DNA of 64,000 nt, taken from positions 2,824-66,823 of IMG/VR virus record IMGVR_UViG_3300021134_000001. The stretch is one strand, 5' to 3'. The position numbers and the translations under genes are program-made. Position 1 is the first letter of the stretch, and every line of letters starts with the position of its first letter. Below are positions 1 to 64,000 of the stretch, in pieces. The stretch comes from a virus. A model generated the notes under the pieces. That model ran no database searches. It was not told where the DNA came from and saw only the letters and a program-made list of their open reading frames with translations.

Positions 1-133
1 TATAACTGGCGAGATTACTGGAATTAATATAATTAGATAATAACTGAATATCGATTATCGATTACTGGTTTATATTAACTAAATTAATATTATATAATAA
101 CCATTTCATATTAACTTAAAGGATAAATATATT

Positions 134-460
134 ATGAAAAACCAATTAACTGTAACTATTCAAAACGACAAATTCGTATTAACTGAAACTAAAATGGTTT
201 TAGAAACCAAAACAGTAGGTGAAACTGAAGATTTCAAAGAATTGAGCGAAATCGTAACTTCACTTGGCTATAAGAATGCTAAGTTTTCTGACGAAGCGAA
301 GATTTTCAAGGTTTCACTGATTAAGCGCATGAAAGCGCAAAACGACGTAAAACGTCAAGAACGTGAAGCTAAGAAAGCAGAACGTGTTGCCGCAGCGAAA
401 GCTCGCGTAGAAGCACGAATTGCCGCTCTTCAAGCTCGTCTTGGTAAGTTTGGCGAATAA
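134..460 (+). CDS. hypothetical early protein with basic coiled-coil C-terminus
   Basis: 108-aa ORF, AAAGGA RBS upstream. Confidence 0.75.
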   Translation: MKNQLTVTIQNDKFVLTETKMVLETKTVGETEDFKELSEIVTSLGYKNAKFSDEAKIFKVSLIKRMKAQNDVKRQEREAKKAERVAAAKARVEARIAALQARLGKFGE

Positions 461-463
461 TCA

Positions 464-515
464 GCATAACTGATGAGTCTTTAATAGACGAAACCGTAGT
501 GATACGGTCTTATGC
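464..515 (+). ncRNA. hammerhead ribozyme HH1 (type I), predicted cut after C509
   Basis: gcataa CTGATGA gtct-ttaat-agac GAAA ccgta-gtga-tacgg TC ttatgc; full core, three paired stems, GUC triplet. Confidence 0.95.
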
Positions 516-624
516 ACAAGTATAACATCGAGCCAGTGATCTGCAGAACGATGTAAAAGTAATCGAACTGATCCGTTTCGAGGACAACGTAAAAGTCCTC
601 TTTTATTCACAAAGGAGAAATCTT

Positions 625-1434
625 ATGAATGTAGTAAAAATGCCTCAATTAACGCGTGATGAGATTCTTGATGACTATTTAGTCGCTATGCAAGATATCG
701 AAGATCGTAGTATTATGGACCAATATGAATACGCTAAGTATCTCAAACGGGCGCATGATATGTTTGCTTTAGACGTTGGTAGACCTCGCAAAACAAATAT
801 TTCTAAAGAAATAATTAAATATGCCTCGTTTACTGAGTTCTGCAAAGCAGCTAATAAAAGTCAAGGCGCAGCCACAAACGCTGTTAAAGTGGTTGAAATG
901 CTTGGCATGGATGCAAATCTATCTCAAGTCAAATTAAGCTTTACTTCGTTAAGAGAATTAGCTTATCAATCTGATGAGATTAAAGAAGAGTTTCTTCCTA
1001 AAATCTTAGATGGTGAGAAAGTTAAAATTAAAGAAGTTCTGAAGAGTTTAACTAAACCTCAGCGTGAAATTGTTGCTGAAGCAGGCTATGAGCTTGATGA
1101 AGAAGAACGCACTGGAATGACAATTGAAGAAATTCAAGCTGATCATGAGCGTGCAGACGACTTTATTGCTAACGATTTACCACGCATTAAACAAGAAGCA
1201 AAAGATAATCGTAAAGCGACTTATCAAGAAGGTTTAGAAAAGTTAGACGATTATGTCGACGAAACTAAAGAAGTTCAAGAATGGTTATTCGCTATTATTA
1301 AGCAAATTCCATTGGATAAACAACCTGCAGTAAGCAAGAAAGCTCTGTATAGCACGTTCAATATATGCTATGATGGGGCATGCGCTGAAACAGACGTAGT
1401 AAATTTTATTGAAACAAACATTAACACTTATTAA
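625..1434 (+). CDS. hypothetical protein
   Basis: 269-aa ORF with AAAGGAG RBS. Confidence 0.75.
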   Translation: MNVVKMPQLTRDEILDDYLVAMQDIEDRSIMDQYEYAKYLKRAHDMFALDVGRPRKTNISKEIIKYASFTEFCKAANKSQGAATNAVKVVEMLGMDANLSQVKLSFTSLRELAYQSDEIKEEFLPKILDGEKVKIKEVLKSLTKPQREIVAEAGYELDEEERTGMTIEEIQADHERADDFIANDLPRIKQEAKDNRKATYQEGLEKLDDYVDETKEVQEWLFAIIKQIPLDKQPAVSKKALYSTFNICYDGACAETDVVNFIETNINTY

Positions 1435-1449
1435 GAAATAAACATTATT

Positions 1450-1878
1450 ATGAAAATCTCATCAACACAGATTAAGAAAATCGAAAAAGATTTAGCATCT
1501 AAATTTGACATCTCAACTGGTAACTTACGTAAGATTTTAACAGAAATCTACAACGTTACTGATCCTGACAAAGCAAAGAAAATCACATCACGTGCGATTC
1601 TTAAGAATCATCTTTGTGAAGTTAATCGTCCTCATAAGGAGAAGTATGATGACACAGGCGATGCTAAGTATTTAGCTAAGTGCTGGGGAATATTTCCATT
1701 AACTGGAACTGGTAACAAAGGTTCATACAAAGAAGAGCTAATGACATATTCAGAAGCAAAGCGTATTGGACAAAAGAAAGTAAACTTAAATGTGTTTACA
1801 GCACGACGTAAGACAAGTATTAGCAATATGACACGAGAAATCGATCGATCTATTGGATTACTTGATTACTTTGAATAA
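1450..1878 (+). CDS. hypothetical basic protein
   Basis: 142-aa ORF. Confidence 0.7.
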   Translation: MKISSTQIKKIEKDLASKFDISTGNLRKILTEIYNVTDPDKAKKITSRAILKNHLCEVNRPHKEKYDDTGDAKYLAKCWGIFPLTGTGNKGSYKEELMTYSEAKRIGQKKVNLNVFTARRKTSISNMTREIDRSIGLLDYFE

Positions 1879-1879
1879 C

Positions 1880-1928
1880 ATCTAACTGATGAGTCCGTAA
1901 GGACGAAACCACGAAAGTGGTCTTAGAT
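1880..1928 (+). ncRNA. hammerhead ribozyme HH2 (type I), cut after C1922
   Basis: atctaa CTGATGA gtcc-gtaa-ggac GAAA ccac-gaaa-gtgg TC ttagat. Confidence 0.96.
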
Positions 1929-1952
1929 TATTATTATTGAAAGGAAATTATT

Positions 1953-2465
1953 ATGAATAAGAAACTATATAACGGTTTTAACCGTGCAGGGATGGTAAGC
2001 GCCATCCATATGGAGTGTGATACCTCAAGCTTTACTTATAAGCTCAACGATGATGAACTCATCAAAGCGTTTAAAGAAATCTTCGCTGGCAATTCAAATA
2101 TGCTAGCCGTGGAGGACTTATAATGTTTGAAATGAAATACTTAATCATTATCATTGGACTTGTATATTTTAGTATCGGCGTGGATCAATATTTTAAAGGA
2201 TCCTTACCAAACTTAATCGTATACACTGGTTACGCATTTAGTAATATTGGTTTATTCTTATTAGCAAAGTGAAAAGGAAATGAATAAAGTGGAAATTCTC
2301 TGGTTTTTCGCCGCATGTGCGGTGTCTGTAATCTTGATTAGTGGGTATCTTATAAATATCTATAGATTGATAAAGATGAAAGAAGTAAATGGTCTTACAT
2401 TTACACGAGTATGCGGAATATTTATATTCCCTATTGGCGCTATTGTAGGATTTATATCTAACTGA
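1953..2465 (+). CDS. three small ORFs (1953-2123, 2123-2272, 2280-2465); the last two are hydrophobic, likely membrane proteins
   Basis: read by hand; RBS motifs and overlapping TAATG stop/start. Confidence 0.65.
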
Positions 2466-2504
2466 TGAGTCGGTAACGACGAAACCACGAAAGTGGTCTT
2501 AGAT
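2456..2504 (+). ncRNA. hammerhead ribozyme HH3 (type I), cut after C2498
   Basis: atctaa CTGATGA gtcg-gtaa-cgac GAAA ccac-gaaa-gtgg TC ttagat; compensatory C-G to G-C swap in stem II versus HH2. Confidence 0.96.
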
Positions 2505-2519
2505 TAAAAGGAAATTATT

Positions 2520-3181
2520 ATGAAAAACGATTTATTTACGATTGTCATTGACGATCAAACATACACTTCTGACGCATTCAGAGCCTTATGTAAATATCAC
2601 GATGTTGTGCTATCCATCTATTCTGATGGTATGCTTGACTCGTTAGTATCTCTATGGAATACAATTATGCCGATCTCAAAATCTGCTAAACTGCTATTCG
2701 ATGGAGAAGAGTCTAAAGGATTCAAGCGTAAGATCTCCTTCGCTTCGAATGACGACACCAATGCAGATGGTTGGTGTGCTGATCCACGCAACTCAAAAGG
2801 AAAATACTAATGGACTTCCATGACGATCCTTCCTTCTTTGAGATTCTCGTATGGACAGTGTTATTCGCTCTCCTTTTCGCTCTCTTGTATATGTGCATGA
2901 TGGTCACAGTTTACCATCTTTAATATAAAGGAAATATTATGACTGTAAAAGATACTATGATTTCTATGGCATTGACTCAACTTCATACATCACTTCACCG
3001 TATTTATGAGATATGGTTGGAAGTTGGTAATGGAGATATGAGCGTATTAGAAGCTCGTATGGACGAAGCACGTGATGAGTTTATGGCTCGCTCAAGTAAA
3101 TACCTGACTGAGCAAGAACAGACACGTTATTTCGTCAAAGCGTATGAAGATACGTTAATCGCTGTAATGAACGCAAGTTAA
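2520..3181 (+). CDS. small hypothetical early proteins (2520-2810, 2939-3181)
   Basis: ORFs each with AAAGGAAAT RBS. Confidence 0.7.
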
Positions 3182-3226
3182 ACTGATGAGTCCTCAATGG
3201 ACGAAACCGCTTCGGCGGTCTTTAAC
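3177..3226 (+). ncRNA. hammerhead ribozyme HH4 (type I), cut after C3220
   Basis: gttaaa CTGATGA gtcc-tcaat-ggac GAAA ccgc-ttcg-gcgg TC tttaac; UUCG tetraloop. Confidence 0.96.
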
Positions 3227-3248
3227 ATTTATTATAAAGGAAACTAAA

Positions 3249-3715
3249 ATGAGTAATACACCTAACATGTCTTATTGCATGTTTGAAAATACCGAAAGCG
3301 CACTTGAACAGTGTGTAGATGCTATGAGCGAAGCGTATGATGTAGAGTCGCTTGATATGAATGAGCATGAGCGTAGCGCGTTTTTGCGAATGAGAAATCT
3401 ATGTAAAGACTTCTTAGCATTTCATGACGAAATTTTAAACAACACAAAGGAAACATTATGAAAATGAAATATAAAGCAGCCTTTACGGCTTTGAAAAAAT
3501 TAGGATGTCCAGTATATGAGCACTCCGACGATAATGGCAACTTTAGCATTTCTGCTGAAGAGGCTACATCTTATCTATGGTGTGATTACTATGATGGATA
3601 CCGAATTCCCGATTGGGAGTTTGGTGTAAGTCCTAAGATTACAGAACTACTACGTTCTAAAGGTTTATTCGCAGAGTGGATGAACAGTGGGAGATTAGTT
3701 GTATATGAAATTTGA
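3249..3715 (+). CDS. two hypothetical proteins (3249-3461, 3458-3715)
   Basis: first start reassigned to ATG 3249 after AAAGGAAA RBS. Confidence 0.7.
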
Positions 3716-4310
3716 TTTATACGTAGCCACGCACGAGTTGCGTCCTGATTATTACTATGTTGGATGCCATAAACATTCAACTAGAGCGTACAACACAAGC
3801 GGTTGGCCTAGGAAACTATGGAAAGATAGTGGAATTCGCCCAACCATTAATGTTATCGCACAGATCGAAGTAGATGAAGATGATAATGTGAGTCCATATT
3901 TACTGGAAAGAGCGTTATTCGACTCGTTAAAGAACAGTGGCGTTAACTTGGATCAGCATCGTCCAAACGTTGGCAATCCATGGGTAACAAAATCTAATAC
4001 TATTGCTCGCGATCGTCTAACTAAAGGCGAACACTTCTTTACAAACAAAGAGGAGCGCTCAAAACATACAGATGCGTACCGAAATGGCGCTAAACTTGGC
4101 GCTAAAAATCAGCCACACTCTGTTCGAGTTGCACAAGGAAAGCGCGCAGGAAAAATCGCCAAAGAGTCGGGTCAACTGCGAAGTATTGCACCGCTTGGTG
4201 GCAAGAACGCCGCAAGACCTCAGCTCTGTTTAGAATGTCATCGCGTCTCACAGGCCGCTAAATGGTGGCATTATAAAAACTGCGAACATTTAATAAAAGT
4301 AGACATATAA
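3699..4310 (+). CDS. putative GIY-YIG-like homing endonuclease with Gly/Lys-rich DNA-binding repeats and C-terminal Cys/His finger
   Basis: LYVA...YYYVG near N-terminus, ESGQLRSIAPLGGK motif, CLEC...H...C tail. Confidence 0.5.
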   Translation: MYMKFDLYVATHELRPDYYYVGCHKHSTRAYNTSGWPRKLWKDSGIRPTINVIAQIEVDEDDNVSPYLLERALFDSLKNSGVNLDQHRPNVGNPWVTKSNTIARDRLTKGEHFFTNKEERSKHTDAYRNGAKLGAKNQPHSVRVAQGKRAGKIAKESGQLRSIAPLGGKNAARPQLCLECHRVSQAAKWWHYKNCEHLIKVDI

Positions 4311-4319
4311 AGGAATACT

Positions 4320-4736
4320 ATGACTGAACGATTTATTGTATTAAACCAAATCCGTACTCCTGATGGTACGATCTTACGCTCCATTAATCGACATGATTAC
4401 CGCACTTACATCGATAAGAATGGTAAGGAATATATGGTTGATGGTGGCACTGACTATCTTCGTCGTAACGTCCATGAAGACGCTCCATACGATGAGTTGT
4501 CTGTTTATTCTGACGATTCTTTCGATGTAATCAGGAGAAGTTTGCATTGGGGCACCTACGGTCCCAAAGGTGACCAAGCGAAGCGTTACGTTCCAATGGC
4601 TGAAATGTCAGACGATCACATTCGTGCGATCTTAGACACGCAGCCACAGGTGCAAGGCATTCTTCGCCAATGGTTTAAAGAAGAATTGAGATGCCGTGAA
4701 TGCGGTCTGTATGAATATGTAAAGGATACATTATGA
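4320..4736 (+). CDS. conserved phage hypothetical protein
   Basis: S..RHDY...VDGG.DYLRR motif typical of phage proteins. Confidence 0.7.
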   Translation: MTERFIVLNQIRTPDGTILRSINRHDYRTYIDKNGKEYMVDGGTDYLRRNVHEDAPYDELSVYSDDSFDVIRRSLHWGTYGPKGDQAKRYVPMAEMSDDHIRAILDTQPQVQGILRQWFKEELRCRECGLYEYVKDTL

Positions 4737-4960
4737 ACGTAAAAGATTTTGAAGTATTAAACCGCCGCTATGCGATCGACATTAATCGCTTTCGTGATGG
4801 ACAAGGATTGACAGTTGATCTATTCAACGCTCTTTTTGACTACTACTGCCAAGGCAATGAAATGCCTTATGGAGTGGCGAAGGCGAGAACAGGCGATCCA
4901 TATGAATGGATAGACTCTCACTTTGGAGATTTCTTAAAAGATTTTGACAACTCACCGTAA
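4733..4960 (+). CDS. hypothetical protein
   Basis: 75-aa ORF, MPYG.AKAR.GDPY motif. Confidence 0.7.
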   Translation: MNVKDFEVLNRRYAIDINRFRDGQGLTVDLFNALFDYYCQGNEMPYGVAKARTGDPYEWIDSHFGDFLKDFDNSP

Positions 4961-5030
4961 CTGATGAGCCGTGCATTCGGCGAAACTACTGTTGTGCAAA
5001 TCAATAACTTGCACGACAGTAGTCTTACGG
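4955..5030 (+). ncRNA. hammerhead ribozyme HH5 (type I, long stem III), cut after C5024
   Basis: ccgtaa CTGATGA gccg-tgcatt-cggc GAAA ctactgttgtgcaa...ttgcacgacagtag TC ttacgg. Confidence 0.95.
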
Positions 5031-5142
5031 CCACCGTTGGAGCCGCCATTACGGTAAACAACGACCTTGTATCAGTTGACTCCCTTTGTTGACGAAATAC
5101 GAGCGCTTTTGACAGGTTGAGCGGTAATCAATCTGTCCTGTA
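5025..5142 (+). ncRNA. putative 118-nt small RNA released by HH5 and HH6
   Basis: non-coding interval between two predicted cleavage sites; folds into three hairpins. Confidence 0.55.
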
Positions 5143-5188
5143 CATGGATGTGTGTCCATGCTGATGAGTTCTAAAGAACGAAACAGAC
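5135..5188 (+). ncRNA. hammerhead ribozyme HH6 (type III), cut after A5142 (GUA triplet)
   Basis: ctgT A catgga-tgtgtg-tccatg CTGATGA gttc-taaa-gaac GAAA cag; stems I and II closed, stem III open. Confidence 0.9.
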
Positions 5189-5207
5189 TTATTATAAAGG
5201 AAATAAA

Positions 5208-7498
5208 ATGGAATATACGAAACTTGAGGAACTGCAAGGCATTTTCTCTGATTTTCACAAAGATTACTACGGATTTAGACCACGCTTTGCTAGCGCTGAA
5301 GAGTGGAATAGCAAAGAATGGTTGCAATCGCAAATTGATAGCATTCATGATGCGATAAACTGTAGAGCTAAAACACCGCAAGGTAGAGCAGCACTACTCG
5401 CCGAAGGGTGGGTAATTAACGATGATATTATAAAGGAATAAATATTATGAAAGTATTAAACAATCCACAGGTGTATATGGAACCTGGCACTTACTACATT
5501 GGTGATTTATGCTACGTATTACAAGATTCATGGGATGAATTCTGTAAAATCACTATTAGTGGTGAGCAATGTCTTAGCGGCGGATTTAGGTTTGCTGATG
5601 GACGCGAATTCGTTTCATTTACCACTATCTATGGTGATGGCACTTATTATGACAAAGATGGTTTTCAATATCCAGTTGATGCAGGCTTAATTGGTTGCAT
5701 TAGAGTCCAAGATATGGACAATGTAGATATCGATGAAGCGTCTCACGATGGAAGAGTGCATGTATTTACTAAACCATTTATATGCGAAAAGGTTGATGGT
5801 GTCCTTTACTTTGGTAAAGTGGCCATCGATCTCGATCCAAGTGATTATAACGATGATGAAGAGGAGTATGACGATGAGTAAATTGTTAGAACAACTCGAA
5901 GAAGAGTTAGGACTTCCTGCATGGAAGATTTTAGAAATGCAAAGAGCAGAGATGGCTGATCCATCCGCTATGCGCATGAATTTTCTAAATGGTACGCTAT
6001 ACGCTACACATTACGCGTATAGTGATATCAATCCGTATGAAGTATTACGTGTTGTATCAGATAATTGCTTAGAAGTTCGCGCAATGCGACACGAAAACGA
6101 TCCAAATGACATGCCAACGTTTGTGCCAGGCGGCTTTAGCGTCATCTGCACTCACTTCGGCAGCCGTGTAATCACAGTCGATCCTAAAGGTAAAGTGTTT
6201 AAGATTCGCCGTACAAAGCGTAATCCTGAACGTTGGACATACAAAGGTATGCGCTTTGCATTAGACAAAGAGCCACGCGCTTACTACGATCACAACTTTT
6301 AATAAAAGGAATACTATGAAAATGAAACATGAAAGGCATGCTCAAAAGATGGCTGATGCCATGTATCTTAATTTTATGGAGAATTCCTTAGATTATGTTC
6401 GAGATTCGACAGCAACTAAGGATGGCTTCGACGATTTAGATGAGTATCTTAAAGTAGAAAACTATGCGATAACATTATTCGCAATTCAATTATTAAAGGA
6501 AATACATGATTATAAATAAACAAAGAACGGCCTCATGGGTCGCTACGCTTCCTACGCTCACCTCTGAAGAGGATAGGCTCGCTCTTGCAGCCATCAAGTC
6601 CACTGTAAAGTCGATCAACGACAACAATGCACGTGATGAGAAATGGCGCAAGCGTTTCGATAAACACTGTAATGAAGTTGGCTATCCTCGCTATCGTGTC
6701 ACCATTCGTGCTCGTGGGCCAGTCAATGGTTACAAGTACGGCTATGGTGGCTATTTGAAACTCGCTGGTGGTAGTCGTTTTGACATCTACATCCACGTGA
6801 GAGGGTAACATGCCTAAATTCAAAATCCCAAAGAAATACCAAAAGTATATCGATGAAGATTCGATTGACGTTTATCACGGTCTCGATAGTTCGACGTATT
6901 TTGTATGGTTACGCTATGGATATAGTTACGACTATGAAAATAGTGGTAGCCATAATCAAGGATACGACTCACTTAAAGAGGCGTTAGCTGGTCTTGAAGA
7001 CGTTTATCTCTGCAACTGCGCTGATTGCGCTAAAGAGCCGCGTGGCACTCCAGTAAAGGACCTAATGAATGCCTAAATTTGTCGTTTATGAAACTAAAGA
7101 GAATGGTAAGGATTATGTCCTTGCCACTGTCGAAGGTATGGCAGCTGCTATGAAAGAGCTGAAGCGCCGTAAGAAGTTGGTGAAAGAAACCTCTGTTGTC
7201 GGTATGCAAGACAAAGAGATTTACCTATTTATTAAAAAACATCAAGAAAAGGAAGCTAAGAAAAATGGCAACTAAACCAAACACAGTAAAGAAGCAAAAG
7301 AACGGTAACATTACTCGTAATGGTAAACCAAAAATTAAATCGTTAAGTGTTGCACAGATTCAAAAGCTAATCGATCAAGGAGCGCAAAAGAACGCGACAT
7401 CAAAGATCGGTAAGAAGATGGCGAAACTTAAGAATGCACTATGTGCTCGATTTAAGCCATTGATTGATAGCGATCCTATTGGTTTCCAACAAAGTTAA
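5208..7498 (+). CDS. cluster of small hypothetical early proteins (5208-5441, 5447-5881, ~5874-6302, 6316-6519, 6506-6808, 6810-7076, 7069-7275, ~7265-7498)
   Basis: tightly packed ORFs with AAGGA-type RBS. Confidence 0.7.
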
Positions 7499-7573
7499 AC
7501 TGATGAGTCCTTAATGGACGAAACAAGCGGTCACATATCCGACCAGGCGATAACGCTGCCGCTTGTCTTTAAC
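7494..7573 (+). ncRNA. hammerhead ribozyme HH7 (type I, insert in stem III), cut after C7567
   Basis: gttaaa CTGATGA gtcc-ttaat-ggac GAAA caagcgg...ccgcttg TC tttaac. Confidence 0.94.
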
Positions 7574-7621
7574 ACACGTATGGTATTCGCTATGCGTGAC
7601 TATATTATGAAAAGGAGATTT

Positions 7622-8458
7622 ATGAAAAGTAAAGAATTTACGCCAATGTTGGCGTCTGTATTTAAACCAGAAAAGTTGAAATTTCCTGCACTTGCATCGC
7701 GCAAATTGGACGGCATTCGCTGCATCGTTAGAGATGGCGTAGCGCTATCACGTAGCGGCAAGCCGATTCGCAATCAGTATATTCAAAGCGTCTTAGGACG
7801 TAAGGAATTCAATTGGTTGGATGGTGAGCTGATCGTTGGCGCGCCAAACGACCCAAAGGCGTTTTCCAACTCCACTTCAGGCGTAATGTCTGAAGATGGT
7901 GAGCCTGACTTCGTCTTTCACGTCTTTGACATCGCTGCTGAAGGCGCTGGCTTTGAGACTCGCTTAGCGGTTGCTAAAAGTATCGTTACGAAAGCAAAGA
8001 GCAAGCACTTGAAGATTGTCGAACACGTCAAGCTTACCTCACTAGGTGGCTTAGACATTATCGAAGAGAAGTGGTTGATGGAAGGATTTGAAGGTGTAAT
8101 GTTACGCTCTTTAGATGGCCCATACAAACTTGGTCGCTCTAGCGTAACTGAAGGTCACTTGTTGAAAGTGAAACGCTTTAGTGATGCGGAAGCCGAAATC
8201 ATTGGCTATGTCGAAGAGGTTACAACAAAAGATCGTACACCAAAGAATGCATTAGGTAAGTTTATTTGCCGTATGCCGAATGGTGTAGAGTTTGGCGTTG
8301 GTGGCGGCTTTAGTCGTGAAGAGCGTGAGAAATTTTGGAAGCAACGAAACAAAATGATCGGTCAAATCTGCAAGTACAAGTACTTTGAAGTAGGTATGAT
8401 CGAGGCTCCAAGATTCCCATCATTTATAGGTATTCGAGATAAGGAAGATATGTCATGA
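7622..8458 (+). CDS. ATP-dependent DNA ligase
   Basis: KLDGIR adenylation motif, LDGEL, EGVMLR, LLKVK, PRFP; start moved to ATG 7622 after AAGGAG. Confidence 0.93.
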   Translation: MKSKEFTPMLASVFKPEKLKFPALASRKLDGIRCIVRDGVALSRSGKPIRNQYIQSVLGRKEFNWLDGELIVGAPNDPKAFSNSTSGVMSEDGEPDFVFHVFDIAAEGAGFETRLAVAKSIVTKAKSKHLKIVEHVKLTSLGGLDIIEEKWLMEGFEGVMLRSLDGPYKLGRSSVTEGHLLKVKRFSDAEAEIIGYVEEVTTKDRTPKNALGKFICRMPNGVEFGVGGGFSREEREKFWKQRNKMIGQICKYKYFEVGMIEAPRFPSFIGIRDKEDMS

Positions 8459-8622
8459 AATACGTTATAGCGTTTGTAATTACCTTATTACTGAGCGCAT
8501 GTGGCACGACCACGTATACTTCTACACCATATTATGGATATTCATCATATCCACACTATTATTGCAGTTACTGTAGAGTATCACGTCCATACGTACGACA
8601 GTATTATCGTAGGTATTATTAA
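8455..8622 (+). CDS. small Tyr-rich lipoprotein
   Basis: MKYVIAFVITLLLSAC lipobox; 55 aa, read by hand. Confidence 0.6.
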   Translation: MKYVIAFVITLLLSACGTTTYTSTPYYGYSSYPHYYCSYCRVSRPYVRQYYRRYY

Positions 8623-8685
8623 TGGACCGCTTGGCAGACGCCAAGTGGCCAACTAGCCCATAACTAATTGATTATAAAGGATAAA

Positions 8686-9420
8686 ATGATAAATTTAGTA
8701 AATACTGACTGTTTAGAGCATTTAGCTTCGCTAGAAGATAACTCTATTGATTTGATAATCGCTGATCCTCCATATTTTATTGGATATGACGGCGGCAAAG
8801 GTTGGGATTCTGCTTGGGAAACTGAGCAAGACTATCTAGAGTGGTGTAATCTATGGACAACTGAATGTTCTAGAGTTCTGAAGCCTAATCGCATGTTAGC
8901 TGTATTTGGCACACTCAAGACAAATCTGTTCATTAAGTATAAACTTCAAACAGATGAAAACCCTCTATTGACTTCACAAAATGAGCTTATCTGGTCTTAC
9001 AACTGGGGTGGTAGAAGTAAAACAAACTTTGCGCGCAAACATGAATACGTATGGTGCTGGTCGAAAGGTGATAACTTTCTATTCAACGCTGATGCGGTTA
9101 GAATTGAACGCAAACAGAAGAGTAATCCAAGAACTGGTGAAGAGTATGCACAAGGCACAATTCCTACTTGTGTATGGGAAAAGAACAACCATACAATGAG
9201 TAAGGAGTTTTGTAAATGGCATCCTACTCAAAAGCCTGTAGAAATTCTCGATCGCATTATTCGAGGATACACTAACGAAGGTGACACTGTGCTTGATATC
9301 TTTAGCGGCAGCGGCTCAACAGCGATTGCGGCTACTAACGCCAAGCGTAACTTTAGCGGATGTGAACGCGATACTGACTACTTTGCGAAAAGTTTAGTTC
9401 GTATTCGTGAACTCACGTAA
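8686..9420 (+). CDS. DNA methyltransferase (N6-A/N4-C, beta class)
   Basis: ADPPY, HPTQKP, VLDIFSGSG motifs. Confidence 0.93.
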   Translation: MINLVNTDCLEHLASLEDNSIDLIIADPPYFIGYDGGKGWDSAWETEQDYLEWCNLWTTECSRVLKPNRMLAVFGTLKTNLFIKYKLQTDENPLLTSQNELIWSYNWGGRSKTNFARKHEYVWCWSKGDNFLFNADAVRIERKQKSNPRTGEEYAQGTIPTCVWEKNNHTMSKEFCKWHPTQKPVEILDRIIRGYTNEGDTVLDIFSGSGSTAIAATNAKRNFSGCERDTDYFAKSLVRIRELT

Positions 9421-9428
9421 GGAGTAAT

Positions 9429-9800
9429 ATGGCCGGACCTCAAGGTAAAGCTATGGCCGTAGGCTCGCATTGCGCTCGAAAGAACGTAAGCGTAGACGGC
9501 TTCACTAGGTATCCTGTGAAATCGCACAATCTCGAGCCATCAGGCGTTTACTTGAATAAAGTGAAAGCATGGATGCATGAGCATATGCCATGGGAAACGA
9601 AACAATGGGAAAAGAAGTTTGGTGTCAAAGAATGGTGGCAGATGGTCAAGATCGAAATGACTGACTACTGCTTTGGATTCGAGGGCAATCAGGCGACTTA
9701 TCTCTATATTAAATATAAAGGAGAGTTAGATGAATCTCAAGCGAAACCTCGTGGCGAAGTACGCGGCAAGATTCGCTACAAGCAAGCCGATTCTGAGTAA
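9429..9800 (+). CDS. hypothetical protein
   Basis: 123-aa ORF, AAGGAG RBS. Confidence 0.65.
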   Translation: MAGPQGKAMAVGSHCARKNVSVDGFTRYPVKSHNLEPSGVYLNKVKAWMHEHMPWETKQWEKKFGVKEWWQMVKIEMTDYCFGFEGNQATYLYIKYKGELDESQAKPRGEVRGKIRYKQADSE

Positions 9801-10013
9801 GAAGCAGAAGTTAAAGAGTCGTAAAGTAAAGCATAGGAAAAGATATGAATCCATTTGAAATGCTTGACTTAATTAGACGTACCCATCCTGATGGATATTG
9901 GCGCGCAAGGATTGCAACATATCTCGCAACGCATCGTTATACGATGAAGGAAGGTGCGGCTAATGAGTGGCGCAATGTTCCACCAGATGGATTACCTATA
10001 CAAGGAGAAAATC

Positions 10014-10496
10014 ATTAACATATTCTATCTTGACGCGGATCCTGTAAAGGCCGCAGAAATGCACTGTGATAAACATGTGTGTAAGATGATCATCGAAACG
10101 GCTCAAATGATGAGCTCGGTCCAAGCTCGTTATGGACTCGAAAATCCTCCATACAAACCAACGCATCAAAAGCATCCATCAACGCTGTGGTCAGGCGATA
10201 ACACGCTTCACTATGCATGGCTAAGAGCATTAGGATTGAGCTTATGCCGTGAGTATACGAAGCGCTATAATAAAACCCATAAGACTGAAGCGATTATTAA
10301 AGATTTATGGTCAGCGCCGCTTGGCATGCCTACAGGAGAGTGGAGCAATCCACCTCAATGTATGCCTGACGAGTGTAAGATGGATGACACCATCGATGCT
10401 TATCGTAAGTATTATGTTATTGCTAAAGCGAAGTTTGCCAAATGGGCACACGCAACTAAGGCACCGCAATGGTGGCCTAAGCTACAAACAATGTAA
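10014..10496 (+). CDS. pyrimidine-dimer DNA glycosylase (DenV-related) family protein
   Basis: NIFYLD.DP..AA..HCDKHV.KM..E.AQ, YKPTH..HP, PPQCMP, AYR.YY; probable ATT start. Confidence 0.75.
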   Translation: MNIFYLDADPVKAAEMHCDKHVCKMIIETAQMMSSVQARYGLENPPYKPTHQKHPSTLWSGDNTLHYAWLRALGLSLCREYTKRYNKTHKTEAIIKDLWSAPLGMPTGEWSNPPQCMPDECKMDDTIDAYRKYYVIAKAKFAKWAHATKAPQWWPKLQTM

Positions 10497-10539
10497 CTGA
10501 TGAGTCCTAATGGACGAAACGCCGTGAGGCGTCTTACAT
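10491..10539 (+). ncRNA. hammerhead ribozyme HH8 (type I), cut after C10533
   Basis: atgtaa CTGATGA gtcc-taat-ggac GAAA cgcc-gtga-ggcg TC ttacat. Confidence 0.96.
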
Positions 10540-10557
10540 AATTATTAAAGGAGGAAT

Positions 10558-12117
10558 ATGGCACGTAATATAAAGAAAGAAATAGGCGAGTTATATACAG
10601 CATTAAACTCCGTTCGCGCTGAAAAGCGATCTTTAGCGGCTCGAATGGATAACGCTCGACGTGCTAGCACTCTTGGGATCGACTTAGGTGACAACGAGTT
10701 TTACTATCGCGTCAGTATGGATTTCCGTGGTCGTTTGTATTATCGCGGCTCACATATGAATCCTCAAATGGGTGATGACATTAAGGTAATGTTAACCTTA
10801 GGCCAGAAGAAGCCGCTCACCGAGATGGGATTTAAATGGTTGTTATGGGGAATCGCTTCAGCTGCAGGCCAGAGTAAGAAGAGTTTCTCTGAGCGTGTCG
10901 AATGGACGCTTGAAAATTGGGCTAATATTCGCGAAGCCGTTCGCAATCCTATTGAATCTCAATGGTTTGCTGACGTCGTAATGGGTGAAGATGAGCCTGC
11001 ACTGTTTCTACAACGCGCTACTGTTGCAGTAGAGGCTGTAGAGTCTGGCGCTCCATTTGATTATCCAACAGATATCACTATTGCAATGGACGCAACATGC
11101 TCAGGTCTTCAGATTCTCTCAGCGGTCGCTCGTGACCTCGAAGGTGGACGCTTAGTCAACCTCGTCGACACTGGCGAGCGCCAAGACGTGTATCTGACGG
11201 TGCTGAATATGGTCAAGCAATCTTATGCAAACGATAACGATGTATTTGCTATCCACATGCGTGAGAATAGCGAAACCTTTGGTCGTCGATTTACAAAGAA
11301 AGTGGTAATGACATTGCCGTATTCTGCGACGTTTAGAAGTGCAGTTGGTTATATTCTAGACGAATTGCAAGGCAATATGGAGAAAAACAATCCTCCATTC
11401 CCATTGCCTGATTCTGTTGAAGATCGCTTAGCACTCTATAACGCCATCTTAGCCCGCAAAGGTAAGGATTTAGTTATAGATTCCACTTTAGCGAAGTTAG
11501 ACGATTTTAGTTTATATCGCATGCTTGCTGATTACCTTGGCCGTCTAGTAATGGACGCCTGTGATAAGTGTTTACCTGCGGCGCTAAATCTCTTACACTT
11601 TTTCCAATCGTGTCCTAAACATTTAGATGGACACGCACATTGGATGACGCCTGATGGATTTAGAGTAGACCAAGTTTATGGCTCTCGCGAACGTGAAAAG
11701 ATTCAATTTCGTTTACAAATGGCAGACCAAGAGACTGGCGAACTAATCAGTCAAAAGATTCAGCGTCGCTATGAATGGCTAGACCCAAACGAAAAGGATG
11801 GACGTAAAGCAGCTAACGGAATGCCACCTAATTGGGTGCACTCATTAGACGCAACGCTAGTGCGAATGGTAGTAAGAACATGCGATTTTCCAATCGTCTG
11901 TATTCACGATTCATTTGCATCACATCCGGCAGATTGTGAAGACTTATCTAAAGCGTTGCGTGAACAGTTTACACTTCTTGTTCAGCAAATGCCATTAGAG
12001 ACTTTAATTACACAATTGAACGAGCAAGTTGGCGATGAGATTTTCTCAACAACCAATTTGACTGTAAACACTTGGGATCCAGAGCAAGCGAAAACTTCAC
12101 CCTTTCTATTTTGTTAG
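10558..12117 (+). CDS. T7-family RNA polymerase, catalytic (C-terminal) subunit
   Basis: DFRGRLY, motif A DATCSGLQ, motif B R...K..VMT..Y, PNWVHSLDA, motif C IHDSF, F-rich C-terminus. Confidence 0.93.
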   Translation: MARNIKKEIGELYTALNSVRAEKRSLAARMDNARRASTLGIDLGDNEFYYRVSMDFRGRLYYRGSHMNPQMGDDIKVMLTLGQKKPLTEMGFKWLLWGIASAAGQSKKSFSERVEWTLENWANIREAVRNPIESQWFADVVMGEDEPALFLQRATVAVEAVESGAPFDYPTDITIAMDATCSGLQILSAVARDLEGGRLVNLVDTGERQDVYLTVLNMVKQSYANDNDVFAIHMRENSETFGRRFTKKVVMTLPYSATFRSAVGYILDELQGNMEKNNPPFPLPDSVEDRLALYNAILARKGKDLVIDSTLAKLDDFSLYRMLADYLGRLVMDACDKCLPAALNLLHFFQSCPKHLDGHAHWMTPDGFRVDQVYGSREREKIQFRLQMADQETGELISQKIQRRYEWLDPNEKDGRKAANGMPPNWVHSLDATLVRMVVRTCDFPIVCIHDSFASHPADCEDLSKALREQFTLLVQQMPLETLITQLNEQVGDEIFSTTNLTVNTWDPEQAKTSPFLFC

Positions 12118-12123
12118 GAATAT

Positions 12124-13029
12124 ATGAGTATAAAACAAGAACAAATCCAAAGAGAGTTAGAAGCGATTCGTTTAGTAAAACAGAGTAGACTTGAAAAGAC
12201 TGAACTTATGAACAGTCTTCAAGAGACCTTCTCTGAAGAAATTCAAACGCTAAGCGAATCTCTTACAAAGTGGTACGCAACGATGCAAGATCCTAAAGAT
12301 GATAATGCGTTACTTTATCAAAAATTAGTGTTTAGCATTGAAACGCCAGTTATGGCTGAACTTATCATTCGCGCTATCTTTGAAGGACTTATGATAACAA
12401 CGCATCAATCCGTGAATTATCAGTTTATCGTAGATCGCCTGCTTATTCAAAGGTATTTACGTAGCACGCTTCCTCCTGAAGAACGTGTTATCTTACCTAA
12501 GTATAAGTTCTTAGTGATCGATAGATTGGTTACACGATCAGTGCGATTACTAACAACGCTATTCTCCGAATCAATGGTTCGTGAGCGTAACGCTAAAGGT
12601 GAGGTTGAGACGTTTTACACCGTCCACCTTACTGAGTTAGGTCGTGAGCGATTAGCAAAGGTTCCACTAAATCAAGTAATCTCTGACGTTCCAATGTATT
12701 GTAAACCGCAGCCATGGACTTCAGTGTTTGATGGTGGATATCTAACAGCGGACGCGCAACGAGGAAATCCTTTGATTCAATCGAAGCGTCTTTCTTATCG
12801 CGAACTGCGTGCAATCGATAAAGAATTGCAAGCAAATCCACAGATCTTTGAGGCAGTAAATAAGATGCAAAATGTATCTTTTAGAATAGACCAAAAATCC
12901 AAAGATTATCAGAACACTATTGCGCAAGTGCGAAAACGTAAGATTAAGGAATGTGATCGCAAGATTACAGCCTACGTCGAGCAGATCGCGAAGCTCAAGA
13001 GTGACCTGGCGCAAGTGGATCCTATATAG
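12124..13029 (+). CDS. T7-family RNA polymerase, N-terminal-domain subunit
   Basis: PMYCKPQPWTSVFDGGYL and IFEAVNKMQNVSFRID resemble T7 RNAP PCVVPPKPWTGITGGGY and VYKAINIAQNTAWKIN. Confidence 0.82.
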   Translation: MSIKQEQIQRELEAIRLVKQSRLEKTELMNSLQETFSEEIQTLSESLTKWYATMQDPKDDNALLYQKLVFSIETPVMAELIIRAIFEGLMITTHQSVNYQFIVDRLLIQRYLRSTLPPEERVILPKYKFLVIDRLVTRSVRLLTTLFSESMVRERNAKGEVETFYTVHLTELGRERLAKVPLNQVISDVPMYCKPQPWTSVFDGGYLTADAQRGNPLIQSKRLSYRELRAIDKELQANPQIFEAVNKMQNVSFRIDQKSKDYQNTIAQVRKRKIKECDRKITAYVEQIAKLKSDLAQVDPI

Positions 13030-13033
13030 AGAG
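13009..13033 (+). promoter_or_regulatory. putative phage RNAP promoter, copy 1
   Basis: GCGCAAGTGGATCCTATATAGAGAG, exact repeat at 25167; TATA then purine-rich start like T7/SP6 promoters; upstream of replication genes. Confidence 0.75.
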
Positions 13034-13073
13034 CTCCCGTAGCACTCTTTTTTCAATAACATGGAGAGCCTAG

Positions 13074-13607
13074 ATGGCAAAACTAAAAACCACAGTAACA
13101 CCAAAAGGTGTATTGTCATGGCCTTACATTGGTAAGCCAGATACACGATACAATCCTGAAGGTGTGTATAAGACCAGCTTGATTGTACCAGCCGAGACCG
13201 CTGAACCGCTGATGACTATGTGTAAAGACGCTTTTATTACCGAGTACGGCGCAACAAAGATGGCTAAGGCAAATATGCCTTTCTCACCTGAGTTGGACGA
13301 TCAAGGCCAAGAAACTGGCAATATCGTATTTAAATTTAAGTCAAAGCGTGCACCTAAGTTATACGATGCCAAAGGCAAAGTAATTAACAAAGTGCTACAA
13401 GTATCGTCTGGCACGGTTGCGAAAGTTGCTACTGCAATTAATCCATACATGACTGGTATCAACGTGGGTGTTTCACTATATCTCAATGACGTTCAGATTA
13501 TCGAATTAGTTGAATATGGTGCAGGCGCTAAGTTTGAAGCTGAAGATGGATACGAAGCAGAAGACAACGGATCGACAGACGATGGCAAAGACTCGCCTGA
13601 CTTCTAA
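13074..13607 (+). CDS. single-stranded DNA-binding protein (T7 gp2.5-like)
   Basis: TPKG, KPD, GVSLYLNDVQIIELVE, acidic tail ending in F. Confidence 0.9.
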   Translation: MAKLKTTVTPKGVLSWPYIGKPDTRYNPEGVYKTSLIVPAETAEPLMTMCKDAFITEYGATKMAKANMPFSPELDDQGQETGNIVFKFKSKRAPKLYDAKGKVINKVLQVSSGTVAKVATAINPYMTGINVGVSLYLNDVQIIELVEYGAGAKFEAEDGYEAEDNGSTDDGKDSPDF

Positions 13608-13986
13608 ACAACTTGCTATTAAATACGCATATCGTAGTGGATTAGAAGAGAAGATTGCCGATCAGCTGACGAACTTAAACGTCTCCTTTACTTTCGAAGA
13701 AACTGTATTGTATTATACTAAGCCAGAGCGTAAGCATCGCTATACGCCTGACTTTGTGTTATCCAATGGCATTATCATCGAAACTAAAGGTCGTTTCTTA
13801 ACGGCTGATCGACAGAAACATCTCCTTGTCAAAGAACAGAATCCCACTATGGATATTCGTTTCGTGTTCTCAAACTCGAACGCTCGTATCTCTAAATCAT
13901 CTGCTACAACGTATGCAGATTGGTGTAGAAAACACGGCTTTCAGTTTGCGGATAAACTAATACCTGTTGAATGGATAAAGGAATAA
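13582..13986 (+). CDS. endonuclease I / Holliday junction resolvase (T7 gp3-like)
   Basis: YRSGLE, YTPDF, IIETKG, DIRFVFSNS. Confidence 0.95.
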   Translation: MAKTRLTSKQLAIKYAYRSGLEEKIADQLTNLNVSFTFEETVLYYTKPERKHRYTPDFVLSNGIIIETKGRFLTADRQKHLLVKEQNPTMDIRFVFSNSNARISKSSATTYADWCRKHGFQFADKLIPVEWIKE

Positions 13987-13989
13987 GTA

Positions 13990-15609
13990 ATGGAAGCGGA
14001 AGATAGTAAATTTCTACGACACGAACAATGCGAATCTTGCGGTTCGTCGGATGCAAAGGCTATTTATAGTAATGGCTCTACCTTCTGTTTTTCATGTCAA
14101 GTATCTACGCGTAAAACGTCAGATAACAAAGTGCAAACTATGAACGCCACGACTCCACTTTTGAATCCGTATTTCGATGGACAAGTGGAACCATTGGCCG
14201 CTAGAGGTATTGCTGAAGCGACGTGTCAGAAGTATGGCGTTCGCAAAGGCCAACTCAACGGCAAAGTGGTCCATCTCTATCCTTACTACAAGGATGGACA
14301 AGTTGTCGCAGCAAAGACGCGCGATGCCGCCAAGAATTTCAATATTATTGGTGATGGCAAAGATTTGTCGTTCTTTGGTCAAAATCTATTTGGTAAGCCA
14401 AGCGATAAGATTTCGCTTGTGGTTACTGAAGGTGAAATTGACGCGTTATCAATGGCTCAGATTATGGGATTAAAATTCCCAGTCGTATCTGTGCCAAGCG
14501 GCGCTCAATCTGCCGTTAAAGCCTTTCGCAATAACATTGAATGGCTTGATGGTTGGAAAGACGTCGTTATCATGTTTGACAGCGATGCGCCAGGTCGAGA
14601 CGCTGCTCAGAAGTGTGCAGAAGTCCTTAGACCAGGCAAAGCACGTATTGCATCATTGCCGTTGAAAGACGCTAATGATATGTTGATGGCTAAGCGTTCT
14701 GAAGAATTGATGAAATGCTTCTGGGATGCAAAGTCATTTAGACCTGACGGTATTATTGCAGGTGTAGATTTGTGGGAGTTGATTTCTCATGAAGATGAAA
14801 CGCTTTCAGTTGAGTATCCATTCGTGGCGCTCAATGAAAAGACGCATGGTTGTCGACGCGGTGAGTTGGTTACAGTTACGGCTGGATCAGGCATCGGTAA
14901 ATCGGCGTTTATGCGTGAAATTGCCCATCACTTACTAAACCTCGGTGAAACAGTTGGCATGGTGATGTTGGAAGAAAATCCACGTCGAACAGCGTTAGGC
15001 CTTATGGGCTTAGCGATTGATAAACCATTACATCTGTCACGTGAAGGCGTAAGTCAAGAGCAATTACGTACAGCATTTGACCAAACACTTGGTACTGGTA
15101 GAGTATTCTTATTCGATCACTTCGGTTCTTCTGAAGTTGAGCATTTAATGAATAAACTCCGTTACATGGTAAAAGGTTTAGGCTGTAATTGGGTTATTCT
15201 TGATCACCTATCCATTCTAGTATCTGGATTGGAAGGCGTAGATGAGCGAAGACTTATCGACCAAGCAATGACAATGTTGCGTACATTCGTAGAAGAAACC
15301 GGTTGTGGTATGTTATTAGTGTCGCATTTAAAACGACCTGATGGCAAAGGCCATGAAGAAGGTGCCCATACGTCTCTATCGCAACTTCGTGGTAGCCATG
15401 CTATCGCTCAACTTTCTGATATTGTTATCGGATTGGAGCGTAATCAGCAAGGTGATAATCCTAATGAAACTCAAATACGCGTTCTAAAGAATCGATTTAG
15501 TGGTGAAACTGGCGAAGCCGGTAAGCTCTACTTTAATCGTGACACTGGACGTTTAACTGAGACATTTATACAAGTAACTTCTAATAACAACTCTTTTGGA
15601 GAATTTTAA
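13990..15609 (+). CDS. primase-helicase (T7 gp4-like)
   Basis: Zn ribbon CxxC...CxxC, TOPRIM EGEID and FDSD, Walker A AGSGIGKS, LRGS, KNRF. Confidence 0.96.
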   Translation: MEAEDSKFLRHEQCESCGSSDAKAIYSNGSTFCFSCQVSTRKTSDNKVQTMNATTPLLNPYFDGQVEPLAARGIAEATCQKYGVRKGQLNGKVVHLYPYYKDGQVVAAKTRDAAKNFNIIGDGKDLSFFGQNLFGKPSDKISLVVTEGEIDALSMAQIMGLKFPVVSVPSGAQSAVKAFRNNIEWLDGWKDVVIMFDSDAPGRDAAQKCAEVLRPGKARIASLPLKDANDMLMAKRSEELMKCFWDAKSFRPDGIIAGVDLWELISHEDETLSVEYPFVALNEKTHGCRRGELVTVTAGSGIGKSAFMREIAHHLLNLGETVGMVMLEENPRRTALGLMGLAIDKPLHLSREGVSQEQLRTAFDQTLGTGRVFLFDHFGSSEVEHLMNKLRYMVKGLGCNWVILDHLSILVSGLEGVDERRLIDQAMTMLRTFVEETGCGMLLVSHLKRPDGKGHEEGAHTSLSQLRGSHAIAQLSDIVIGLERNQQGDNPNETQIRVLKNRFSGETGEAGKLYFNRDTGRLTETFIQVTSNNNSFGEF

Positions 15610-15610
15610 G

Positions 15611-15856
15611 ATGAGCACAAACAGCTACTTCGTAATCCGCGCAATCAAAGAAAAAGGCGTAGCAACGTCTGCATTTATTGCAAAGAAGTATAAAGTTAAA
15701 AACGTATCAGCCACTGTATCTGCCTTGCGCAAACGTGGTCATGAGATTGTAACACTTGCCGAAGGTTATGCATTGCCTTTCGGTACGCGCGATGAAGCAG
15801 CCAAACTAAGTAAGACTGCGCGCAACAAGATTGCTAAGCAATTTGGCTTAGTATAA
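15611..15856 (+). CDS. small winged-HTH-like DNA-binding protein
   Basis: IA..Y...NVSATVSALRKRGH pattern. Confidence 0.55.
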   Translation: MSTNSYFVIRAIKEKGVATSAFIAKKYKVKNVSATVSALRKRGHEIVTLAEGYALPFGTRDEAAKLSKTARNKIAKQFGLV

Positions 15857-15924
15857 AGTATCATAAATGAATCACTAAGCTACATAATGTATCATATACG
15901 ATACAATTTGGCTTAGTATAAAGT
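15839..15924. repeat. 21-bp direct repeat CAATTTGGCTTAGTATAAAGT (15839-15859, 15904-15924)
   Basis: exact repeat in AT-rich DNA. Confidence 0.85.
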
Positions 15925-15974
15925 GTAGTTACTTCTTATAAACATTTCTTTGTATCTAACTAGGAGTATTAAAC

Positions 15975-16136
15975 ATGAATGCTTTTATCGTTACTGCGGT
16001 AGTAAGTCTTTTCTCAATTAACGCAATGGCTTTAGAGCCTGCGATCGTTAAAGCTGATAAAAAGAAAGAAGTCAAGGCTGTAAAGCAAGCGACACCTGCT
16101 AATGCTGCACCTGCTGCGCCTGCTGCAAAGAAATAA
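15975..16136 (+). CDS. small secreted Ala/Lys/Pro-rich protein
   Basis: AGGAG RBS, signal peptide ending AMA, 53 aa; not in ORF track. Confidence 0.7.
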   Translation: MNAFIVTAVVSLFSINAMALEPAIVKADKKKEVKAVKQATPANAAPAAPAAKK

Positions 16137-16139
16137 TCA

Positions 16140-16199
16140 GTCTGACTGATGAGCCTTAAATAGGCGAAACCGCCACTCGTGAGAGTCGCGGTCTCAGAC
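16140..16199 (+). ncRNA. hammerhead ribozyme HH9 (type I), cut after C16193
   Basis: gtctga CTGATGA gcct-taaat-aggc GAAA ccgc-c-actc-gtga-gagt-c-gcgg TC tcagac. Confidence 0.95.
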
Positions 16200-16268
16200 A
16201 ATCTCAACTATCACATAAGTGATTGATTTGATTACATATTTTCACCCTACAAAGACAGATAGGAACGA

Positions 16269-18068
16269 ATGAAATTATTATTCGATATAGAAAGTAACGG
16301 ACTGTTGGACACCGTATCAAAGGTCCATTGTATCGTGATACAGAATGTTGAAACAGATGAAGTATTTTCATTTGTTGGACATGACGAAATTATCGCAAAA
16401 GCTATTCCAATGTTAAATGAAGCTGAAGAGCTGTCAGGCCATAATATTATTGGCTATGATATTCCAGCACTTCGGAAGATTTTTCCTGGAAAGTTAAAAG
16501 AAAATATAAATGCATTTGACACTCTCCTTGCGGTAAAGCTCAGTAATCCTGATATTTATCAAATGGACGTGGCTAAGCGTTATCCTAAGCTCTCTCAAAA
16601 GAATTATGGCAGCTACTCACTTGAATCTTGGGGCGAACGCCTTGGAAATCATAAAGCGAGTAAGCCTGTAGATTTTGAAGAGTTTACGGAAGACATGCTA
16701 AAGTATTGTATTCAAGACGTTTCAACAAACGTTACGATTTACAAATACCTCAAAGGTTTAAACCTTAGTGAGCGCGCTTTACAACTTGAAACTGACTTTT
16801 GGTTTAACACCATCGATATGTCAGATTCAGGTTTTCCATTCGATCTCAAAGCGGCACAAGCGATGTATGCAAGGTTGTCAGCAGAGCGTGAAGAAATTCG
16901 TCAAGAATTGATTACACTCTTCCCAACTCGCACCATTGAACGTGTCTCTGAAAAGACTGGTAAACCATTAAAGCCAACTGTGATTGAATTTAATCCAGGC
17001 TCGCGCGATCATATCGCTTATTGGTTTAAAAAGAAATATGATTGGACACCAAAAGCATTTACACCATCAGGCAAACCTGAAATTAACGCGGATGTTCTAG
17101 AAGAATTAGACTATCCTGAAGCAAAAGAACTTAAACGATATTTCGTAATCGATAAGATTATTGGAATGGTCGGTGAAGGCAAAAACGCTTGGTTGACTAT
17201 GGTCGGTAAAGATGGACGTATGCACGGTCGTATCAATACGATTGGTGCTGCAACTACTCGCTGCTCGCACTCAACGCCAAACATGGCTCAAGTGCCAGGC
17301 GCTCGTAAAGAATTTGGGCTTGAATGTCGTGCACTGTTTCATGCTCCAAAGGGCTACAAACAGATTGGCACTGACTTAAACGCTATCGAATTACGATGCT
17401 TTGCACATTACCTAGGTGCATATGACAATGGTGAATATACTAACATTATCTTAGGTGGTGACATTCACTGGGCCAACGCTGTAGCGGCAGGATTCCATCC
17501 TCCATTACCTGAAGGTCAAGTATACGATTCATCTGTAAAAGCACAGAAGCTCGCTCGTGACCAAGCAAAGACTCTTATCTACGCTATGATTTATGGCGCA
17601 GGTGACGCTAAGCTCGGCATGATTGTTGGTGGTGCTACAAAAGAAGGTAAAGCAATTCGTAAGAAGTTTTACGAGAACTTTCCTGCGATTGAAAAATTCA
17701 CTAACGATGTCAAGAAAGCGGCTGAAGGTCGTGGCAATATTAAACTATTACATGGCGCAACCATCCCTGTTCGTAAAGCATTTGCTGCACTAAACACTCT
17801 TTTACAAGGTGCTGGTGCCGTAGTCGCTAAAGAATGGCTAAACGTTGCTCGTGAAATGGCTGAAGCCAAAGGTTGGAAGTATAATGATGACTTTTGGTTT
17901 GCTGGACATATCCATGACGAAATCCAAGCGATCGCAAAAGATGACATCGCAAAAGACTTTGCGTATTTGATGGAAGCCTCTGCTCAAGAAGCAGGTGCAA
18001 GATTAGGTATGCGCTGCCGCGTCGATGCTGAAGCTAAAGTTGGACAGAATTGGGCAGATTGCCATTAA
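16269..18068 (+). CDS. DNA polymerase family A (T7 gp5-like)
   Basis: FDIE exonuclease motif, HNIIGYD, DLNAIELR, RDQAKTLIY (Tyr as in T7), IHDE. Confidence 0.96.
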   Translation: MKLLFDIESNGLLDTVSKVHCIVIQNVETDEVFSFVGHDEIIAKAIPMLNEAEELSGHNIIGYDIPALRKIFPGKLKENINAFDTLLAVKLSNPDIYQMDVAKRYPKLSQKNYGSYSLESWGERLGNHKASKPVDFEEFTEDMLKYCIQDVSTNVTIYKYLKGLNLSERALQLETDFWFNTIDMSDSGFPFDLKAAQAMYARLSAEREEIRQELITLFPTRTIERVSEKTGKPLKPTVIEFNPGSRDHIAYWFKKKYDWTPKAFTPSGKPEINADVLEELDYPEAKELKRYFVIDKIIGMVGEGKNAWLTMVGKDGRMHGRINTIGAATTRCSHSTPNMAQVPGARKEFGLECRALFHAPKGYKQIGTDLNAIELRCFAHYLGAYDNGEYTNIILGGDIHWANAVAAGFHPPLPEGQVYDSSVKAQKLARDQAKTLIYAMIYGAGDAKLGMIVGGATKEGKAIRKKFYENFPAIEKFTNDVKKAAEGRGNIKLLHGATIPVRKAFAALNTLLQGAGAVVAKEWLNVAREMAEAKGWKYNDDFWFAGHIHDEIQAIAKDDIAKDFAYLMEASAQEAGARLGMRCRVDAEAKVGQNWADCH

Positions 18069-18080
18069 TAGGAGAATTAC

Positions 18081-18347
18081 ATGGAAATTAAACACATTCA
18101 CATTATGCCGTTTATTGAGAATGGTGAGTTAGTTGTAGATTTATCTGTTGATGGTCAAGAAGTTGCGCCTGTCGCTCAGAAACTTGAAATGGTATTTGAA
18201 GAGTATCTTGATTACCGTCGAAACAAGAATGACAGTGGCTTAGACCCACAATATCGCGAAGAAACGGTCAATTTGATCGCAACTCTTCGTTACATCGCTC
18301 AGCAACTTGAAACAGAAACTGACGGTATGAGAAGGGATTTACATTGA
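18081..18347 (+). CDS. hypothetical protein
   Basis: 88-aa ORF, AGGAG RBS. Confidence 0.65.
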   Translation: MEIKHIHIMPFIENGELVVDLSVDGQEVAPVAQKLEMVFEEYLDYRRNKNDSGLDPQYREETVNLIATLRYIAQQLETETDGMRRDLH

Positions 18348-18868
18348 AAGTGACCTACATCCATCGGCGTAATAGTGATAATAAAATCTTTTACGTCGGC
18401 TCAGGCTCTGTAACACGTCCTTACGATAAATGGAAACGTGATACCAGATGGAAAGAAATGGCTACTAATGGCTATTCGATTCAGATTGTGGATACTCACT
18501 CTACAAAGAAGAGCGCTGAAGAGTGCGAAGATTTGTTAATTGAGTTAGTACGCGAAATGCCAGCTAATATCCTTATCAATACTTCTACTAATAGCGAGAA
18601 TCGAAAGAAATCTCAAATAGCAGGAGGAAAGATAACAGGAAGTGTCCAAGGAAAACGTAATGTTGAATCTGGACATTTAGCCTCTATTCGATCGTCAGCA
18701 GGTAAGGCCTCTATTCAAACCCATGGCACTCAAATGGGCAACGGTGGCAGAGCACATACTGGCAAAAAGTGGTATACGAATGGCGTCAAAGATACGATGG
18801 CATTTACAGCACCATTGGGCTTTTATCTTGGACGAACTTCAAATCGAAAGGACGCAAAATGCGTTTAG
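18344..18868 (+). CDS. GIY-YIG-like homing endonuclease
   Basis: VTYIH...IFYVG..R, conserved Glu and Asn, KWYTNG tail. Confidence 0.7.
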   Translation: MKVTYIHRRNSDNKIFYVGSGSVTRPYDKWKRDTRWKEMATNGYSIQIVDTHSTKKSAEECEDLLIELVREMPANILINTSTNSENRKKSQIAGGKITGSVQGKRNVESGHLASIRSSAGKASIQTHGTQMGNGGRAHTGKKWYTNGVKDTMAFTAPLGFYLGRTSNRKDAKCV

Positions 18869-19620
18869 CAATTGACGCTGATATCATTCTCTATCAAGCG
18901 AGCTTAGGAGCCCAAGAAAAGATTGTATGGGATACTGAGAACGTTTCTATTGAAGCAGATATCAATAAAGCCAAAGCAATAGTGAGGAATGTGATACGCG
19001 AATATCAAAATTATACAGGCGTTAAAGAGTTTGTGTTATGTTTATCTCATCACCAAAACTTCCGCAAGGATATTTGGCCTGATTATAAACTTAGCCGCAA
19101 AGACTCTGAGCGGCCTGTGTTACTCAAACCACTTCGTGAATGGGTTATTGAATCCTATCCAACGCTTGTGATGGAGAAACTTGAAGCTGACGATGTGCTA
19201 GGTATTCTAGCAACTCGCCATCCAGGTGAAATCATTCATGTGTCAATGGACAAGGATCTCCAATGCGTTCCTGGCAAAATGTTACACGTCAAAAAGAATC
19301 GTAAACACATCTTAATGGACATTAGTCCTGAAGATGCTAAGCGCTTCCATTACCAACAGTCTATGACTGGTGATATGTGTGACGGTGTGCCAGGCGTTTA
19401 CGGTATAGGTCCTGCTAAAGCTAACAAATATTTAGATAAATACGGTGTCTTATGGTCGACTGTCGTCAAGTGTTACACTGACAACGGCCTAACAGAAGAT
19501 GAAGCACTACGTAACGCCATAATGGTCAAGATGTTAGACCATACAATGTATAACGATGGTGTTATTACTACATGGAGTCCACCAGACGATGAACGACCAG
19601 TATCAGCAAATGTCGCTTGA
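18859..19620 (+). CDS. 5'-3' exonuclease (T7 gp6-like)
   Basis: IDADI, NFRK...PDYK..R, LEADD, DKD, GD..DG.PG..GIG. Confidence 0.93.
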   Translation: MRLAIDADIILYQASLGAQEKIVWDTENVSIEADINKAKAIVRNVIREYQNYTGVKEFVLCLSHHQNFRKDIWPDYKLSRKDSERPVLLKPLREWVIESYPTLVMEKLEADDVLGILATRHPGEIIHVSMDKDLQCVPGKMLHVKKNRKHILMDISPEDAKRFHYQQSMTGDMCDGVPGVYGIGPAKANKYLDKYGVLWSTVVKCYTDNGLTEDEALRNAIMVKMLDHTMYNDGVITTWSPPDDERPVSANVA

Positions 19621-19842
19621 CGAACTCCTTGGAGTATTCAGTAGAAAATTCTTTGCGACACATTCGTATAACTTGACGTACCTTCCATCTCCTCTAACAA
19701 AGGAGTGGTTGGTCGATCAGTTACATGCCTTAGAGTGGTATTGCGGCTATGAGCAAATGGTGAAAACCAAAGAGCGTCCAGCCGATACTATCACAAAGAA
19801 GGTAAAAGTAAAATCAACAAATCCATTTATATAAGGAATAAC

Positions 19843-21036
19843 ATGACACGTATTGCGCATATTCTGGGACGTGGTATTGAGGGCTGTGGAGTAACCATGG
19901 CTGCGGTACAACTCCAACGCGGAGCTGGCGGTACTATCTACGCTGAAATGACAAAGAAGTGGCCACGCGGTAAAGGCATCTTGTTTGATCGAGTAGAATT
20001 TAAAAGTAAAGATTCGTGGTATCAAATCGCTAACGAAATCAACGCAGATTACGATTTAGTGGTGTTTCACTCGGTGCCTGCTACTTCAATGGATGATGAG
20101 ACAACCTCAGCATTCTTGAGAATGGTTAAAGAGATTACAGTGCGTAAGGCGCTTATCAATCACGACCATAAAATGGCATCAATTACACGTAATGCGAATC
20201 TAAAAGAAATCTGTGAGAATGTAGATATTCTTACAACCCACTCTTTAGAAAACGACTTTTGTCGATGGTTAGTAAAGAACGAAGTTACGACTCCAGTCAC
20301 TAAGATGGAATTAGGCTTTGACTATGCCACGCATCGCGCTAAGTATTGGGTGCCAATCGAAAAGCAGGATAGTCGAGTATGGCGCTGGATTGGCCGTGCA
20401 GCCGGTTGGAAAAATCCTAAACTAGCGATTGACTTCCATCAGCATGCTTTGATGGACAGTGGATTTATTACCATCTTAGAAGGTCTTGAGGCCTCTATTG
20501 GTTACAAGGACCTCCTATACACTGACGTGGATGACCCATCTACGCGTCGTATAGTATCCAACTACTTCCGTCAAGAGAAGGAGTATGGTGAGTCTGGTAA
20601 GCATGTCCATGGCACTGAAGTAGAGCATGTTGGCGCATATTTATTACCACCCTTCGTAAATGAAGAGGCTATGTATCGTTTAGGCAAATCTGCCTTTGGA
20701 TCGAATCTCTATAATTTACCTGCTAAATATCATTGTAATAATATTGAATATTGCCACGCTGAAGTTATCGCTTCTGGTTGCGTGCCTATTTTCCACAAAG
20801 ATTTACTTGACTCACTTATCCATAAAGGACGTGGCGATCCAGTAAGCAAATGTGTAAACACTGGCACCATCGGTCTCGATTATGGAAGCAGTTTCGCCGA
20901 AGTTCACGATAAGATGGTTTTCTTACGAGATAATCCAACTGCGCGCGATGAATGGCGTGAAATGGCTTATGCATTCTGGAAAGAGCATAACGATTTAGCA
21001 GTAGTAGCAGAATCAACTATCAATCAATTAAAATAA
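19843..21036 (+). CDS. agt: DNA alpha-glucosyltransferase (T4 Agt-like)
   Basis: GRGIEGCGVT, HSVPATS, HDH, IGR...WK.P, IEYCHAE..A.G..PIF resemble T4 Agt motifs. Confidence 0.8.
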   Translation: MTRIAHILGRGIEGCGVTMAAVQLQRGAGGTIYAEMTKKWPRGKGILFDRVEFKSKDSWYQIANEINADYDLVVFHSVPATSMDDETTSAFLRMVKEITVRKALINHDHKMASITRNANLKEICENVDILTTHSLENDFCRWLVKNEVTTPVTKMELGFDYATHRAKYWVPIEKQDSRVWRWIGRAAGWKNPKLAIDFHQHALMDSGFITILEGLEASIGYKDLLYTDVDDPSTRRIVSNYFRQEKEYGESGKHVHGTEVEHVGAYLLPPFVNEEAMYRLGKSAFGSNLYNLPAKYHCNNIEYCHAEVIASGCVPIFHKDLLDSLIHKGRGDPVSKCVNTGTIGLDYGSSFAEVHDKMVFLRDNPTARDEWREMAYAFWKEHNDLAVVAESTINQLK

Positions 21037-21048
21037 GAAGGATATATT

Positions 21049-21685
21049 ATGACACAAGAACGCGAAGCCTTACCACCAGAAGTGGTGGAAGCCGCTCGTA
21101 AATCTTTAGTAATTAGTTTGCCAGACGCTTTGGCCGCTTTGTCGGCCTTCGACCCAGCGTTTGTCCCTATCCTTACTGGCGCTGTCGCTGAAGCTGAGAC
21201 TAATCTCAAACTTCGCGCAGCGTTGAATCGTTTACTTTTCTCAAGCCGTAATCAGACATTTGCTTACAGCTGCAAAGAGGAGTTAGCGAAGTATAAGGAG
21301 AAACAGAATGGCTAAAAAGAAGCCGGTTACTAAAACCTATAAGACCATCAACGATAATCCTGAAGTGTTTGCCGAGTCTACAACGCTCGTTACAGACATC
21401 AAGGAAAATCCTGACGGCTCTTCAACCATCCAACTCGAGTTTACTCGCGATCAAGTAGATATGCTATTTGACGTAAGCCTTCGCCAAGCATTGGTCCAAG
21501 GTCTAAAGAGTCTTGATGCGGATTCCGCTCATTATGCAAATCTCCTTGGCGCTGTTGCACGTGCTAACGAGTTTGCAAAGCTTGCCACAAAGTGGGAAAC
21601 CTCCGATACAATGGACTGGTCTCCTAAGGTGTCTAAAGCTCTCGCTAAGTTGAATGAGGCATTAGCGAAGATTGAGCGTTCATAA
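21049..21685 (+). CDS. two hypothetical proteins (21049-21315, 21308-21685)
   Basis: packed ORFs with RBS. Confidence 0.65.
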
Positions 21686-21694
21686 GGAAAACTC

Positions 21695-22168
21695 ATGCGA
21701 AAACTTCTCATCGTATTACTACTAACATTATCCATGTCAGCCTCATCAATAGCGCAAGAAGTTACGGTCAAAGATCGTATTGTGACTTTTATTGAAGAGA
21801 CTTACAAGATCAGTAATGCCGGTTTAATCGTTGACTACGTCTTCGAAGTATCAGAGCGCAAGGACTTAGATCCTACGCTCGTTTTAGGTATTATTGCAGT
21901 AGAATCAAGATTTAAAGATAATGCAAAGAATCCAAGCGGAGCAACTGGGCTTATGCAAGTTGTGGTGCCTATGCACTGCAAGCGTTTCCCAACTCCAAAG
22001 AATTGTAAAGCATTAGCTAACGATCCTGAGCATAATATTGAAGTGGGCACAGATATTCTAGTAGAGTTCAAAGGAAATCTACGAAGATATTCTGGCGGTC
22101 ACGAAGGTTATGCAAAGTTAGTAAAGACACAGCAACATAAATTCAAACAATTATACAAGGACATCTAA
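21695..22168 (+). CDS. lytic transglycosylase (SLT domain) with N-terminal signal peptide
   Basis: AVESRF, GATGLMQV, NIEVG motifs. Confidence 0.88.
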   Translation: MRKLLIVLLLTLSMSASSIAQEVTVKDRIVTFIEETYKISNAGLIVDYVFEVSERKDLDPTLVLGIIAVESRFKDNAKNPSGATGLMQVVVPMHCKRFPTPKNCKALANDPEHNIEVGTDILVEFKGNLRRYSGGHEGYAKLVKTQQHKFKQLYKDI

Positions 22169-22537
22169 TGACCGAACATCGCGTAGCACCTGACATTATG
22201 AATCACAATTGGAAGTATATTCCATCAAATCAAACGAACGTTAAAGAGCGTTTTGAAGATTACGGTTTTAAGTTTAATGACTCGCTGTACCGTAAGAATT
22301 TCGATTTTACCGGGTTAGATTATTGGATGTGGCAGATTACCCACAAAGAGAGTTCTCTATGATAAGACCGGAATTACTAGCCGATTATGAAGAGTTCTTT
22401 ATTTTACCTAACGTAGCCTTGCTATTTAAGAAGGTACCATCAGCCAAAACTTTACAAGAGTTACGCGAATTAATTGATGTATTAGAAGAAACAAATAAAG
22501 AATTCCCAATCGCACATTAACTTTATAAGGAATTATT

Positions 22538-23008
22538 ATGACATGTATTATAGGTGATGCAGAGCGGATGATATTAGTATCAGACTCTCAAGTATCAGAT
22601 GAAGATTCAAGCACCAAATCTTACGTATGTGAGAAGGTATTTAAACTTGCTGATGGCTCGTTACTCGCTGTAGCTGGAGATATCCGCTCAGAAGAGAGGG
22701 TCATCGAATGGTTTGATAAAGGTTGTCCTAAAGGCGAGAAGCCTGAGATCAAAGAAGAGCACGACTGCGATTTCATGCGACTTACTGAGGATGGTCTATT
22801 TTTATCTGATAAGAGTTTAGAATTCTGGCGTGTAAAGACTCACGATGGTATCGGCTCAGGACAAGCAATTGCTCTTGGCGCTATGCTCTTAGGTCATACA
22901 GCAGAAGAAGCGGTATGGGCTGCTACACAAGTCGATATGCATACTGGCGGTAACGTCATGGTGTATGAGATTGGTAAGCGTCCAAAGATTTATCATAAAA
23001 AGAGCTAA
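22538..23008 (+). CDS. Ntn-hydrolase, HslV/proteasome-beta-like peptidase
   Basis: Thr at position 2 (MTCII), DSQ, AG, GSG, D..TGG. Confidence 0.7.
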   Translation: MTCIIGDAERMILVSDSQVSDEDSSTKSYVCEKVFKLADGSLLAVAGDIRSEERVIEWFDKGCPKGEKPEIKEEHDCDFMRLTEDGLFLSDKSLEFWRVKTHDGIGSGQAIALGAMLLGHTAEEAVWAATQVDMHTGGNVMVYEIGKRPKIYHKKS

Positions 23009-23691
23009 TGGCATTTCGCCATACAGACTATAACCAACTAAGGAGTATTAAATGTTTAATCTAGATTTTTTAAAATTAGGTCCATCAACTAACGACATCC
23101 TCGCAGACATGGACAAGAAGTGGTATGATGGCCTTCGTGAAGTAAAGAAGGCATTGGATAAATTACAATCAACTGAATATATGCCAATCGTTACTCAAGC
23201 GGACGACTTGACTACTGTGACTTTTAAAGGTCCTAATGTCACAACAACCATCACTACTAAAACCATTGATTTACCTAAGGTATTAGAGCAATATGGTTTG
23301 CAGATGCCAACTGTAGCCACAAAGAAGACTACACGCAAGACTAAGTAATATTGAGAGGCCATTCTAACGAGTGGTCTCGATTATATTTCTTTGGAAATTC
23401 ACCCAGGAAATTTTACCTGGCGATTCAAATGCACTTGGAGAATATGATGACAGTGAACTTTGCAAGACTAAACTGCCAGACGGGTTGTTGCCTAGATAAG
23501 GTGAAGCATCTCTCTGAGCAAATCTTCCATCAGCAGGATGAGATGTATAATAGCCTTGCCGAAGAGAATATTGAGTTAGGTACTTTCGTAGTTGATGAGA
23601 TTATGCCTTACTTAGAAGCACGCGCTCAGTCGCACGATCATAGAGCTCAAGATTTAATGGTTAGCTTGATTACCTTACTGAGAGGCGTATA

Positions 23692-24396
23692 ATGATTGAA
23701 TTACTCTACTTACTGATAACAACTCATATAACGATCGTCTGCGTAACTTTATATCTACACAGAGGTCAAGCCCATAGAGGTTTCACGTTTAATCGGTATG
23801 TAGAGCACTTCATGCGATTTTGGCTATGGTTGACAACAGGCATGGTGACCAAAGAATGGGTCGCTATACACCGCAAACATCACAGCAAATGTGATAAGCA
23901 AGGCGATCCGCATTCACCGCACAACGAAGGCATTTGGAAAATTCTGTTTGGTGGCGCCTTTTATTATGCTAGTGCCTCAACAGATAAGGAAATGGTCAAC
24001 GCATACGGTGTTGGCACGCCAGACGATTGGATGGAACGCAATATGTATAGTAAATATCAATTAGCAGGAGTAATGCTGCTATTGGTTATCAATACACTCT
24101 TGTTTAATGGATGGGGCATAGTAATATGGCTTATTCAGATGGCATGGATTCCGTTCTGGGCTGCTGGCGTCGTGAACGGTCTTGGACATTACATTGGCTA
24201 CCGCAATACTGAGACAAAAGATTACTCAACGAACTTGAGTCCTTTTGGTATTATCATTGGTGGCGAAGAGCTCCACAACAATCATCACGAAAACCCAGCA
24301 AATCCCAAGCTAAGCCGTAAATGGTTTGAGTTTGATATTGGATGGATGTGGTATAAAATACTCAATCGATTTGGGTTGATGAAATTAAGGAATTAA
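23692..24396 (+). CDS. desA: membrane fatty acid (delta-9-type) desaturase
   Basis: His boxes HRGQAH, HRKHH, HNNHH; transmembrane segments. Confidence 0.92.
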   Translation: MIELLYLLITTHITIVCVTLYLHRGQAHRGFTFNRYVEHFMRFWLWLTTGMVTKEWVAIHRKHHSKCDKQGDPHSPHNEGIWKILFGGAFYYASASTDKEMVNAYGVGTPDDWMERNMYSKYQLAGVMLLLVINTLLFNGWGIVIWLIQMAWIPFWAAGVVNGLGHYIGYRNTETKDYSTNLSPFGIIIGGEELHNNHHENPANPKLSRKWFEFDIGWMWYKILNRFGLMKLRN

Positions 24397-24397
24397 C

Positions 24398-24781
24398 ATG
24401 GCGTATTCAGATAAAGTAATAGATCATTATGAAAATCCTCGCAACGTAGGTTCATTCGATAAAGCTGATCCCACAATCGGCACTGGAATGGTTGGTGCAC
24501 CTGCTTGTGGTGACGTAATGAAACTTCAGATAAAGGTTGAAGATGGTATTATTAGAGACGCTCGTTTTAAGACATATGGATGCGGCTCAGCAATTGCGTC
24601 AAGCTCGCTCGTCACGGAGTGGGTCAAAGGTAAAACGTTGGCTGAAGCTGGCGCTATTAAAAACAGCGAGATTGCAGAAGAACTGGCCTTACCTCCAGTA
24701 AAAATCCACTGCTCAATCTTAGCGGAAGACGCCGTGAAAGCAGCAATACATGACTACGAGGTAAAATGCAAATGCTCATAG
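24398..24781 (+). CDS. iscU: Fe-S cluster scaffold IscU
   Basis: DHYENPRNVG, APACGDVM, GCGSAIASSS, LPPVKIHCS. Confidence 0.97.
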   Translation: MAYSDKVIDHYENPRNVGSFDKADPTIGTGMVGAPACGDVMKLQIKVEDGIIRDARFKTYGCGSAIASSSLVTEWVKGKTLAEAGAIKNSEIAEELALPPVKIHCSILAEDAVKAAIHDYEVKCKCS

Positions 24782-25077
24782 TTACAGACAGTGCAGCGAA
24801 TCAAATTAGCGAAGTGCTTACCGACGGCGGTAAATATGTTAGAGCCTTTATTGAAGGCGGAGGTTGCTCGGGATTTAATTATGGATTTAGTATTGAAGAT
24901 GAGAAAGAAGACGATGACTTTGTTATTGGTCAACTTATCGTAGACTCTATGAGTATGCAATACTTTACCGGTGCCACGATCGATTACATTAGTGACCGAC
25001 TAAAGGGCTCGCAGTTTACCATCCATAATCCTAATGCTAAGTCAACATGCGGTTGTGGCAGCTCCTTTGCGGTCTAA
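24772..25077 (+). CDS. A-type Fe-S carrier (ErpA/IscA)
   Basis: GGGCSGF.Y, NPNA..TCGCGSSF. Confidence 0.95.
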   Translation: MLIVTDSAANQISEVLTDGGKYVRAFIEGGGCSGFNYGFSIEDEKEDDDFVIGQLIVDSMSMQYFTGATIDYISDRLKGSQFTIHNPNAKSTCGCGSSFAV

Positions 25078-25166
25078 GGATGCCCTTGGAGCACCCACGT
25101 GAGTCATGGAGCACTCGAAATGCAGTGGATATAGGCAACACTATACTCACGGCGAGATAGTGCCTC

Positions 25167-25191
25167 GCGCAAGTGGATCCTATATAGAGAG
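25167..25191 (+). promoter_or_regulatory. putative phage RNAP promoter, copy 2
   Basis: identical 25-mer to 13009-13033, in intergenic DNA. Confidence 0.75.
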
Positions 25192-25259
25192 GCCGTGCTG
25201 GTCCTAAGATATCCCTAGGAGACCGTCGTGGCTGCAAGACAACAACAGTAAGGTAGATT

Positions 25260-25661
25260 ATGAAACAACAGACCTATATGGAGATTGCCCAAACTATCTC
25301 TAAAGAGAGTAAAGCGACACGTGCCAAAGTTGGCGCCATCGCTGTAGTAGATGGAAGAATAGTGGCTTGTGGCTATAACGGCACTCCACCAGGTTTTGAT
25401 AACAATTGTGAGGATGAAAATGGAGTTACTAAAAAAGAAGTTATACATGCGGAATCTAACATTGTCGCATTTGCTAGCAAGCATGGTGTCAGCATTCGTG
25501 GTGCTAGTGTGTATTGCACTCTATCTCCTTGCGTTACCTGTGCTGCTCTGCTTAGCGCTGCTGGAATCTCTCGTTACTACTACCGGGACACTTATCGTGA
25601 TAGCGACGGTTTGCGTTTACTGGCTGATGCAGGTATAGAAACAATTAAAACGGAGGAATGA
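25260..25661 (+). CDS. dCMP deaminase
   Basis: KVGA, GYNG, HAE, PCxxC. Confidence 0.93.
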   Translation: MKQQTYMEIAQTISKESKATRAKVGAIAVVDGRIVACGYNGTPPGFDNNCEDENGVTKKEVIHAESNIVAFASKHGVSIRGASVYCTLSPCVTCAALLSAAGISRYYYRDTYRDSDGLRLLADAGIETIKTEE

Positions 25662-26149
25662 TGCATAAACATCACATCATACCTAAACATATAGGCGGCA
25701 CTGACCATCCATCTAATCTCATCGAACTTAGCGTCGAAGAGCACGCACTTGAGCATTTTAAACTTTTCCAACAAGATGGAAGATGGCAAGATGAAGTAGC
25801 GTACAAAGCACTCAGTGGAATGCTTGGAAAAGAAGATATTATTCGTGAGATTCAGCGTAACGTTGGTAAGATTAACGGCACGAGAAATAAAGTTAACGGA
25901 TGGTGGTCTAAAGTCCAACAACTCGGCTCTAAAGCTGGCGCCAAGAAAGGAGCTGAGCGATGTCGTGAGTTAGAAGTAAACAGTTTCTTTAACCCGTCTT
26001 TACGCAAAACCGCTCAATCAAAAGGTGGCAAACAAGGTGGTAAAGTTAATGGAACGCAGCGACTTGCCACGTGTCTTAATTGTCGTAAGACTGGACAGTT
26101 GACAGTAATGAATCGCTGGCACTTTGCGAAATGCAAGGTCCAACTATGA
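25658..26149 (+). CDS. HNH homing endonuclease
   Basis: HHIIP...GG.D...NLI.L...EH...H. Confidence 0.85.
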   Translation: MMHKHHIIPKHIGGTDHPSNLIELSVEEHALEHFKLFQQDGRWQDEVAYKALSGMLGKEDIIREIQRNVGKINGTRNKVNGWWSKVQQLGSKAGAKKGAERCRELEVNSFFNPSLRKTAQSKGGKQGGKVNGTQRLATCLNCRKTGQLTVMNRWHFAKCKVQL

Positions 26150-26279
26150 AAAAGTTATTATACACATTTATAGAAAGTATAATACTCTCTGTAATTATTT
26201 TAACAGCTGTTGCAATAGGATTTTATGCCACCATTGCTTGTATAGATTGGTGTATTGGTTATTGCGCACAATTTTGGAG

Positions 26280-26819
26280 ATGGATATGAAAGTGTGGATT
26301 TCGAAGTATCGGCATCACTGGGTTTCACCGTACACCATCTTAGAAAAGTTAGTCTTTTGGCGTGAAGTAGATATTCTAAATCTATCTCCACGTGAAGAGC
26401 GCTTTTGCGAGTTGATTACACCGCTCTGCAATGGATGGCTGAAGTTTATGGACACCATTCATCCTAAGATTGACTACGTAAAGATCGATCGCTGGGACAC
26501 ATGGGATATGCGTTCGACACTAGCACTAATAGCCTTGCCTATGCTAAAGCAACTAAAGGCAACTAAGCATGGCATTCCAGCTGACTTTATCCACGATAAG
26601 AATGGTAATGAAGAGATTCCGTTCGAAGTAGGTGAACAGAAATGGAACGAAGCGTTGGATGCTATGATTTGGTCCTTTGAGACTGAACTAGAAGACGATG
26701 CTGATGGTAAGTTCTTTAATGGCGATGAATGGGACCGTAAAGGCTACGACAAATGGGCTAAACGTAAACAAAAAGGTTTCGACCTCTTTGGGCGCTATTA
26801 CCAGAATTTATGGGATTAA
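26280..26819 (+). CDS. conserved phage hypothetical protein
   Basis: DTW.M..TLA....P.L..LK...HG.P and C-terminal LFG.YY..LWD pattern; start approximate. Confidence 0.6.
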   Translation: MDMKVWISKYRHHWVSPYTILEKLVFWREVDILNLSPREERFCELITPLCNGWLKFMDTIHPKIDYVKIDRWDTWDMRSTLALIALPMLKQLKATKHGIPADFIHDKNGNEEIPFEVGEQKWNEALDAMIWSFETELEDDADGKFFNGDEWDRKGYDKWAKRKQKGFDLFGRYYQNLWD

Positions 26820-27010
26820 AATGAACATTCACCAACGAGCCGAACAGGCATTTAAAGAATGGTCAGAACGGCAAATGTTTCCAGTTAGTCTTATCGAAGA
26901 GCATGGATTTGTTTGCGGATATCTTGAAGCATATAAAGAGTGTCAACATTGGGAACGCCAATATCTTGAGTTACGCGATACCTATCACTATCTGTTAAGA
27001 AAGCGTAATC

Positions 27011-27391
27011 ATGGCAACGACTAAGTTTACGTTTGATGAGGCTTCACTTCGCATCTTATACGATATGCTTTGCGCTACTGTAATGTTTCCATTAGACTTA
27101 CGCTTACCGCCTGAATGGCTAATCCGCTTTGAGATTACCAAAGACGATGAAGCTTATGGTTGGGCAAATCCTGAAGATGAGCATGGAGACCCATTCGGTG
27201 AGTACACTATTGAAGTAAGTAAAGTTAAGAATACAACTTACAAAGATTTAGTAGAAACATTATTGCATGAGATGACTCATATTCATTTACACCACATCGG
27301 AATTAAGGATTGGGATGAGCACTTGAAAAACTCACCGTTCTCCCAAGTAAAAGCGCGCATAGACATGTTCACTGGTTTCGATATATCATAG
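27011..27391 (+). CDS. SprT-like zinc metalloprotease domain protein
   Basis: TLLHEMTH (HExxH) plus downstream His. Confidence 0.65.
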   Translation: MATTKFTFDEASLRILYDMLCATVMFPLDLRLPPEWLIRFEITKDDEAYGWANPEDEHGDPFGEYTIEVSKVKNTTYKDLVETLLHEMTHIHLHHIGIKDWDEHLKNSPFSQVKARIDMFTGFDIS

Positions 27392-27485
27392 GAGATTGTT
27401 ATGCTATGGCTAGCATTAGCGTTAATTGTAGCGGCATTTGCTGCGATGAAATACACCAACATATTAGATAGATGGAAGAATAGAC

Positions 27486-27938
27486 ATGGTAAATAAGACT
27501 CTTGAGAATTTAGAGAGTGCCTTAGCTGGAGAATCCATGGCGCATATTAAATATCGCTATTTTGCCAAGCTAGCGAGAGCTGAAGGTTTTGAAGAAGTAG
27601 CAAAACATTTTGAGCATACAGCTGATCAAGAAATCTTACATGCTTGGGGCCATTTAGAATTATTGGTAGGCAAACCATCAACTCAACGTTGTTTAGAGAT
27701 GGCCATCGAAGGTGAGACGTATGAGTTTACTGAAATGTATCCTAAGTTTGAGACTCAAGCACGTTTAGATGGACATAGTCACTGGCTTGAAGAAATTCAA
27801 GGTCAGATTGGCGAGTCTAAGGAGCATGCTGAGCAGTTCCAAGCGATTCTAAAGAAAGCTGAGAAGCGATTCAATGCTCTTAAGAAAGTTGAAGAGCGTC
27901 ACGCTAATGCCTATAAACAAGTAATGGAGAAACTATAA
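27486..27938 (+). CDS. rubrerythrin
   Basis: NL..A.AGES.A...Y..FA, E..HA, EGE.YE...MYP, E..H di-iron motifs. Confidence 0.92.
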
Positions 27939-28069
27939 TGGAATATCAAGAGATGCAACAGTGCATTGTCTGTGGGTATCTGATTAAAGATGAAGAGTTT
28001 AAAACTCTGCCCGACGACTTTGAGTGCCCTGACTGCGGCGTAGGTAAAGATGAATTCGAATTAGTTTAA
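27938..28069 (+). CDS. rubredoxin
   Basis: 43 aa, CIVCGY...[17 protein letters not shown]; overlaps rubrerythrin stop; not in ORF track. Confidence 0.88.
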
Positions 28070-28260
28070 AGGAGTAGTGTATGAATATCATTGTTGAACG
28101 TTTAATGAATCAAGGATTCGAAAGACAAGAAGCTATAAAGGAATTAAAGGTCCAGCGTAATATGGCAAAACGAGATATCATACCGATCGAAGAGTGTCTA
28201 ATGGATATGGGTTGTCCTCCAACTGAAGACTTCTATTACGCATTTAAAGAAGATTAATTA

Positions 28261-29106
28261 TTAGTAGGTCCATTGGGAGGCATTCAATGGAGGCAACCAT
28301 AGGCAGACCCACCGTGAGGTGTTGAGATACTTCGTAATAGAAAAGGCTCATCGCCAAGCCGGAAATATTGTAATGCCTACTGATAATCGTCTTGGACACG
28401 CAGACGTTAAAGTGAAGTGCAAGTAAGTGGAATGCTTACTGGTCAAAGAAGGAACCAGGTCCTATCGCGACGAGAGTATTCCTGAGAACGCTGAGCAACG
28501 ATAATGCTCCAAGGTCACTGGCTATATGCGTTGGAAGCGAAATAGTAGATACCAGTTACATGTACCAGTAGAAGTCTGGGTTGCCCTCTTGTAGGGTTGA
28601 CGATGAGCTAATGACTCGTCTGAAAGATTGACGTTCGCATGTAACAAAGAAATCCATATGGCGTTAGGTTGATCTCTAACATTGTTTGGTACTGCTGCTC
28701 GAGGTTGTCGAGTAGGCAATGGCTGAAGCCTTTAGGACTGGGGATTCTCGGTTGAAGAAGCCAACTAACATACGCCACTTAATACATATATGCGGAGTCC
28801 GTTCTAGACCACCTTCCGCGGGTCAGTGTAAGGTTCGAAACTTACATGTGTATAATTATAATGGTCGCCCACCACCACAAACAAAAGGTGGGCACTAATG
28901 AATACGCGTAAAGACACATCAACCCAATCTATCTATGGGAAATTATCCTAGCCAACTTCCACCTCACTTATACGAGGCATCGATCAGCTGATTACTTATC
29001 GAATAAAGGCTACCGCTAGGAGAAGCGATGCAATCGGCTCGAAAGAGTAACCTTAAACGTTCACGACCATACGCTCTTAAACGTATACGATAGAGTATTC
29101 ATTAGT
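28261..29106 (+). ncRNA. island of structured non-coding RNA domains
   Basis: no credible ORF; successive closed helices 28261/28383, 28555/28645, 28659/28777, 28782/28853, 28894/29106. Confidence 0.6.
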
Positions 29107-29112
29107 AACTAT

Positions 29113-29187
29113 TTCTCGATAGTGTTAACGGTAGCACGTCTGTCTCCAAAACAGAAGGTTGCGGTTCGAATCCGTATCGGGATGCCA
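29113..29187 (+). tRNA. tRNA-Trp (CCA)
   Basis: cloverleaf, anticodon arm tctgt-ctCCAaa-acaga, GGTTCGAATCC T-loop, encoded 3' CCA; U-U at pair 1:72. Confidence 0.9.
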
Positions 29188-29188
29188 A

Positions 29189-29258
29189 GTACTGTCAGTA
29201 CGGTGGGACGTGCAGGTCGACAAGACACGGACATGGTTCGAATCCTAACAGTACACAC
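29189..29258 (+). ncRNA. tRNA-like element with shrunken anticodon arm
   Basis: acceptor gtactgt/acagtac, D-arm gtac/gtgc, GGTTCGAATCC; no CCA. Confidence 0.5.
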
Positions 29259-29380
29259 GCCACGTAGATACTACACTCAGAAAACTGCTAAGCCAGATAC
29301 AGGCGATTTGCCAAGTCGACTAACCATGACCCTGCTGAGGAAGAGTTAGGGTATCCAAGGATTCAAGCGCCATACGTGGC
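29259..29380 (+). ncRNA. putative ~120-nt structured RNA
   Basis: closing helix gccacgta/tacgtggc, inner gatac/gtatc, ctcag/ctgag, accct/agggt. Confidence 0.45.
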
Positions 29381-29440
29381 TCCTAACATTGTAAACTTTT
29401 CCACAAACATTGTAAACTTATGAGAGAAGGATTGTAAACT

Positions 29441-30224
29441 ATGCCTATAGATTTAGACGATAAGGCTACGGCCGCAGAGCAACTGCAAAAGGTATTGGAA
29501 GATAATCTCTTCTTAAAGAATCTGTTTATGAAATATAAAGGAGTTGAGAATCCTTTTATTTGTGGTGGAAGTAAAGAGCAAGGCGAAGATGGATTGCCTG
29601 AATATATTATGGTCTGTCCAGCTCTAGGAGCGGATGGTTATGCTGTCTATAAAAAGTACAAAGACTACGACGCACCGAGTTATTAAATAAAGAAAGAATA
29701 AAATGAAAGACGATTTGATTTATCGTCTAAGAAAGCGAGCAGAGATTAGGCGGCAAATTACTTCACGTAAGTCTGTGCAGAATGGAGAGCCTGATCGCAT
29801 AGCTGATCTCTTAGAAGAAGCGGCAGACGCTTTAGATAAACTAACTAATAAGGAATTACAATGATAATGACATATACTAAAGATGAACTCTATCGTTCAT
29901 TTAGAGATGCTGTCGATCAATACTTTCAATTGCAACGCGACTATGAGATGTTGAAAAAGCATCGCGATGAGCTATTGCAAGAGAATCGTGATCTTAAGAA
30001 GAAGCCTGTATCCGTAGTCAGATGCGAAGGCTATTGCCAACAAGGTCGATTACCGTGCACTTGTGAGAAGGAGATGGATGATGAATGAGCTATCGCAAAG
30101 GCGAATAGCGATCTGTGCGGCTTGTCCTGAGTATTCATTCCTAGGATTCTGTAAGAAATGTGGGTGTGCTATGGCAGTAAAGACGCGTATGATTAGTGCC
30201 CAATGCCCCTTGAAGAAGTGGTAA
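29441..30224 (+). CDS. small hypothetical proteins, including a Cys-rich 47-aa ORF (30081-30224)
   Basis: packed ORFs; CxxC...CxxCGC...CP..KW pattern in the last. Confidence 0.6.
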
Positions 30225-30434
30225 AATAGTACGAGAGAGGTAAGTCACTTTCGAGAACCGAGAGTGATGTTATGGTCGACGCCAGAGAGTTCTGGAGACC
30301 AATTTGCGAGATAGTACAGTAGTTACTATTCACAGCAATCAAGGAAGGCACCAGGGATATCCTGGTAGCCTCCTATCAATACTCCTAGGCAGTAGCCTAG
30401 CGATTCTTAGGCCGTTCTGGCCATCAAATCAAAG

Positions 30435-30644
30435 TTAAGTTTCAACTTCTTCACCTCGTGGTGTATAAAGTTTATCAGCAGGACATTTAAACAAAGTAAC
30501 TGTTCCATTTGAATTATTTCTTATACAGTCAGGAGCGTTTACAACAGGTTTAGGTACTGTTAGGTATCTATACTCTGGCGTAGACGGTGAAGACACGCAA
30601 CCATTAAGAGCGATAAACGCTAAGGCAATAAGTAAGATTCGCAT
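30435..30644 (-). CDS. small outer-membrane lipoprotein
   Basis: signal peptide with lipobox LNGC. Confidence 0.75.
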   Translation of the reverse strand: MRILLIALAFIALNGCVSSPSTPEYRYLTVPKPVVNAPDCIRNNSNGTVTLFKCPADKLYTPRGEEVET

Positions 30645-31213
30645 TAGAATTTATACTGCGCATTTGCTGTATACCGATTGAAGCCACTAGAATAGTTGCC
30701 ACCTACTGAATTAAACCTAGTGTAGTCAGCAGTCACTGCCCATGCCTTGGTCAAGTCGTATTTGTAGCCAGTACCAAACAAGTAGCCATTACCTGTGCTA
30801 TTAGTTAGTCCTGAATTGACAAAGGAACGATCAAGGCCAGCTCGTGCGTACAAGCCATTGTAGACATAGTAACCCAACGACAGTTCGTAGTCATGATAAC
30901 GTTGCGAGTAACCACTATTTTCATAGGTATATTTAGTTGCTCCCGACTGGCCGTAGGCAAACTCACCGAAAAGTTTCTCTGTGAAGTTCCTACCGATGCC
31001 AAAGCGTTCGAATGAGGTTGTTCCACCTTGAGATCCAGCAGTGGTCGAGTTATGGTATTTGCCACTTGAAATTCCGACGCCTGCGGATACATAGTTCTTT
31101 CCATCGAGAAAAGAATTCTCCAAAGCATCGTTACTTGCGAAGATAGGAGTGGACTGAGCCATCGCTACGCTCGCGAAAAGGGCAACCAAAGCGGCTGTTA
31201 AGATTTTATACAT
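30644..31213 (-). CDS. outer-membrane beta-barrel protein (Ail/Lom/OmpA-barrel-like)
   Basis: signal peptide, amphipathic aromatic strands, C-terminal QYKF BAM signal. Confidence 0.85.
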   Translation of the reverse strand: MYKILTAALVALFASVAMAQSTPIFASNDALENSFLDGKNYVSAGVGISSGKYHNSTTAGSQGGTTSFERFGIGRNFTEKLFGEFAYGQSGATKYTYENSGYSQRYHDYELSLGYYVYNGLYARAGLDRSFVNSGLTNSTGNGYLFGTGYKYDLTKAWAVTADYTRFNSVGGNYSSGFNRYTANAQYKF

Positions 31214-31242
31214 ATTGAACTCCTTTGTTTTTACTACAATTT

Positions 31243-31280
31243 AAAACACCAGAGAGATACCCTTGCGGACACTCTCCGGT
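31243..31280 (-). terminator. intrinsic terminator after tail genes
   Basis: minus strand accggagagtgtcc-gcaa-gggtatctctctggt followed by gtttt. Confidence 0.7.
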
Positions 31281-31311
31281 TTCTTTAGCTCAAACTCTGA
31301 GCAATTTCCGA

Positions 31312-31929
31312 CTATGAAAACGCAGATACGTTTGCACCAGATACGATGTCTCCATTGACGCGTAAACCGCCAGTAATGGTACCACCTGAAAGGGGCAAAT
31401 AATTCGCTACAGTGGCATTCACAATAGTCATAATACGTGCTTCAACTTCTTCTTTAGTATACACTTCATTACGACGATACGTATTCGCGCGTAAAAGATC
31501 ATTGAAAACGTTTGGCAGTTCTTGCCAATCACCAACCTGAAAGAAAGCGTTAGGATTAGGATCTGGTGCAAGATCGTACCTAGCAGAGTAATACTTCTTC
31601 TCATCCGGCTTATAAATCACATCGCCTAACTTATACTCTGTTAGCGGATTCCACTCACTCGCTAATGGATAGACATAGTCACCAATAACGCTATTGTCAC
31701 CAACTACTGTACCAATAACGATATCATTGACGCCGTTAAACATCATCAAGACGAGTGTTGCGCCGTCGACCTTAGTCCATAAACCTCCGGTCTGAAGGTC
31801 AGGTGGACGAGCTGGATTAGATTGATTTGTTTGAATAGACGTGTACAACCTATTCAAGATATCAGCCAACGCGTTACCGCTAGTTGATGCTGCTATGATT
31901 GGAAAATCATTAGCATTTGTAATAGACAT
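31312..31929 (-). CDS. tail-associated protein with carbohydrate-binding-like module
   Basis: follows tail tip gene; EWNPLTEYKLGDVI motif, LPLSGGTITG fibre motif. Confidence 0.65.
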   Translation of the reverse strand: MSITNANDFPIIAASTSGNALADILNRLYTSIQTNQSNPARPPDLQTGGLWTKVDGATLVLMMFNGVNDIVIGTVVGDNSVIGDYVYPLASEWNPLTEYKLGDVIYKPDEKKYYSARYDLAPDPNPNAFFQVGDWQELPNVFNDLLRANTYRRNEVYTKEEVEARIMTIVNATVANYLPLSGGTITGGLRVNGDIVSGANVSAFS

Positions 31930-31938
31930 AAAAACTCC

Positions 31939-34900
31939 TTAAATAGATTGAATACGTTCACGACCTTGACCACGAACAATCGCGTCAACTTTGCCTGAAC
32001 TTGTGGAGCCATCCATGATATCGAACAACTCAAGATCAAAGCTCAAACGATTCTTATTCGTGACTCGCGCAGTAAGAGGTTTCGTATCACCATCGATAGA
32101 GATCGCAACAGAGATATCATCAAACATGAAAGGTGGATCCATAAAGACTGTTGTGACACCTGCTGGTAACTCAATATCGTTCTTAGACCATTGGCGATCT
32201 AATGCATCGATGATTACAGAGCCATCGGTTATAACTACTTTCACGTATGGATCATATGAACGAGCCACAATCCGCATTTGTAATAACTTACACGTAACGT
32301 CCCCAACCATAATACGGCGCCAGTCAGACCATTCTTGTCCACCTGAACCAATCATATCGGGTTGTTCAGCCATCGTTTCCCAAGTTGAAATAAAGTTTAG
32401 TTTACCTGTTCCACGAACTTCAAGCCAACAATCCCATGCGTCAGTAGGAGCGGTTTCGCCACTTTCATATTCACCATGCGCTTCGATTTTAGAAGATACG
32501 CGGACCTCATAGATGTCAGTAAAGTCTACAATATTCTCATAGACATATACACTTTCAGGAGCAGCGTTGCCCCATGTACCGCTACTCATGAGATCACCGA
32601 TACCTCCAGCGATTTCATCCATAAATCCAACATCAGAGAGTTTGTACCACTCACTAATCATCTTATTACGAGCTACGACGCGCACATCGAAATTAGTGCG
32701 AATACCTGGCCATAATGTCAAACGATCGTCAATATCTTCTACGATCTCAACGTTTGGTAAATTTGCGACTGTAGTTCGACGCTGTTCGATCTTTGAACCA
32801 TTGCCAGATGTATCCCACGCTCGAATAAAGTATGTACCTGTACGAGCACCCACTGAAACTGTTGTAGAGTTCCATGGCGCAATCGCTAATGGTAGACTAT
32901 ACTTCCAATCAGGAATACGCACATCAGGTGAATAACGAATCTCATAGTACGATAGGTCAGGGTCCAGAGTCTTAGTCCAAGATAGTTGAATAGTCTCTGA
33001 CTGAACGTTTAACGTATAATCTTTAATATCAGATGGTGGAGTAATGTCTCTAGTTAAAACAATAGTCACAGTCGCAGATCGACCGGTTACACCGCCCGCT
33101 GTGACAGGAACTACAGTGTATACTAACGGCGCACCGATCAAACCTGGATTACCTAACAAGTCGATGATATGTGAATAAGATAGAGTCTGTGAAGATCCAA
33201 TATACTCATTTACATGACCTGGCGCTGTCCAATAGATGTCGGCCTGCGCGTATCCAAATCCACCAATAGTCCAATCAAGGTTAATCGACGCGAATGGTTT
33301 ACGATCGACATAAACAAAGGTCTCATTAGCCTTTAGCGATGCGATATAGAGATCTGTTGAATCGATAAGATCCTGAGAGATCTCAGCGTCCCAAGGAGGT
33401 ATCTCACCTGTTTCAGCCTGATAGACTTCAGGCACGTACTTAACTAGTGTAATTTCCGCCGTTAAGTCATTACCTGGGGTAATAGATTGAACGATATACT
33501 TACCAACAACACGCTCAGTCTGACCAACGATAATTAAATCATCGGATTCAAGACCAGTCGCATCATCCAATATAAGTACAGTACCATACGACTCTGAAGT
33601 TGCCCTTGTAATCAAACCAGTGCGTACTTCACCGTTGCTCATACGTACGGAGTAACCGTTTGGTTTAATCGATAAGGTTTGATCGATTACTACAGTATTC
33701 TGATCTACAGAAACAATACGCGATGGGATACCACCAATCTTAGCGACGTCATTGGCTACGTGAACTAAATCTCCACGTTGAACAACGAGGTTTTCTAGGT
33801 CCATGTTCACAGTAAAGTGTTCACTTCGTAGTACACCTTGCGCCATCATATAGCGACCATATTTCCACGCTTGATCGGGATTGGTGATACCAAACGTCTC
33901 TAGTGTCTCAAAGTTTGTCGCATTATTTTCATCATACCCGTCGTTATAGACGATTCGTTCTTCTTTCTGCCAACTAATCTCAGGAGCGTTCTCAACAATA
34001 ACACTCGACTTTTCACCATTAATAAAGGTGACCAAGAAAGCGTGAGGCGTGTCAGCGAAAGTACGCGAACCTTTGAAACCCCATGAGTTAGCTGGAGTAA
34101 TTAATTGGCGAGGAGTTGTGCGCTCTTCATCTAACAAAACACCATACTTACCGCTAGTCGTGAACATCATAGCCGCATGGCCAGTTGATAGAACGGAAGA
34201 AACTAACTCTTGTACAGTTGTCTTATAATCAATCACAAAGTTAGCATAATACTTATGTTCTTCGCAGAACTTGGCAAACTTAATAAAACTCGGCCAATCA
34301 ATAAGTTCATCTTTAATCGGTTTCCGATTCGCTTCACTCGTTAATATGTCTAAAGCGATCCATGCTGGATTACTCGTCGCTTCAGTGATAAATGTTTTAC
34401 CATCTTGTGTAGTACGTAATACCGATGTGGCGATGGCGTTCAGGGTTTGAACAGTACCAGAGAGTTTCTCTGATGCAGTAACGCGCATCTCAAGCATCGT
34501 ATGTTTTCGATTAAGATTGACAACAGATCCGTCTTTATAAGACTTGATCATGGTTACTGCCATATCTTCAATAATACGATTACTACCGTTGTCTGGACTA
34601 CCTTTAATAATTCTAAATTCAAATTCACCTACATCTGGCGGCACGATTGAGATTACCGCAACAAAGCGTTGGTTAGTAGAACCTGACATACCAATACGTT
34701 GGTTCTGATCGCCAGTCCAGGCCTTACCGTCGTAATAACGGAAGAATTCAGGAGGCGGAGGATCTTGTTGCTCCCAAGCGTTAATACCTTTAAATGAGGA
34801 GGCTGGCACATCACGCCAAACGGTTTCACCAACTAGACGATATTGAGCGTTAATATAGACGCTATGGCCTGTGGCATTACCTTGATCATTAATATAACAT

Positions 34901-35793
34901 AGACCTCGTGGGAATGTTAAATCAACGTCAAACGCTGTGGTAGATTGTTTACTTCGAATGATTAATTCTGAACCTGATTTTAGGACATAACTAAACTGAT
35001 CGTAACCTACTCTATTCGTAAGAAACGTGGTATTAGTTACTAAACTATCTCGGTGCCATATCAGTTCAGGACTAAAGGTCTCGGCTAAAGTATCGCCAAT
35101 CTTTAAATCGGTAACGCTAATATCTCCTAGACCGAAGTCATAGAGCGATGAAACTGTGGAAGATGTACCAACGTTAGTCACCAACGGATTAGCGGCTAAT
35201 TGTGGAAATACCTTATGTCTGCCATAGATTCTCGCAACAGGTGCATACTTACGCATGCCATTTGATTGACCGCCAAGACTATATGTTGGTGAGTCAGTAG
35301 TGCCACTTCCTGCACTACCGCCATTACTTGTATTAGCGGATGGAGGCGGAATGAGAGCGCTAACGGCCATCATACCGACCATCGACACGCCCATAGTTAC
35401 GAGCGAGGCGCCGATACCACCAGCAGCAAGGCCCATACTGGCGGCAAGCGGTGCAGCCACCATTGGCGCAAATACCGCGACAGCGACCATTAATGCAGCG
35501 CCTAGTACACCACTTTTACCGCCGCCTCCGCCTTTCTGTGGAACGATGGCCAAGAGAATACTATCGCCTTCTTGAATCCAAAAGTTCTCCGGTTCATCCA
35601 CTCGCATGCCATGATTAAAGGCAACTAAGTACCCGCGCAGATCTTCAGGAATGGCGCGCTCTACTAACTCATGAATGGTTTCACCAGGCACAGCGATGAT
35701 CGAAAGATTATGTACGCCTGAAGGCGATAAAAGTCTAGCAAGTTGTTTCTGTTGCGTCTGTGGTGCATCTAATACTTCTAATTCATCCATCAT
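31939..35793 (-). CDS. tail tip / host specificity protein (lambda J-like with fused gpI-like N-terminus)
   Basis: 1284 aa, P...YG motif, SNPAW, FnIII-like segment, position in tail module. Confidence 0.85.
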   Translation of the reverse strand: MMDELEVLDAPQTQQKQLARLLSPSGVHNLSIIAVPGETIHELVERAIPEDLRGYLVAFNHGMRVDEPENFWIQEGDSILLAIVPQKGGGGGKSGVLGAALMVAVAVFAPMVAAPLAASMGLAAGGIGASLVTMGVSMVGMMAVSALIPPPSANTSNGGSAGSGTTDSPTYSLGGQSNGMRKYAPVARIYGRHKVFPQLAANPLVTNVGTSSTVSSLYDFGLGDISVTDLKIGDTLAETFSPELIWHRDSLVTNTTFLTNRVGYDQFSYVLKSGSELIIRSKQSTTAFDVDLTFPRGLCYINDQGNATGHSVYINAQYRLVGETVWRDVPASSFKGINAWEQQDPPPPEFFRYYDGKAWTGDQNQRIGMSGSTNQRFVAVISIVPPDVGEFEFRIIKGSPDNGSNRIIEDMAVTMIKSYKDGSVVNLNRKHTMLEMRVTASEKLSGTVQTLNAIATSVLRTTQDGKTFITEATSNPAWIALDILTSEANRKPIKDELIDWPSFIKFAKFCEEHKYYANFVIDYKTTVQELVSSVLSTGHAAMMFTTSGKYGVLLDEERTTPRQLITPANSWGFKGSRTFADTPHAFLVTFINGEKSSVIVENAPEISWQKEERIVYNDGYDENNATNFETLETFGITNPDQAWKYGRYMMAQGVLRSEHFTVNMDLENLVVQRGDLVHVANDVAKIGGIPSRIVSVDQNTVVIDQTLSIKPNGYSVRMSNGEVRTGLITRATSESYGTVLILDDATGLESDDLIIVGQTERVVGKYIVQSITPGNDLTAEITLVKYVPEVYQAETGEIPPWDAEISQDLIDSTDLYIASLKANETFVYVDRKPFASINLDWTIGGFGYAQADIYWTAPGHVNEYIGSSQTLSYSHIIDLLGNPGLIGAPLVYTVVPVTAGGVTGRSATVTIVLTRDITPPSDIKDYTLNVQSETIQLSWTKTLDPDLSYYEIRYSPDVRIPDWKYSLPLAIAPWNSTTVSVGARTGTYFIRAWDTSGNGSKIEQRRTTVANLPNVEIVEDIDDRLTLWPGIRTNFDVRVVARNKMISEWYKLSDVGFMDEIAGGIGDLMSSGTWGNAAPESVYVYENIVDFTDIYEVRVSSKIEAHGEYESGETAPTDAWDCWLEVRGTGKLNFISTWETMAEQPDMIGSGGQEWSDWRRIMVGDVTCKLLQMRIVARSYDPYVKVVITDGSVIIDALDRQWSKNDIELPAGVTTVFMDPPFMFDDISVAISIDGDTKPLTARVTNKNRLSFDLELFDIMDGSTSSGKVDAIVRGQGRERIQSI

Positions 35794-36178
35794 ATCTAAA
35801 TACTCCAGTCAGACGATGCTTCCAGTTAACATTAGACAAGTCTTCTATACATGACTGTCTACCCTTGAGACTATGAAGAAACTCATGGTCATTCAACATA
35901 ATACCGCAATGGACCTCAAGGCCCATGATTCGAAAGGTAACTACATCACCTTGTTTAGGTGTATCTACTTTACGCCAAGCAGCGCCTAAACTATGTTGGG
36001 CGCTTTTAATAGCGATATCGGCTACTGCCTCGTTATCTAATTCAGAATACATATAGGTTGGCAAGGTCTTGTTTAGAACCTCTTTAGAATAAAGTTTAGC
36101 GATGCCATAACAATCAGCACCATCAAATGTTTCGCCACACACTACATAAGGTATTCCTATGAATTTAAGGATGCTCAT
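35783..36178 (-). CDS. NlpC/P60 tail protein
   Basis: GIPY, DCYG, HCGI, FLH. Confidence 0.9.
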   Translation of the reverse strand: MSILKFIGIPYVVCGETFDGADCYGIAKLYSKEVLNKTLPTYMYSELDNEAVADIAIKSAQHSLGAAWRKVDTPKQGDVVTFRIMGLEVHCGIMLNDHEFLHSLKGRQSCIEDLSNVNWKHRLTGVFRYDG

Positions 36179-36233
36179 CCTAACTCCTTTGTAAATGACT
36201 TACCATAACCCTCTTGTGAAGGGTTACAGTCAA

Positions 36234-36704
36234 TCATCTGAATAATCCTGGAAAATGCACAGGGTCATAAGTCTCCGCTGGGAAACCAACTGACATTGTG
36301 TTAAGTACTTCTAGGTCACCAGTGATGGTGAGTGCGTCATATTGGACGCCTCGTAATGTTAGAAAATCTAGTCGTTTTTCTACAATATCTGGGTAAGCGC
36401 TACTGATCAACTCGACAGTTAACACCGGCGGAATAGCCTGTCCTCGTATTGCCTCTATAATCTCATTTGAAACGTTAGAGATTACTAAAGACACTCGTGG
36501 CAATTTTTCACCGTCATCTGAAGGAAGATTAAGTTTAAATGGAAACGGTTGATATGTGATTCCATTGCTTATGATCGATTCGTTATTATTAACTAAATAG
36601 AGAGGCGGATTGCCAAGTGTTTCAATGGTCAATAGATACAACCAAGCCACTGGTGAACTAATGGCTTGGATATCTCTTTGATTTTCTGGATGGACTAGTA
36701 CTGT
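36234..36704 (-). CDS. minor tail protein (DUF1833/gpL-like)
   Basis: YLVNNNE, PF...LP, C-terminal P..FPGLF; start approximate. Confidence 0.75.
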   Translation of the reverse strand, partial: TVLVHPENQRDIQAISSPVAWLYLLTIETLGNPPLYLVNNNESIISNGITYQPFPFKLNLPSDDGEKLPRVSLVISNVSNEIIEAIRGQAIPPVLTVELISSAYPDIVEKRLDFLTLRGVQYDALTITGDLEVLNTMSVGFPAETYDPVHFPGLFR

Positions 36705-37075
36705 CATAGTGTAGCCCAACTTGGCATTTGTTCCCACTTCATCGATGCTTCAAACACATTACGATCTATCCACTTGATGATAGGAGGTGCTGTCACTCGT
36801 ACAACAATCTCTAAGCCATCTTGTGGACGTTTAATACGTGTAGGTAAAACGCCACCTTGCTGTGAAACTCTAAACCATTCAACGAAATCGTGATACTGAG
36901 CTGCCTTTAGTGTAAGAGTTGTTTCAATAGTTCTTACTAATCCAGTAGTACGTCTACGAACCTTTACTTCCATATCGTCCATAGCGCTACGAATGGTATT
37001 GGCAGCGTACGACTCGTTCCAACTTTGCATACATCCATCTATTGATGACGGACGTGGCGCAATGCTTATTGACAT
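36704..37075 (-). CDS. distal tail protein (gpM-like)
   Basis: IRS.M....KVRRR motif directly after tape measure. Confidence 0.7.
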   Translation of the reverse strand: MSISIAPRPSSIDGCMQSWNESYAANTIRSAMDDMEVKVRRRTTGLVRTIETTLTLKAAQYHDFVEWFRVSQQGGVLPTRIKRPQDGLEIVVRVTAPPIIKWIDRNVFEASMKWEQMPSWATL

Positions 37076-37086
37076 AAATTACTCCT

Positions 37087-39504
37087 TTATTGCGCTGCGC
37101 GAGTTAAACCGTAAGAGGTACGCATAGACTTATCCATAGATCCTGATCCAAACATTTCTTTAACCTTCTTCTCAATCATAATGTCAATCTGTTTAGATCC
37201 ATCTTGATTAGTGGTTTCTGCGGTAGTCACGGTTGTATCAGCGTTATTGTAAACGTTAACTGTGGTTGGAGCCGCAGTGACGCCTAGTTTACCATCGCCA
37301 CCTCTTTTAAGAGGCATAATGGCTTCAGGACCAGATTCGCCCATAACCCCAATGCGACCTTGAGTTGCGCCAAAGACGCCACCTGTAGCGAACTTAAACA
37401 CTTGAGGTGAGGTAGAAACGTCGCTCATACTAGCGCCACTGGCACCGCCAAATAGACCGCCTAACCATGAACCAAATCCACCACCACCGCTTCCAGCGGT
37501 TGCGCCTGGTAATGAATTCTTAATACTATCCATTAGCGGTTTCATGATGGTCAATTGAACAATCATCTTAGCGATATCTTTGAGAACAGATTCAGTAAAC
37601 TTCGAGAATGAGAACTCAGCTTGACCTAACGTGTCAATAAAGTTATTAACAGCGTTCGACGCGTTACGATCAATAGCGTCAGTGATCCCTTCACTCATCT
37701 TCTTGAGTTCAAGATTAACACCTTCAACTTCAGCCTTCAATTTCTCGGCCTGTGTAGCGTTCAGTTTACCTTCAGCCAAAGCCTCATCAATCATTTGTAA
37801 CTGAGTGGCAACATCTTCAGCAGCCTTAGCAGAGCCATTGATTTTCTTAGTTAGATCGTAGAACTTATCAGTACCTTTGCCGAGCGTATCTTGCAATTGT
37901 TCTAAATCTTCTTTATATTTCTTAAGAATGACTGGATCGGTTGTATCGAGCATTAACATCTGCATGTAAGCGATCTTCTCAGTTAACTGAGGAACGCCAT
38001 CTTGCGCCTTTTCAATTCCTTGGCGCCACTGTTCGAATGGATCTCCAGCGGCTTTAAGTTTATCTATCTCTTCTTGTAAATGAGTAATCATCTGAGGATT
38101 AGTCTCAGTGGATAGAAGCTTGTACATATAAGCTAGCTTCTGATTCACCATCCCTAGATCTTCTTTGAAGTTTTGTAAACCTTCTACAAAAGACTTCCAC
38201 GCGTCACGACCGGTTTTAGCGGCATTCTTTGCCGGATTGGCGAAATTCTCAGTAAATCCTTCACCAGTCTTCTTCGTGGCGCCAGCGATATCGTTCATCT
38301 GGAGTTTCGTGAGAAGTAGGTCTGATTTTAATACTTCTAATCCTGATGTATCGAAGCCAAACGCCTTCTTAACAGCGATACCCGCATCAATCGCGGCAAT
38401 ACCAATATCAACAAAGAGATTCTTAACAGCTGTCCAATTAAGAACGACCACACCGGCGATCGCTACTATTGCGGTAAACGGGTTAGCCAATGCAGCGGCT
38501 AACATCGCTCGCGTGTACATCAAAACAGCTTCGAGTAATGGTCCTGCGAACACGATGGCTAACAACTCCGCAACCTTTATAATGTCATCCATACTAGCCG
38601 CAACGTCTTTAGAAAATGCGATTAGATTTCCAAACACATAAGTAGCCACCTGTCCGACCTGTTCTAAGGCAACAGTAATCTTTTCATTGATCTGAAAGGC
38701 CTTTGCGAACTCTACCTTAAATTGTGTAAATTGATTGTTGATTACATTTAAACTCTGTGAGATACGACGCGGTAAATTACCAAAAGACTCAGAGATCTTA
38801 CCATCACTATCTTTCAAAGCGTCAACTAGAATCTGTGAGGTAACTTTACCTTCACCACCCATCTTACGTAACTGACCAATGGTAATGCCTAAAGATTCGG
38901 CAATTCGGTTGGCAACTGTCGGTGCACGCTCTAACAGTGAGATCATCTCGTCACCACGTAACGAGCCTGAGCCTAACGCTTGTGAGAATTGAAATACTGC
39001 ACCAGAGGCTTCTTCAATGGAGCCGCCAGTGGCACCTAATTTCAAGAAGTTCTCAGTAACCTTTTGAATCTCTTCGTTAGACGAACCTAACGATTTCATA
39101 CCAATAGACATACGACGCATCGCATCGGCGGTCTGTTCTAACGGTAAACCTAATGAGTTTGACGTCTCTTGAACACGCATCATCATATCAGCGGCGCGCT
39201 CGCCACTTCCAAGAACCGCTTTAAACGATCCTTCTAACGACAACATTGCTTCACGAGTTTTAGCGAAACCTGCAATGCTATTAAACGCGTTTGAGACTAA
39301 CGCCATACCATTTGACAGGGCAGTAGTGGCTACGTTAAATTTTACCATCGCACCTTGAATACCAGTAAATTGGGACTCAACGGCCTTTGACGCTCCGCCA
39401 AACTTCTCTAATTCTTTTGTGGCTTGCGCCATACCGGCGGTAAACGCTGCGGTTTGTGCTTCTAGCGTGACGACTAGTGCGCCAACGTCATTATTTCCAG
39501 CCAT
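37087..39504 (-). CDS. tail tape measure protein
   Basis: QFSQALGSG.LRGDE tape-measure domain, FATGG, GESGPEAIMPL. Confidence 0.93.
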   Translation of the reverse strand: MAGNNDVGALVVTLEAQTAAFTAGMAQATKELEKFGGASKAVESQFTGIQGAMVKFNVATTALSNGMALVSNAFNSIAGFAKTREAMLSLEGSFKAVLGSGERAADMMMRVQETSNSLGLPLEQTADAMRRMSIGMKSLGSSNEEIQKVTENFLKLGATGGSIEEASGAVFQFSQALGSGSLRGDEMISLLERAPTVANRIAESLGITIGQLRKMGGEGKVTSQILVDALKDSDGKISESFGNLPRRISQSLNVINNQFTQFKVEFAKAFQINEKITVALEQVGQVATYVFGNLIAFSKDVAASMDDIIKVAELLAIVFAGPLLEAVLMYTRAMLAAALANPFTAIVAIAGVVVLNWTAVKNLFVDIGIAAIDAGIAVKKAFGFDTSGLEVLKSDLLLTKLQMNDIAGATKKTGEGFTENFANPAKNAAKTGRDAWKSFVEGLQNFKEDLGMVNQKLAYMYKLLSTETNPQMITHLQEEIDKLKAAGDPFEQWRQGIEKAQDGVPQLTEKIAYMQMLMLDTTDPVILKKYKEDLEQLQDTLGKGTDKFYDLTKKINGSAKAAEDVATQLQMIDEALAEGKLNATQAEKLKAEVEGVNLELKKMSEGITDAIDRNASNAVNNFIDTLGQAEFSFSKFTESVLKDIAKMIVQLTIMKPLMDSIKNSLPGATAGSGGGGFGSWLGGLFGGASGASMSDVSTSPQVFKFATGGVFGATQGRIGVMGESGPEAIMPLKRGGDGKLGVTAAPTTVNVYNNADTTVTTAETTNQDGSKQIDIMIEKKVKEMFGSGSMDKSMRTSYGLTRAAQ

Positions 39505-39506
39505 TA

Positions 39507-39986
39507 CTATCTCCTTCTCTTATACCCACCACGGATAGCCATACGGCCGGCTTCTTTATACAATTCTGTCTTCATACCTTGAACCATTAACTCAGCGATC
39601 TCACGTTTGTGTAAAGCCCAGGTCTGGGCGATACCTGTACCAGCTGAATCAAAGTTACCTGAAGATGCGGACACCTTTGTGCCATCTTTACGGGTGTAGG
39701 CTTTTCTACCTACATCCAAAACTTTATAGTATTGGCGACTGTTCAGTCCAACCTTTACTTTGTTATTGCCCATATACTTCATAGTAATGGACTTGCGAAG
39801 GAGACCTTTCTCTCCTTTAGGCGCAGCACGCCTCATGAACGTGCGCAAACGGGAGCCAGCCATCCTGACTCCTGCTCGCACAATATTCTTATTCACCTTC
39901 TCAGGCAAGACTTTCATCGCCTCTAGTAGAGAATCAAGTCCATCTAATTGATAACCACTATCTTCTTTTGAGGTATCATAACTCAT
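39507..39986 (-). CDS. HK97 gp10-like tail completion protein
   Basis: GLD.L...L, AP...GLLRKSI. Confidence 0.8.
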   Translation of the reverse strand: MSYDTSKEDSGYQLDGLDSLLEAMKVLPEKVNKNIVRAGVRMAGSRLRTFMRRAAPKGEKGLLRKSITMKYMGNNKVKVGLNSRQYYKVLDVGRKAYTRKDGTKVSASSGNFDSAGTGIAQTWALHKREIAELMVQGMKTELYKEAGRMAIRGGYKRRR

Positions 39987-40452
39987 TTAGTTAGTCCTTT
40001 CACAAGATCATCTGGGCTACTGAGAAGGTTTTTCTGACCACCGAGTTTCTGGGCAGTCTCATGTTCTTGCGCCTTACGCTGATAGAAATATATCCAACCA
40101 AGATATTCGGTGGCTGGCATCTTTTCCTTCAGTTCATAGAGCGGAAGTCCAAGAGTTTCCGCTAGACTGTAGAGGCCAAATTCGTGGTCGCTAAGGGCTT
40201 TCCCGCTGTGTCACCACTTAGGCCTGTAACTTCAAGAACGGCCTGCATTAGTTTAATATATTCACCGAGACCTAGGTTATTCACGGATTCACCTATAGGT
40301 TGACCATTCACGAAGATAGATTTTTTAACCAACGCCATTTGGAAATCTTTAGGCGACTTCTCCATCAAATCAATGATTGGAAATAGTACACCAACGGTTG
40401 GTTCACGTACTTCATATGTACCGCTTTCTAATACTACTTGTGTTGTTTTCAT
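39983..40452 (-). CDS. tail assembly chaperone G (stop 40162) and -1 frameshift product GT (stop 39983)
   Basis: slippery G GGA AAG at 40204-40198; -1 frame open with LAETLG..L.EL...M...EY.GW..FY. Confidence 0.88.
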
Positions 40453-40548
40453 GTATGCTCTCACTTTTAACGGCTCACCAATTAAAAGACTACGGAAAGT
40501 AGGGTGAGCAACTACCTTGTCGGCTTTCGCCTATCCGTGTCAAAAGTT

Positions 40549-40590
40549 TACTACTCTAATCCACTCATAAGAATGGACTAGATAGTTTAC
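40549..40590 (-). terminator. long hairpin after tail tube gene
   Basis: tctagtccattc-ttat-gagtggattaga; homologous to 62171-62213. Confidence 0.65.
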
Positions 40591-40591
40591 C

Positions 40592-41260
40592 TTACACTGT
40601 TGGTGTAACGAAACGATGTACTGGCTTAGATGCCAATGTGGCTGTACCGTTAAACGCGATAGCGCCATCTAATGGGAGATCCCATGTCAATTGGCTAACA
40701 GCTAAAGGCGCAATGATGAAACCGTTTGAAGGTAGTTCAATACGGATCATGCGTGTTAAACCATCTTCTGCAGCGGCTAACAGTGCTGGGTAATCTTCAG
40801 CAGTAATATCTACATAACCACCGAATGTTAGAGTACCAGCCTGAACTACAACAGAAGGAATAGAAGCAGTTGGATCGCAGTATGTACCAACAGAAACGGT
40901 TCCAGGTGTGTCAGAGTTAATGGCCAATGCGTTCAAACAGAGGTTAGTAAACTTAGAAAATACCTTCGCAGTACCAGTGAACAATGTTGGCGGCTCTGTA
41001 ATAGCAGTAGAGTCGGCGCCAATCAATTCGATTTCAGTGCTAGAAGTGTTTGGACCTGCTACGAATGTTTTACCATCCAATAGAGCAAAGGTCGTACCAG
41101 CGATAGTTACTAAATCGCCTGGTTTTGCGGTGTTAATCGCAGTGATAACAGTTGGATTGCTTGACGAAATGCCGGTGATGGTCGCAGTTGTTGAGGATCC
41201 TGCTTGATCTACCGGAGAGCTGAGGCCGATGATTACGCCTTTTGAACTTTTCGCTGACAT
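40592..41260 (-). CDS. major tail tube protein
   Basis: position upstream of chaperone; beta-rich; ITGISSSNP insertion domain. Confidence 0.8.
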   Translation of the reverse strand: MSAKSSKGVIIGLSSPVDQAGSSTTATITGISSSNPTVITAINTAKPGDLVTIAGTTFALLDGKTFVAGPNTSSTEIELIGADSTAITEPPTLFTGTAKVFSKFTNLCLNALAINSDTPGTVSVGTYCDPTASIPSVVVQAGTLTFGGYVDITAEDYPALLAAAEDGLTRMIRIELPSNGFIIAPLAVSQLTWDLPLDGAIAFNGTATLASKPVHRFVTPTV

Positions 41261-41272
41261 ATGTAATTCTCC

Positions 41273-41668
41273 TTAATTAAACAAATAAATGTATTCAATA
41301 CCTACAGTTACTTGATAGTATTTATTAGCGTCACCACCGGAAAACTCTTCAGGTGCCTGATCATTTAATAATGTAAGTTTCCCATTTGGGTCGTGATTAT
41401 TCATAAATTTTGCGGCAATTTCGGTAGCGTAATCTAATACGTCACCATCGCCAGTGCCTGGCTGTCCTGAGACAATGATATCAATTACACCATGTTCTTC
41501 TTTACTATCGCAATAACTCTTTGAGTCAGTGTATTCATGACTGAACTCAATAGTACACCAAAACGGATCTTGTGGATCATGTTCGGTATTAATTGTATCA
41601 TAGTAAGGAACATCGGACGCTGTTTGAATCCACTCACGAGCCATATCTCGAACATATTTTCTAGACAT
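41273..41668 (-). CDS. tail terminator-like protein
   Basis: size and synteny. Confidence 0.6.
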   Translation of the reverse strand: MSRKYVRDMAREWIQTASDVPYYDTINTEHDPQDPFWCTIEFSHEYTDSKSYCDSKEEHGVIDIIVSGQPGTGDGDVLDYATEIAAKFMNNHDPNGKLTLLNDQAPEEFSGGDANKYYQVTVGIEYIYLFN

Positions 41669-42006
41669 TATTTACCTCGTGTAGTAATTTTATAGCCAAT
41701 AATGGTGTCGTTTAAACGGACAGGAGTAACTGTCTCAGCGATAAACTTTTCACCTTTAATGGTAAACGAATCAAACTTCTCAGGTGTTACATCGGTAAAA
41801 TCGCCTGCTTTTGCGGTAATGGTTTTACCAGCAAGGGCATACGCGTTTACGTTAGGTTGGTCAGTATTTCCCATCTTTGAGAAACCGACGGTTAGCGTTT
41901 TAGTTGTTTCAGTTTTCACATTCACCCAATCGGCTTTGACACCGAGTAAATCAATGACTGTCACAAAGGCGCCATCAATGGTGGAATAGAGATCTGTACT
42001 TAGCAC
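41668..42006 (-). CDS. head closure / head-tail joining protein
   Basis: size and synteny. Confidence 0.55.
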   Translation of the reverse strand: MLSTDLYSTIDGAFVTVIDLLGVKADWVNVKTETTKTLTVGFSKMGNTDQPNVNAYALAGKTITAKAGDFTDVTPEKFDSFTIKGEKFIAETVTPVRLNDTIIGYKITTRGK

Positions 42007-42608
42007 GATATATCCCTATAATAATCAAGTAAATGGAAGAAGGAACCATACTGGCCCCAAGCCGCCGTTCTTGCCGCAGTAGCGGTGGTAGCAGAACCAC
42101 TTGTGTTGAAACTCACAGTACCAACGTCAGGGATGTTGATGCTAGAGATAGCACCTGAACTCAATGACGATGAACTGCCAGACGAAGCGCCTGGATTATC
42201 GATGGCTTTATATGTGGCATCAAAGATACCCCAAAGTGCGAGTTCAATATCAGCAGGTAGAATTTTATATCCAGCCGCGTAATCGACCTCAAGCTCTTCT
42301 GCGCGATTGTAGTTCTTTAACTCTAATCGACCTAAGAGATGGTGAATCTTGTATTCAGGAAAGTTGCCATCTGAATCTTGCACGTTAAAGACTGCTTCAA
42401 TTGGATACCGCTTTAGCGTGTATCTTTTAGATACTTGATAGTAAAACTTGGCGCGCTCAGCGGCCTTAAACATAAACTTGCGGTCGCAGTAATTCTCTGC
42501 AATCGCTAAGGATGCATTCATAGCACCAACTAGTTGAGCGTCTTTTGATGTATCGCTAGCGTCTAAACCAACTCTAACACGAGCTGACTCAATATCAAAA
42601 CTCATAAT
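42000..42608 (-). CDS. head-tail adaptor protein
   Basis: AENYCDRKF, YAAGY..LPADI, LLDYYR; start approximate. Confidence 0.8.
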   Translation of the reverse strand: MMSFDIESARVRVGLDASDTSKDAQLVGAMNASLAIAENYCDRKFMFKAAERAKFYYQVSKRYTLKRYPIEAVFNVQDSDGNFPEYKIHHLLGRLELKNYNRAEELEVDYAAGYKILPADIELALWGIFDATYKAIDNPGASSGSSSSLSSGAISSINIPDVGTVSFNTSGSATTATAARTAAWGQYGSFFHLLDYYRDISC

Positions 42609-42684
42609 CATCTCCCGTGTGTAATACATTATAGATAGATTTCATAATATCCTTAATCAGTAGGCTTAGTAATAGCGACAGCTA

Positions 42685-42724
42685 AAAATAAAGACACCGC
42701 TACCTTTCGATAGCGGCGCCTCTT
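42685..42724 (-). terminator. intrinsic terminator
   Basis: minus strand ggcgccgcta-loop-tagcggtgtc then T-rich tract. Confidence 0.7.
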
Positions 42725-42760
42725 AAACATTAATACTTATATAATGGCATGATTTATTCC

Positions 42761-45700
42761 CTATTTTCTTTTGCGCTCATACTTGCTCTTAACCAATAAG
42801 GCTTCGCTTGTTGCTGGAGTCATTACATCCATCCATACATATCCACCATTCGGATCGTTGGCTGGGAAAAACTGTATGAGCCATCCACCTGGAACCTCGA
42901 AGGTGTGTGGTGTACTTACAGACTCTTCAGCAGTTACAGTCACCCATGAGTTTGCTGCCTCTGGGAAGTTGAAGCGGCCAGCGGTTGGAGGGTTGATAGA
43001 GAAAACAAAATCCATTCCAACTGCAGAAGTTACAGACATAGTTACAGGGTCTGGAGGAGTAGGTGGAGCTTCTTCAACAGTTACGTCAGCAGTTACAGGC
43101 TTACTCAACTCGTTAGGACTGAAAGTAATTGTATACGTTCCAGCCGCGCGATAAGCGTAAGTACCAGTACCATCGGCGGTCTCTAGCGTTCCTTGTGGGA
43201 TAGCAGGAGTTGTCACTTCACCAGTATCAGGATCAGTTACTTCTGCTACAGCATCGCCAAAGTAATACGTTCCGCCACATGGGATATCTAATGCCAATGA
43301 GACATTGAGATAATTAGGTGTAGGAGTAATTACATATGGAACGCTTGTATGCGACACGAATGTCGTAGTAGCTTCGTAGTTATGATCGTCTGGAACATAG
43401 CGAATTGTGAATGTACCATCTAATGGATAGGTGTAAGTACCTGTACCATCGCCAGTAGTCAACGTACCTTCAGGAACAGCAGGAACCTCAGGAATAGTCG
43501 GTGTCAACTCTACAGTTGCACTTGACTGAGCCACAGGATCCGCATCAGGAATATCTAATGGAGTAATCATTACCATAGTGTCATCAGACGCCATGAAAGA
43601 TACTGTCACAGATGACGCGGCAGGATAAGTAAAGGTTGCATTGCCATCGGCGCTTAGGAAGCTTGAGCCTGCCTCATCACCAAATGCATACATACCGCCA
43701 ATACCCTTGTTATTGCTGAAGTTGAACTTCCACTGTCCATTATCATAGTCAGGAGTTGCAGTCATCTGTAGACCATAAGTCGCTGGGACTTCTGGAATAG
43801 CAGGCTGTGCATCGCCGAAATAATAAGTACCGGCCAAAGCAGGTGCAGATGCTAGAGTCGCTGTACGTTCATCACGCATAGCAACGATAGAGTAATCTGT
43901 ACGCGCTACGGCGTTGACGTCCAGAGTGACTGGCTTACTGAGTTCGTTAGGCTCAAATGTAATAGTGTAATCACCAGCACGAGCATAAGTATACTCAACA
44001 ACACCGTCAGTAGTCTCAATGACTCCTTCAGGGATTGCAGGTTCTGGAACTACTAACCATTCATTATCGCTAACTTGCTCGATAGAGCCAGAGTCTAACA
44101 CTTCAAGTTGCATTGTAGAAACTGAACCATTAGTATCGTCTGTAAATGTTACAGTATATGTACCAGCAGCAGCGTAAGTAAATGCACCATCAGCATTGAC
44201 AGTACCGTCTGGATCTCCATAAGAGTATTGACCAGCAGACTTACCGCGCTTTGCAGCACGGAGTCGATGAGCAATACGTGAGAAACGAGTCACACCGTCA
44301 TTAGTGAACGTGAAGGCCAAAGAGTTGTCTGCAGAAGGCGTCGCAATAATGTGAGCCTTATACACACCAACAACCTCAGGAACGTAGTCACCCATTCTAT
44401 ACACACCGCCGCATGTCGGAGACAAGCTTAGGGTTTTGTATAAGAAATACTCTGGAGATGAGATAACATACGGAACGCTATTATGAGAGATAAACTCTGT
44501 AGTAGCATTATAGTTATGGTCATCAGGAATATAGGTAATTGTAAACGTACCTTCACGAGCATACTCATAGGTACCTGTACCATCAGAAGTTGTTAGCGTG
44601 CCTTCTTCGATAGCTGGAACTTCTGGGATTGCTTCAGTCAGAATTTCTTCAGGACTGGTTTGCGCCACAGGGTCAACATCAGGAACACTCAACGTCATAG
44701 TAGATACAGCGCCTGTAGAGGCTTCTGTAAACGTGACAGTATAATCTCCAGCCGCAGTGTAAATCATTTCAGACACACCGTTAGGTGTCTCATCTGTGGT
44801 AGACTCTGCATCGCCATACGAGTAAATACCTTCTACACCGGTATCAAAGATAAAGGTGAGTGGAACTGGATCATAAGCAGGAGTTGCAACTATTTGTTTC
44901 TTATAGACAGCTGGAACTTCTGGCACAGCAGGAACGTAATCACCGAAATGATATACACCTGGTAACGCAGGAGAAGATGACAATGTAGCAGTACGCTCAT
45001 CACGAGATGCAGTGATAGAGTATGAAGTACGTTCGACAGCACTTACATCCAATGTGACAGGTTTACTCAACTCATTCGGATAGAATGTGATTGTGTAATC
45101 GCCAACACGTGGGTAAGTATATTCGGCAGTACCGTCTGTAGTCGTAACTTCACCAGCAGGAATCGCAGGTACTTCTGGGACATAAGGAGAAATCTCCTCA
45201 AGTTCACCAGTCTGTGCAACAGGCGCGTCATCAACTATCAACGATAGATTGGAGACATAGCCGGTCGCATCGTCAGTAAATGTTACAGCGTATGTACCAG
45301 GACCAGGATAGGTAAAGACACCTGAAGTATCAACAGTTGCGGCTTCATCGCCATAACCGAAAGAACCGGCAGGAGCGTTCTCTACGCTAAATGTAAACAT
45401 ATAAGGAACAGGAGGATCCGAAGCATCTGGTGTTGCGGTGATCTTGTTCTTATTTACAGCTGGAACTTCTGGAATCGCAGCTACATAGTCGCCCATGTTA
45501 TAATATCCGCCACAAGTTGGGGATAAGCTGAGAGTCTTGTACATAAAGTACTCAGGAGAACTAATCACATAAGGCACGCTTGTATGTGCGATACATGTTG
45601 TAGTAGCTTCATAGTTGTGATCGTCAGGAACATAACGAATCGTATAAGTACCTTCACGAGGATAGGTGTAAGACGCAGTACCATCAGAACTTGTAGCAGT

Positions 45701-48175
45701 GCCCTCTGCGATTGCTGGAACCTCTGGAACTAGAGCAGTGATCTCTTGATCAGCACCAGTTTGAGTGTCCACATCACCGTCGGAAACTACTAGACTCAGA
45801 TTGGAAACCGCTCCACTATCTTGTGTGAATGTCACTTCATAAGTGCCAGTTCCAGGGTAGGTGAAAGTACCATCTGTGTTGCTTGTAGAATCCGCATCAC
45901 CATACATCCAAGTGCCAGACACGCCACCTTCAATAGCAAACGTCCACATATAGGCAGTGCCAGCTGTGAAAGTGCCATCGCCGTTGTCTACTCGATCAGG
46001 AGTAGCGGTGATATGCGGTTGGTACGTAGCAGGAATCTCAGGTACGGCTGGGACACCATCACCGAAGTAATAAGTGCCAGGCAAAGCATAGTTCGAAGTA
46101 AAGCTACCAGTCATTTCATCACGACTAGAAGTTATTTCATATGTTTTACGTTGAACGGCGTTTACACCCAAACTAACAGGCTTTGATAGCTCATTAGGAT
46201 AGAAAGTGATTGTAAAGTCGCCTTCACGTGGATAAGTATATTCTGCAGTTCCGTCTGTAGTCTCTACTTGACCTTGTGGGACAGCAGGTACAGCAGGGAC
46301 ATACGGAGTGAGTTCTTCGAGATCGCCAGTTTGAACAGTGTTGTCTGCATCTAGAACTGTCAGAGACAAATTCGAAACGATACCTGTAGAATCATCAGTA
46401 AATGTTACAGCGTAAGTGCCTGCGCCAGCATAAGTAAACGAACCAGCAGTATCTACAGTACCTTCACCATAGGCGAAAGATCCTGCAGGAGTATTTTCAA
46501 CACTGAAAGACCAAACATATGGATTTCCAGGGATTGTAGTGCCGTTACCGCTGCCGTCGTCAACCATTTCTGGAGACGCAGTAATTCTATTCTTATATGT
46601 AGCATCAATAGCAGGAACCTCTGGGATTCCATCTCCCATTGTGTAGTAGCCACCGCATGTAGGAGACAATGTTAATGCCTTGTACATGAAATATTCAGGT
46701 GAACTGATTACATATGGAACACTAATGTGTGCAGTAAATGATGTTGTAGGATTGTCGTTACCATCATCTGGAGCGAAACGAATTGTAAACGTTCCCTCTC
46801 GGTTGTAGGTGTAAGACACAGCAGTTGCACCGTCGTAGTAAACTTCGCCTTGTGGAACAGCTGGAACCTCTGGGATTGCATCAGCGATCAACTGATCTGG
46901 ACTTGTCTGAGCATCTACGTCGCCATCAGAAACAACTAAACTCAAGTTAGAAACTTGGTTGTCAGACGCACGAGTAAAGGTCACTTCATAAGTGCCAGTA
47001 GCAGGATAAGTGAACACGCCATCAATGTTCGCAGTAGAGTCTACATCACCGTAATTCCATTCGCCAGCAACACCACCTTCGATAGTGAAAGTCCATGCAT
47101 AAGCTGTACCAGGTGAGAATGTTCCATCACCGTTATCTACACGATCAGGTGTAGCAGTGATATGCGGAGCATAAACAGCAGGTACTTCAGGAACTGCAGG
47201 AATGCCATCACCAAAGTAATAGTAACCTGGTAGATCTGGACTGATAGACATATTAGCAATCAAATCATCGCGAGATGCAGTGATCACATACGCTGTAGGC
47301 ATGATTATGTTGATACCTGTAGTGACAGCATAGTTACCATCATCAGGTGTGAACGTGATTGTGTAATCGCCACCAGCAGTGTAAGAGTGCACAGCATTAC
47401 CAGAACCATCACTAGTTACAGTGTTACCATCTCCCATGTCATACACGCCAGACATGCTAGGTGAGACAGAGAGATTACAAACGTCGAAACGAATGCTAGG
47501 ATTGATTGTATAACCTGTACGAGCGATAGCAGTCAGTGTAGGACCAGAACAAGGAGATGACGCAGTATTGTCTGGAACAAATCTGATAGAGTAGGTGCCA
47601 GGAACTTGATACTGATAGTTGGCAACTAAACCTGAAGTATGGACGGAACCTTCTGGCACAGCAGGAACTGCAGGAGAACCTGTGTCTGGAATAGGCTCGC
47701 CAGTGTCAGGATTGATATCTGGTGGAACCTCTGGAATCTCAGCAACAGGGTCGCCGAAGTAGAAAGTACCTTCGTAATTCGCACGACCTAGCGCAGCAAC
47801 CTCTGGTAGAAGAGTAGCCGTAGCCACAACATCCAGAAAGTTGATTGTTGCATCGACAGTGTATTCGCGACCTACCTCGTAGAAAGCGATAACATTGCCA
47901 TCAGCCATAACCTGAGTGTACGAACGAACAGAGTTCAGAATTGCATCATCACCCTGTCCGATCTTGTTCACTATGTCAGTTTCTAACTGAACAACTCGAG
48001 CTTCGAGATCTGTTAGATCACCAGAGCCACTACCACCTGTAGAAGCCGTAGTCTGAATGGTGCCGTCAGGAAATACTAACGGACCAGGCAGTTGTGCGGA
48101 TTCATCTACAGCGAGTTCTCCCAGAGCCACGACTTTACCTTCAATGTCATAGATTGGTTTTAATAAAATTGCCAT
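42761..48175 (-). CDS. very large acidic PKD/Ig-like repeat virion protein
   Basis: 1804 aa; repeated FGD...YTY...G.YT(I/V).F units with PAVPEVPA linkers. Confidence 0.75.
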   Translation of the reverse strand: MAILLKPIYDIEGKVVALGELAVDESAQLPGPLVFPDGTIQTTASTGGSGSGDLTDLEARVVQLETDIVNKIGQGDDAILNSVRSYTQVMADGNVIAFYEVGREYTVDATINFLDVVATATLLPEVAALGRANYEGTFYFGDPVAEIPEVPPDINPDTGEPIPDTGSPAVPAVPEGSVHTSGLVANYQYQVPGTYSIRFVPDNTASSPCSGPTLTAIARTGYTINPSIRFDVCNLSVSPSMSGVYDMGDGNTVTSDGSGNAVHSYTAGGDYTITFTPDDGNYAVTTGINIIMPTAYVITASRDDLIANMSISPDLPGYYYFGDGIPAVPEVPAVYAPHITATPDRVDNGDGTFSPGTAYAWTFTIEGGVAGEWNYGDVDSTANIDGVFTYPATGTYEVTFTRASDNQVSNLSLVVSDGDVDAQTSPDQLIADAIPEVPAVPQGEVYYDGATAVSYTYNREGTFTIRFAPDDGNDNPTTSFTAHISVPYVISSPEYFMYKALTLSPTCGGYYTMGDGIPEVPAIDATYKNRITASPEMVDDGSGNGTTIPGNPYVWSFSVENTPAGSFAYGEGTVDTAGSFTYAGAGTYAVTFTDDSTGIVSNLSLTVLDADNTVQTGDLEELTPYVPAVPAVPQGQVETTDGTAEYTYPREGDFTITFYPNELSKPVSLGVNAVQRKTYEITSSRDEMTGSFTSNYALPGTYYFGDGVPAVPEIPATYQPHITATPDRVDNGDGTFTAGTAYMWTFAIEGGVSGTWMYGDADSTSNTDGTFTYPGTGTYEVTFTQDSGAVSNLSLVVSDGDVDTQTGADQEITALVPEVPAIAEGTATSSDGTASYTYPREGTYTIRYVPDDHNYEATTTCIAHTSVPYVISSPEYFMYKTLSLSPTCGGYYNMGDYVAAIPEVPAVNKNKITATPDASDPPVPYMFTFSVENAPAGSFGYGDEAATVDTSGVFTYPGPGTYAVTFTDDATGYVSNLSLIVDDAPVAQTGELEEISPYVPEVPAIPAGEVTTTDGTAEYTYPRVGDYTITFYPNELSKPVTLDVSAVERTSYSITASRDERTATLSSSPALPGVYHFGDYVPAVPEVPAVYKKQIVATPAYDPVPLTFIFDTGVEGIYSYGDAESTTDETPNGVSEMIYTAAGDYTVTFTEASTGAVSTMTLSVPDVDPVAQTSPEEILTEAIPEVPAIEEGTLTTSDGTGTYEYAREGTFTITYIPDDHNYNATTEFISHNSVPYVISSPEYFLYKTLSLSPTCGGVYRMGDYVPEVVGVYKAHIIATPSADNSLAFTFTNDGVTRFSRIAHRLRAAKRGKSAGQYSYGDPDGTVNADGAFTYAAAGTYTVTFTDDTNGSVSTMQLEVLDSGSIEQVSDNEWLVVPEPAIPEGVIETTDGVVEYTYARAGDYTITFEPNELSKPVTLDVNAVARTDYSIVAMRDERTATLASAPALAGTYYFGDAQPAIPEVPATYGLQMTATPDYDNGQWKFNFSNNKGIGGMYAFGDEAGSSFLSADGNATFTYPAASSVTVSFMASDDTMVMITPLDIPDADPVAQSSATVELTPTIPEVPAVPEGTLTTGDGTGTYTYPLDGTFTIRYVPDDHNYEATTTFVSHTSVPYVITPTPNYLNVSLALDIPCGGTYYFGDAVAEVTDPDTGEVTTPAIPQGTLETADGTGTYAYRAAGTYTITFSPNELSKPVTADVTVEEAPPTPPDPVTMSVTSAVGMDFVFSINPPTAGRFNFPEAANSWVTVTAEESVSTPHTFEVPGGWLIQFFPANDPNGGYVWMDVMTPATSEALLVKSKYERKRK

Positions 48176-48187
48176 GGCTCAAACTCC

Positions 48188-49240
48188 TTAGATAAACTTA
48201 ATAGGCTTCAATGTTCCGTTTGTGTCGAAGAATGGAAGCGACTTGTTTGCAACTTCTTGTACAGCAGCTTGTACATCAGTAGCTGCGATAGCAACAGTCT
48301 GAGTAGTGCCAGCAACTGGAGCAAATGAGATTGCAGAAGCAGCGTGAGCACCAGTAGTATTGTTGATGTGGTCTTGGATTGAACCAGCGGCGCCACCTGT
48401 AGCATCGTTCAATGCTTGTTCTAACTCATCGATAGCACCTTGAACGTTTACAGATGTAACGACACCTGTGCCACTTGGTGTGTGCTTAACTTGTACAGAC
48501 TCATAATCGCCATCTGCAGGTGCAACTACACCAGAACGACCATTGAAAGCATTTACATAGTTGCGACCATTGATACCAGCAACTTGAGTCTCGAGGATCT
48601 CTAAAGCTGTGTCAGTTTGGTCTAATGCAGTTTGTACATCAGTGCCTTTGAGGACACGATGATTTGCTGGGTCGTATGAGGTACCTTTAGCAGTTTGTGT
48701 GCGAGCTGAGTAGGCTAAATGAACCCACTTGGTAGTAGTCGCATTGTAAGCTAACCAGTCGCCAACTTCAACTTTCACACCAGATGCGTCACCAACTGTA
48801 CGAGTACCAGCTGTGTTGAAGATGTAGTATGGAGCAGCTGTAGTACCAGCAGCAGGTTTAGCAGGATCAGCATCATTGAAGCCGAGTGTACCAGCAAACT
48901 TTGTACCAGACTGAACGCTAGAGATGCTAGACTCAAGAGACTGTAAAGCACCTTGAACTTCAGTAGCACCACCGATTAGAGGAGATACAGTAATGTCAAT
49001 AGCTGAGTAGTCGCCAGCTTGTGGAGTGATTGCTCCGGTGCGACCTGAGAATGTAGAAACGTTACCTTCACCAGGAATGTATGCAGTAGTTTGTTGTGTG
49101 CCGTCTTGGAACTCTAGAGGACCAGGAACGATTGCTATGTCGCCTTGTACGAGTTCGCCTAAGCCAACTACTTTACCTTCGACGTCGCGAATTGGTTTAA
49201 TTAAAATTGCGGAAACGCCAGCTTTTGGGGCAATTGCCAT
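48188..49240 (-). CDS. fibre-like structural protein
   Basis: FNGR.G.V repeats, VQ.AL.EL repeats. Confidence 0.7.
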   Translation of the reverse strand: MAIAPKAGVSAILIKPIRDVEGKVVGLGELVQGDIAIVPGPLEFQDGTQQTTAYIPGEGNVSTFSGRTGAITPQAGDYSAIDITVSPLIGGATEVQGALQSLESSISSVQSGTKFAGTLGFNDADPAKPAAGTTAAPYYIFNTAGTRTVGDASGVKVEVGDWLAYNATTTKWVHLAYSARTQTAKGTSYDPANHRVLKGTDVQTALDQTDTALEILETQVAGINGRNYVNAFNGRSGVVAPADGDYESVQVKHTPSGTGVVTSVNVQGAIDELEQALNDATGGAAGSIQDHINNTTGAHAASAISFAPVAGTTQTVAIAATDVQAAVQEVANKSLPFFDTNGTLKPIKFI

Positions 49241-49252
49241 AGTGAAACTCCT

Positions 49253-49612
49253 TTAGGGATTGAGTGGAAATGCGGATGATGATCCGTTTGTGTCGAAGAA
49301 TGGGAATGTAGATGTGACTGAGACTTTGACAGTTCCTGGTTCAATACCAGGAGATGCTGTAAGACCAGGACCTAATTCTAAACTACCAGGTGTCAGACCT
49401 CCACCACTACCAGGCTCACCCTGTGGTCCGACTAAACTTGCTAGCCATTCGTCTTCTGTACCAACGAAACCGTTGGCTAATGCAACTTCATACGCTGAGA
49501 GGCCAGGGTCGCCTTTGGGACCCTGTTCTCCTTGAGGACCTTGCGGTCCCTGTGGACCAGGTTCACCTGGCCCACCTGACAAGTATTGTAATGTATCTGG
49601 ATATCCGGACAT
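49253..49612 (-). CDS. short collagen-like protein
   Basis: GXY repeats, SAYEVA..NGF.GTE.EWLASL motif. Confidence 0.75.
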   Translation of the reverse strand: MSGYPDTLQYLSGGPGEPGPQGPQGPQGEQGPKGDPGLSAYEVALANGFVGTEDEWLASLVGPQGEPGSGGGLTPGSLELGPGLTASPGIEPGTVKVSVTSTFPFFDTNGSSSAFPLNP

Positions 49613-49621
49613 AGTGACTCC

Positions 49622-50302
49622 TTACGGTGTGAGTGTGATAGAGACTTTGACACCCTGTTGTAGAGGGGCATTTGCTGGATCGTTACCCATGTCCGTGCAA
49701 GTCATAGTCTTAGTTCCAGATGTTTTGTATTGATATGTTATTGTGCTAGTTCCATACATTGCAGACTCATTAGAGACTCCATCACCATCGAAGTCCCAGA
49801 AATAGGTGCCAGATCCGCCAACTGCTGTGAATGTTACTTCACGAGTTGTACCAGTCTTAACGTAAGTTACATCAGTTAGAATAGTAACTGAAGGAGGCGT
49901 ATACTTTGGAACTGTTACACGATTTTCTACGAACTCGAAATTTACGACATCTGAGACAGATACGTCAAAATCACCATCGCTTCTAAACGTTCTAATCCAA
50001 ACCTTCCCTGCTGTAGTGTGTGTTGTATCGCCAGGCAGAACCTTCCACATATATCCAGTAGGACTATCGCTCTTTCCACCCCAAGCAGTTAATTCCATTT
50101 CATATGGATTGCCTGTAGGTTTATAGCGAACTTCAGTTAGAAAACTAGGCTCAACTTCAGGTGCTGCTGTAGGATAGACGTCCTTCCAGACGCCACCTAC
50201 ATTTACCTTAGCAACTGCAACAGATTTCCATACGCCACCAACGTTTACTTTACTAGGAGTGCCTTCTTTCCAGACACCTCCAACATTAGTGGCTATGCTC
50301 AT
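49622..50302 (-). CDS. fibre-tip protein with PKD-like domains
   Basis: three NVGGVWK repeats, WDFDGDG. Confidence 0.65.
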
Positions 50303-52140
50303 GGTGTATACCTCACAAGTAACGCACCTTCAGGATAACCAGAAGCAGCAGGTTCAGTAGCACCATCGGCGATTGAAACAATCGTTGCGCCAGCAGGTGC
50401 TTGGATTGCGGCAATAGCGTCATCAACATACTGTTTAGTTGTTGCATGTGAAGTAGCCGTTGGCATGCCAGGCAATGCGATAGGATTCATTGAGGTATGT
50501 GTTGTACCATCAAATGTCCATTTTAATGCACCGCTAACATATACACCAATGCCTGTACTTACTTTAGACATGTAGGCACCACCAGTACCAAACTGGACGC
50601 CAACGCCTGTTGCAGCCGTAATAAGTGGTTTATAGGAGTATACAGCAGAACTACTAAATGCCATTAAATCAGTTGCACCAAATCTAAAAGATACACCACC
50701 TGTAGCAGTGAACATAGAATAAGTGTTAGCATAATTCATCACTATACCAGCAGGCATAGTAATTGGGCCAGTCATAGTTCCACCAGCTAATGGTAGATAC
50801 GCACCAGCTTGTGCACCGACATAGACTAAACCGTCTGTACCGAGCTTAGCAGTGTTGTTCGCATCTGCAGATACAGCTGTAGGACCCGCAGGACCTTGCG
50901 CTCCTTGAGGACCAGTAGCACCTGCAGGACCTTCAGCTCCTTGCGGACCTGTAGGACCAACGATTGGACCGGCGTTTACGAAGGCTGCAGAAGTATCTGA
51001 CCAAACCCAAGCATCGCCTGTAGCGTCAATAATATAGGCATCACCTTGCGCCGCTGTTGCAGGAAGGTCGCCAACAGTCGCTACACGACCTTTAAATGTA
51101 ATACCTAATCCCGGAATACCTTGATCGCCTTGATCACCTTTAGGACCGACTTCGCCTTGCGGACCAATAGGACCAATGTCGCCTTGTGGACCAATAGGAC
51201 CAATGTCGCCTTGTGGACCTTGTGGACCAACTGCGCCATCAGCGCCGTCTTTACCAGCAGGACCTGTAGCGCCATCGTTACCGGTAGGACCAATATCGCC
51301 TTGTGGACCTTGAGCACCATCTTTGCCGTCTACGCCAGGAGTGCCATCAGCACCAGGCGCACCGTCCTGTCCGGCAGGACCTTGAATTCCTTGCGGACCT
51401 TCAGGACCAATAGGACCAACTTCGCCTTGAACACCTTGTGGACCTTGCGGGCCAGTGTCGCCTTTAGGACCAACGATCTTGCCGATATTCAAATACGAAT
51501 TATCAGTGTCAGACCAGGAGTAAGCGTTACCATCAGCATCGACAATGTATGTATCGCCTTGAGCGGCGCCAGTAGGCAAGTCAGCAACAGTCGCTACGTG
51601 ACCTTTTAAATTGATACCCATACCAGCAGGACCTTGCGGACCAGCGGCACCAGCAGGACCTTCAGCACCATCGACGCCAGCTGGACCTTGTGGACCAACT
51701 TCGCCAGGAATACCTTGCTCGCCTTGCTTGCCTGGTAATCCAGGTTTGCCATCAGCGCCCGCAGGACCTTCAAGACCTTGAGGGCCAGGAGCACCGTCTT
51801 GACCGACTAAGCGGCCCATACTATTGAAACCGCGACCAGTAGATGTTTGTGCAATAGGAACACAGAGCCAACCTTCGCCCCACTGATCATCTATGTAAAA
51901 ATCGCCGAGCTCGTTATTAGTTGCTTCTGGATCTAACGCAGCTTGAGTTGGAATACGACCCTTATATTGCATCCCTTGGCCAGCAGGACCAGGCTCACCT
52001 TGAGGACCTTGTGGTCCAGGCAAACCTGCACCTACTGATACAACATTCCATACAGAACCATCCCATTGATATTGAACTCCATTGGGTGCTGTGTAAACTT
52101 CATCTACCGCAGGAGTATCTGGAAAATTCATTGTTGCCAT
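50299..52140 (-). CDS. collagen-like fibre protein
   Basis: long GXY runs, [19 protein letters not shown]. Confidence 0.85.
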
Positions 52141-52155
52141 AATTTAATTCCTTTA

Positions 52156-55035
52156 TTATTTAATGATTTTCAGAAGAGCTGCGACTTGTGACTGTAACTC
52201 AGCAACTTGCGCTTGTAACTGCGCAATCTCAGGGGTTGGTGCCGCGCCAATAGAAACGATTTCGATCCATTGTGCTGACGTACCATCATTGTAGTATGAG
52301 AAGAGTGAACCAGTGGCAGTGTTTAACCATAACTGATTTGCAGATGGAACTGTAGGTGGAACTTCACCGCTATAAACAGAGGCAGCGCCTGCTGGAGATG
52401 CGGTTTGTACCCACTGTGAACTAGTACCATCACTTAAGTAAATATACATTGTACCGTTTAAGGTACAGAACCAAAGATCGTTCTCTAAAGCTGTAGAAGG
52501 TGGAGCATCGCTAGCAGATATATTAGCATTGCCAGTACCTGTGCCACCGCCGCTATCTGCAGTAACTGGAACATAGATGAAACCATCAGAACCAAGACGT
52601 GCAGCGTTATCTCTATCGCTAGAAACTACTGTAGGACCAGCAGGACCTTGAGCACCGTCGTTACCGTTTAGACCGTTTTGGCCGTTCTGTCCAGGCATAC
52701 CTTGAGGACCAACAGGACCTTGTTCGCCTTGTGGACCAACGATTGGGCCTAAATTGATAAACGCATTATTAGCATCAGACCACGACCAAGCATCGCCAGT
52801 TGCATCAATAATATATGTATCGCCTTGCTTAGCATTCTTTGGTAAATCTGCGACAGTTGGAATACGACCTAATAAGGTAATACCAACGCCAGCGGCACCT
52901 TGAGGACCTTGAGGACCCTGTGCACCATCAACGCCATCTTTACCGTCTTTGCCAGCAGGACCAGCGTCGCCTTTGGCACCAGTAGGACCAGGAGCGCCTT
53001 GCGGACCTTGAGCGCCAGTAGCGCCTTGTGGGCCTTGCGGACCTTGCATTCCCATAGGACCAGGAGCGCCAGGCGTGCCTGATGGACCCATAGGACCTTG
53101 TGGACCACGAGGACCCATAGGACCTGGCAAACCATCGCCAGAACCTGTGCCACCGCCACCACCAGTTGCAGTTACCATTAGTTGCCATGCATTACCAGAA
53201 GCGATGACAGCATCAGCGCTAATAAACTCTTGTGGCGCTACGCCATTAGAGGTAGACTTAGCGACGTAAAGACCATAGCCATATGAAACAACATCGCCAC
53301 GACTATATTCGCGGTTAGAATTCCATAAACCTTTAAAGTCAGTAATAGGCAACTCATATGTGTCATACTGAGTTAACCATTGTTTTGTTACCATGTCCTG
53401 TATCATAGAGATAACAGGTAAATCGAATGAAATACGTGAGCCATCGCTCTTAATGAAAGCTAGTTCTTCAGTAGCATAGTCATACACGCAATCGATAATA
53501 TCAAGAGCATCAAGACCTTTTTCGCCTTGAGGACCTTGAGGGCCTAAGTCACCTTTGATACCACGTTCACCGCGCTTGCATAATAGATTCCAATCTGGAG
53601 TTGAGCCAGGCTCGCCTTCAGGCTGAGATTTGTTTGCTATCCAAGCAGACCCCGACGACGAGATGACGACATCAAGTCTTTCATAATTTGTATCAGCATT
53701 CCAAGCCTTACGAAACTCAAAGCCACGAAGAACGAGGCTGTAAGCTGTGCTAGAGCCAGGAGTACTATCACTATCTCGATTGGCGACATAATATCTTCCA
53801 TCGTGTTCTACCCACTGACCCGCCTTGACAACAGTATCAGGAGTCCATTGTTGAACTTTACTACGGTTGGCTTCAGCGATAGCCATCTCGAACTGAAGAG
53901 ATTTAGTTTTCGCTACAGCGATTTGTTTATCAAATTCAAATAACTGATCGGCAATAGCTGCCTTTTGCATTTCAATGAGTTCATTTGTAGCGTCTTTTAC
54001 TTCGTCTTCAAGAGCAGCTTTAGTGAGTGTTAACTCTTCTTCAGCAGCCTTGGCAATTAAATCCTGTGCCATTAGATATTCATCTACGGCTTCTAATTTC
54101 AGGTTTACTTGTGCTTGAGTGTCTTGGACGAATGATTTAAACTGTTCAGTATAGTTACTATTCCACTCAGTAACGATGTCATCGAGGTGTTTCTTGACAT
54201 CCTCTGGTGACACTTTAAGCGACTCGATTAGGTCATTATCGCACTTGAATACGGCTAAGAACTCTTCAGCGTTGAAGTTTTTACCATCAACACCATCAGC
54301 GCCTTTAATCACGCCAAGATCGATAGACTGACCATCACTCATTTCAATAGTGAGTTCGCCAGTTTCGCTAAGTTCAAAAGCCTTAATACTTAGGCCTTCA
54401 GGTCCACTTTCTCCGCGTTCTCCTTGGTCGCCTTTTTCACCAACAGGGCCGGCAATGCCTTCTTGACCTTGAGGTCCTGTGATGGATTTAACGAACTCTT
54501 CGTCAGATAAGAGACTTGCCTTAACTTCGTCGACGGTAACAGATTGACCAGATTCACCTTGCTCTCCTTGAGGACCTTGAGCGCCTGTGTCACCTTTTTC
54601 ACCAACTAAAGATTTCACAAACTCAACGTCGTTGATTAGAACTTCTTTAACTTGTTCAATAGTGACTGACTCGCCGGCTTCGCCTTGCTCGCCTTTTTCA
54701 CCTTGCAAACCTTGCTCGCCTTGTAGTCCTTGTGGACCTTGAGCGCGTAAGATAAATGTTTCGTCAGCGATGAGAGAGGCCACGACTTCATCAACAGACA
54801 CACTAGTGCCGTCTTGACCATCAATGCCCTTTTCACCTTGCGGACCGATCTCGCCTTGGAGACCTTGCTCGCCTTGTGGACCTTGCTCACCTGCAGGAAT
54901 AGCCTTGACTAAATCAAATACTTCCTTGAGTTTGTCATTAGATTCTTGGATAATGTCAAGGACGATTTGGTCCTTTTCATCCACATATTGTTTCATTTGC
55001 GTTGCAACGGCAACTAGACCCTTTTCTACTGTCAT
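52156..55035 (-). CDS. large collagen-like / coiled-coil virion protein with carbohydrate-binding-like repeats
   Basis: GXY runs, W....Y..GDVV repeats; start set at ATG 55035 after AAGGA. Confidence 0.8.
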
Positions 55036-55125
55036 GTTTCTATTCCTTATCGTGAAGCCGATTTTAATTACGTGAGAAGTAAACAACTTTCCAAAGACCG
55101 TGTTTAGCGGCCTTCAGAAAACTGT

Positions 55126-55365
55126 TTACGAATTAGCGACTTTAAGCGCTTTCGCGATCGCGTCGTTTAAACGTTTCTTTGGTTCTGGATCTGTATCAGA
55201 TAGACCTTCAATGAGAATATCAAGGAAGTCTTTTGTGGCTTGTTCGGTCAACGGATCTTCAGTGTCAAGAAATTCTTGGAACATTGCCCATTCTTGTTCA
55301 AAATCATCTTGTTGTCCAAGATACTCACCGAATAAATTCTCTGCGTCATCTCTTGAAAATGCCAT
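55126..55365 (-). CDS. small acidic protein, candidate immunity protein
   Basis: 79 aa, D/E-rich, immediately downstream of HNH-bearing gene. Confidence 0.55.
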   Translation of the reverse strand: MAFSRDDAENLFGEYLGQQDDFEQEWAMFQEFLDTEDPLTEQATKDFLDILIEGLSDTDPEPKKRLNDAIAKALKVANS

Positions 55366-55368
55366 ACA

Positions 55369-56517
55369 TTACCTCTTCTTAATTGGTTTATTAGGTTCAA
55401 TTGGACTTTTGGTTAAATATCCGCGAATCTCATTAATAGCGTTAGGTTTTTGATACACAACGCCTTTGCGATCAAACATTAGTTTACTGCCTTTTTTATA
55501 AACACCAGCTTTAATAGCAATGTCCATATAAGGCTTAACTTGTTGATTGACTTTTGTCTCTAACTTCTTAAACTCAGAAGCAGACATAGGCTTACTTCCG
55601 TCTTTACCATACTTAGCATTACGTAACTTACCCGCCTGAGAGCCTAACTGTTTAGTCACGTTATTTTGGGCACGAGCAGCTGTAGCTGTTTCAATCCTAG
55701 GATACACACCAAGGTTGCCTGGTTTCGTTCCTTTCGCAGTGCGAATAGGATTTATAACAGCCTCTAACATATGAGCCACGGTGTGTTCGCCACCATTCAG
55801 CAAAGCCATGTTTTTGCCAGAGTTAGAGCCACCTTTGCCGCCGGAAATCTTATGATGCCATTCCCAGTTCATTGTTGACAAACCACGCTCAGCCAGATAC
55901 TTCTTTTGACCTTGAGATTCAAACTTATGAGCCTCTACTCCAGTGCCTTGACGTTTACTTGCATGCGCATATAAATCATTCATCATAACGCGAGCAGCAT
56001 AGACTCCAGCAGGACCTTTGCTTCTAAGACCATCAATATCCTTCATAGACATTGGAGGTTTCCATGAACTCTTAGATGAGAAGTCACCTTCTTTTACTGT
56101 AGGAGTTCTTGGTGCCTTAGGCATAGATGCATCGTAACCTTTTGGAGGTTTCTCTGACTTACTCCATTGACCACTGTAGTATACACCACCATCACTAGCA
56201 TCGCGTTTATAATACGGATCGGTAATAGCGTTATCAGAATGATAAGCACCAGACACTTGCTTCTTGTCCATATCACGCTTCGGACCACCAGCAGCGTCTA
56301 GTTGCGCTTTCATCTTAGCAGCCGCAGCTGGAGACATTGTCCCAGCGGTAGGCTTAGGAGTGCCAGCAGCACCACCCTTAGAGGGCTTAGCGGTGCCAGC
56401 ACCTCTTGCGCCACCTCCACGAGACGTGAATTGGCCATTCTTGCTATCATGATATGGATTACCTTTTTCAACGAAGAGAAGAGATTTGAGAAACTCTAAA
56501 CAGGTTTCTTTATTCAT
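55369..56517 (-). CDS. basic protein with NPYHD..GQF motif and HNH nuclease domain
   Basis: GNPYHDSKNGQFT; WHH...GG.N...N..L....EH...H. Confidence 0.65.
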   Translation of the reverse strand: MNKETCLEFLKSLLFVEKGNPYHDSKNGQFTSRGGGARGAGTAKPSKGGAAGTPKPTAGTMSPAAAAKMKAQLDAAGGPKRDMDKKQVSGAYHSDNAITDPYYKRDASDGGVYYSGQWSKSEKPPKGYDASMPKAPRTPTVKEGDFSSKSSWKPPMSMKDIDGLRSKGPAGVYAARVMMNDLYAHASKRQGTGVEAHKFESQGQKKYLAERGLSTMNWEWHHKISGGKGGSNSGKNMALLNGGEHTVAHMLEAVINPIRTAKGTKPGNLGVYPRIETATAARAQNNVTKQLGSQAGKLRNAKYGKDGSKPMSASEFKKLETKVNQQVKPYMDIAIKAGVYKKGSKLMFDRKGVVYQKPNAINEIRGYLTKSPIEPNKPIKKR

Positions 56518-56526
56518 ACTATCTCC

Positions 56527-56754
56527 TTAGTCGTTACCACTTTCAAAACTAATTTCGAATTCATCTTTAGAGAAACGAATTTCAATATCGATGTCTTCTG
56601 AAATGGTCGATTCATTAGCCACTAAGTATGCGCGTGCTTCGGCAACGACTTTATCAAAATCTTCTAGTACAGATTCATTTGGATCGTTTGAAACAGGCTC
56701 TTCACCTAGTAGACCTTTTGCGCGTTTAAGCGCCTCTTGTAGACGAGCGTCCAT
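56527..56754 (-). CDS. small acidic hypothetical protein
   Basis: 75-aa ORF with RBS. Confidence 0.6.
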   Translation of the reverse strand: MDARLQEALKRAKGLLGEEPVSNDPNESVLEDFDKVVAEARAYLVANESTISEDIDIEIRFSKDEFEISFESGND

Positions 56755-56762
56755 AGTATTCC

Positions 56763-58232
56763 TTAAGAGTTAAACACACCTTTTAACATGAGATCCAAGG
56801 ATTCCATATCAATCTCCTTCTTTGCCTGATCTTCCTTTGGAGGAGTATCTTGCGGAGGTGTAGGAGGTGTAGGTGGAGTTACTGGCTGATTGGTAATCTG
56901 TTCCGCTTGAGCGTCAAGGTGAGCGGCTTGCGCTTCAACTTTATCATTCTCACGGCGATTGCGATCAGCGGCATTATCTGCGTTCTGTTGCATTGGTTGT
57001 ACTTGAGCCTGAGCAACAAGTTCATCGGCGACGCCAGGTACTGGAGCGAGATCTAACTTAGCGCGAGCTTCGTTAGGCTTCATAATACCGTTTAAAACAA
57101 GACCTTTTAACATCTCAGCCTTATTCATTAAATCAGCACGAGCCAGGTCACTAATGTCTAACATCATCTCTTCATCTTTTGGAATATCATAAGCGTACTC
57201 AAACGCCTGTTCGATAATCTGACAGATAGATAAGAGACCTGTAGTACGCCAACCATACATCAACTGTTCTAAGTTATTGTAGGTTACGCCAGAATTCTCG
57301 CCTAAAAGGATTGGTGGAATACCAAACGCTTTAGCGATATCTTTAGTAGTGAAACCGAGTAACTGAACTACTTGACTCTCATTGGCGGACGCTGAAGTCG
57401 CTTGCCAACGAAGACCATTAGATAGAATAGGCGTTTCACCTTGTTTCATCTTCTGCGACATATCATTCCAGCGATCGCGTAGACGATTAGCCTGTTCAGC
57501 GGTCAATGCGGCATCAGTAGTCAATACACCAGAAGGTTGCCCTTTGTTTGTATGGAATACTTCTTGACCGGCACGAAGCACGGAACCAAGACCGATTGAG
57601 TTCGCATAAGCGTGTAATGGAGCTAGAGCGCGTAATGGATTACGTGGATCGACTTCAAAACGACCGTGTGCGATGTATCGCTGAGGAATGTACATGCGAC
57701 CGTGTTCATCAGTCCATGTAGACCACTCAGGACCAAGATACTTAACGGCATCGTGGAAATTAACCTGATAGAAGATAGAACCATCTTCCGCAGCGATCAT
57801 CTGAAACTCATTTAATGGATGAATAGTTGACTGACGGCCGCGGCCATCTTCTTCAACAAAACAGGCGAATTCACCTTTAGTCAAAAGACCGTCTACTATT
57901 ACACCTATCATCTCGGCCCAAGTCATATAGATATTAGGACGATGAAAGACCTCGCTTAACGCGGAAGTATCTAAGACTTCGGTAACAGCGCCATCTTTAG
58001 TGCGGCGCACATGTTTCGTTGGTACTGCCATCAGCGCTCGTTTATAGAGACTAATGGCGGCAGACACATCAGGATTGTAGGACTTGCTTGCACCAGGCGT
58101 ATACCCTTGTTGGAACCAGCCAGGAGTAAAAGATTGAGGAAAGTATCCTTCAATCGTTTCCCAGCCGCCCATTGTAACTGTTTTCTCTTTGTCGGAAGCG
58201 ACGAGCGTTTTAATTCTATCGAGTAATCCCAT
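56763..58232 (-). CDS. HK97-family portal protein
   Basis: RPN.YMT, PSGVL, IAKAFGIPP.LLG, PNEAR. Confidence 0.93.
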   Translation of the reverse strand: MGLLDRIKTLVASDKEKTVTMGGWETIEGYFPQSFTPGWFQQGYTPGASKSYNPDVSAAISLYKRALMAVPTKHVRRTKDGAVTEVLDTSALSEVFHRPNIYMTWAEMIGVIVDGLLTKGEFACFVEEDGRGRQSTIHPLNEFQMIAAEDGSIFYQVNFHDAVKYLGPEWSTWTDEHGRMYIPQRYIAHGRFEVDPRNPLRALAPLHAYANSIGLGSVLRAGQEVFHTNKGQPSGVLTTDAALTAEQANRLRDRWNDMSQKMKQGETPILSNGLRWQATSASANESQVVQLLGFTTKDIAKAFGIPPILLGENSGVTYNNLEQLMYGWRTTGLLSICQIIEQAFEYAYDIPKDEEMMLDISDLARADLMNKAEMLKGLVLNGIMKPNEARAKLDLAPVPGVADELVAQAQVQPMQQNADNAADRNRRENDKVEAQAAHLDAQAEQITNQPVTPPTPPTPPQDTPPKEDQAKKEIDMESLDLMLKGVFNS

Positions 58233-58256
58233 AGGGATGCCTCCTTCCGATTATAG

Positions 58257-58837
58257 TTATACTGTTGGTGCTGGCTCTTCAGGTGTAACCTCAGGAGTTA
58301 CAGGTGTTGGCTCAGGCGTAACTTCAGGAGTTACTGGAGTTGGCTCAGGAGTTGGCGCTGGAGCTGGAACTGGTGTTGGCTCAGGCTTTGGCTCAGGAGC
58401 AGGCTTAGGCGTCTTAGGCGGAACTGGTGTATTACCAGACAAAGTCTTGATACCTACAGTTGCTAATGAGAAATCTGCACCAGCCGGAGCTTTTACAGGA
58501 GCAGCATTGTTATCAGGCGTTGGGGCAGTAGCAAAGTTTGTGCCAGCCATATCTAAGGCGTCGCCTGATGCTACAAAAGCTTTTGCTACTTTAGGTGGCA
58601 GACCGATAATGTTACCTGCATGCCATACGTTACCTTTACTGTCAGTAACAGGTTTGAGTGTTAAAACTGCATTCATTGTTCTTCTCCTTCATTGGAATTG
58701 GGTTCACTGTCTGCGTAAACTCCGCATCCAGATGAGACAATTGCGAGCGCAAGAGGAGTATCTACAAAGTAGAACTCATCTGCCTCAAATTTTTGATTTT
58801 GTAAAACGATCGTTTTGCCGATATACACTTCACGCAT
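58257..58837 (-). CDS. two small head-region proteins (about 58837-58673 and 58676-58257; second with PEPTPV repeats)
   Basis: ORFs between nrdB and portal. Confidence 0.6.
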
Positions 58838-58838
58838 G

Positions 58839-59822
58839 TTAGGCAGCCTTGCCCCAAACATCGTTCCATGAGCCAGATAAAGCGCCTTTGGCATAATCTG
58901 TAACGCGGTTTTCAAAGAAGTTACCATGAACAGGAGCGTTGATCATCTCCTCGACCCACGGCAATGGATTCTTTTTGCGTTTGAAGATGCCTTTGAGACC
59001 TAATGAAATTAAGCGTCTATCCGCAATGTAGCGAATGTATTCCTTAACATCATTAGAAGTCAAGTTGCGCATATCAGATCCAGCAAAAGATAGATCGATA
59101 AATTTATCCTCTAACTCTACCATCCGTTCGGCGATAGAATAGATTTTTGATTTGAGCTCATCGTTCCAAATCTCAGGATTCTCTTTAATATATTCTTTAA
59201 ACAATCTAATCATAGACTCAGAGTGCATTGTCTCGTCTATTATGCTCCATGTGATTATTTGTCCCATTCCTTTCATAAGACCGTGGCGAGCAAAATTCAA
59301 TAACATAATAAATGAGCTAAATAATTGCATACCTTCAGTAAACGCAGAGAATACCGCAATATGTTCAGCTGTAGAGGCAATTGTACCATTCTTTGAGCTA
59401 ATCTCTAATACATAATCGTGCTTATCTTTCATCTCCGTATATTCGAGAAAATCGGTATACGTTGATTCCGGCATTCCAAGAGTTTCAATCAAATGAGAAT
59501 AAGCTGCAATATGTAATGCTTCACGTGCAGCGAAACCCATTAACATCATTCTAACCTCAGGTTGAGGAAAATGCGGTAAATAGTTATTTACGTAGCCGCC
59601 TGCCACATCAATATCGCCTTGCGTAAAAAAGCGAAAGATATTTGTTAGGAACTGTTTTTCATGTGGTGTAAGCTTTCTCTTCCAATCCTTAACGTCTTCA
59701 GCCATTGGGACTTCAGAATGCATCCAGTGGGATTGTTCGTGTTTTAGCCACGAATCGTACGCCCAAGGATAATTAAAAGGTTTAAAAGAATTGCGAGTAT
59801 CTGTAAGTCTATGTTTTGTCAT
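58839..59822 (-). CDS. nrdB: ribonucleotide reductase class Ia beta subunit
   Basis: FFTQGD, REALH..AY, EGMQLFSSF, DETMH, NFFE. Confidence 0.96.
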   Translation of the reverse strand: MTKHRLTDTRNSFKPFNYPWAYDSWLKHEQSHWMHSEVPMAEDVKDWKRKLTPHEKQFLTNIFRFFTQGDIDVAGGYVNNYLPHFPQPEVRMMLMGFAAREALHIAAYSHLIETLGMPESTYTDFLEYTEMKDKHDYVLEISSKNGTIASTAEHIAVFSAFTEGMQLFSSFIMLLNFARHGLMKGMGQIITWSIIDETMHSESMIRLFKEYIKENPEIWNDELKSKIYSIAERMVELEDKFIDLSFAGSDMRNLTSNDVKEYIRYIADRRLISLGLKGIFKRKKNPLPWVEEMINAPVHGNFFENRVTDYAKGALSGSWNDVWGKAA

Positions 59823-60361
59823 AAATCTATCCAAGTATGTTGATAACCGGTCTTGCGCTCATAGGCAGAACGCTTACCCCAAGTGGTGATTTTCCCATCA
59901 TCGATAGACATTACACGTCGATTAGTCGTCTTACACCCGAGCTTACCTGCTTTAGATGTATTTCCTAATTCATGAGAGCGTTTGCCGCCAAGAGAGGTGC
60001 AGTTAGCCCAATGGCCTGATGCTACATTGGCCTTGCCTTGTATTGGGCCTCGAGTTTTTCCACCGATCTTACCAGCTTTTGAAGAAATACTTTGAAGATG
60101 ACCAGACTTTACATTAGTAAGACCGCCTTCGATTCTTCCTATACGCTGTGCTTCCCGCTGGGCTTCAGTAATTGTCAGCTGTCCACTTAAAGTTTTCCAA
60201 GCAACATTATCCTGCCATCTACCGTGCGTTTCAAATAAAACTCTATGCGCCTCTGCGTGCTCACTAATAGAAAGCTCTATTAAATTGCTAGGCTCGTCAG
60301 TCCCACCAGCATGTCGCGGGACAATATGGTGAGTATGAGTATGTTTCATGTTATCCTTCAC
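59819..60361 (-). CDS. free-standing HNH homing endonuclease
   Basis: HHIVP...GG.D...NLI.L...EH...H; between nrdA and nrdB. Confidence 0.87.
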   Translation of the reverse strand: MKDNMKHTHTHHIVPRHAGGTDEPSNLIELSISEHAEAHRVLFETHGRWQDNVAWKTLSGQLTITEAQREAQRIGRIEGGLTNVKSGHLQSISSKAGKIGGKTRGPIQGKANVASGHWANCTSLGGKRSHELGNTSKAGKLGCKTTNRRVMSIDDGKITTWGKRSAYERKTGYQHTWIDL

Positions 60362-62138
60362 AAGCGAGACACTCGCCGCCTTCTGTTAAATCGTGTAGGT
60401 TAATTTCTTTTATTACTTCACGTTCAATCTTCTTGGAGATTTTATCCGCTTTAGCGATCTTATCAGATCGACAATAGTACATAGTCTTAAGTCCTTGCTT
60501 CCAAGCTTGGAAATGGACCGCATGAATGTATTTGATATGGCTGTCAGGTCTAAAGAACACGTTTAATGACTGCGCTTGATCGATGAACTCTTGACGATCG
60601 GCAGCGTGTTGTACAACCCAACGTTGGTCGATTTCCATGGAAGTCTTAAAGACCTCTTTAGTCCAATCATCTAACCATGCTAGGTGTTGAACAGAACCAT
60701 CATTAGCGATAATACTTGACCACACCTCATCGTACTCGTTAGGCTTTAACTCTTTTACGATTTTATCCAAGTAACGATTACGATTGAAATGACTGCCAGA
60801 TAAAGTATCTTGGCGATAAGCATTTGCCCGATAGGGCTCAATAGAAGGACTAGTGTTGCCCATAAGAATAGAGCTGCTAGCGTTAGGAGCAATAGCCATA
60901 AGATGACTAAATCTATTACCAGTCCCAAGTGCATCTGGGGCTTCTCCTCGACGTGTGCCGAGTTCTTTGTTGGCTTCATCAAGTGATGTCCTAACATGTT
61001 GGAAGATTTTCTTATTGCGACCTATTGAGAGTGCTGATTCCCAGGGAAGATTATTTCGCTGAAGATAAGCATGCCAACCCAAAGCACCGATACCAATGCT
61101 GCGCTCACGTATTGCAGAATACTTAGCGCGTTTGATTGAGTCTGGAGCATTATCAATAAAATACTGAAGAACATTGTCAAGCATTTCGGCAACATCACGA
61201 AGAAATAGAGTGTCTGTTTTCCAGTCGTCATAGTATTCCAAGTTAAGGGAAGATAGGCAACAAACAGCAGTTCGCTTTTCATTAGTAGGGAGAATAATCT
61301 CGCTACATAAATTGGATTGGTGAACTTTAAGGCCTAACTCTTTTAAATGTTGAGGCAACGCGCGGTTAGAAGCATCGATAAAATGGAGATAAGGTTCTCC
61401 AGTTGTCATACGCAATTCTAAAATCTTTTGCCATAAATCTTTTGCAGATACTGTCTCGCGAATCTCTTTAGATGCAGGATCAATTAAGTTCCATGAATCA
61501 TCAAAATCAGAGTCTAACATAGACTTTTCAATGATTTCCATAAAGGCATCAGGAATATTTATACCGTGATGAAGATTCAATGTGCGCATATTTTGATCGC
61601 CAGTAGGCTTCCGCATTTCTAAGAATGAGATAATATCAGGATGTGAGATATCGAGATATGCGGCGTAAGAGCCTCTACGAGTTCTACCTTGACGGAAAGC
61701 CAAGGAAGACGCGTCGTACATCTTTAGGTGAGGCATAACACCAGTAGACTTATCGTCAGCTGATCTAATACCAAAGCCAATGCCAACGCCACCGCCCAGC
61801 ATTGAGAGCCAATTCGTCTCAGAGAGGTTATCCACCAAACCTTCAGACGAATCTTCAATATAATTAAGAAAACAAGAAATCGGTAATCCACGCTTACTCC
61901 GTCCAAATGATAAGATCGGCGTAGAGTACGACAACCAATGTTTACTACTATATTCATATAACCGCTGAGCGTGTTCAAGATCGCTACCAAAGGCGCGTGA
62001 AACAAAAGCAAAGCGTTCCTGAGGAGAACTTTCTTCCTCAGTCATGTAACTCTCTTTAAGTCGGATTAAACCTAACTCGTCAAATAGACTATCACGAGAA
62101 TAATCTACTGTGATATCGTGTACGATACCTTTGCTCAT
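60351..62138 (-). CDS. nrdA: ribonucleotide reductase class Ia alpha subunit (no ATP cone)
   Basis: ISCF, SNLCSE, APNASSS, KTMYY, C-terminal CLAC. Confidence 0.96.
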   Translation of the reverse strand: MSKGIVHDITVDYSRDSLFDELGLIRLKESYMTEEESSPQERFAFVSRAFGSDLEHAQRLYEYSSKHWLSYSTPILSFGRSKRGLPISCFLNYIEDSSEGLVDNLSETNWLSMLGGGVGIGFGIRSADDKSTGVMPHLKMYDASSLAFRQGRTRRGSYAAYLDISHPDIISFLEMRKPTGDQNMRTLNLHHGINIPDAFMEIIEKSMLDSDFDDSWNLIDPASKEIRETVSAKDLWQKILELRMTTGEPYLHFIDASNRALPQHLKELGLKVHQSNLCSEIILPTNEKRTAVCCLSSLNLEYYDDWKTDTLFLRDVAEMLDNVLQYFIDNAPDSIKRAKYSAIRERSIGIGALGWHAYLQRNNLPWESALSIGRNKKIFQHVRTSLDEANKELGTRRGEAPDALGTGNRFSHLMAIAPNASSSILMGNTSPSIEPYRANAYRQDTLSGSHFNRNRYLDKIVKELKPNEYDEVWSSIIANDGSVQHLAWLDDWTKEVFKTSMEIDQRWVVQHAADRQEFIDQAQSLNVFFRPDSHIKYIHAVHFQAWKQGLKTMYYCRSDKIAKADKISKKIEREVIKEINLHDLTEGGECLACEG

Positions 62139-62170
62139 GCACCACTCCTTGTATGTAAATAGATAAATAA

Positions 62171-62213
62171 AACTACTCTAACCCACTCCGAAGAATGGGC
62201 TAGATAGATTTAC
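62171..62213 (-). terminator. hairpin terminator after major capsid gene
   Basis: tctagcccattc-ttcg-gagtgggttaga followed by gtagtttt. Confidence 0.7.
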
Positions 62214-62245
62214 TTAATAGTTAAATTAAGAATCAAAACGCTGGA

Positions 62246-63520
62246 TTAAACTCCACCCAAACCGTCAACGATTTGTACAGAGCCACCGCGGATATCAGAC
62301 CAACCAGTTGTGGTGATCATGCGGATTGCCAACATGTCTTGCTGGAACATAGAAGCGTTCAAGCCAGGACCAGTTGTTGGGTTGTCAGCCATCTCTAGAG
62401 AAGCTGTATCGCTAACTGCGAATGAAGGAGTACCTAAACCGAAGTAAACTTCAGCAGCGTCAACCAACATGATGCTGTCAGCAGGAGCAGCGTTAGAAAC
62501 TAACACGTCCATACCTAACAAGCGACCAGATGACAACTCATTCTGGAACACGAAAGAACCAGTAGCAGTCATTGTCATGCTCAAGCCGAGGTGAACAGCA
62601 GGAGTCATGATAGCAACAGGCTTAGTTGTACGGTTCTGATTTGTCATAGCTGTGATAGCTTGTTTCAAAGCAGCGATAACTTCTGCAGTTGTTACGCCAG
62701 TAGCTGTGATTGGTGTTACACCATTCAACAAGCCAGCAGGTGACAATGGAGTTGCAGCAGCATTAGAGAATGCTACAGAGTCCAACAACGCAGCTGTATC
62801 ACGGATGATAGCATCACGGAGGATTGGCTCGATTGCAGGAGTAGAGCGACGTAGGATCTCAGAAGAGGCTACAGTGATTACACCTAACTTGCTAGCAGAA
62901 ACTTTCTTGCTGCCGAATGCAGTTTTCTTCACAGGGATGGATTGACCTTCACCGATGAAAGCACCAGCCAACGCGGTTGTAGAACCAGCGTAGAATGGGA
63001 TGATAACTTCATTGTTCTTGTCGAAAGACAAGCTTACGCCACCTTTAGCTGCCAACTGTGGCAACAAAGCAGCAGGACGGAGCAACTCAAGGAATGTGCC
63101 ATAAGATTCGCGAACGAGTTCTTGTGCCCAACCAGCAACGTCTGTACGAGCTTCTGGAGTAGCAGCTTTAGTAACAGCGTATGTGCCAGAATCTTGACCA
63201 TACAATGCTTCAGCAGCAGCCAATTGGCTCATGTTTTCTACTTTTGCCTTAACAGCAACCAACGCTTGCTTCTCGAAAGAATACTCATTAGCAGACTTGT
63301 TACGGATAAATGCAGGAGCAGACTTCTGTACTAATACAGCTTCAGCTTTCTCTAAAGACTCAACTTTAGCTTGGTCTTGTTCGATAGACTTAGTTAAAGT
63401 CTCGAGAGTTTCTGCGTCAACGTCTTGACCTTCAGCAGCAGCTTGAGCCAGAGTTGCGAGTTCAGATTTCTTAGCTTCGATAGCGGACTTAGCGGCTTCG
63501 ATTTTTTGTGAAATGGACAT
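62246..63520 (-). CDS. HK97-fold major capsid protein
   Basis: coiled-coil delta domain, EG..IP, PAGLLN, LLG..V..S, FQQD..AIR. Confidence 0.92.
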   Translation of the reverse strand: MSISQKIEAAKSAIEAKKSELATLAQAAAEGQDVDAETLETLTKSIEQDQAKVESLEKAEAVLVQKSAPAFIRNKSANEYSFEKQALVAVKAKVENMSQLAAAEALYGQDSGTYAVTKAATPEARTDVAGWAQELVRESYGTFLELLRPAALLPQLAAKGGVSLSFDKNNEVIIPFYAGSTTALAGAFIGEGQSIPVKKTAFGSKKVSASKLGVITVASSEILRRSTPAIEPILRDAIIRDTAALLDSVAFSNAAATPLSPAGLLNGVTPITATGVTTAEVIAALKQAITAMTNQNRTTKPVAIMTPAVHLGLSMTMTATGSFVFQNELSSGRLLGMDVLVSNAAPADSIMLVDAAEVYFGLGTPSFAVSDTASLEMADNPTTGPGLNASMFQQDMLAIRMITTTGWSDIRGGSVQIVDGLGGV

Positions 63521-63529
63521 ATTATTTCC

Positions 63530-64000
63530 TTATTTCTTTAAAACACTCTTAGCTTTATTATAAGCATCGAGTAATTGTTTATCTTTAATCTTTACTTGTC
63601 CAAAGACAGAGTTAGGATTATGGGTATTGCTAGATTTATGACCAGCAGCTAGAAGTGTTTGAGCCTTTTCAAGCGCCACAGAAAGTGGTAATGGTGTATC
63701 ATCGTCGACATCAATACCGGAATCGGCTCCGTCAACAGATACAAAGGTTTTAACTACATCATTACTAATGTCCAAGGATTTAGCGATCCTTATTGCGTTA
63801 GCGTTCGCAGGAACCGAGACGAGAGATACCTCACGTAATACGGCTTTGTGAACGATCATGCCACGGCTTGGTCGACCATTAGCGTCTTTTCTTTTCTCAA
63901 AGTTTTTGACACCAAAGCCAACAGAAGTGGCGTTTAAGATTCCAGCTTCAACCAAAGCATTGGCATATTTCAGCACATCGCTTACAGGTGGAGCTAGAGT
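63530..64000 (-). CDS. HK97-type prohead protease (5' end outside window)
   Basis: SVGF, LREVSLVSVPAN. Confidence 0.9.
   Translation of the reverse strand, partial: TLAPPVSDVLKYANALVEAGILNATSVGFGVKNFEKRKDANGRPSRGMIVHKAVLREVSLVSVPANANAIRIAKSLDISNDVVKTFVSVDGADSGIDVDDDTPLPLSVALEKAQTLLAAGHKSSNTHNPNSVFGQVKIKDKQLLDAYNKAKSVLKK

Follow-up and report, generated by a model that had tools for sequence, protein, structure and literature searches.

The 522 nt upstream of a tRNA gene that a preliminary description had read as one large or two medium structured RNAs (28261-28782) are the 5′ two-thirds of a 1.18-Kbp non-coding island, 28258-29440 on the + strand, in the record of an N4-like freshwater phage. 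We consider it probable that this island is a co-transcribed string of separate structured RNAs lying beside the tRNA, and not one large RNA. Two of its modules, family B and module C, represent predicted structured RNA families supported by covariation. These best-supported modules (28766-28858 and 28867-29107) lie almost wholly outside the stretch first described, for which the result is more modest: it is non-coding, it probably makes RNA, and it is probably a functional RNA that is lineage-specific and modular. Positions are those of the window, the whole 64,000-nt stretch of DNA that was analysed.

The gap opens at the stop codon of a 58-aa ORF (28257) and closes at the next credible start (29441). 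It contains tRNA-Trp, is located near the end of the early/middle gene arm and runs in the same direction as the flanking genes. The longest ORFs inside it are of 65 aa (− strand, 28522-28719), 59 aa (+ strand, 28719-28898) and 56 aa (− strand). The earlier claim that more than 500 nt here are free of any credible ORF is therefore borne out, and the flagged stretch, non-coding and on the transcribed (+) strand, does adjoin a tRNA. The modules follow one another in the order M1, block A, M3, M4, module C, H0 with family B, tRNA-Trp, a decayed tRNA-like element (module D) and module E (Table 1). A homing-endonuclease gene is found at 25658-26149. Exact copies of ATTGTAAACT occur only at three tandem sites, and this word was dropped as a candidate phage promoter on that ground; a sigma-70-like site just 5′ of H0 (28835-28862) was dropped because it is kept in none of the three related loci L006, L004 and L005.

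Table 1. Features of the island and the helices first described, in window coordinates.
Feature	Position	Strand	Description
M1	28258-28386	+	hairpin domain closed by 12-bp helix 28258-28269 / 28375-28386
Block A	28386-28554	+	169-nt cassette, about six local hairpins, 3′ end ...ACCA
M3a	28555-28645	+	8-9-bp closing helix GTTACATG/CATGTAAC around three small hairpins
M3b	28646-28713	+	two small hairpins; z −1.17
M4	28714-28771	+	stem UGGCU 28720-24 / AGCCA 28761-65 around hairpin 28738-28751
Module C	28766-28858	+	three-way junction RNA (predicted)
H0	28867-28893	+	7-bp hairpin rich in G+C (GCCCACC / GGUGGGC), abutting family B on the 5′ side
Family B RNA	28894-29106 (28867-29107 with H0)	+	predicted from MFE, CM R1 and covariation
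Family B P1	28894-28905 / 29095-29106
Family B P2	28906-09 / 29081-84
Family B AAG/CUU pair set	28911-13 / 29076-78		next to invariant CUUAAAC
Family B P3 hairpin	28923-26 / 28936-39
Family B P4 (AUCCU/AGGAG)	28946-50 / 29017-21		around variable domain
Family B 3′ stem	29024-29075		capped by GAAA loop
tRNA-Trp (CCA anticodon)	29113-29187	+	ARAGORN; Rfam tRNA 53.4 bits
Module D	29189-29255	+	degenerate tRNA-like element, 7-bp acceptor-like stem, GGTTCGAATCC motif; inverted repeat I12
Module E	29256-29383	+	8-bp closing helix 29259-66 / 29373-80; inverted repeat I18
Helix TTAGTAGG / CCTACTGA	28261 / 28376		8 pairs, one G-U; extends to 12 bp, 28258-28269 / 28375-28386
Helix AGTAAGT / GCTTACT	28422 / 28434
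Helix GTTACATG / CATGTAAC	28555 / 28638
Helix TGGCGT / ACGCCA	28659 / 28772
Long-range helix GTCCTA / TAGGAC	28459 / 28733
Long-range helix CTGAGAA / TTCTCGG	28482 / 28745

The six helices first described are all present, at the starts given or within 1 nt of them (for three, the second number given was the end of the arm, not its start), but they do not rise above chance. The segment 28261-28782 contains 336, 128 and 45 stacks of at least 6, 7 and 8 bp, respectively, fewer than the means of 386, 146 and 54.5 in 20 mononucleotide shuffles of the same segment, so that no excess of helices is present at any of these lengths. The MFE of 28258-28790 (533 nt) likewise has a z of −0.69 on the + strand, where 26 of 100 shuffles fold as well, and of −0.12 on the − strand, and a single large fold over this segment was rejected on these values. 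Within the flagged region, only 28258-28386 and 28555-28645 fold modestly better than shuffles.

Both crossing pairings proposed over long range fail in the close relative L006: TAGGAC has become TGAGGA with GTCCTA unchanged, and TTCTCGG has become TTCGCGG with CTGAGAA unchanged. The bases altered in these arms are compensated within local hairpins instead (28741/28748 and 28452-53/28460-61). The idea of one large or two medium RNAs held together by long-range pairings is thus not supported, while the local hairpins fare better, their pairing surviving natural substitutions.

Related loci were gathered via the neighboring rubrerythrin gene. Among the best 80 of 477 stretches, L006 alone shares 28386-28554 (94% identity), 28714-28771 (85%) and 28860-29109 (98%), and L004 and L005 share only 28860-29085 (76%). 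In L005, the 58-aa ORF is followed by 48 nt, H0 with family B and the next ORF; a tRNA is missing, as is any counterpart of 28258-28860. In both L004 and L005, what comes after family B is a ribosome-binding site with an ORF instead of a tRNA, so RNase P cannot set the 3′ end of the element there. A search with the 58-aa ORF retrieved only the contig of L006. Blastn against GenBank phages left the gap and the members of both families unmatched; families B and C are absent from Rfam 15 and, at blastn sensitivity, from these 50,697 records. One contig variant carries 110 nt in place of 28313-28593, a net loss of 171 nt. The region is not a fixed unit, its pieces being present or absent independently among relatives, and between related phages the modules of the island appear to be acquired, lost or exchanged as cassettes.

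M1 begins 1 nt past the stop codon of the 58-aa ORF. Its closing helix is equaled by 8 of 2000 local shuffles, which reach 12 bp, and its MFE (z −2.12) by 7 of 200. At the same position L006 has a bulged 6+2-bp helix that lacks significance alone (1366 of 2000 shuffles reach 6 bp), and the closing helix is weakly kept there. Block A, whose hairpins include 28420-28441 and 28442-28471, has an MFE z of −1.04; in L006 the flanks on both its sides are replaced. When the window is compared with L006 and contigs X24 and X5, four distinct pairs of block A are changed on both sides with pairing kept, three one-sided changes also keep pairing (two of them to G-U), no pair is broken and seven changes fall at unpaired positions. 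All seven substitution events at paired positions preserve pairing. Note that the block A structure was in part predicted from the very window and L006 pair compared; three of the four double changes are in contigs outside the structure prediction set. The changes to G-U (28421/28440 and 28438/28424) are compatible only with an RNA from the + strand. The block A pattern was found in IMG/VR only in the contig of L006, and in metagenome contigs only in one unrelated G+C-rich contig with nothing but a 20-mer in common.

Conserved small ORFs had been named as a possible other explanation of the region, and one of the gap frames, of 25 aa with a GTG start (28427-28504), is kept in L006, no other being so. 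This frame is open in the window and in L006 (4902-4979) with two conservative differences, as would be expected if a small protein were the functional unit of block A. We find this hardly credible: no Shine-Dalgarno-like sequence was seen upstream by eye, the frame takes up 78 of the 169 conserved nt, and an L006 ORF of 123 aa (4924-5295) is closed in the window. Moreover, the paired double changes of X24, translated by hand, turn Gly into Glu and Ser into Leu and yet restore base pairs.

M3a, with its predicted closing helix, folds with a z of −2.31 (3 of 200 shuffles as good). For its hairpin CCAG 28565-68 / CUGG 28576-79, the loose end of one RNA-library contig has CCUG/CAGG, a single compensatory change as judged by eye; no homolog of M3a was found in 151 loci. 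M3b is the weakest part of the gap: RNA-library contigs from two studies show six differences, none of them informative for pairing. In M4 (MFE z −0.62), which corresponds to L006 5110-5168, the 16 predicted pairs are kept in both the window and L006, with one double change from G-U to C-G. Altogether, one full-length relative and three partial contigs, with about eight informative pair events, suggest that the modules within 28261-28782 keep their local hairpins through natural substitutions. These modules are lineage-specific, with one IMG/VR relative and environmental variants. A diverged second copy of family B or module C was sought in this region with the model filters off, and none was found; a 12-mer and collinear 8-mers that block A has in common with some members of family B had an E of 0.11 and were treated as chance.

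Several of these observations would also be expected if 28258-28771 were a decaying spacer of worn-out tRNA genes and intron or homing-endonuclease remnants, with hairpins that are incidental: the fold energies of the whole region and of most modules are near those of shuffles, helix counts do not exceed chance, a single relative appears in 1.1 Mb of related loci and in the IMG/VR and metagenome scans, indel turnover is high, and a decayed tRNA-like element (29189-29255) and the homing-endonuclease gene mentioned above lie nearby. However, block A is conserved at 94% amid replaced flanks, its seven changes at paired positions all keep pairing (four of them double, three of these outside the prediction set), and no tRNA, intron or other Rfam signal is present at E ≤ 10. 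We thus regard decay as unlikely and retain the reading of the island as separate structured RNAs.

As to transcription, contigs of three metatranscriptome runs, belonging to three studies, cover positions 28282-28312 (in M1), 28386-28554, 28594-28845 and 28913-29067 (in family B). Parts of the flagged region are thus represented in RNA libraries, although these contigs possibly derive from contaminating DNA. One contig of 340 nt spans block A exactly with L006-type flanks. Module borders are crossed by this 340-nt contig, over M1, block A and M3 of the L006 type, and over M3, M4 and module C at 28621-28845, which is equally expected from a single long RNA. Contigs do not cover 28081-28257 (the 58-aa ORF) or 29093-29450, from which nothing is inferred. 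Further runs (X8-X21), whose word shares are small, do not enter this account.

The strongest fold of the island belongs to family B, with an MFE z of −3.49 and none of 200 shuffles as good, and all five helices of the family are found in the window copy. CM R1 recovers its relatives; the model was built from four sequences including the window copy, whose score of 302.6 bits is high by construction. R1 matches were obtained in 21 of the 24 loci of a first set (all but L088, L092 and L107), and full-length ones in 18 of 20 new loci (all but L113 and L124). Identical sequences were collapsed: L033, L034, L076 and L031 duplicate the contigs of L099, L106, L094 and L086, and L128, L123 and L130, which agree with L125 and L117 in score and length, were omitted as their presumed duplicates. 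The 32 unique copies all have a P1, of 11-20 bp. In the core, 95.6% of cells are paired, compared to 39-51% in slid controls, and 14 of 26 pairs are changed on both sides, a value reached by 0 of 500 shuffles. We conclude that family B is in all likelihood a structured RNA family, as predicted from this covariation. Its loci hold tRNAs in 30 of 32 cases, all on the strand of the element: the copy starts −1 to 5 nt from a tRNA 3′ end in 12 of 32 and ends at most 18 nt before a tRNA in 16 of 32, and elsewhere the element is found flush between the tRNAs of phage tRNA arrays. In the window, tRNA-Trp begins 6 nt past the 3′ end of P1. Searches of IMG/VR with exact patterns taken from the invariant 3′ part returned only three contigs already known, the core had 0 matches in metagenome contigs and the pattern 0 in genome contigs.

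The hairpin H0 is invariant in 4/4 window-type copies; of the 20 family B copies abutting no tRNA, 15 carry a 5′ hairpin of 6 bp or longer that ends within 3 nt of P1. The loop of H0 begins with ACCA, and a permuted tRNA-like gene was considered in which H0 would be the acceptor stem (...ACCA, then 9 nt, then the complementary 5′ strand). This was set aside as an oddity because no T-arm adjoins H0 and because the hairpins of other copies are unrelated.

Module C is composed of an outer P1, a 17-nt single-stranded J1/2, P2 (GCGGAG/CUUCCGC), J2/3 (GGGUCA) and a P3 hairpin whose loop, GGUUCGAAAC, is T-loop-like. Nhmmer matched it in L119 and L125, and a pattern search retrieved 22 IMG/VR stretches and, from the genome contigs, one MAG contig of 1,963 bp; 23 instances together with L151 collapse to 18 unique copies. 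J1/2 and J2/3 are invariant. The core of the window copy is complete with P2 and P3, its P1 having only 6 bp compared to 11-26 bp in the other copies. Among the 18, 95.1% of cells are paired (35-53% in slid controls), and 23 of 31 pairs are changed on both sides (0 of 500 shuffles), from which module C, too, is predicted to be a structured RNA family. CM R2, built from 18 sequences among which is the window copy, scores that copy at 75.9 bits (E 5e-17) and detects no second one in the window. In 9 of the 18 copies, as judged by eye, the 5′ arm of P1 begins within or just past an encoded ...CCA end; the remaining nine, that of the window included, have no preceding CCA end. Module C is likewise found flush between tRNAs in phage arrays; it also occurs on its own, with ordinary tRNAs on both sides or with no tRNA nearby. 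In ten loci analysed, ARAGORN gave five permuted tmRNA calls, with module C inside the call in L132 and L146 and beside it in L135, L142 and L139; Rfam tmRNA_permuted matched in 3/3 loci scanned.

The variation of the two families also bears on whether the inverted repeats act as DNA, as protein-binding or recombination sites (mobile-element ends, an origin or promoter hairpins), and not as RNA helices. N4-type phages use DNA hairpin promoters, and the modules do act as insertion/deletion cassettes bounded by inverted repeats. However, the terminal repeats of families B and C vary by compensatory change around a conserved interior, the opposite of transposon ends, and G-U pairs are frequent and strand-specific (in 11 of 32 copies at one pair of family B and 7 of 18 at one pair of module C), so that a DNA-level element is very improbable.

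Downstream of tRNA-Trp, module D has a cloverleaf-like MFE structure (z −1.51) and is called neither by ARAGORN nor by Rfam at E ≤ 10. Module E has an MFE z of −0.94 and no homolog in 151 loci. Both are absent from L006.

The preliminary description had proposed a scan against Rfam, and in the gap this returned nothing but the tRNA. Over the whole window, Rfam 15 (4227 families) gives two matches at gathering thresholds, the tRNA and a hammerhead at 10491-10539, which indicates that the scan can pick up RNAs of the latter kind in the genome; at E ≤ 10, the stretch 28000-29600 gives the tRNA and snoR09 at E = 1, a chance match. That the stretch could not be assigned by eye to tmRNA, RNase P or an intron agrees with Rfam, which makes no such assignment either: group I and group II introns and RNase P RNA have no match in 28000-29600 at E ≤ 10, and RF01998 (group-II-D1D4-1) has none in the whole record at the same threshold. 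Self-cleaving ribozymes (hammerhead, HDV-like, twister, pistol, hatchet) are not found in the gap by Rfam, and HDV-like or other ribozyme models match neither 28000-29600 nor the related loci scanned. The tRNA at 29113-29187 is the sole scorer for tRNA, with nothing in 28258-29110 or 29189-29255 (ARAGORN; Rfam E ≤ 10). ARAGORN and Rfam detect no tmRNA, standard or permuted, in the window; these tools work on such material, as they find permuted tmRNAs in related loci. In place of the G3:U70 pair of tmRNA, H0 has U3-A70, and no T-arm lies next to it. Family B was rejected as a tmRNA coding piece, the best family B model score being 12.5 bits and outside the tmRNA.

GOLLD and ROOL, the large RNAs to which the stretch had been likened, have no Rfam match in the window (gathering thresholds), in 28000-29600 (E ≤ 10) or in nine related loci (E ≤ 1 or E ≤ 0.1), and membership in either class is not upheld. 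The layout of the window is nevertheless GOLLD-like and the sample comes from lake water, as for a single giant RNA of ~850 nt (28258-29107) with family B as conserved 3′ domain and a variable, modular 5′ domain in which tRNA-like pieces are embedded; the contigs that cross module borders would fit as well. We judge such an RNA quite unlikely, given the lack of any GOLLD or ROOL match in these searches, the loss of both long-range pairings in L006, the z of the whole region (−0.69), and the behavior of the 3′ unit itself, which occurs in L005 without any 5′ region and starts directly after tRNAs in 12 of 32 copies.

For the favored string of separate RNAs, we propose that the island would be transcribed as a precursor together with the tRNA, and that host tRNA-processing enzymes would cut the modules out of it. 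The cut of RNase P would fall where the downstream tRNA begins, and that of tRNA 3′-end processing at the upstream tRNA or an acceptor-like hairpin (H0, for example); P1, the terminal helix joining the two ends of each released module, would then protect it. T4 makes its stable RNAs rnaC and rnaD out of a tRNA cluster by such processing, and we liken the release to that of these RNAs and to the removal of the intervening sequence (IVS) of two-piece tmRNAs. As a guess held with low confidence, the released RNAs might have a trans effect on the RNA-processing or translation machinery of the host; second to this comes a cis function, in which they would punctuate the polycistronic transcript for processing and stability. 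A bolder version, in which the island holds RNA classes outside all catalogues, module C being a ribozyme or processing guide for tRNA and tmRNA 3′ ends, and family B with the 5′ modules a GOLLD-like giant RNA assembly on the host translation apparatus, seems to us distinctly unlikely.

Phage tRNA clusters are usually seen as devices for codon supply or anti-defence, with no attention paid to the DNA that separates the tRNAs. Here, two covariation-supported candidate RNA families lie in these spacers in dozens of uncultured IMG/VR phage records, module C also in the IVS of two-piece tmRNAs, which suggests that phages use host tRNA processing as a general route to stable RNAs. If true, the unexplained rnaC and rnaD of T4, and perhaps GOLLD and ROOL, would join a broader class. 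The families also offer compact RNAs of ~90 and ~210 nt for work on structure and function. Either may already be among the 8,495 unnamed candidate structured RNAs that a 2023 survey drew from IMG/VR (PMC10690425).

Like the island, GOLLD and ROOL are phage-borne and often near tRNA islands, and GOLLD is described as combining a 3′ region that is conserved with a variable 5′ one and as first found in lake metagenomes (10.1101/2024.12.08.627333). The island differs in having no Rfam match to them and a conserved unit of ~210 nt, not 400-800 nt, which, unlike that of GOLLD, also occurs alone in L005. Theta (minimal HDV-like) ribozymes, whose 5′ edge is the 3′ end of a viral tRNA and which are proposed to mature tRNA 3′ ends (PMC10879173), resemble in this module C and family B, which often start at a CCA end; they form a nested double pseudoknot, whereas module C is predicted as a three-way junction closed by its own termini. 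In permuted two-piece tmRNAs, module C lies exactly in the place of the IVS, between ...CUCCACCA and the GGGG 5′ end (L132, L146). The transcripts of these genes are 'cleaved by tRNA processing enzymes', by which the IVS is removed, and a tRNA-Ala and a repetitive element are mentioned inside IVSs; the accessible portion of that paper holds no report of a conserved structured IVS (PMC11915505). The window differs in having no tmRNA, and module C is found outside tmRNA genes as well. The rnaC (species 1) and rnaD (species 2) of T4, annotated in its record as 'small, stable RNA' directly after tRNA-Arg, belong to a Tevenvirinae genome and not to an N4-like one, measure 119-139 nt compared to ~180-235 nt for family B, and have no detectable homology to it: R1, run with filters off on T4 68000-76000, scores at best 8.1 bits, at neither rnaC nor rnaD. 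Like the island, they are non-tRNA structured RNAs adjoining phage tRNA genes on the same strand, and close to its 3′ end rnaC bears a T-arm-like GGTTCGAATCC, a feature also of modules C and D.

The preliminary description proposed one large or two medium structured RNAs at 28261-28782. A real non-coding RNA locus is present there, but neither a single large RNA nor a long-range pseudoknot was found; the flagged coordinates hold lineage-specific modules, modestly supported, and adjoin two robust RNA families, family B and module C. The window covers bases 2824-66823 of a 66.8-kb virus record from IMG/VR, 59% complete by CheckV. Genes occupy the + strand as far as about 30.1 kb; from 30.6 kb onward they lie on the - strand. 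The rubrerythrin and rubredoxin genes are a phage-borne pair, with rubrerythrin matches in IMG/VR up to 84% identical. The 61-nt gap that separates a phrog_624 'DNA binding protein' gene (9954-10496) from the N4-type RNA polymerase II large subunit (10558-12117) contains a type I hammerhead ribozyme (10491-10539, + strand; 36.1 bits against an Rfam gathering score of 34). Where the two gene arms meet, a 189-aa ORF (30644-31213, - strand) matches the OMP_b-brl outer-membrane beta-barrel (E 3.4e-09).

Location of the genes and RNA elements in the window and in related IMG/VR loci
Feature	Position	Strand or arm	Remark
DNA ligase, methyltransferase, primase-helicase, DNA polymerase I, homing endonuclease		+ arm	
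N4-type RNA polymerase, two subunits	10558-12117 and 12124-13029	+ arm	
Rubrerythrin	27486-27938	+	just upstream of the flagged region
Rubredoxin	27938-28069	+	just upstream of the flagged region
58-aa ORF	28081-28257		just upstream of the flagged region
Block A	28386-28554		
Module C	28766-28858		
Family B unit	28867-28893 (hairpin H0) and 28894-29106		shared 3' block
tRNA-Trp	29113-29187		sole tRNA of the window, inside gap 28258-29440
Next credible ORF after the gap	start 29441		
Portal and major head genes		- arm	
Permuted tmRNA gene, L132	2236-2644		
Permuted tmRNA gene, L146	1910-2312		
Permuted tmRNA gene, L135	5184-5551		
Permuted tmRNA gene, L142	13287-13722		
Permuted tmRNA gene, L139	13837-14228		

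All six helices of the preliminary description are present in the sequence, and its ORF-free reading holds, the longest ORF in the stretch being 65 aa. As a signal of structure the helices do not stand out: the stretch has 336 stacks of 6 bp or longer, 128 of 7 bp or longer and 45 of 8 bp or longer, and shuffles average 386, 146 and 54.5 respectively. Folding of 533 nt as a single unit gave z values of -0.69 (+ strand) and -0.12 (- strand), and an Rfam 15 scan of the gap returned the tRNA alone, even at E ≤ 10. Since helix counts and fold were ordinary relative to chance and Rfam gave nothing beyond the tRNA, the sequence alone left the case open and comparison had to decide.

Relatives were gathered via the rubrerythrin gene, taking the best 80 of 477 matching IMG/VR stretches; among these, only L006, a close relative, shares parts of the flagged region. 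Identity is 94% over block A and 85% over 28714-28771, with unrelated sequence in between. The block 28860-29109 is common to L006 (98%), L004 (76%) and L005 (76%); in L005 it follows the 58-aa ORF after 48 nt and precedes an ORF with a ribosome-binding site, without a tRNA or any other part of the gap. L006 carries an additional tRNA-Thr and is missing 29190-29380. Contigs from lake-water runs supplied further variants, and one RNA-library contig has 110 other letters between 28312 and 28594 (the final 30 a diverged copy of 28564-28593), a net loss of 171 nt that would correspond to the absence of block A (169 nt). Because parts are shared or replaced independently among relatives and contig variants, the gap is, as judged by sequence comparison, an assembly of cassettes.

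Within block A, where 90 of 169 positions are predicted to be paired, four distinct pairs changed on both sides, three one-sided changes kept pairing, none broke a pair and seven changes fell at unpaired positions. In the helix 2 hairpin (28422/28434), pairs 28426/28436 and 28425/28437 go from A-U to G-C, each in different variants, and changes at 28421 and 28438 yield G-U; in the neighbouring hairpin, the adjacent pairs 28452/28461 and 28453/28460 changed together in an environmental contig, X24. These G-U outcomes are compatible with the + strand only. Conserved small ORFs, the rival account, do not explain block A: L006 shares just one frame, of 25 aa, in which the double changes would be radical substitutions. 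L006 also has a 123-aa ORF (4924-5295, + strand) through its counterpart of the non-coding region, with an ATG made by an A-to-T change at the equivalent of 28450; in the window this frame is not open, and the ORF is probably spurious.

Helix 1 reaches 12 bp in the window (attained by 8 of 2000 local shuffles), and its L006 counterpart is weak, at 6+2 bp and bulged. The module that helix 3 is predicted to close has z -2.31; one of its inner hairpins carries a compensatory change from A-U to U-A (by eye, in a contig loose end). Helix 4 (28659/28772) is unconserved in L006, both arms lying in replaced or diverged sequence. The long-range crossing helices 5 and 6 are contradicted, since their 3' arms vary in L006 with the 5' arms unchanged and compensation is local: the 3' changes are compensated within a hairpin at 28738-28751, and the X24 changes in GTCCTA, an arm of helix 5, are matched by 28452-53.

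The family B block folds with z -3.49 (0 of 200 shuffles as good), and its 12-bp terminal helix has wholly different yet perfectly complementary sequences in two lineages. R1, a covariance model built from four sequences, led to distant copies at L033/L034, L076 and L031; two pattern scans on conserved words of these gave 24 and 41 IMG/VR stretches, and R1 matched 21 of 24 loci from the first and 18 of 20 new loci from the second. Helix P1 spans 11-20 bp in all 32 unique copies. Over the core (P1, P2, AAG/CUU, P3, P4), 95.6% of cells are paired and both partners changed at 14 of 26 pairs (0 of 500 shuffles equal; slid controls 39-51%), the P4-enclosed interior and 3' hairpin varying between subgroups. 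tRNAs occur at 30 of 32 loci, always on the strand of the element: in 12 copies the element begins -1 to 5 nt from the 3' end of a tRNA, mostly tRNA-Gly, 16 copies end within 18 nt ahead of a tRNA, often tRNA-Met, and in L099 family B fills the space from tRNA-Gly to tRNA-Asn. Where no tRNA abuts (20 copies), P1 is in 15 cases directly preceded by an H0-like hairpin. AUGGUCG (28860-28866), immediately upstream of H0, and its complement CGACCAU (29064-29070) in the 3' domain do not vary among the four window-type copies, with no covariation either way; they could form a pseudoknot or alternative pairing. Recurrent stretches free of tRNAs, of about 165, 295 and 421 nt, separate family B from the next tRNA (e.g. 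L103, L112, L121, L127, L129 on the 5' side; L086, L087, L111, L094, L108 on the 3' side), which suggests further unrecognised RNA modules in the arrays.

Module C was recognised when nhmmer, once new loci were added, linked 28773-28848 to L119 and L125; its covariance model, R2, hits the window once and, among 62 other loci, those two only. A pattern scan returned 22 IMG/VR stretches and one MAG contig, giving 18 unique copies that form a three-way junction, with individual MFE folds in agreement. Of their cells 95.1% are paired, and both partners changed at 23 of 31 pairs, which none of 500 shuffles reached; slid controls gave 35-53%. The search pattern partly imposes the invariance of junction strand J1/2 but not that of ACCUUCC.CGGGU.A. 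By eye, 9 of 18 copies have a P1 whose start falls within an encoded CCA end or immediately after it. Module C lies inside permuted tmRNA genes (ARAGORN) in L132 and L146, from the acceptor-piece CCA to the coding-piece 5' G run, and adjoins such genes in L135, L142 and L139; Rfam confirmed permuted tmRNA in all three loci scanned. The window copy has a complete core, a P1 of only 6 bp and no CCA ahead of it. These two-piece tmRNAs of uncultured phages encode tags ending ...ALAA and score as beta- or alpha-proteobacterial type (Rfam); some sit within large tRNA arrays (24 tRNAs in L135).

Directly 3' of tRNA-Trp, the element at 29189-29255 (+ strand) is tRNA-like but degenerate: it has a 7-bp acceptor-like stem and GGTTCGAATCC and is called by neither ARAGORN nor Rfam; a 128-nt stretch with an 8-bp closing helix follows (29256-29383, + strand), and L006 lacks both. 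At 29388-29445 (+ strand), three tandem ATTGTAAACT(T) copies spaced 21-22 nt end at the start codon of ORF 29441. Exact copies occur nowhere else in the window (18 matches when up to one mismatch is allowed, against 6.9 expected). L006 shows two copies, and the repeats are possibly an operator or phage promoter array.

RNA-library contigs from three metatranscriptome runs of three studies cover 28282-28312, 28386-28554, 28594-28845 and 28913-29067. This is consistent with the island being transcribed but, DNA being possible in such libraries, no proof of it.

Apart from tRNA-Trp, the gap RNAs matched none of the models tested for GOLLD, ROOL, tRNA, tmRNA, RNase P RNA, introns and known ribozymes. 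Family B gave no Rfam match at six loci, no match in GenBank phages and no pattern hit in 185,579 species genomes; both it and module C are apparently uncatalogued. The literature considered included a GOLLD/ROOL cryo-EM preprint (10.1101/2024.12.08.627333), a tmRNA database paper (PMC11915505), a viral csRNA survey (PMC10690425) and a theta ribozyme paper (PMC10879173). As structured RNAs of this kind between phage tRNAs, the literature searches yielded GOLLD, ROOL and theta ribozymes only, which leaves absence from print unproven. The layout suggests that the modules would be released by the tRNA-processing machinery, as their termini pair together and lie flush with tRNA or tmRNA ends, and hairpins replace absent tRNAs. 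T4 rnaC and rnaD are likewise positioned after tRNA-Arg. The intervening sequence of two-piece tmRNA is described as cut out by tRNA-processing enzymes (PMC11915505).
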